From Candidatus Hermodarchaeota archaeon (GTDB lineage: Archaea > Asgardarchaeota > Thorarchaeia > Thorarchaeales > Thorarchaeaceae): 44,544 bases of DNA. The first letter of the stretch is position 1, and each line of letters opens with the position of its first letter. Positions 1-44,544 of this stretch are shown here, one piece after another. The DNA lies in NCBI GenBank assembly GCA_048885865.1, contig JBHLLF010000023.1:1-44544 (forward strand). The letters are read 5' to 3'. The notes beneath the pieces are model-generated. The model did no database searches, was not told the origin of the DNA, and saw only the letters and a program-made list of their open reading frames with translations. The position numbers and the translations under genes are program-made.

Positions 1-438
1 ACTGTGTTCGAGTTCATGGAGGACAATATTGACACAACTCTCATCACGGATGGAATGATTGGTACTGTGTTCAGAGAGGGTCGTGTTGACTGCTGTGTAG
101 TTGGTGCTGACCGGATTGTTAGAACGGGTCATGTGATCAACAAGATCGGTACTTACACCATGGCAATCACAGCGAAATATCATAACATCCCATTCTATTC
201 TGTGGTGCCAATGTCGACAATTGACTGGGAAACCAATGTTGAGGATGTTGTGATAGAAGAACGTGATCCAGATGAGATCAGAATTATCAACGGGCAGTAT
301 GTCACAGTTCCGGATGCAAAGGTCTACAACCCTGCATTCGATGTGACTCCACCAGAGCTAGTCACGGCAATAATCACAGACAAGGGTGTCGTTCACAATC
401 CAACAGAGGAAAAGATGCTGAAATTGAGAGATTTGTAG
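1..438 (+). CDS. mtnA: Methylthioribose-1-phosphate isomerase / eIF2B-family protein, 5'-truncated by window edge
   Basis: VVGADRI, NKIGTY, IEERDPDEI and NPAFDVTPPELVTAIITDKG motifs; frame open to the window start. Confidence 0.85.
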   Translation, partial: TVFEFMEDNIDTTLITDGMIGTVFREGRVDCCVVGADRIVRTGHVINKIGTYTMAITAKYHNIPFYSVVPMSTIDWETNVEDVVIEERDPDEIRIINGQYVTVPDAKVYNPAFDVTPPELVTAIITDKGVVHNPTEEKMLKLRDL

Positions 439-466
439 CAGCAGGCATGAGGAAGATTTTGTAGAT

Positions 467-1342
467 ATGATTCACTTGGACTATACATCATCCGAGAATC
501 GACTAGCCCATTTCAAGATAGATCCAGCTGAAGAAGTACTGGATTTTCGAGAAAATGGCATAAAATTGGTCGATTTAGCACCTTTGAACACGTGTTCTAA
601 GCTTGAAAAGCTCATTTTTGCACGAAATCAGATAGAATATCTAGATTTGGGTCCTCTAGCTGAAATTCCATCATTGAGGTGGCTTGATCTCAGTCACAAT
701 CAATTGAGGCAGGTGGATCTCTCCCAGCTGGGCAAATGTTCGAACCTGGAATGGCTATCTCTTTCATATAATCCTCTTGTCCAAATCGACCTTAATTTCC
801 TTGAGCAGTGCTCATCGCTACAAACTCTTAGACTGACCAATACTCTACTCCGAAGTATTGATCTGAAACCACTGAGCAAATGCTCTAGTCTTGAACAATT
901 ATCAGTGGCATTCAATGAACTAGCCATGATTGACTTGACACCCATCGCCAACTGCACCCAACTACAAACCCTCTCATTAAACAGAAATCGGTTTGCCACC
1001 ATAGACCTAAATCCCCTCTCATCATGCGTGAAATTGAAGACACTCAATCTCAGTGACAACCAACTCGAAGAAGTGGAACTCAATCCTTTAGGCGTATGTT
1101 TCAATCTATTCTCATTGATTCTGGGCAAAAATCAGCTGAGAAATGTCGATTTAACACCTATTGGGTCACTTCGGAATCTGCGGGGTCTTGATTTGAGTGA
1201 GAATCAATTGAAGAGGGTAGATTTCAGACCGCTCAAGTATTGTAATGATATCGAGATCAAGCTATATGGAAATCCTCTCCAAAAAACCATTCATCCTAAC
1301 CCGCCCTGTGCTAATCTGGTTCTTGATTTACCGCCGAAATGA
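467..1342 (+). CDS. Leucine-rich repeat protein
   Basis: About 11 tandem 22-aa repeats LxxLxLxxNxLxxIDLxPLxxC. Confidence 0.92.
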   Translation: MIHLDYTSSENRLAHFKIDPAEEVLDFRENGIKLVDLAPLNTCSKLEKLIFARNQIEYLDLGPLAEIPSLRWLDLSHNQLRQVDLSQLGKCSNLEWLSLSYNPLVQIDLNFLEQCSSLQTLRLTNTLLRSIDLKPLSKCSSLEQLSVAFNELAMIDLTPIANCTQLQTLSLNRNRFATIDLNPLSSCVKLKTLNLSDNQLEEVELNPLGVCFNLFSLILGKNQLRNVDLTPIGSLRNLRGLDLSENQLKRVDFRPLKYCNDIEIKLYGNPLQKTIHPNPPCANLVLDLPPK

Positions 1343-1395
1343 GAGATTGCAGGAACTTTATCTGTTGAATAGAAACTAAGGCTTCGGAGATTCTG

Positions 1396-1929
1396 ATGGC
1401 AAACTATGTCTACATAGCCACGAGTTTGGATGGTTTCATTGCAACGAGTGACGGAGGGCTCGATTGGCTTGACGAGCTTCCTAATCCAGAAGATAGCGAC
1501 TTCGGGTATGCCGATTTCATGAATGGTATGGATGCAATAGTAATGGGGCGAAAAACCTTCGAAAAAGTCCTGACATTTGATTCCTGGCCGTATGATAAAC
1601 CTGTCTACGTGCTGAGTAGAAGCAATGTCAAAGTCCCAAAGGATTTGGATGACAAGGCCAAAACCATTACAGGGAACCCGAAGGAGTTGGTTAATCAGCT
1701 GAAAGAGTTGGGACACCAGAATCTGTATATTGATGGGGGCATTACGATTCAGGGCTTTCTTGAAGAGGATCTAATAGATGAGATGATAGTAACAAGAGTT
1801 CCCGTTCTTCTTGGAAACGGCATTCTTCTCTTCGGAAAGCTCAGCAAGAGGCTATATTTCAGTCATGAGAGGACTGAATTCCTTACTGAGATGCTGACAA
1901 AGAGCTGCTACAAGCGGATCAGAGAATGA
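1396..1929 (+). CDS. Dihydrofolate reductase-like / RibD C-terminal domain protein
   Basis: YIATSLDGFIA, MGRKTFE, LYIDGG, LIDEMIVTRVPVLLGNG motifs. Confidence 0.9.
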   Translation: MANYVYIATSLDGFIATSDGGLDWLDELPNPEDSDFGYADFMNGMDAIVMGRKTFEKVLTFDSWPYDKPVYVLSRSNVKVPKDLDDKAKTITGNPKELVNQLKELGHQNLYIDGGITIQGFLEEDLIDEMIVTRVPVLLGNGILLFGKLSKRLYFSHERTEFLTEMLTKSCYKRIRE

Positions 1930-2052
1930 GCTGCGCCAATAAATGGCTAGTTTTGACTAATCTAGTACTGGTTTCAAGCAGCATTGCGGATATCTGAGTT
2001 AAGGTTCTGCAATACAGAAGTGCTTAAGAGGAAAATGGAATCGATGGAACTC

Positions 2053-2130
2053 GGGCGCGTAGTCTAGTCTGGATAGGGCGCTTGCCTTCGGAGCAAGATG
2101 TCCCAGGTTCGAATCCTGGCGCGCCCGCCA
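2053..2130 (+). tRNA. tRNA-Arg(TCG), CCA encoded
   Basis: Acceptor gggcgcg/cgcgccc, anticodon arm cttgc-cttcgga-gcaag, T arm ccagg-ttcgaat-cctgg, G73+CCA. Confidence 0.96.
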
Positions 2131-2240
2131 CTGTTTCATGAAGAACGGGCTTCTTGCTTGGTTAAATGAAGCTACTGCTGACACCGAAGTTGTTAATAAT
2201 CAATTTAACTATAGTTAATATGAGCAATGGAGATGATAAA

Positions 2241-2690
2241 ATGAAAAAGAAGAACTTTGCTCTGATGCTAGGTACAATAGCCCTAGTTCTAGCATTAGCG
2301 GTGCCTATGGTAGCAGCGGCACCTGCAGTCCATGCGGAAGAGGCCATATGGGCTGATGGTACAATCTGGAACACAATAGATACAGGAGCTCACTTCAAAG
2401 CCCCGAAGAATCCCAACTCACTTGATAAGATCTACGTGTTCATGAACCTTGGAGGGCAAAGACCCGTAGCCGAAGCAGCTCCTTATGAAAGAAACTACAA
2501 TGGTGGCCGTTGGTGGGTACAAGCTGTGGTATTCACTGCAGCAGGTTTAGCAGTTCATGATCCCGATAATGACGGTGTTGCAAACTTTGAGCTGACCAGT
2601 GATGATGCTGTGCTTCATCATATGGCGTTAGGACATCTGACAATCGCACCCACTGATGTATACTTTGTATGTCCCCTTATCCGCGCCTAA
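2241..2690 (+). CDS. Secreted/surface hypothetical protein (start refined to ATG 2241)
   Basis: MKKKNF + hydrophobic stretch + AxA signal peptide. Confidence 0.8.
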   Translation: MKKKNFALMLGTIALVLALAVPMVAAAPAVHAEEAIWADGTIWNTIDTGAHFKAPKNPNSLDKIYVFMNLGGQRPVAEAAPYERNYNGGRWWVQAVVFTAAGLAVHDPDNDGVANFELTSDDAVLHHMALGHLTIAPTDVYFVCPLIRA

Positions 2691-2735
2691 GGGTTTGAGG
2701 AGAAACTCCATCCAAACCCTCCCCTCTTTTTTTTT
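2690..2735 (+). terminator. Hairpin plus T-tract terminator
   Basis: agggtttg...caaaccct inverted repeat followed by a run of T at 2727-2735. Confidence 0.6.
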
Positions 2736-2756
2736 GGAGTGCGTCTAATTACACTA

Positions 2757-2782
2757 AGGTTCGAATCCTGCCGCGTCCGTCA
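2757..2782 (+). repeat. Degenerate copy of tRNA-Arg 3' end (att-like)
   Basis: aggttcgaatcctgccgcgtccgtca vs 2105-2130 aggttcgaatcctggcgcgcccgcca, 23/26 identical. Confidence 0.8.
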
Positions 2783-2793
2783 TTCGTAATTGC

Positions 2794-3012
2794 CTAGTTC
2801 TTGCCCATTTTCTTATTCCAAACTTCCAAGAAATATTCGAGTGATCTATCATAGGTCCGTTCTGCTTCAGGCGGGAAGAGGCAACCTGGAAGCTCCTTAT
2901 GTTTCCAGTGATAGTCCAAACAATCACAGCAGTATCCCTGTCTAGAGCAACCTGGATAGCTGCATCCACAACGTTCCTTGTTCCTCTCTACATTACAAAT
3001 TCGGCCCGACAT
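2794..3012 (-). CDS. Small Cys-rich protein (DUF6485-like), start refined to ATG 3012
   Basis: CxCSYxxCSRxGxCCDCLxYH...ELPGCLFPxEAERTYDRS pattern. Confidence 0.75.
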   Translation of the reverse strand: MSGRICNVERNKERCGCSYPGCSRQGYCCDCLDYHWKHKELPGCLFPPEAERTYDRSLEYFLEVWNKKMGKN

Positions 3013-3044
3013 TGCAATCTCAATTGGCCACAAGAATGCTGGAG

Positions 3045-5273
3045 TTAAAATCTGTTTGGTGAGGACATGTCTTTAGAATCAAATACAGCTCTAATAGAGT
3101 CCAAGGCTTCTCGTACCTCTACTCTTCTCTTTCCGTCCATCACATTTGGATAGTGTTTTGAGTAGTGTTCCAAGCATTTGCCAAGCGCCATCACATATGT
3201 GTCGAGCTCAGTTGGCTTCTCTCCGTTCTCAATAAGATGTTCGACCGTCTTCTTGGAGGACCTACTAATCCGTTTCTTGATTTCATTCCACGGCTTTGTT
3301 GGAGCAGTTTTCGAGCGTTTTCTACATACAATAACCATGTCATAGACTATATTTTCCATATCATGAAGATGCGTCGATGCCCTCATCTCACTCCTGACTG
3401 GATAGATTGATGTTACATAGAAGCCCGAGTCTAATATAGCCTGCAAAACAGCAGCCCAGGCTTCTTCCTTCTTGTGATGGAAAGTGAAAACTAGAACTCC
3501 ATCTCTCTTCAAGATTCGATTTGATTCAGAGAACACCTTCGTGAGACCGGCGAGGAACTCCATTTCACCCTTTTCTTGCACTCTATTCTCAATGATTTCG
3601 TTTTTCCAAGGTGCAAATTCATTGTCGAATTGAGCATATCTATTCTGGAGAGCAATTCTGAGCCAAACATAGAAGAAGTTCGAGAGCTCGGAGTACATGA
3701 CATTGCCATAGTAGGGTGGATCTGTCACCACAGCATCCGCAATTTGACTTGGCACCTCGATTGATTCAGATGAACCACAAAGGAGGTGCACCTTCTTCTT
3801 CTCATCTAGGTCGCTATAGCTTTCTGCAATCTCGGTAGCTATTGGAAGACCTGATTGGACTTTCACCATAGAGCCGCTCTTGATTATCCGCTCGAATGGC
3901 TGCCTACAATACTCCTTCCCTTCAATCACAAGGTTGACAAAAGCTGTGAACGCGCCCCTCCCTCTTGGAGTGTCATAGCAATTGGCCTCAACTGGCGCCA
4001 TTGAAGGGGAATAGGAGTGTGTACGGAATATATCCGTGATGAATCCACGTGTAGCATTATACTTTGCAAACATGTTGTTGTACTTCAAAGAGTTCGAAAA
4101 TGCCAGAACTAGGAACTCCTTGAGATCCCAGTCTTCAAGATTCAGAATCCACTTGTAGATCTTTCCAAGATTCAACAATTGTCTCTCATTGAACAGGTCT
4201 CCGAACTTTCTGTAGCCATGGTTTAGTGCTCGTCTGGTTTCAACACCTACTGGGATGAGAGAGTCCGGGATTGGGAGTTGGCTCCCGACTTCTGCATATT
4301 CATCCTTGGCTCGCTTCAGAAGTGCCAGATCCGAATCATCTGCTCTCTTATAGCCCCGGCCATTCTTCAAGTTTGGATTTCTACTCACCTCACAGACCTT
4401 ACAGTGGAACTCGATGGCATACATCTCTTCTTCAGGTCGACCGTTAGTCTGAATCCAGTCAACAATGGTCCCAGGACGACAGTGGTTACCGCAGTAGTAC
4501 TTTCTGCCATCTGTGAAGAATGTTGATTTCGGATTAAACCTCCTTTTGCATTCTGGACATATAACACTTTGAGCGGCAAAATTCGTATCAAAAACCGCGT
4601 AACATTGGGGACAAATTACCACATTTCCATCATTTTTGAGGGATTTTGCTAGGATATAGTCCTTCATGAGAGGAATCTCTTTTGCGCAATCGGAACAGGT
4701 GACCGTTTTATGATAGAAATAGTAGATTCCCTCAGCTTCGGTCCCACATTCAGGGCATTTTGTGCGATAATATTGTCTCAGTTCCGTTCCCATCTCATTC
4801 TCCAGGTTGAATACAGTACGTCGGAGTTTCTCAGGATCAATGTCCTCGATTTCTTTCTTTACAATGAACCATGATACAGGATTGAGGTCTCCAGCTATGA
4901 CCTTGCAGCCAAATCTCAGTGCCTCCACAACAGTTGTTCCACCCCCCATCATTGGGTCAAGAACAAGCTTGCCTGACAGTTCAACTTCTTTGGAGTATAA
5001 GTCCCAAAGAGAGTCTGAACGACTATCACTCAAAGTGTACAATAGAATTGAACGAAAGATTGACCCAAGTCTACGTGCCCACCATTTATGCATGACATAT
5101 ACAGGTCGATAGTGCCGCCTGCCAAATCCAGTGGATTCCTTCTCCGCTATCCTGTTAATCTCCGATATCGGGAACTTGATTTCTATTGGCCGCTTTGGCA
5201 GGTTGGGTCCTCCTAATATCAGTGGGAAAATTGCTGTACACGGACCCCTTTCAACATTCCGAGAAGTCCACAA
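3045..5273 (-). CDS. DUF1156-type adenine-specific DNA methyltransferase with Zn-ribbon insertions; true start may be near 5201
   Basis: MHKWWARR, motif I DPMMGGGTT, motif IV TDPPYY, several CxxC pairs. Confidence 0.88.
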   Translation of the reverse strand: MWTSRNVERGPCTAIFPLILGGPNLPKRPIEIKFPISEINRIAEKESTGFGRRHYRPVYVMHKWWARRLGSIFRSILLYTLSDSRSDSLWDLYSKEVELSGKLVLDPMMGGGTTVVEALRFGCKVIAGDLNPVSWFIVKKEIEDIDPEKLRRTVFNLENEMGTELRQYYRTKCPECGTEAEGIYYFYHKTVTCSDCAKEIPLMKDYILAKSLKNDGNVVICPQCYAVFDTNFAAQSVICPECKRRFNPKSTFFTDGRKYYCGNHCRPGTIVDWIQTNGRPEEEMYAIEFHCKVCEVSRNPNLKNGRGYKRADDSDLALLKRAKDEYAEVGSQLPIPDSLIPVGVETRRALNHGYRKFGDLFNERQLLNLGKIYKWILNLEDWDLKEFLVLAFSNSLKYNNMFAKYNATRGFITDIFRTHSYSPSMAPVEANCYDTPRGRGAFTAFVNLVIEGKEYCRQPFERIIKSGSMVKVQSGLPIATEIAESYSDLDEKKKVHLLCGSSESIEVPSQIADAVVTDPPYYGNVMYSELSNFFYVWLRIALQNRYAQFDNEFAPWKNEIIENRVQEKGEMEFLAGLTKVFSESNRILKRDGVLVFTFHHKKEEAWAAVLQAILDSGFYVTSIYPVRSEMRASTHLHDMENIVYDMVIVCRKRSKTAPTKPWNEIKKRISRSSKKTVEHLIENGEKPTELDTYVMALGKCLEHYSKHYPNVMDGKRRVEVREALDSIRAVFDSKDMSSPNRF

Positions 5274-5331
5274 TTTTTCGAAGGCTGCTGAGTAATCCTT
5301 TTATTGAAACCAGAGAAGCAATCGAAGCGCA

Positions 5332-5408
5332 CGGGACGTAGCTCAATCTGGCAGAGCAATGGACTGTAGATCCATCGGTTGCCGGTTCAAATCCGGCCGT
5401 CCCGACCA
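5332..5408 (+). tRNA. tRNA-Tyr(GTA), CCA encoded, no intron
   Basis: Acceptor cgggacg/cgtcccg (archaeal C1:G72), A73, anticodon arm atgga-ctgtaga-tccat. Confidence 0.97.
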
Positions 5409-5516
5409 TTTTCCATTCTCTATATGAATTCTGCATCGACAATTGCCGATTTTCGCAAATCTAATAAAAACATCCGCCAAATAGATGTGGAAGAGTATCA
5501 TAAATCAGCAGCGATG

Positions 5517-5613
5517 AGCGAATATTCCTTGGGTCTTCTAGAACAGATTGGTCCGGCTTTGGGTGTACTTGTTCACCGGGGCCACTGATGAAGTCCAAGA
5601 TTGCGAGTTTGCT
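5517..5613 (+). promoter_or_regulatory. Candidate structured 5' leader of the opine-DH operon
   Basis: Nested pairings agcgaat/gtttgct, cttggg(t)cttc/gaagtccaag, cag/ctg, tggtccgg/ccggggcca; ends 8 nt before the ATG. Confidence 0.45.
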
Positions 5614-5621
5614 AATGAGGC

Positions 5622-6815
5622 ATGAACGTCATGCCATGGAGAGAATCCGAAAATCAAACCCTAGACCCTACGAGGGTTGCTGTCCTAGGCGCAGGACATG
5701 CTGGCAGAGGATTTGCCAGTTATCTCTCATTGCATGGATTAGATGTTTCTCTTTACAACCGTACAAAGGATCATGTTAAGGGGATCCTAAAGGCAAATGG
5801 AATCCATATGCAAGGTATTGTCGAAGCCTTTGCACCAATTCAGTTAGTCACTGATAACATGGCCTATGCGATTGATGGCAGAAAGCTTCTCATTGTCACT
5901 GTTCCAGCCCAGGCACATACATTCTTTGCTGAAACCATGGGTCCACACCTAGAGGAAGGTCAAACAGTGCTTCTAATGCCAGGTCGAACTGGTGGCGCAC
6001 TTGAGTTTACAAAAGTCTTGAGTGATAATTCGTACGGGGATGGCATTCTGTTGGGAGAAGCTCAGACGTTCAGTCTTGTGTCCAGAACCACTGGCCCGGA
6101 TTCTGTGCTAGTTTCTAAAGTCAAGAATTATGTTGAAGTAGGCGCATTTCCAGCGAGTCACAATCGTCAGCTTATGAATGCTCTCAATCAGCTTCCACTC
6201 ACATTTCAGATGGTTGACGATGTCATGAACACCAGCCTCAACAATATAGGCGCAATGCTGCACCCGACTCCTACCATTCTCTGTGCTGGTCTCCTAGAGT
6301 CAAAGAAAGGCGGATACAACCATTATCATGATGCAATCTCAAAGACTGTAGGAAAACTGGTGGAACGAATGGATGCCGAAAGAATCAAGGTGTCACAACA
6401 GTTTGCGTCCCAACCCATGTCCCTTCTGGAATGGCTAAGAAACACTTACGATGCTGAAGGGAGTACTTTGTGTGAATGTATTCGGAGCATTGACACCTAT
6501 GACGGAATTGGCAGTCCATCATCCTTAGACCACCGTTATGTAATGGAGGATGTGCCTACAGGTCTTGTACCTATTTCCCACTTCGGAAAACTAGCTGGAC
6601 TTGAAACTCCTGCTATAGACGCAGTAATCAACATGGCATGCCAGCTCTATGAGATTGATTTCTGGGAGAGTGGACGAAATCTTGAAACTCTGGGTTTAGA
6701 AGGACTGAGCCCTACTGAGGTTCGAGAATATGTCAGGACCGGGACCATACCTGTTTCATATCCTAGCTTTCCTGACCATTGGGACCTTCACGGGTTGGAG
6801 GTGGACGAGACATGA
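5622..6815 (+). CDS. NAD(P)-dependent opine (octopine/nopaline) dehydrogenase family protein
   Basis: VAVLGAGHAG Rossmann motif, PGRTGG, SLNNIGAMLHP, MDAERI, HRYVMEDVPTGLVP. Confidence 0.9.
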   Translation: MNVMPWRESENQTLDPTRVAVLGAGHAGRGFASYLSLHGLDVSLYNRTKDHVKGILKANGIHMQGIVEAFAPIQLVTDNMAYAIDGRKLLIVTVPAQAHTFFAETMGPHLEEGQTVLLMPGRTGGALEFTKVLSDNSYGDGILLGEAQTFSLVSRTTGPDSVLVSKVKNYVEVGAFPASHNRQLMNALNQLPLTFQMVDDVMNTSLNNIGAMLHPTPTILCAGLLESKKGGYNHYHDAISKTVGKLVERMDAERIKVSQQFASQPMSLLEWLRNTYDAEGSTLCECIRSIDTYDGIGSPSSLDHRYVMEDVPTGLVPISHFGKLAGLETPAIDAVINMACQLYEIDFWESGRNLETLGLEGLSPTEVREYVRTGTIPVSYPSFPDHWDLHGLEVDET

Positions 6816-8485
6816 GAATCTTGGGCGCTGCCATTGGAAGCTGTGTCCATGTAGCAGGTGTTCTTAGATTCTTATCATTTGCAGAAAAAGAAGGACATGA
6901 AACTATCTTCTTAGGACCCACAATCCAAATTGAGGATCTAATAGACCAGACCAAGAGATACGACCCTGATGTTATTGGGGTGAGCTATCGACTCACCGCA
7001 GATAGCGCTGTGGGCCTTCTTGAGAACTTGAAAAAGGCTGTAATAGAAAGTGGTCTGGAAAGGAAGAGATGGATTCTAGGTTGCACAGCACCTGTCAAGT
7101 CCATTGCAGAACGAACTGGACTGTTTGAAGCAATATTCACTGGCTTTTCTACTGATGAAGATTCACTAGCCTTTCTCAGAGGCCACTCGCACATGGAAAC
7201 AGACGAGAAGCACCCTCAAGACTTGATGACACGAATCGCCATGAAGAGCCCAATACCCCTTATCCGGCACCATTTCGGTCTACCATCACTAGAAGAAACA
7301 GTTGATGGGGTGGCAAGGATAGCAGAGGCTTCAGTTCTGGATGTGATCTCAATTGGACCAGATCAGAATGCCCAAGAGTCCTTCTTCCGTCCAGATGAGA
7401 TGAAGGGAATCCTAGAAGGTGATGGAGGTGTCCCACTTAGGGAAGTCGAAGACCTACAGAAACTCTTCCAGGCTTCTCGAAAAGGCAATTTCCCGCTCTT
7501 GAGATGCTACAGTGGCACTCGTGATCTGCTATCCTGGGCAAAGATGCTGAAGGACACCATAAGCAATGCTTGGTGTGCCACACCTCTGATGTGGTATAGC
7601 GAACTAGATGGAAGAAGCAAAAGACACCTTGAACAAGCAATTCGAGAGAACCAAGGGAATCATAGATGGCACGCAAAACATGATATCCCTCTCGAAATCA
7701 ACGAGTCCCACCACTGGAGCTTGAGAAATGCCCATGATACAATTGCAGTTGCGATGGCATTTCTGTCAGCCTATAATGCTAAATCAGTCGGCATTAGACA
7801 CTATGTTTCACAGTACATGTTAAACACTCCGCTTGGAACTTCTCCGAAGATGGACCTTGCCAAGATGCTTGCGAAGATAGAGCTGATTGAGTCATTACAT
7901 GATCACAGTTTTCTTTCACTAAGGCAAGTCAGACCAGGCCTCTTTTCATATCCCCCAGACCTAGACTCAGGCAAGGGCCAACTTGCATCTTCAATCTATA
8001 CAGGAATGATGTTGAAACCCCATATAGTGCATGTAGTCGGATTCTGTGAGGCAGACCACGTTGCGACTGCAGAAGAGATCGTTGAGAGCTGCAAGATTGC
8101 ACGACGGGTCATTCATGACTGTCTTCTTGGGACCATGAGTCCATTAGATGACAAAGAAGTCCTAAGAAGAAAGAACGAACTCGTAGAGGAAGCCAAAGTG
8201 CTTATCGCCGCTATCAATTCACTTGGTGATACATCCTCATCCCACCCTCTAGTTGAACCCTTAACATACGTGCGGGCAGTCGAGATAGGTGTATTGGATG
8301 CCCCACACCTGAGAAACAATCCCATTGCAAAGGGACAGCTCAGAACCAAAATGATTCATGGTGCATGTTTTGCCATAGACTCTAATTCAGGGGTTCCAAT
8401 TGATGAGAATACTAGACTAAGACAACTTGGCCTTGAAATAGAACTTAAGCGTGCATTAAGCCTACCTTATTTCAGCAAATTATGA
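6812..8485 (+). CDS. Cobalamin-binding domain protein with large uncharacterised C-terminal catalytic domain (start refined to 6812)
   Basis: GSCVHVAGV (DxHxxG-like), FLGP, VIGVSYRL B12-binding motifs; ATGA overlap with upstream stop; ggaggtgg SD. Confidence 0.85.
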   Translation: MRILGAAIGSCVHVAGVLRFLSFAEKEGHETIFLGPTIQIEDLIDQTKRYDPDVIGVSYRLTADSAVGLLENLKKAVIESGLERKRWILGCTAPVKSIAERTGLFEAIFTGFSTDEDSLAFLRGHSHMETDEKHPQDLMTRIAMKSPIPLIRHHFGLPSLEETVDGVARIAEASVLDVISIGPDQNAQESFFRPDEMKGILEGDGGVPLREVEDLQKLFQASRKGNFPLLRCYSGTRDLLSWAKMLKDTISNAWCATPLMWYSELDGRSKRHLEQAIRENQGNHRWHAKHDIPLEINESHHWSLRNAHDTIAVAMAFLSAYNAKSVGIRHYVSQYMLNTPLGTSPKMDLAKMLAKIELIESLHDHSFLSLRQVRPGLFSYPPDLDSGKGQLASSIYTGMMLKPHIVHVVGFCEADHVATAEEIVESCKIARRVIHDCLLGTMSPLDDKEVLRRKNELVEEAKVLIAAINSLGDTSSSHPLVEPLTYVRAVEIGVLDAPHLRNNPIAKGQLRTKMIHGACFAIDSNSGVPIDENTRLRQLGLEIELKRALSLPYFSKL

Positions 8486-8523
8486 TACTCATATTTGCAT
8501 CATATGAAGACAAGTAGCTTCTC

Positions 8524-8572
8524 TGGACTGTAGATCCATCGGTTGCCGGTTTAAATCCGGCTGGCCCGACCA
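8524..8572 (+). repeat. tRNA-Tyr 3' half direct repeat (att-like)
   Basis: 46/49 identical to 5360-5408, from the anticodon stem through CCA. Confidence 0.93.
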
Positions 8573-8649
8573 TCTCTCGTTTCTAAATCTCTTTTACAAA
8601 CCTCATTTGTTATAAGGAGGTATACTATCGTTAATATCGAGAGAGCAGA

Positions 8650-9840
8650 ATGAAGCCTGTTGAGATTGTAAAGGGTGTCTATTGGGTTGGTGCAATTGAC
8701 TATGATGTACGAAACTTCCATGGATATAGCTATACCACTCATCATGGAACCACCTACAATGCTTACCTCATAGTTGGCAAGAAAGTCGCACTTGTTGACA
8801 CAGTTCTTGGTTCTTTCTCTGATGAGATGTTCTCGAGAATATCAAAGATCATCGATCCAGAGAAAATCGACTATATGGTTTCAAATCATACAGAGATGGA
8901 CCACTCTGGTGCTGTACCTGATGCACTGAAAATCATAAAAAACGCGAAGCTCATCTGTACCCCCAAAGCTGTTGATGAGCTCAAAAAACATTACACTGAT
9001 GGATGGGATATCCACACAGTAAAGACTGGGGACGAGATAGATCTCGGAGGAAAAACGCTCAGATTTTACGAGGCTCCCATGTTACATTGGCCGGAGTCTA
9101 TGTTCACCTACTATGTAGAAGAGGAAGTACTCCTGCCGAACGATGCCTTCGGGCAGCACTATGCCACTGACAAGCGATTTGCTGACGAAGTCGACCAGTA
9201 TACTCTTTGGAAAGAGGCTGAGAAGTACTATGCAAACATCCTATGGCCACTGAGTCGAATGGTACAACGGAAGATCGAAGAAGTGATTGAGCTAGGTCTG
9301 CCAATCAAAATCATCGCTCCCTCCCATGGGCTAATCTGGCGAAAGGATCCACTGCAAATTGCCACAAGGTACTTGGAGTGGGCCAAAGGAGAGCGATTGG
9401 AAGACAAAGTAGTGATTGCTTGGGACACAATGTGGCAAAGCACAACGAAACTAGCACGTGCAATTGCAGAAGGAATCAGTAGTCAAGGATTGACTCCCCT
9501 TCTGAAACTCATACCGCATAGCGATCGTAGTGATATAATGGCAGAGCTCCTAGAGGCAAGAGGGATAATTGTAGGAAGCTCTACCCTTCACAATGATATT
9601 CTGCCTACTGTGGCTCCGATTCTCTCAGATTTTGAGGTATTGAAACCCAGAGGAAAGAAGGCAGCTGCATTTGGGTCCTTCGGATGGGCAGGTGGTGCCG
9701 TGAATAGAATCCAAGAAGCAATGGAAAAAGGAAAGATGGAACTTGTAATGGACCCTTTCACTGTGAAATGGGTACCTACAGAAGCGGAACTTGATCAGGC
9801 ATTCCAATATGGAGTGGATTTCGCGAAGAAGGTGAAATAG
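8650..9840 (+). CDS. fprA: Flavodiiron protein (FprA/ROO type; O2/NO reductase)
   Basis: GTTYNAYLI, NHTEMDHSG, PMLHWPES, NDAFGQH, PSHG diiron motifs plus C-terminal flavodoxin domain. Confidence 0.93.
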   Translation: MKPVEIVKGVYWVGAIDYDVRNFHGYSYTTHHGTTYNAYLIVGKKVALVDTVLGSFSDEMFSRISKIIDPEKIDYMVSNHTEMDHSGAVPDALKIIKNAKLICTPKAVDELKKHYTDGWDIHTVKTGDEIDLGGKTLRFYEAPMLHWPESMFTYYVEEEVLLPNDAFGQHYATDKRFADEVDQYTLWKEAEKYYANILWPLSRMVQRKIEEVIELGLPIKIIAPSHGLIWRKDPLQIATRYLEWAKGERLEDKVVIAWDTMWQSTTKLARAIAEGISSQGLTPLLKLIPHSDRSDIMAELLEARGIIVGSSTLHNDILPTVAPILSDFEVLKPRGKKAAAFGSFGWAGGAVNRIQEAMEKGKMELVMDPFTVKWVPTEAELDQAFQYGVDFAKKVK

Positions 9841-9843
9841 AAC

Positions 9844-10779
9844 TTGACTGATACAGAAATGGAATATGATGTTTCTATTGTTGGAGGAGGTCCTGCAGGA
9901 CTGTCTGCAGGAATCATAGCTGCATACAAGGGTCTCAAGACAATTGTCTTTGAGGGTGGTACTTGGGGCGGTCTTTTGTCCACAATCTACCCGTATAAAC
10001 ACGTGTTTAACTACCCTGGCACACCGAGAGTATTAGCCACGCATCTGGTCGCCGAATGGGTTCGCCAAGCCGCGGATTTAGGAGTTCTCCTTGTCAAAGA
10101 ACGTGTTACCGAGATTACCAAGGATCGTAATATAGTCACAACTGAGAGTGAATACAAATCGAAAGTTGTGATCATCGCAACTGGTATGCGTCCAAACATT
10201 TTGGGAATCCCTGGCGAGATTGAATTCTCTAGAAAGGGCCGGGGTGTGTTTCCGTATTTGTCAGACCCCGAACTCTTTCGTGATAAGAAGGTGTTAATCA
10301 TAGGGGGTGGTGATACAGCACTGGATGCTGTTGTAGATGCACACAAAGTGACTGATGAGATTTGGATTGCACACAGAAAAGATGAGTTTAGGGCGGCGGA
10401 AACAACAGTTGATAAGATTCTGACTGAGAAGATGGCTGAGGTTCTCTATAACACTGAACTTCAGGAGATTAGAGGCGACTCAGAAGTTGAAGAAGTCACC
10501 CTTCTCAATAATCAGACTGGAAAGAAGTATGACATGGCTATAGATCGCGTCATAATCGCCGTTGGTCTAGTCCCGAACACAGAGGTGTTTGAACATTTAG
10601 GTCTGAAAATGAATGGCCGCTATGTCGTCGTTGATCATGAAATGAGAACAAGTGTAGAGGGCATTTTTGCTGCCGGAGATATCATATCAGTATACCAGTT
10701 AGCCTCTGTTGCTGCAGCCCAAGGAGCGCTAGCCGCTCATAATGCCTACAAATACATCCGAAAACCATACTGGTCATAG
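9844..10779 (+). CDS. TrxB-fold NAD(P)/FAD oxidoreductase lacking CxxC (FNR-like)
   Basis: GGGPAG, GGGDTA, TSVEGIFAAGD; GRGVFPYLSD where TrxR has GVSYCxxCD. Confidence 0.85.
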   Translation: MTDTEMEYDVSIVGGGPAGLSAGIIAAYKGLKTIVFEGGTWGGLLSTIYPYKHVFNYPGTPRVLATHLVAEWVRQAADLGVLLVKERVTEITKDRNIVTTESEYKSKVVIIATGMRPNILGIPGEIEFSRKGRGVFPYLSDPELFRDKKVLIIGGGDTALDAVVDAHKVTDEIWIAHRKDEFRAAETTVDKILTEKMAEVLYNTELQEIRGDSEVEEVTLLNNQTGKKYDMAIDRVIIAVGLVPNTEVFEHLGLKMNGRYVVVDHEMRTSVEGIFAAGDIISVYQLASVAAAQGALAAHNAYKYIRKPYWS

Positions 10780-10892
10780 CTCACACGAAATTCAATTCGG
10801 AGTAAATGACTGCCTCAAGACTCTCAAGTCAATTCTTGAGTCCGTATGCTAAAGAATATCTCAGGAATAGTAAGGGCCTTCAATGGCAATAA

Positions 10893-11996
10893 TCACTCTA
10901 CCAACTCATCCAACCAAGCTGAGGTCTTGTCGACTTTTCGGGTGAAGATTCTACCCTGATCACTGGAATTCTTTGCCTGATGGTACTTGAAGAGAAACTT
11001 CCCGTCAAGTATTCCCAGAATCTCAATTTTGCCAGTGTGGTGGGACATTATGTAGCGGAACCGTTTGCTATGACCATTGAGAAGTCCCTTTGCTTCTTCA
11101 ACAATCCGATACCCATCGTAGAGGGGGACTTGGAAGGTCTTCTTCACTCTAGCAACAGGACGGCACTGAAACACATAGTATGGGTTCACCCCAATACCAA
11201 CAAGCCCGTTCTGAAGAGCAGCCAATACGACTGGGTCGTCGTTCACTCCCTTCAGGAGGACCGTCTGGTTATTTACAATCACACCAGCTGACATCAACCT
11301 GTCAATTGCAGCTATAGATTCTTCAGTTATTTCCCTTGGATGGTTGAACTGTGTTACTAGGAATAATCTTCTAAATGCCTTCGAGTGGTTTCTCAGGACT
11401 TCTAATAGTTCATCATCATGAAGAATACGCATAGGATACGTTACGGGGATGCGCGAACCAAACCTAATGAAGTCTAAATGAGGGACGTTTGATAGCACCT
11501 CAAGTAGATTGCCTATCCGGGAAGTGCTTAGAGTGAAAGGGTCCCCGCCAGTGATGAGTACATTATTAATCTCTTCATGATTCCTGATGTACTCCGTAGC
11601 TGCATCCACATCTCGTAGAATCTCTTGACTTGGCAGTCCGACAAGTCTCTTTCTAAAGCAATGTCGACAGTACATTGCACACTCAGCGGTGGCAAGAATC
11701 AAAGCAGTCTGTTTGTATTTATGTTGCAAGCCAGGTAGAATCGTGTTGGAAAGTTCTCCGCTAGTGTCGTATGAACCTTCCACAATTGATTCGGTACTAC
11801 TCGGAAGAGCCATTCTCCTTATTGGATCCTCTGGGTCTTGTTCATCTATTAGGGAGAGATAATACTCAGGAACACGAATTGGATGCATCTCACTCAAACG
11901 ATTGAGAATTCTTTCCTCTGGCTCAGTAAGGTCTAGGATTTCTCCAATCTCATCGACTGAGGTGATTAACTCATCTCCGTCTAGAGCATGACTCAA
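10893..11996 (-). CDS. KamA-family radical SAM protein (lysine 2,3-aminomutase-like)
   Basis: GLQHKY, CAMYCRHCFRKR, ITGGDP, QFNHPRE, NQTVLLKGVND; TTG start overlaps upstream TGA. Confidence 0.9.
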   Translation of the reverse strand: MSHALDGDELITSVDEIGEILDLTEPEERILNRLSEMHPIRVPEYYLSLIDEQDPEDPIRRMALPSSTESIVEGSYDTSGELSNTILPGLQHKYKQTALILATAECAMYCRHCFRKRLVGLPSQEILRDVDAATEYIRNHEEINNVLITGGDPFTLSTSRIGNLLEVLSNVPHLDFIRFGSRIPVTYPMRILHDDELLEVLRNHSKAFRRLFLVTQFNHPREITEESIAAIDRLMSAGVIVNNQTVLLKGVNDDPVVLAALQNGLVGIGVNPYYVFQCRPVARVKKTFQVPLYDGYRIVEEAKGLLNGHSKRFRYIMSHHTGKIEILGILDGKFLFKYHQAKNSSDQGRIFTRKVDKTSAWLDELVE

Positions 11997-12202
11997 GAAC
12001 CCACGCCCTGACTATTCTCTTTGGCTGGTTCTGTGGACATCCTTGAGATAATTGCCATTCTCCGTTCGATATCATACCATTCACTGATTGGGATCCTGGC
12101 TGCCAACCTTTTCCTATCGTCCACAACTGGCGTATCCTCTTTGTCTTGTTTATTCTCTCTCATTTCCTTTTTCATCTCTTTTGCAGGAATAATCGACATC
12201 AC
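11993..12202 (-). CDS. Small upstream peptide, copy C (PISEWYDIERRMAIISRMS)
   Basis: Paralog at 16344-16499; stop overlaps the kamA-like start (TTGA). Confidence 0.75.
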   Translation of the reverse strand: MMSIIPAKEMKKEMRENKQDKEDTPVVDDRKRLAARIPISEWYDIERRMAIISRMSTEPAKENSQGVGS

Positions 12203-12360
12203 TTGATTAATCAGAAGAGGTTCGTTCCATCGATTCTACAAGTTCCATGCGTTTCCATATTATAGGAAATTCACACTAGGCGGTTTTGCCTAACCTGCCA
12301 AAGGTTATTCCTACTTTTCTTCAGCTATTACACGAAGAGCTACGCGACTGCTTAAAACTC
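12203..12360 (-). promoter_or_regulatory. Promoter plus long 5' leader, copy C (more divergent)
   Basis: Minus strand ttttaagca TATA, aagtag-gaataa block, aagtga before start; hairpins taggc/gccta and ttcc/ggaa. Confidence 0.45.
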
Positions 12361-12565
12361 TTTGCCCTTTATAAAGCCTTAAAAGGAAAAATGGAATTTT
12401 ATACGACCCTTTTCCCCTTTTAAAGGACTATCCTGAGATTTATATATCTTTCATCACACATTTCGATTAAGTGTTGGGTCAAAGAATGGTATTTTCTATG
12501 CGAAATAGTATTGGAGAACACGCCACGTTGTTAATTTCCTGTAAAATCCACTTTGTACAACCAAT

Positions 12566-13111
12566 GTGATGCAAATGAATTCTGAAACAGAATCTTCGGA
12601 AGCAAAATCTGAAACAAGTAATGAAGTAAAAATCGCTGAACTGGAAACTAGAATGAGCAATATTGACACTAGTTTCAAGGTACTAGAAAAGGGCGATGTA
12701 CGTGAAGTAACATCCAGACGAGATGGGAGCATCAATCGAGTAGCCAGTGCAATTGTAGGGGACGAAACCGGAATTGTGACTCTTCCATTATGGAATGACA
12801 TGATAGAAGCAATCGAAGCTGGCAAAACCTATGTCTTGAAGAATGCACATACTGGTCTCTTTCGAGGAAATCTCAGACTGAAAATTAGTCGAGATAGTGA
12901 AATCAGCGAGAGAGAGGAAGAGATCACTGAAGTCAAAATGGACAATGACCTGTCCGAGGTTGATCATGGCAGACCACGGCGTCACTACTATCAAGGATCT
13001 TCCGGTCGATCTTATGGGTCCGACCGTGGTAGATATGGTGGTGGAGGCTATAGAGGCTATTCATCCCGAAACAGAAGGGACTATCGTCGCCGAAGGAGAC
13101 CAAGATACTAG
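12566..13111 (+). CDS. ssb: Single OB-fold ssDNA-binding protein (crenarchaeal SSB-like) with R/G/Y/S-rich tail
   Basis: AIVGDETGxVxLxLW and KNAxTxxFRGxLxL motifs; low-complexity basic C-terminus. Confidence 0.85.
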   Translation: MMQMNSETESSEAKSETSNEVKIAELETRMSNIDTSFKVLEKGDVREVTSRRDGSINRVASAIVGDETGIVTLPLWNDMIEAIEAGKTYVLKNAHTGLFRGNLRLKISRDSEISEREEEITEVKMDNDLSEVDHGRPRRHYYQGSSGRSYGSDRGRYGGGGYRGYSSRNRRDYRRRRRPRY

Positions 13112-13206
13112 CTGCCTATCAGATGAATACACCAAAACGTGATTGTAGCAGCGGTCCGTTAAAGCCAATAGCCGCAGAATACAATACAGTCTAGGTTAGT
13201 TTACAA

Positions 13207-13701
13207 TTGACAGGACCAACTAGAGAGATAGCAGTGGCAATTATAGGTGAGCCACAAGTGGGCAAAACGCAGCTTATCCAACTATTGAACGATGATGCTG
13301 AGAGTAGTGGTATAACAACCAAACTGAAATCCAAGGACTTCGTCTTTACATTTTGGGAGCTTCAGACATCAAGCTCTGCACCTGAAAAACTGGAGATATT
13401 TGCACGGTCCTTCATTCAGAATAGCAGACCATTTCATCGTTATCTATTAATCGTCACTGATAGCACAAGCGAGGACGTGAACCGAATCAAATACTCCTTG
13501 AGGTTTCTTCGAGAGTCATTTCCAGACACGCGATTTTCTATTGTGGCAAATAAGCAGGATTTGGATGGGTCTCTAAATAAATCCCGCATAGAAACGATGA
13601 CAAATCTGCCCACTCTAGAGATTTCAGCAATGAATCCTGAGAATCGCATCAGACTCGTAAATTTCCTTTCATATCTGATCGAATCAGATACAGGACTCTA
13701 G
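13207..13701 (+). CDS. Small Ras-like GTPase-fold protein with degenerate G3
   Basis: G1 GEPQVGKT, G4 NKQD, G5 EISA; FWELQT in place of WDxxG. Confidence 0.75.
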   Translation: MTGPTREIAVAIIGEPQVGKTQLIQLLNDDAESSGITTKLKSKDFVFTFWELQTSSSAPEKLEIFARSFIQNSRPFHRYLLIVTDSTSEDVNRIKYSLRFLRESFPDTRFSIVANKQDLDGSLNKSRIETMTNLPTLEISAMNPENRIRLVNFLSYLIESDTGL

Positions 13702-13901
13702 GACTCTAACCTATTCAGCTATGGAAATGCTCCTTGAATGCAACCCATTTCTCCCCATTTTCATCGCTGCGCTCGAATGCGTTGTGAACACCTTCGGTGT
13801 CGTAGACATAGAAAACAATCTGTCAGCAAAATAACAGACCAAGTTGGTGACATGACACCTGTCGTGTCCCTCCCATCTTTGCTCAAGGATAGATTCTGAC
13901 C

Positions 13902-14843
13902 TTATGACTGCCAAATCACAATCCCGAGCAGCGCTATACTGAAGAACATACCCAATGCGTACGAGAGGTCGAAGTAGATTAACAGGTCGGCTAGATTGAC
14001 GAAGAGGAATAGGTATGTTGTGCTAAAGAAAACCACAAGCACAATGATTGTGAGCAGTGTCTTTTCAAAGCCTGAAAATGGTTTGTAGCTAAGAGAGAAG
14101 ATACGAAACCATAACATCACACTGAGGAGGCCAAGGGGTGGAACGAGCATTAAGATTAATGCTATAGGCCATAGGAGAAACACACTGAGAATTGCTCTGA
14201 TCTCATTCATTGTTTCACGGTATCTCTCGAACTCCGCGGAATAGACTCTTCCATAGTCCCTCCAAACGTAGGACTGATATCCCTTCCAAAGGGAAAATCT
14301 CAGATTACCGATTCTCCCACCAATACTTTCCAAGATACTCTTCCCAGTCTTAGGATTGTATATTCCCAGAGAGAGTGGTATAATGTAGACAAAGAGCATC
14401 AATGACCATATCCCATAGACCGCAGCCAAGTTTTCCAGGAATGTTAGACTTCGTGATAATACAACAGCATTCGCAAAGGTGTAGATTGCATAGCCAAGGA
14501 CCGCAAGTATTGGAAGCATCAGCACCGTCTTTAGAACAGTGAAACGCCTCCTATTTCCTCTCATTTGAATTGCTAGTACTCGAAATAGCAGGGAACAAAC
14601 TGACGCATAAGTCAGCATCACTCCAAATCCGCTGAGGAATTTCATACTAACGCCTGATACTGAAAGAAGCCAAATTGCTGAATCATTCACATATAGCGCT
14701 TGAAGATCAAAGCCACCATAAAACAACATGATTACAAAGATTATCAATCCAAAAACGAATGCTATAAGATAGCCTCTATAGTGATTCGCAAGTTCCTTAC
14801 TGAATTGTCTAATCAAGGTGGACATGAACCTCTTTCCATTCAT
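13902..14843 (-). CDS. Polytopic membrane protein, unknown function
   Basis: About 8 hydrophobic segments; starts 24 nt after the tfb stop. Confidence 0.75.
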   Translation of the reverse strand: MNGKRFMSTLIRQFSKELANHYRGYLIAFVFGLIIFVIMLFYGGFDLQALYVNDSAIWLLSVSGVSMKFLSGFGVMLTYASVCSLLFRVLAIQMRGNRRRFTVLKTVLMLPILAVLGYAIYTFANAVVLSRSLTFLENLAAVYGIWSLMLFVYIIPLSLGIYNPKTGKSILESIGGRIGNLRFSLWKGYQSYVWRDYGRVYSAEFERYRETMNEIRAILSVFLLWPIALILMLVPPLGLLSVMLWFRIFSLSYKPFSGFEKTLLTIIVLVVFFSTTYLFLFVNLADLLIYFDLSYALGMFFSIALLGIVIWQS

Positions 14844-14867
14844 TAGAAGTCCTATTCATCTCTCCAA

Positions 14868-15818
14868 CTACGAATCAGTATCGAAAGAAATTCCAAGAGA
14901 ACGAACAAGTTCCTTGTATCTGTTTCGAATCGTTACCTCTGTGACGCGTGAAGCTTTGGCTATCTCGCGCTGTGTACGCTTGTCCTCCTCAAGTATGCCG
15001 GCTATATACAGAGCAGCCCCTGCAATTCCACCAGGGTCCTTTCCTATAGTTATTCGACTCTCCTTAGCCCTTCTGACTATCTCAGTGGCTTTTCTCATGG
15101 TTCTTCCTTCAAGACCAAGATCAGAGGAAAGTCTTGGTATGAGGTCCTTCGCTGAAGCAAGTGGCACATTGACATTAACTTGATAGATGACCAACCGTAC
15201 AGCTTGACCCATCTGTTTTCTATCTATCTTTGCCTCAGCCACAACCTCATCCAGTCGTCTAGGAATCCGGTGAATCCGACAAGCAAGATAGATCGATGCT
15301 GCAACAACGGCCTCAATGCTTCTTCCTCTGACCAATCGCTTTGCCAGAGCTTTTCTGTATATGAGAGCCGCAGTTTCTCTGGCTTCGCTTGGAATCCCAA
15401 GTTGTGAGGAGAGCCTCTCCATCTCGCTCATTGCAATACCAAGATTCCTAAGTTGAGAGCTATGTACCCTCGTTCTGATATGCCACTTTCGTATTCTGTA
15501 TATTGCAGCACGCGTACTACTTTTCAGTGCTCTGCCACTCGCATCCTTGTTCCGCCAGTCAATTGTTGTTGAAAGGCCTTTGTCAGCCATGCTGAGTCTC
15601 ATTGGAGCACCCGTTCTCGCTTTTGCATCTCTCTCTTCTGCTGTGAAGGCTCTCCATTCAGGGCCTCTATCTGCAGAACGTTCTGATACAACCAGCCCAC
15701 ATGACGTACAGATACGTTCTGCACGAGCATAGTCCTTTGTGAATGAAGTTTCTCCACAACCTAAGCATGTTTCTGACTTATCTAAACGAGTCCTCTTTCC
15801 TCTAGCTGAATTCGCCAT
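14868..15818 (-). CDS. tfb: Transcription initiation factor B, paralog A
   Basis: CxxC...CxxC Zn ribbon, GPEWRAF B-reader, two cyclin repeats, TQREIA...VTEVTIRNRYKEL HTH. Confidence 0.96.
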   Translation of the reverse strand: MANSARGKRTRLDKSETCLGCGETSFTKDYARAERICTSCGLVVSERSADRGPEWRAFTAEERDAKARTGAPMRLSMADKGLSTTIDWRNKDASGRALKSSTRAAIYRIRKWHIRTRVHSSQLRNLGIAMSEMERLSSQLGIPSEARETAALIYRKALAKRLVRGRSIEAVVAASIYLACRIHRIPRRLDEVVAEAKIDRKQMGQAVRLVIYQVNVNVPLASAKDLIPRLSSDLGLEGRTMRKATEIVRRAKESRITIGKDPGGIAGAALYIAGILEEDKRTQREIAKASRVTEVTIRNRYKELVRSLGISFDTDS

Positions 15819-15830
15819 TTCCGTCTACTC

Positions 15831-16343
15831 CTAACGACCGCTCGTCAACTGAAAGCTGTCAATCAGTTTCTTGAAGACGGGATTCTCTGAAATTCTGACC
15901 TGCTTTCCGCTTCCATTGGACCCTATATACAAGCCAAACATCACAAGCAGCCCATAGGGGCCCCCATCAGGAGATGGGATTATGATGGCTAGCCACTTCT
16001 TTCGTGATAACCCATGTCCAGCCACAAACTCACGCGCTCTGCGATCTATCTCTCCGATTCCAATTGTGAGAGTCTTTCCCATCTTCACCGAAGGTCCAAT
16101 TTCTATGCCGAATTCACGAATAAGATTCATCAGTGTATTATGATTGTGCGTTCCACTTCTATATGACCTAACAACAAACTCTAACGACCCTCTTGGTGGT
16201 CTCAATAATCTGAGATAGCAGTTGGACTCAGGAAACTTCGTAACTGTCATGGCAGTTTCTGAATAATCCACTGAGAATCCAATTGGCGGCAGCTTCTGAT
16301 TCCAAGCTTCCGAAGGTGTAGAATGAACCATATTGATGTTCAT
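15831..16343 (-). CDS. Hypothetical protein (170 aa)
   Basis: ATG directly follows the TAG of the upstream peptide; ends 12 nt before tfb. Confidence 0.7.
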   Translation of the reverse strand: MNINMVHSTPSEAWNQKLPPIGFSVDYSETAMTVTKFPESNCYLRLLRPPRGSLEFVVRSYRSGTHNHNTLMNLIREFGIEIGPSVKMGKTLTIGIGEIDRRAREFVAGHGLSRKKWLAIIIPSPDGGPYGLLVMFGLYIGSNGSGKQVRISENPVFKKLIDSFQLTSGR

Positions 16344-16499
16344 CTACAAATTCTCCTCTTCGTCGCTTTCATTTCGAGGAGAGTCTGTGGTTTCGAAGTA
16401 GGGTCTGTCTGCAGACATTCTTGCCACTATGGCCATTCTTCTTTCAATATCAAACCATTCTGTAATTGGTAATCCGGCGTTTAGTCCTTCTTCTGTCAT
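16344..16499 (-). CDS. Small upstream peptide, copy A (51 aa; not in ORF track)
   Basis: Hand translation MTEEGLNAGLPITEWFDIERRMAIVARMSADRPYFETTDSPRNESDEEENL; 17/24 identical core with 11993-12202. Confidence 0.8.
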   Translation of the reverse strand: MTEEGLNAGLPITEWFDIERRMAIVARMSADRPYFETTDSPRNESDEEENL

Positions 16500-16661
16500 T
16501 ATTGTTCACTTCAATTACGGCTCAGAGCCAAAGTAGGACATTTCGGGATTCATAGAATGAATGCAAAATAACCGCGCAATTGGTTACTACAAGCATACAA
16601 CCGAACTTATTCTCTACTTATTCTCTCAATCATCACTAGCTATCAAGCCGTGCTTATAAAA
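16500..16661 (-). promoter_or_regulatory. Promoter plus structured 5' leader, copy A
   Basis: ttttataagcac TATA; blocks taagtagagaata, ttcggttgtat, gaatcccgaaatgtcct shared with 18384-18553. Confidence 0.7.
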
Positions 16662-16776
16662 GTGCGCTCTTTTGCTTTATAGAGAAGAAACTGCCCCTAT
16701 TATTGTCATTTTTCTGACTGTAAGGCATATTAGGATTATTTCAGAAGTCATATTCTTCTGAGTTTCTGGACAATTA

Positions 16777-16803
16777 CCGGTTCAAATCCGGCCGTCCCGA
16801 CCA
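16777..16803 (+). repeat. tRNA-Tyr 3' end direct repeat (att-like)
   Basis: ccggttcaaatccggccgtcccgacca, 27/27 identical to 5382-5408. Confidence 0.92.
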
Positions 16804-17393
16804 ATCTTAGTTTTCCTGTCCAAACGCAGAGTCTGTCAGTTGTTAATGTAGTGCGTTATTGGTTACGCATACTTCTGTAAAATGCATTGCAATTGCATTT
16901 CTTGCATTCACTTTCGAAATCATCATGATTTTCGCGATTGTGTCCGCATGTACATAGATCGAAAGAACTGGTACTCATTTCTTCACCCCTGTAGGTTTAT
17001 GATGAGAAAGAAAGATTTCGTTATCCTTTCCATCACTTTCTTTATCGGCTAATTTTCCCAACTTTGTCTGTTGTAGCATTTCCAATATTCTATGAGGTCC
17101 ATATCCACTCTTTACTCGGGTTCTTCGATATCCAATCTTGGAATTGATTTTCATTTTCTCCATTCTTAATATCCTGCTATTATGAGAACAATCTATCTCA
17201 CAAACTGAGCCTGCGATTTCCGAAAAAACAGACACTCCAAATACCAGAGAAACGGGTCTGGTTTCAAGACATTCTTTGTTAACCTGTCTCTTTCATTCTC
17301 ACTTTCTGCAATGAGGCACCCTCTTGAGGGTTAATAAACTTGGGCATTTGCGAATATCAGTCAATACTCTCAGGAAGTTGGCAAACTTCATAG

Positions 17394-27144: not shown

Positions 27145-27588
27145 CTAAATAGAATCAATCTCTTTGATCTTGTTTCTAACAATATCAGGAAGAGTTGTTC
27201 TCTTCGAAGACTCGTAATCATATACTACCATTTTGGATTCGCCAAGCGCAGCAATCCCCTTTGATTTGCTCTCGACAATATACTCCATAATGAATTGGGT
27301 TGGTTCGACAGAGGTTACACGAGTACCTACAGTTACTGTATCTGGATAGAACAGGGGTTTAATGAATTTAGCAGAGGTGCTAGCCAAAATTGGACCTATA
27401 GAATCCTTCTCCATGGTTTCAATGAACCCAATTTTCTCAAAATACTTGATACGTGCAGTTTCGAAGTATCTGAAGACTCTAGTGTTGTTCACATGTTTGA
27501 AAGCGTCCATATCTCCCCAAGCAACGGGAATCTCAACTTTGATGTTAAAACCATCTAATGACTTCATATTCAGCACTTCTGACTTCAA
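27145..27588 (-). CDS. Acyl-CoA thioesterase (4-HBT/hotdog fold)
   Basis: VAWGDMDAFKHVNN...YFETAR. Confidence 0.9.
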   Translation of the reverse strand: MKSEVLNMKSLDGFNIKVEIPVAWGDMDAFKHVNNTRVFRYFETARIKYFEKIGFIETMEKDSIGPILASTSAKFIKPLFYPDTVTVGTRVTSVEPTQFIMEYIVESKSKGIAALGESKMVVYDYESSKRTTLPDIVRNKIKEIDSI

Positions 27589-27592
27589 TGTT

Positions 27593-27621
27593 TCAAGAGT
27601 AGCGTTCTTGAATGCTAGACC
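27593..27621 (-). pseudogene. Decayed tRNA-Asp fragment (D-arm 3' side plus anticodon arm)
   Basis: 24/29 identical to 27001-27029; all five mismatches fall in the anticodon loop. Confidence 0.6.
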
Positions 27622-27739
27622 TTGCTAATATTGCGTTAAACATTGTTATATTATAACGGATTATCGATGATGAAATCTTGAGTATCCATCTTATCATCGA
27701 TGGATGAAGGGTGTAGCTGGTTAGGCGAGGTCATTTGAA

Positions 27740-28528
27740 ATGACAATGGGATCTTCAAAGAAAAAAGGTGCTGTCGTACTAATTGTGACTCTTCTTGCTA
27801 TCGGAACTCTGACCCTTGCGATCACATATCCAACAGGAATGGAAGGAGTCCGCGTAGCTGTCTATAATGATAGAGGTGCTTTGTCATCTAGTTCCACAGC
27901 ATTGCTAAACATGTTCCGTTGGATGCATGCAGAAGCCAACTATGTGAATTCAACTGAGATTCAACAGGGTGTGCTTGATGGATATGATATAATCGTCTTT
28001 CCCGGTGGCTCGGCCCTGGATTATTATAACTACCTTGATACCCTAGGCAGGAATGCAGTCATAGACTTCATTGCAGGGGGAGGATCCTACTTTGGTATTT
28101 GTGGAGGCTCGGTATTCGGGACTAACTACTATCTTGGCCTCTTCGACGGTCTTACAAGCGGTGCTGTGAATGGTACGGATACGAAGGTGATCCCAATGAT
28201 TGTGAACACAAATTCGACAGGTCCAGACCTTTCTAATGAGCCCTCAACGTATGAAATTCTTTACTGGAACTCAGGCTATTTCTACTCAAGTAATGCAACA
28301 TATATGTCAACAGTGATTCCAATCATACTCTATACGCAAAACAATGAACCTGCTATGATTGCCTGTAAGTTTGGAAACGGTACTGTATTTCTCTCATATC
28401 CACACCCTGAATATGAGGAGAATGGTGCGCTTGATGGGATTGACCAGTTTGACTATCACAACGATCCGGACTCTGAGTGGAATCTTCTCTTGAAGGTATC
28501 ATTATGGCTGGTGCAAGCTTCAGAATAG
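27740..28528 (+). CDS. Membrane-anchored/secreted BPL-N-like class I glutamine amidotransferase-fold protein
   Basis: N-terminal hydrophobic anchor, VFPGGS, YFGICGG, PHPE. Confidence 0.8.
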   Translation: MTMGSSKKKGAVVLIVTLLAIGTLTLAITYPTGMEGVRVAVYNDRGALSSSSTALLNMFRWMHAEANYVNSTEIQQGVLDGYDIIVFPGGSALDYYNYLDTLGRNAVIDFIAGGGSYFGICGGSVFGTNYYLGLFDGLTSGAVNGTDTKVIPMIVNTNSTGPDLSNEPSTYEILYWNSGYFYSSNATYMSTVIPIILYTQNNEPAMIACKFGNGTVFLSYPHPEYEENGALDGIDQFDYHNDPDSEWNLLLKVSLWLVQASE

Positions 28529-28641
28529 ACTCTTCTTTGACATATGGAGTTCCCTGAATACGCCCGAGAGATGTCAGATAGCACTGCCGTATTCAATTTG
28601 CTCGAATGAAGAGGGCCAATTTTGGAGAAAAACTGCGAAAA

Positions 28642-30129
28642 TCAAGTCTGTTCTTGTTCTATCGAATCCAGTTCCTCAAGTTTCTGCTCTATTTTCCTGC
28701 GGAGTGTCTTCACTCCGGGTGAGTCTGAGATGGCAAGAGCGTTCTTCAATGTGGTTTGTGCCATTTTATGCTCACCAATTTGAGTCTGGTATGAGGCTTT
28801 TAGAATTGCATGCTGTATTTGGACTCCGGGATAGTCCTTTTCTACAGCATGTTTCTCTAGTCGTTTCATCCAAGGTCCGGAATTTTCCTTGTCTGAGCCG
28901 GGAATGGGTGTATCCAATCCTTTCAAAATCTCACAGCGTGTAAGAGCCATCAAACCCATATTCACATGAATCTGAAACTGTGGGTCGGCTAGATTTAGAG
29001 CTTGTTCAAGGGTTGCTTCTGCATTGTTCAAATCGCCGTCTGCCAATTCATACAGGCCTTTCGCATACAAGTAATCCCCCATCACTTGATCATCGCCGCT
29101 TTTCATTGCACCATTGCGAGCCAGTACTAGATGTCTTGCCGCATTTTTTAGCTGCCCTTTAAGGACAAATGCATTAGCTGCTGCAGCATGAAGTACAGAC
29201 TCGTCGAGTCTGTGCAATTCGGCCTTTGCCTCAAGCCACTCCAGTGCTTGTTCAGACATCTCAAGAGTACAGTAAATTCGTGACACGATTAAAGCAGGTG
29301 TGACCTGGACATCATCACTAAACCGTGATTTTGCCTCGAAATCCTTGAAAAGAAAACTGAGTGCCAAATCATATTCTCCCAAGGCCTCATAGCAAAGTGC
29401 CGTCATTAATGCCACATTTCTTACTGCGTCAAACTCGGTTAGTCGAATTGCGAGCATAGAATATATCTCGTCATACAATTCAAGCGCCTTATGCACATCA
29501 GAGTCCTTGAGTGCGTTCGCTTTCTGAGCCAGTGAACCAGCCGCGGAGAATACATCGTCGTATTCATCAGCAATCCTATGCGCTTTTTCCCATGCCTTAA
29601 TTGCATCTTCAGCGTCGCCCTGTATCCGTAAGTCATAGCCCTCTCTATCATAGATGTAACTCATAAAGCGCTGCAAATCCCGATTGCTATCAATAATGGT
29701 CCTAGCTGAATCTAGGTAGTGAGAACGAACTGGTTCCGGGGCCATATAGGTCGCAGCCATGTATAGATGAACGAGTATCCAATCATCTGGATTTGACGAT
29801 ACTGCCTGTTTCATTGCAGCCTCAAGATTTTCCAGTTGAGCGTCGGCGAGAGTATCATAAGTATCCCCCCTAAAGAATACCAAAGGCTTCGTTTGAACAC
29901 TTTCTTCTAATCTTGCTTGCATCATCTTCCAAGTGTCTGGATATGACAAGGCTTGGATCAACGAAAACCAGGCAAAATCAGAATCCATAGGATAGTCATC
30001 CGCAGCTTCTACAAGACTCTGCACAAAATCATAGTAACTCAGAGCGTCTTCCACTAGTCCTTCAACAATTTTCTTTGTTTATTGGCTAAGAAAAGGATAG
30101 AACATTGTGATGCTTCCAAAAGGCTCCAA
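28642..30129 (-). pseudogene. TPR-like helical repeat protein with in-frame TAA near the N-terminus (or intact CDS starting at 30054)
   Basis: Frame continues upstream as TTG-EPFGSITMFYPFLSQ*TKKIVEGLVEDAL; TAA at 30079-30081; TPR-like helices downstream. Confidence 0.6.
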
Positions 30130-30457
30130 TTAATCCAACGACTCCTGACCAGCCTCGTGAATACGCAATCCTAAGAGAAGAATCTAGCGGTCTAAGGACA
30201 AACAGGGAATGAGAATCATTTCAGCGCAATGCTTTTTACCGTGAAAGGCACTATAATGTTCAGCTCACCCAAGCTGGAATAGATGATACTCCATCTTTCG
30301 TTTTATGGAAAGGTTTTTATCAAGACAGAATCCCGTGCGGATTGCCCAGACAGCATTGCTTCCCATTTACGCATGACCATGTATCACGCTGTTGACAAGT
30401 CATGAGACCATACAACGGCACAATTTATCGGTGTTATACTTGGTCTTGCGCAGGTAA

Positions 30458-30564
30458 GGGCTCGTGGCGCAGCTAGGTAGCGCAGCAGGCTTTTAACCTG
30501 ATGGCCGCGGGTTCAAAAGATCACGAGAGTCCCTCGTTATCTGGTACTCCCGCCGAGCCCGCCA
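30458..30564 (+). tRNA. tRNA-Lys(TTT) with 30-nt intron in the T-loop (probably 59/60; 30518-30547)
   Basis: Acceptor gggctcg/cgagccc, anticodon loop cttttaa, T stem gcggg/cccgc enclosing 37 nt that fold as a relaxed bulge-helix-bulge. Confidence 0.9.
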
Positions 30565-30605
30565 CATCCCTCTGTCATATGGAAGTTTGTTGTTTGTGCA
30601 AAAGC

Positions 30606-30695
30606 ACGGGGCGGCTATTGCAAGCATTGGGTGAGCTCGGATTTTCTGGGTTCATGCTTGGGAAGCGTAGCGAGCAGTAGTTCCCCCGTCCCACA
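30606..30695 (+). ncRNA. Candidate long stem-loop RNA between tRNA-Lys and rpo2
   Basis: acgggg/ccccgt, ggctattgc/gcagtagtt, aagca/tgctt, tgagctcgga/tctgggttca; ACA 3 nt downstream. Confidence 0.45.
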
Positions 30696-30713
30696 TAGTC
30701 ACGGTGTTGTGAT

Positions 30714-33700
30714 ATGGCAACAGACACAGAAGACACGGGAAAGTATTGGCCGGTCATTGAGGCATTCTTTGACCACTACGGCCTAGTAGGTCAGCATCTC
30801 GACTCGTTTAACCGATTCATTAGGGAGGAGCTCCAGCAAGTGGTAGACAGTGTTGCAAGGCTCAATCCAAAGGTCGAGGGCTATCATGTGGAGCTAGGGG
30901 ACATCACTGTCGAGGCTCCATCAGTAAGGGAGGCAGACGGAAGCGAACATCCTCTGTATCCCAACGAGGCCCGAATCAGGAACTTGACCTACGCTAGCAA
31001 GCTCTACTTGGACATGACCCCAGTCCGAAAAGAAGGGTCAATCTCCACTCGCATGGAAACCATGAGAATCTACGTAGGAGACATGCCGGTGATGCTACGC
31101 AGCGAAAAATGTCTCTTGCATGGCATGTCTGCGGAAGAGCTGATCAAACATGGCGAAGATCCAAAGGACCCTGGTGGCTACTTCATCATCAACGGTTCTG
31201 AACGGGTTCTAGTGACTCAAGAGGATTTGGCGCCGAATAGGATTCTGATTGAGGAGGCAAGTAAGAGCTCAAGCTACACTCACATTGCAAAAGTGTTTTC
31301 GACTTCCCGTGGGTTCCGTGCACCCGTTACAATTGAGAGGAAACGGAGTGGTGAGCTCAGGGTTTCATTCCCATCTGTACCAGGAAAGATTCCTCTAGCC
31401 ATACTTCTGAAAGCCCTAGGTCTAGAGTCGGACAGAGAGATTGTTGATGTAATATCTGATGATGACGAGATTCGAAATGAGCTCATCGTCACTATAGAGC
31501 AGTCTGCCCCCATCAATGCCCCGCGTGATGAGGAAGATTCCTCCACTAGAGATAATGCCCTAGACTTCATTGGTAAACGGGTTGCAGTCGGCCAAACAAA
31601 GGAGTACAGACTTGCTCGTGCTGAGAAAGTTCTCGATAGGTATCTTCTACCACATATTGGTACAGAGGACACCCATCGTCTTCAGAAGGCCTACTACCTG
31701 GGTCAGATGGTTGAGCGACTTCTAGAGCTAGTTCTGTCAAAGAGGCAGCAAGATGACAAAGACCACTACGCCAACAAGAGACTGAAGCTATCAGGCGACC
31801 TGCTGATGTCACTATTTAGAGTTGCACTCTACTCTCTGACTCGTGATATCAAGTACCAGCTGGAGCGAACAGCAGTCCGTGGTCGGAAACCCAACATTCG
31901 CACTGCAGTAAGAGCAGACGTCATCACCCAGAGGCTCAAGCATGCCTTAGCAACAGGTAACTGGGTAGGCGGAAAAGCCGGTGTATCACAACTACTTGAT
32001 CGAACCAACTACATCTCATCACTATCACACCTACGAAGGGTGGTTTCACCACTCTCACGTTCACAGCCTCACTTTGAGGCACGAGACCTTCACTCCACAC
32101 ACTGGGGGAAGATCTGTCCAAACGAAACCCCTGAAGGTCCTAATTGTGGACTTGTCAAGAACATAGCAATGATGGCCTACATTTCTGTAGGGACAGAAGA
32201 AACTTCCATTGAGAAGGCCCTCATCAAGGCGGAGGTCCAGGGAATCGAGAAACTCCGAGGAAAGAGAGGCACAAAAGCTGCTGATGTCTTCCTCAACGGA
32301 CGACTTGTAGGAGTACATCCTGCCCCTCAAGTCCTTGTGAAGACCATGCGACAGAAGCGTCGAGCCGGAGAGATTGATCCTGAAACCAACATTGCCTACT
32401 ATGAGAACACCCACGAAGTACAAGCCAACTGCGATGCTGGTCGTGTCAGACGACCACTGATAGTCGTAGAGAACGGCAAAAGCAGACTCACAGACGAGCA
32501 TCTACGAATGGTCATGGATGGTGAGTGGGGCTTCATGGACCTCATGAGGAACGGTATCGTCGAGTTCCTTGATGCGGAGGAAGAGGAGAACACCCTCATT
32601 GCAATGTATCCGCATGAGATCGGGCCCAACACCACACATATGGAGATTGAGCCTGCAACAATTCTCGGTATCTCTGCAGCATTGATTCCATTCCCAGAGA
32701 GAAACCAGTCACCACGTAACGTGTACATGGCTGGAATGGCAAAGCAGTCTGTAGGTGTGCCAGCATCAAACTTCAGGTATCGTGCAGATACCCGTTCACA
32801 CTTCTTCCATTACCCTCAGATTCCATTGGTGAAGACCAGAGCCATGGACTCGATAGGCTACGAGGAGCGACCGGCAATTCAGAACTTTGTGGTCGCAATC
32901 CTATCCTTCGAGGGCTATAACATTGAAGACGCCCTCATCATGAATAAGGCATCTATCGAGCGTGGACTTGGAAGGAGCACCTTCACCCGTGTATACGAGA
33001 GCGAGGAACGCAAGTACCCAGGTGGACAGGAGGACCGCTTCGAAATCCCTGACCGCAGCGTCAGAGGCTACAGGGCTTCAGAATCCTACCGCAACCTAGG
33101 CGAGGATGGTGTAATCGAAACCGAAGTAGAGGTAATGGGCGGTGACGTTCTCATAGGCAGGACCTCTCCACCACGATTCCTCGAGGAGTACTCAGAGTTC
33201 GACATAGCATCACCCAACCGCCGAGAAACCTCAGTAGCTGTGCGTCATGGAGAGTCCGGCGTAGTAGACAGCGTCATCCTAACTGAAACCATCGATGGCA
33301 ACCGACTGGTGAAGGTCAAGGTTCGCGATTTGCGTATACCCGAACTCGGCGACAAGTACGCATCCCGACACGGTCAGAAGGGAGTCATTGGCTATATTGT
33401 CCCACAGGAGGATGTTCCATTCACCGAGGACGGAGTAGTTCCCGACCTTCTCGTCAATCCTCATGCCATTCCAAGTCGGATGACCATTGGTCAGATTCTA
33501 GAGATGATCGCTGGAAAGGCAGCCTGCATGGCAGGTAAACAACAAGACGGAACGCCATTCAGTGGTGTTCAAGAGGATGAACTTTTCGCCATTCTGCAAG
33601 AACATGGTATGCAGCATACCGGTAGAGAGGTAATGTACTCGGGAATAACCGGCGAGAAGATGAAAGTGGACATCTTCATTGGAATCGTTGCACAGCAGAA

Positions 33701-34084
33701 ACTGCATCACATGGTGGCCGACAAGATTCATGCTCGCGCACGAGGTCCAGTACAGATTCTTACCAGACAGCCCACCGAGGGTAGGGCCAGAGAGGGTGGC
33801 CTACGATTCGGAGAGATGGAGCGTGACGTGCTCATTGGCCATGGCGCAGCCATTCTGCTCAAGGGCAGGCTCCTTGATGAGTCTGACAAGAGTAACATGC
33901 TGGTCTGCGAGGAATGTGGGCTCATTGGAGTCTATGACCGGAATAAGGACCAATATTATTGTCCAATATGCGGCAGCAACGCGAAAATCAGTAGCGTTGT
34001 GGTGTCGTACGCATTCAAACTTCTCATACAAGAGATGATGTCACTCGGCCTGGCCGCCAGGCTGCGTTTGAAGGAGATGATCTA

Positions 34085-34085
<1 letters not shown>
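30714..34085 (+). CDS. rpoB: RNA polymerase subunit Rpo2 (B), unsplit
   Basis: GGYFIINGSERV, ETPEGPNCGLVKN, GDKYASRHGQKG, GGLRFGEMERD. Confidence 0.98.
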
Positions 34086-38111
<4,026 letters not shown>

Positions 38112-38177
38112 ACCTCCACTACGGAAACGTTAAAACAGAACTCGAGTAGACGCAAAAACACAACGAGGTCATGACAA

Positions 38178-38471
38178 TTGAGCCTAAATCAGCCAATAGC
38201 TAGCGCAGTGAGCACCGGCGAATGTCGAATCGGTGCCAAATCTTCCATTGACGCTCTAAAGACTTCAGAGGCGAAGGTAGTTGTTGTTGCAGCCAACTGC
38301 CCACGCAACGAATATGAAGATATTGAGAGATTTGCTTCACTTTCAGGCATTAAGGTCCTGAAGTTTGAGGGGACCTCATGGGACCTTGGAGAGGTTGTGG
38401 GGAAGCCCTTCATGGTGTCAGCCATTGCAGTGATTAAACCAGGTGACTCAAAGATTCTGAAGATGGCATGA
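38178..38471 (+). CDS. rpl30e: 50S ribosomal protein eL30
   Basis: AANCP, GTSWDLGEVVGKPF, PGDSKIL; operon position. Confidence 0.93.
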   Translation: MSLNQPIASAVSTGECRIGAKSSIDALKTSEAKVVVVAANCPRNEYEDIERFASLSGIKVLKFEGTSWDLGEVVGKPFMVSAIAVIKPGDSKILKMA

Positions 38472-38481
38472 GGCGGTTCAA

Positions 38482-38910
38482 TTGGTCAAACTCTCCATGG
38501 AGGACATGGCGCTCATAGCTACTTTTGAGCGGATAACAGGTGCCTCTGCAGTAGATGTTGTTCGCGATGATGATGGTGAACGCCTAATCTTTGTTGTGAG
38601 AGAGAAGCAGTTGGGAAAAGCCATTGGTCGTGGGGGTTCCAATGTGAAGGCTGCGGCAGACACCTTTGGAAGGGCAGTTGATGTTGTGGAAATTGCTGCT
38701 TCTCCGGAGGAATTCGTGAAGAGTGCTCTTGCTCCAGCTAGAGTAGAAGAAGTGAAAATCATAATCCACAGGGACGGAAACAGGGTGGCTTCTGTTACTG
38801 TTAATTCTGAAGACCGTGGCATCGCCATTGGTCGAGATGGCCGTAATGTTGCTCGTGCTCGTATCCTAGCACGACGGCATTTTGATCTCACGAATGTTGT
38901 CATAGCCTAA
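38482..38910 (+). CDS. nusA: Archaeal NusA (two KH domains)
   Basis: KAIGRGGSNV and IAIGRDGRNV. Confidence 0.95.
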   Translation: MVKLSMEDMALIATFERITGASAVDVVRDDDGERLIFVVREKQLGKAIGRGGSNVKAAADTFGRAVDVVEIAASPEEFVKSALAPARVEEVKIIIHRDGNRVASVTVNSEDRGIAIGRDGRNVARARILARRHFDLTNVVIA

Positions 38911-38980
38911 AAGATTGAAGGCGGCAGTGAACTGGGTTCTTATTAGTATTCCAGAGAGTGTTTTCTAGGAGATTCCATAG

Positions 38981-39154
38981 ATGATTGTGAAGAATGAATG
39001 GTTGATCCCGTTGGGCGGCATCTGTCTGGCGGTGGCACTTCTCATAGACCGTTTTCTCCCAGAGAATGAAATTCTATCCTTCGTAATGGGCATACTGATT
39101 GGGCTATCAATTACCCTGAATCTGGTTGGTCTGTACAGGTCTAGAAATGGATAG
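38981..39154 (+). CDS. 57-aa two-helix membrane protein (not in ORF track)
   Basis: Hand translation MIVKNEWLIPLGGICLAVALLIDRFLPENEILSFVMGILIGLSITLNLVGLYRSRNG; aggag SD upstream. Confidence 0.65.
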   Translation: MIVKNEWLIPLGGICLAVALLIDRFLPENEILSFVMGILIGLSITLNLVGLYRSRNG

Positions 39155-39289
39155 CAGAAGTGTCCAGAAACGCTATTTCGGGCAGTTGCATTTGACAATG
39201 CTTTTAAGGAAACTCTAGTCCGAAGCCGTGGCCACCAATAGTGAACACCATACATGGTGGACCCATCATCAACAAAGAGGAACATTACC

Positions 39290-39733
39290 TTGTCACGAGG
39301 AAAGAGCCCCCTGGGCGAGTTTGCAGCGAGACCCCTTGTTAGGAAACGCAAGAGGTTTCGGTGGAAGAAACCATCCTACAAGAGGAGAGTACTCAAGCTC
39401 AGGCAAAAGACTGACCCATTAGAGGGCGCTCCGCAGGCCGCGGGAATTGTCTTAGAGAAAGTCGGGATCGAAAGCAAGCAACCCAACTCTGCTATCAGAA
39501 AGGCTGTACGAATCCAGCTCTCAAAGAACGGTAAGCAGATCACAGCGTTCATTCCTGGTGATGGGGGCCTCAAGTACATCGATGAACATGACCAAGTGCT
39601 CGTTGAAGGAATCGGTGGTGCAATGGGTGGTGCAATGGGAGATCTTCCAGGTGTCAGATGGAAGGTCGTAAAGGTCAACGGTGTGGCCCTAGAGAGCCTC
39701 ATCTATGGCAAGAAAGAGAAACCAATTCGTTAG
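39290..39733 (+). CDS. rps12: 30S ribosomal protein uS12 (start refined to TTG 39290)
   Basis: [27 protein letters not shown]. Confidence 0.97.
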
Positions 39734-39739
39734 GTGGTC

Positions 39740-40411
39740 ATGATGGCTGAAGAAGAGAAGACTGAGGCTATTGAGGAGGAAACTCCACCAGAGTCCGAGC
39801 CAGAGCCACATGTCGCTCCTGATCTATTGCTCTTCGGAAAGTGGGACTCAACAGAAGTCGAAATCAAGGACATTGGTCTTGCACGGTACATCTCCCTAAA
39901 GCCGGTCCTGATTCCTCATACTGCAGGTAGACACGCTCACAAAAGATTCCACAAGAGCCACGTTCCCATAGTGGAGCGTTTCGTCAACAAGCTGCTCAAT
40001 GCTGGCAGAAGAAAGGACAAGAAGACTCGCACAGGTCGAAATGCCGGTAAGAAACTAAACGCTATCCACACTCTGAAGCGAGTCTTTGAGATTATCGACT
40101 ACCGAACAGGTCTCAATCCTATACAGGTCCTTGTAACCGCCATCGAGAACTCGGCTCCCTCTGAGGAAACCACTCGTATATCCTACGGCGGAATGGCATA
40201 CCCACGGTCGGTCGATGTTGCTCCTCAGAGAAGAATCGACCTTGCTCTCAGGTATCTAGCCGTGGGTGCAACTCGTTCCGCTCACAAGAATGCCAAGTCC
40301 TTTGAAGAGTGCTTGGTTGATGAACTCCTTCTAGCATACAAAGGCGATCCGGCCAGTTTCGCAGTAGCCAGAAAGGAAGAGCGCGAGAGAGTAGCACGCT
40401 CAGCACGGTAG
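39740..40411 (+). CDS. rps7: 30S ribosomal protein uS7
   Basis: PHTAGRH, NPIQVLVTAIENSAP, VDVAPQRRID, KEERERVA. Confidence 0.97.
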   Translation: MMAEEEKTEAIEEETPPESEPEPHVAPDLLLFGKWDSTEVEIKDIGLARYISLKPVLIPHTAGRHAHKRFHKSHVPIVERFVNKLLNAGRRKDKKTRTGRNAGKKLNAIHTLKRVFEIIDYRTGLNPIQVLVTAIENSAPSEETTRISYGGMAYPRSVDVAPQRRIDLALRYLAVGATRSAHKNAKSFEECLVDELLLAYKGDPASFAVARKEERERVARSAR

Positions 40412-40525
40412 GCTCAGCAATGCATTTTCAATTTCTATTCACTAGTGATTACACCGTTTTCTATCAGAAAGTGATTTAGTCAGGCTCATGAAGCTCCAAA
40501 AACAGCAGACACAGAGGAACTGAAT

Positions 40526-41425
40526 ATGTCCAAACAGACCTATGCATGGTTGGCGGTACTCATCATCACAGTGCTGTGGGCATCATCTCTGATTCTGGCA
40601 AAGATTGCGTTTGTGGAACTAACACCAATCACTTTCGTGGCGCTTCGATACACTCTGGCCTGTCCCTTTATCATTCCTGCGGTACTCATCACGAAGCGAA
40701 ATCAGGACTCATCAAACAACCCACGCAAGCAGTGGAAACTCCTCGCAGCAGCTGGACTTGCTGGTCCATTCTTGTCCCAAGTAATGCAATACATAGGTCT
40801 CAATATGACGACAGCTAGTGATGCAGTACTTCTGGTTAATTTCACTCCAGTTTTTGCTGTGATACTTGCAGCGGCCTTTATTGATGAGAAACTCACTTTT
40901 GCCAAGCTCATCGGTCTATTCATGGCAACTCTTGGTGCAATCATGATAGTGTTCAATCCCGCTTCTGTAGACCCTATCATTAGTCCAACAAGGGTGATGG
41001 GTGGCATCATCATTCTTGCCTCTACATTCTTCTTTGCTGTCAATGGAATCATGGGTAAGGTAGCAGTGAAGTCTGTGGACTCTGTGAGCGTCACATTCTA
41101 TAGCACTCTTGCCGCCGTTCCGTTTCTCTGGCTGTCTGTAGTTATATTCGAGGATCTGTCAGCGCTATTGGCACTCAGCATCCAATCATGGGTGATTGTC
41201 CTGTGGGTTGGGATTGTGAATACAGCATTTGCGTTCATACTCTACTACGAGTCTATGAAGTACATCGAGGCTTCCAAGATTCAGATTGCACTGAACTTGA
41301 TTGGTGTCTGGGGAGTTTTGATGTCTATTCCGTTCCTTGGCGAAACGATCTCACTACTCCAGATTCTAGGAGGAGCGGTGACTATCATTGGTGTCATAAT
41401 GGTACAGAGGGATCGAACCCGGTGA
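40526..41425 (+). CDS. DMT/EamA family transporter
   Basis: About 10 TM helices in two EamA-like repeats. Confidence 0.9.
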   Translation: MSKQTYAWLAVLIITVLWASSLILAKIAFVELTPITFVALRYTLACPFIIPAVLITKRNQDSSNNPRKQWKLLAAAGLAGPFLSQVMQYIGLNMTTASDAVLLVNFTPVFAVILAAAFIDEKLTFAKLIGLFMATLGAIMIVFNPASVDPIISPTRVMGGIIILASTFFFAVNGIMGKVAVKSVDSVSVTFYSTLAAVPFLWLSVVIFEDLSALLALSIQSWVIVLWVGIVNTAFAFILYYESMKYIEASKIQIALNLIGVWGVLMSIPFLGETISLLQILGGAVTIIGVIMVQRDRTR

Positions 41426-41447
41426 CTGGTAGCACGGGCTATCGAGT

Positions 41448-41792
41448 TTATCTGTTGAGCAAGGCAAATCCAGTTCCCTTTACTACTGAAACACCATCGA
41501 ACATACCTATTGGGCTCTTTCTTGTGTTTTTTCTCCTCTCAGGAGGCAATGACATCTTCACTCGTGCCCCGTATATCCTTGCATAAATCACGTCAATAAG
41601 GTAGACCTCGGCAAAGATGACAACGATTGATAGTCCTGGATAATACAATATAGGAATTATCAGAACTCCCATAGTGATCAATCCAATAAAAGCTTCAAAG
41701 TACCTGCGCGACGCATTGAATGCAGCTATTGATAATGATGCTCGAGTCTGAGTCACTGGCTTCGGTTTAATAAGATTGAATTTCGACATCAT
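41448..41792 (-). CDS. Small membrane protein, tandem paralog 2
   Basis: ASRRYFEAF...YARIYGARVKMSLP core shared with the neighbour. Confidence 0.8.
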   Translation of the reverse strand: MMSKFNLIKPKPVTQTRASLSIAAFNASRRYFEAFIGLITMGVLIIPILYYPGLSIVVIFAEVYLIDVIYARIYGARVKMSLPPERRKNTRKSPIGMFDGVSVVKGTGFALLNR

Positions 41793-41800
41793 AAATCACC

Positions 41801-42148
41801 TCACCTTGTGAGTAGTCCTTGTGGTCTAATCTTGGAAACATATCTGCAATCATATACGGTTCTTATCCTTGTACCAGTCCTTCCTCCAAGTGGAAGTGAC
41901 ATCTTCACTCGTGCCCCGTATATCCTTGCATATAATGCCTCGACAAGATAGACTTCAGCAAAGATCACAATGAAGAGTAATCCAGGATAATAGAACACAG
42001 GAATCATCAGGACTCCCATTGTGATCAATCCCATAAAGGCCTCAAAGTACCTGCGCGACGCACCAAGCGCAGTCATAGGCAATGATGTCGACGCAATAGG
42101 CACTCGCATTGGCCCGGTCACTTCGAATTTTGATACCATAAATATCAC
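41801..42148 (-). CDS. Small membrane protein, tandem paralog 1
   Basis: Same core as 41448-41792. Confidence 0.8.
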   Translation of the reverse strand: MIFMVSKFEVTGPMRVPIASTSLPMTALGASRRYFEAFMGLITMGVLMIPVFYYPGLLFIVIFAEVYLVEALYARIYGARVKMSLPLGGRTGTRIRTVYDCRYVSKIRPQGLLTR

Positions 42149-42277
42149 ATCGTATTACGTATCGACAATACGTGATATAAGTATTTCGATTACATAATAC
42201 GATATGAATCTGGAGGGAATTCTGTGAATCGAGCCGATGTAGTTATCAATCATACATACATCGATTTGTCGAGCAGA

Positions 42278-42658
42278 ATGAAGATAACAAAAGTGATCCG
42301 TGCTCATGAAACTGAGATTACGAAGACCCTAGCTGCAAAGAAAGGAGAATCGCTTGAGGGCATAGAAAAGGAAACAAAGTGGGAAGGATGGCTCTGGTGT
42401 CGAAATAAGGCGGATGTATATGGATGGGTACCAAAGTCCTATCTAGAACCTTTACCGGAACGAGGAAAATACCAGTTACTCCAGGACTATACCTCTAGGG
42501 AATTGAAGGGTCATCCTGGAGAAGAGGTGATGGTGCTCATTGAAGAGAGCGGATGGGCATGGGCACGAACGTCTCTTGGAGAGGAAGGCTGGATACCACT
42601 GGAGAATTTAGGTGATGTGACTACGCAGCCAGAGTCAGTCCCTGATCTGATGAAGTGA
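42278..42658 (+). CDS. Tandem SH3-like domain protein (start refined to ATG 42278)
   Basis: GWLWC...GWVPKSYL and DYTSREL...SGWAW...GWIPLENL. Confidence 0.82.
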   Translation: MKITKVIRAHETEITKTLAAKKGESLEGIEKETKWEGWLWCRNKADVYGWVPKSYLEPLPERGKYQLLQDYTSRELKGHPGEEVMVLIEESGWAWARTSLGEEGWIPLENLGDVTTQPESVPDLMK

Positions 42659-42667
42659 GACGATTTT

Positions 42668-43024
42668 ATGGTGAAAAAGGAAGTTCCTCGATGCAGACAG
42701 GACTCATCTGTGCTATGTGATGATACCTGCGTCTACAAGAGAGTTCTGGCAGTTATTGGAAAGAAACACACTCTTGACATACTCAGAGTGCTGGGCTATG
42801 ACCGGACCGTCAGATTCAATGTTCTGCAAAATGAGATTAGAGGCAGTCCAAAGACCCTTACAGATCGCCTCAACGAGCTTTGCTCTCTAGGAATAATCAA
42901 ACGAGAAGCGTTTGCTGAAATTCCACCGCGTGTGGAATATTCATTGACAGAAAAGGGTCTGGATCTCACTCCTGTTATGGATGCACTGAGAGATTGGTCA
43001 TTGAAATGGGCTCCTCTAGGCTAG
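42668..43024 (+). CDS. HxlR-family winged-helix transcriptional regulator
   Basis: RFNVL, SPKTLTDRL, EIPPRVEYSLTEKG. Confidence 0.92.
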   Translation: MVKKEVPRCRQDSSVLCDDTCVYKRVLAVIGKKHTLDILRVLGYDRTVRFNVLQNEIRGSPKTLTDRLNELCSLGIIKREAFAEIPPRVEYSLTEKGLDLTPVMDALRDWSLKWAPLG

Positions 43025-43100
43025 GAGGCAAAACGATTACGCCGAACAGGCTGCTTAATAGATACTCATCCAATCACCTGGGTTCACTGAGTTGAGCTAG

Positions 43101-44156
43101 ATGTCCCAAGGAGAGCGTGAGTTTGAATACAAGACACTTGAGGACATGCTAATCGCTTCTATCAGAGCCCCTCTTTTCAAAAGAGATGAACTGAGGGAGA
43201 GGTTCAATCATCTCAAGGAGATCTGTGGTTCGAAGATATCTGGTCCTGCAATGATCATCTATCATTGGGACACAAATGTGAAGGAAGGTCTGGATGTAGA
43301 GGCTGCATATCCTGTTTCCGAGAATATTGAATCCGAGAGAGTTTCTTCAAGAGTTCTAGAGGGATATGAAGCATTCACCACAATTCACAGGGGTCCGTAT
43401 AAACAGCTATCCCTTGTGTTTAGAGAGTTACACGAGTTTCGTGCCTCCAGAGGACTAGCAGCTGAGCTTAATCCCCGTGAGGTGTACCTGACTGGTCCAT
43501 TTGAGAAGAATCCTGAGGGCAATGTGACTGAGCTCCAGACAACCGTCCATCCGTGGGAATACCGATTCAAGAAACGAGTCAAGGAAGTTCTAGGTGATGA
43601 CAAAGGGGCAAGAGTTTTACGTGGTGCTGAAGCAATCACCCCTTTCAGTACTGCCGCGGTGAGGAGTAAATGGGTCATAGCAGCGATAGAACGTCTTGAC
43701 AAGCTAGCTGATGAAGAGCAGAAGTGTGCAATCATCTCAAAATGCGCTCACGATAGACCTTTCGAAGATATACATCGATTCAAGGAGATATTCAAAGAAT
43801 CACAGGACATAGATAGGGTTCTAGAGGTCTACGGTGAAGATTTGCCTTGGCTTGAGAAGCCCTATCGCGAAGGCAAAATCCTGTATACCAGTAAGCCACC
43901 TGCTAATCGGGAGGAATACGACAAGGCTCAGACACAGGATGAGCTGATAAGGGCTGCATGCTTTTGTCCAATTGTACATGCTGCTCTTGAGAAGATGCCA
44001 CGTACTTTCTGCTATTGCGGAGCTGGCTGGGCCGAACAATTATGGAGTGAAGTCGTCGGTCAGTCTGTGAGAGTAGAAATTGTTGAAACTGTAGTTGACG
44101 GCGGAAGAATGTGCAAATTTGCAGTCTACCTCCCAGAATATGCAGTCAAGATGTAG
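43101..44156 (+). CDS. GyrI-like effector-binding domain fused to a CxC...FCYC (DUF6144/V4R-like) domain
   Basis: TIHRGPY, REVYL, VTELQ; ACFCP...FCYCGAG...ETVVDGGRMCKF. Confidence 0.8.
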   Translation: MSQGEREFEYKTLEDMLIASIRAPLFKRDELRERFNHLKEICGSKISGPAMIIYHWDTNVKEGLDVEAAYPVSENIESERVSSRVLEGYEAFTTIHRGPYKQLSLVFRELHEFRASRGLAAELNPREVYLTGPFEKNPEGNVTELQTTVHPWEYRFKKRVKEVLGDDKGARVLRGAEAITPFSTAAVRSKWVIAAIERLDKLADEEQKCAIISKCAHDRPFEDIHRFKEIFKESQDIDRVLEVYGEDLPWLEKPYREGKILYTSKPPANREEYDKAQTQDELIRAACFCPIVHAALEKMPRTFCYCGAGWAEQLWSEVVGQSVRVEIVETVVDGGRMCKFAVYLPEYAVKM

Positions 44157-44505
44157 GTCGTTCACTATCATCTGCATTCTGCTGCCCTCTCTCAAGAATG
44201 GGAATCACGTAGGTATGTAGACTTCCCGTCACTGGATCATACGTGACTCTCTTTAGAACACTGTCCAGTCTTTTCTCCACAGGATCCGTATCAAAGGACC
44301 TTGTCAGCAGCACAAGATGTGCTCCCTCGTCCATAATGAAGAGGATTGTCATCATTACGGTATGTGAGAGGTCAAGATTCCTTATACCATTGAGAATCTC
44401 ATCCGCCAAGTCCGTTGCTGCCTTACGAACCATGTCATCACTTGGAACACTCCGTCTGTCATGAATCATGTATCCCTTTGCCTCAAAATCAAGCTGTAGC
44501 CCCAT
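44146..44505 (-). CDS. Hypothetical protein (119 aa)
   Basis: ATG ORF convergent with 43101-44156; cttata TATA-like element upstream. Confidence 0.6.
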   Translation of the reverse strand: MGLQLDFEAKGYMIHDRRSVPSDDMVRKAATDLADEILNGIRNLDLSHTVMMTILFIMDEGAHLVLLTRSFDTDPVEKRLDSVLKRVTYDPVTGSLHTYVIPILERGQQNADDSERPTS

Positions 44506-44544
44506 GACACTTTGTGTGTATGAAGGGCATATAAGCTCCCAAGC

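Follow-up and report, generated by a model that had tools for sequence, protein, structure and literature searches.

The window analysed here, a 44,544-nucleotide stretch of DNA from a Thorarchaeote whose genome is 87% complete, contains a gene for a 51-residue microprotein that lies behind a structured leader RNA. Codon-level comparisons show that this is a real coding gene that is selected independently of its neighbours. Its product is, by a slight balance of probability, a Thorarchaeota-specific small regulatory protein that acts in trans and whose helix folds upon binding to its target. The peptide and leader constitute a real, undescribed, testable and lineage-restricted system, and together they point to an unstudied control module.

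The features of the window that are discussed below are listed here by position.

10893-11996, minus strand: KamA-family radical SAM enzyme, scoring above the TIGR00238 cut-off
11993-12163, minus strand: paralogous microprotein (copy C), probably 56 residues; the longest open reading frame (ORF) runs to 12202
12164-12325, minus strand: leader C, with a purine arm on its 5' side, two or three hairpins and, on its 3' side, a hairpin that carries the complementary motif in its loop
14868-15818, minus strand: extra TFB paralog in the predicted operon of copy A
15831-16343, minus strand: 170-residue protein with a PsbP/Mog1/DcrB(Eag) fold; two relatives have it as a fusion with the peptide, and in one it is encoded upstream of the peptide
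16344-16499, minus strand: 51-residue microprotein (copy A), with a predicted conserved helix at residues 12-29; its TAG stop codon abuts the next ATG
16498-16632, minus strand: leader A, whose 5' arm AAGUAG (16619-16614) pairs with CCUACUU (16537-16531)
16653-16660, minus strand: TATA-like box, about 160 nucleotides before the start codon in orthologs, with a transcription start predicted near 16630
16777-16803, plus strand: exact 27-nucleotide copy of the tRNA-Tyr 3' end, which forms an att-like scar on the upstream side of the promoter of unit A
17394-18344, minus strand: second extra TFB paralog, behind leader B
18351-18383, minus strand: decayed remnant (10 codons) of a peptide gene, between leader B and the second tfb gene
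18382-18526, minus strand: leader B, a 70% identical copy of leader A

A sequence-only reading of this DNA had proposed that the ORFs at 16344-16499 and 11993-12202 are paralogs. Both are present on the minus strand, and their cores match at 17 of 24 positions as claimed; BLASTP aligns copies A and C with 17 of 26 residues identical (E 8e-13). The list of seven identical residues that use different codons is also correct, and an eighth synonymous pair (CTA/TTG) is found at the first leucine. For this pair of genes, pS is 0.70 and pN is 0.15. These are the only two intact copies of the peptide gene in the genome. Copy C had been described as a 69-residue protein. That ORF exists, but initiation at GTG 12202 is unlikely, and the gene most likely starts at ATG 12163 to encode 56 residues. 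Two observations argue for the shorter form: orthologs carry an SD-like GAGGTGA right before this ATG and frequently a stop codon upstream, and positions 12164-12202 belong to the leader RNA, including its SD and 3' hairpin. At its other end, the stop codon of copy C overlaps the TTG codon at which the KamA-like gene starts. The term 'unannotated' is true of the function of these ORFs, but orthologs have already been called hypothetical proteins by gene callers.

The small-ORF profile search that had been suggested as a check recovers the family. With a profile built from 25 homologs, it is found in 44 of 86 Thorarchaeota genomes and in ten of 16 genera, and the approximately 225 other Asgard genomes give one weak match, by score alone. 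A search of 1.84 billion representatives returns 36 proteins of 42-74 residues, except for one 226-residue protein that is a fusion to the neighbouring 170-residue ORF. This fusion is the only longer match, which argues against the core being a fragment of a longer known protein; a dedicated search of longer proteins with the peptide alignment is also negative, although this is weak evidence. The peptide has no match in Pfam, NCBIfam or viral contigs, the family profile matches none of the PDB sequences, and the ESM Atlas offers unnamed or unrelated clusters only. Likenesses to MIM1, UIM, VIM, BH3 and WH2 motifs and to the KamA N-terminus fail at invariant positions and find no profile support. 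By these searches, the family consists of Thorarchaeota-restricted, undescribed proteins of roughly 50 residues. Searchable papers contain no description of the peptide or the leader for Thorarchaeota.

Conservation of the peptide rather than the DNA, which the earlier reading had argued from two copies, is borne out by purifying selection across about 50 homologs, with a core pN/pS of 0.1-0.2. The constrained core comprises 21 residues with an invariant tryptophan, an invariant arginine and an R-M-T/S motif; W15, R20, R27 and M28 are invariant in a larger alignment. Among 51 cores, entropies at the three codon positions are 0.84, 0.59 and 1.48, the third position being the most variable, and the other two forward frames are closed in 47-48 cores. 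Within the main groups, core pN/pS is 0.12, 0.17 and 0.23, with tails near 0.5. The tail that follows R-M-T/S ranges from 2 to 39 residues and tolerates frameshifts. In the AlphaFold model, residues 12-29 form a single helix (pLDDT about 90) between flanks of low confidence, and the peptide is accordingly predicted to be one helix within disordered flanks. A tree of the peptides is built on 28 columns and is little resolved.

At most of the 53 loci, the peptide gene comes first in the transcript. What follows it is a KamA-like gene, the 170-residue ORF, a gene for a class I methyltransferase or one that probably encodes a fragment of a peptidase, so that at least four unrelated genes follow the peptide; these have no evident common pathway. 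About 44 of the 53 copies directly precede a co-oriented gene, often with stop-start overlap. Junctions with the next start codon take the forms TAG-ATG, TTGA and ATGA, and this coupling persists despite frameshifts in the tail. In the case of copy A, the TAG is directly followed by the ATG of the 170-residue ORF and then by tfb. The other nine copies have no coupled downstream gene, and most of these face a convergent gene. They are still constrained, as the three groups that contain stand-alone copies have core pN/pS values of 0, 0.09 and 0.19. At one locus in a relative (L200), the peptide is last in its unit, behind a PsbP-like gene and with an SD of its own. In being coding, under 70-100 residues in length and selected independently of its neighbours, the family is like trans-acting small regulators of the IF7 or sP36 kind, which in addition bind a defined target and change its activity.

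The leaders are 135-165 nucleotides long and have variable inner hairpins. Leader A includes an inner helix (UUCGG/CCGAA) and an SD-like sequence at 16512-16506. The distance from the TATA-like box to the start codon is about 160 nucleotides at copy A and 160-195 nucleotides in most homologs, as judged against a crude control of 41 genes of this genome only. At 34 of the 53 loci, representing five genera, a 5' AAGUAG-type arm is accompanied by a complementary CCUACUU-type motif located about 30-55 nucleotides before the start codon. Five other carrier genera are without this leader motif, and several of them still have long leaders. In the KamA-type leaders, exemplified by leader C, the complementary motif resides in the loop of the 3' hairpin.

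Pairing in these leaders is well maintained. Across 25 pairs of the KamA-type leaders, 93.6% of cells pair and eight pairs change on both sides (1/500 shuffles); in slid controls, pairing falls to 28-42%. The tfb-type leaders are similar: 93.5% of cells pair, and changes that affect both partners are confined to the inner helix. Variation in the long-range pair is limited to G-U wobbles or mismatches, and this pair may for this reason be constrained in sequence. Tolerance of G-U pairs and covariation in the hairpins favour, without proving, the view that the leader acts as RNA rather than as operator DNA. Folding z-scores are modest, with a mean of about -1. RNAalifold derives no consensus for the poorly aligned leaders of genus g5, each of which has an individual 3' hairpin.

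An Rfam search of the window region and six loci yields no match at E<=1, and a covariance model finds the type of leaders A and B in 26 genomes of two genera. At about 17 places, this leader precedes a tfb paralog, and the peptide there is missing or has decayed. Because the leader is kept before tfb without the peptide, and because five carrier genera have no leader motif, leader and peptide are each maintained on their own. Two general attributes of riboswitch-like cis-regulatory RNAs are found here: a conserved 5' UTR with compensatory changes, which occur in the inner hairpins, and placement before different genes, namely the peptide and, directly, tfb paralogs.

The earlier reading had listed a ribosome-arrest leader peptide among its proposals. 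Such a portable element would stall the ribosome through its nascent core in response to a metabolite and would control the coupled downstream gene. SAM would be a candidate for the metabolite since KamA and methyltransferases follow the peptide. The first position in most transcripts, the variety of unrelated downstream genes, the coupling that survives tail frameshifts and the tunnel-length conservation of amino acids in the core all suit this mechanism. So does the invariant tryptophan 12-14 residues before R-M-T/S, a spacing similar to that in TnaC or SecM. However, stop-start overlap is common in archaeal operons. Moreover, the peptide is not always upstream, since the nine stand-alone copies and the last-in-unit copy at L200 exist and stand-alone copies are under purifying selection. 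The variable tail allows no fixed distance between stall site and stop codon, and the leader RNA is kept before tfb after loss of the peptide. Control by arrest is consequently unlikely.

The most consistent companion of the peptide is the 170-residue PsbP/Mog1-fold neighbour, which is found downstream of it, upstream of it or fused to it. This ORF has no match in Pfam or NCBIfam. Its fold resembles PsbP, Mog1, SciW and EagT6 (Z up to 11.2, at about 10% identity), with 6xrf and 6xrr among the structure matches. Eag chaperones wrap helices. The PsbP-like gene is present in 23 genomes, of which 20 have an intact peptide and one a degenerate peptide, compared to 44 of 86 overall, although relatives in these counts are not independent. 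Two peptide/170-residue fusion proteins are found, and a second contig has a 169-residue ORF followed by the peptide as in L200, by layout only. About half of the peptide-carrier genomes are without a PsbP-like gene. A complex prediction with two PsbP-like chains and the peptide yields no verdict (score 0.00), and when the natural fusion is modelled with AlphaFold, the helix of the peptide has a pLDDT of about 55 and no confident position; neither model is counted for or against binding.

A trans-acting helix is favoured because of the constrained stand-alone copies, the last-gene copy at L200, the two fusions and the co-occurrence with the PsbP-like gene. We infer that the helix would fold upon binding into the groove of a conserved protein and would inhibit or bridge that protein, with a mode of action like that of cyanobacterial IF7/IF17 or Methanosarcina sP36. 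The PsbP/Mog1-fold protein, where present, would be a dedicated holder or adaptor of the peptide. The final target would be a housekeeping protein common to all carriers, about half of which have no PsbP-like gene. The leader would make translation or the stability of the mRNA depend on a stress signal, and the KamA-like, methyltransferase and tfb genes would be passengers on the promoter-leader that are often coupled to the peptide stop codon. This link of peptide and leader to stress is drawn from the neighbouring genes only. Several observations speak against this account: the carriers without a PsbP-like gene, the placement of about 44 of 53 copies right before a co-oriented gene, as expected of a leader peptide, and, for the leader, the five genera without its motif and the modest folding z-scores.

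All 86 genomes carry TFB genes, typically in four to seven copies, and the window genome has seven. The two extra paralogs in the window are 79% identical in DNA. The linked tfb clade, defined by about 68% identity or more, is found in only two of the ten carrier genera (g1 and g5). Islands in these two genera hold extra TFBs, an SSB, a BON protein, a uL16 paralog, a nitroreductase and a small GTPase, a gene content that, going by neighbours only, would resemble a general stress regulon. The leader might represent a new class of natural riboswitch or thermosensor in archaea and switch on an alternative-TFB stress regulon in Thorarchaeota, with the microprotein, held by its Mog1/Eag-fold partner, inhibiting the transcription or translation machinery in an Asgard counterpart to a sigma/anti-sigma circuit. 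This composite scheme is quite unlikely.

A narrower proposal is that the peptide binds TFB, RNA polymerase or TBP to tune an alternative-TFB stress regulon in the manner of an anti-sigma factor. The peptide and the tfb paralogs have an operon and leader in common in two genera, TFB as a target is present in 86 of 86 genomes, and a short helix between acidic flanks would be suitable for this role. However, the close tfb clade does not share the distribution of the peptide, and repeated deletions have removed the peptide from the tfb operon but left the leader in place. An anti-TFB role is therefore improbable. The 'short helical TFB/RNAP-binding factor' of the sequence-only reading holds up in part: helical binding fits the predicted helix, but TFB and RNA polymerase are not singled out as its partners.

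The surroundings of the peptide differ among genera. The tRNA-Tyr gene of the window is located at 5332-5408, and a second direct copy of its 3' end (50 nucleotides at 94%) occurs at 8524-8573. By their sequence, this and the 27-nucleotide copy are att-like scars of successive insertions, and they mark the region as a rearranging island. Several relatives have similar fragments ahead of the peptide promoter. Adjoining tRNA-Tyr is a 742-residue protein (3045-5273) that partly resembles DUF1156 anti-phage DNA methylases, and a 210-nucleotide direct repeat with 80% identity is found at 41534-41745 and 41882-42091. In a genome of genus g7 (L126:4469-6129), the peptide gene adjoins a phage integrase and a series of small ORFs, which suggests that it is carried there at the edge of an integrated element. 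In genera g4, g6, g12 and g14, the single peptide copy has surroundings that look like those of a core locus, its neighbours being 2-oxoacid dehydrogenase E1, cobalamin adenosyltransferase, methylmalonyl-CoA mutase and bactofilin; the 408-residue bactofilin (L130:2040-3266) is conserved beside the peptide locus in four genera.

Several other genes recur near the peptide. An opine-dehydrogenase-like gene and a 568-residue B12-binding/MutE-like gene are located at 5622-8485; many relatives have them in divergent orientation to the peptide promoter. An Arf/Roc-like small GTPase (13207-13701) lies near the Mog1-fold gene and belongs to an island-restricted clade found in 16 of 86 genomes; in one genome, this GTPase is directly upstream of the peptide. 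The B12-binding neighbour and the small GTPase are rejected as universal partners because their distributions do not track the peptide. The gene at 12566-13111, divergent from leader C, encodes an OB-fold protein that resembles SSB and has a long tail rich in Gly, Arg and Tyr. A uL16 (L10e) gene resides in the peptide/TFB island of several relatives (L038:5361-5900; L147:3073-3690), and the single uL16 match in the window genome is on another contig.

The peptide might instead assemble with itself into a homo-oligomeric helix bundle, or bind nucleic acid, possibly RNA or the ribosome in dormancy. Conserved residues, including the invariant arginines, are on more than one face of the helix, the peptide is independent of any one neighbour, and the uL16 paralog and the SSB with its Gly/Arg-rich tail recur nearby. 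However, leader and peptide separate in both directions, which makes autoregulation through the leader unlikely, and profile searches of the PDB, Pfam and NCBIfam reveal no likeness to known RNA-binding families. This possibility is as improbable as an anti-TFB role.

The KamA-like enzyme falls below the equivalog cut-offs for lysine, glutamate and arginine aminomutases and for EpmB. Its only domains are Radical_SAM and Fer4_12, with no SPASM/twitch or RRE domain. All 24 genomes with the window-type KamA clade have the peptide directly upstream. A KamA-like match (E<=1e-20) is missing from 20 of the 44 carriers; these 20 take in seven genera entirely, and count one genome with a KamA remnant and one that ends at a contig edge. 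KamA therefore follows the peptide and not the reverse. Because of the carriers without KamA, the earlier suggestion that the radical SAM enzyme has the peptide as its substrate or partner does not hold for the family as a whole, and the family has neither the obligate co-occurrence with a maturase nor the SPASM/RRE-containing maturase that characterize radical SAM RiPP precursors. Junctions between the peptide and the 170-residue ORF have TAG in frame at seven loci of the same genus, TAA at two, and are out of frame at five. Amber (pyrrolysine) readthrough is rejected because the in-frame TAG is not conserved, and PylS is not found in the window genome at its 87% completeness. It is thus highly improbable that the peptide is the N-terminal part of a gene that is split or read through, as the in-frame TAG-ATG junctions and two true fusions might suggest, since other junctions break the frame or use TAA and the gene order is reversed in one locus. 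It is just as improbable that the peptide is a substrate of the KamA-like enzyme, as its place directly upstream in the 24 genomes with this clade might suggest, given the carriers without KamA and the missing SPASM and RRE domains.

Among archaea, small proteins have seldom been characterized, and natural cis-regulatory RNAs only very rarely. A 21-residue motif and an RNA of roughly 140 nucleotides are small enough for synthesis and in vitro testing. They would offer a handle on TFB choice in Asgard archaea with many paralogs and on the ligands of the Asgard PsbP/Mog1-fold protein.

TnaC, SecM, SpeFL and eukaryotic conserved-peptide uORFs resemble this family in having a short first ORF, about 20 conserved residues, a key tryptophan and coupling. 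In contrast to these arrest peptides, the Thorarchaeota family also stands alone or last, has no fixed distance from core to stop codon, and precedes genes that do not have a pathway in common. The 170-residue neighbour has the fold of the Eag chaperones (EagT6, SciW), PsbP and Mog1, and Eag proteins cradle helices of the product of a linked gene. However, identity is about 10%, secretion-system genes are not seen in the loci examined and the peptide is not a transmembrane helix.

The fluoride (crcB) riboswitch was, as stated in 2021, the only natural archaeal riboswitch shown experimentally (PMC8241225). Like it, the leader described here is a putative cis-acting structured leader in an archaeon, but it is longer (135-165 nucleotides) and has variable inner hairpins and no Rfam match. 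Methanosarcina sP36, an archaeal protein of about 60 residues, acts on AmtB1/GlnK1 as an inhibitor or adaptor (PMC10714827). The peptide would be comparable as a small archaeal protein proposed to inhibit a larger protein or serve as its adaptor; no homology to sP36 is found, and the peptide differs in its structured leader, its PsbP/Mog1-fold companion and its Thorarchaeota-only range.

The Downstream-peptide RNA motif (RF01704) is a structured 5' UTR that precedes an ORF of 17-100 residues with no known family and a signature of synonymous changes (PMC2864571). IF7, which has 65 residues, inactivates glutamine synthetase by protein contact (PMC11848123). The window system is archaeal, has other motifs with no Rfam or sequence match to these, and places its leader before tfb paralogs as well. 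In layout, an RNA followed by a short ORF, it is like the cyanobacterial Downstream-peptide motif, and in the action proposed here for the peptide it is like IF7 or sP36.
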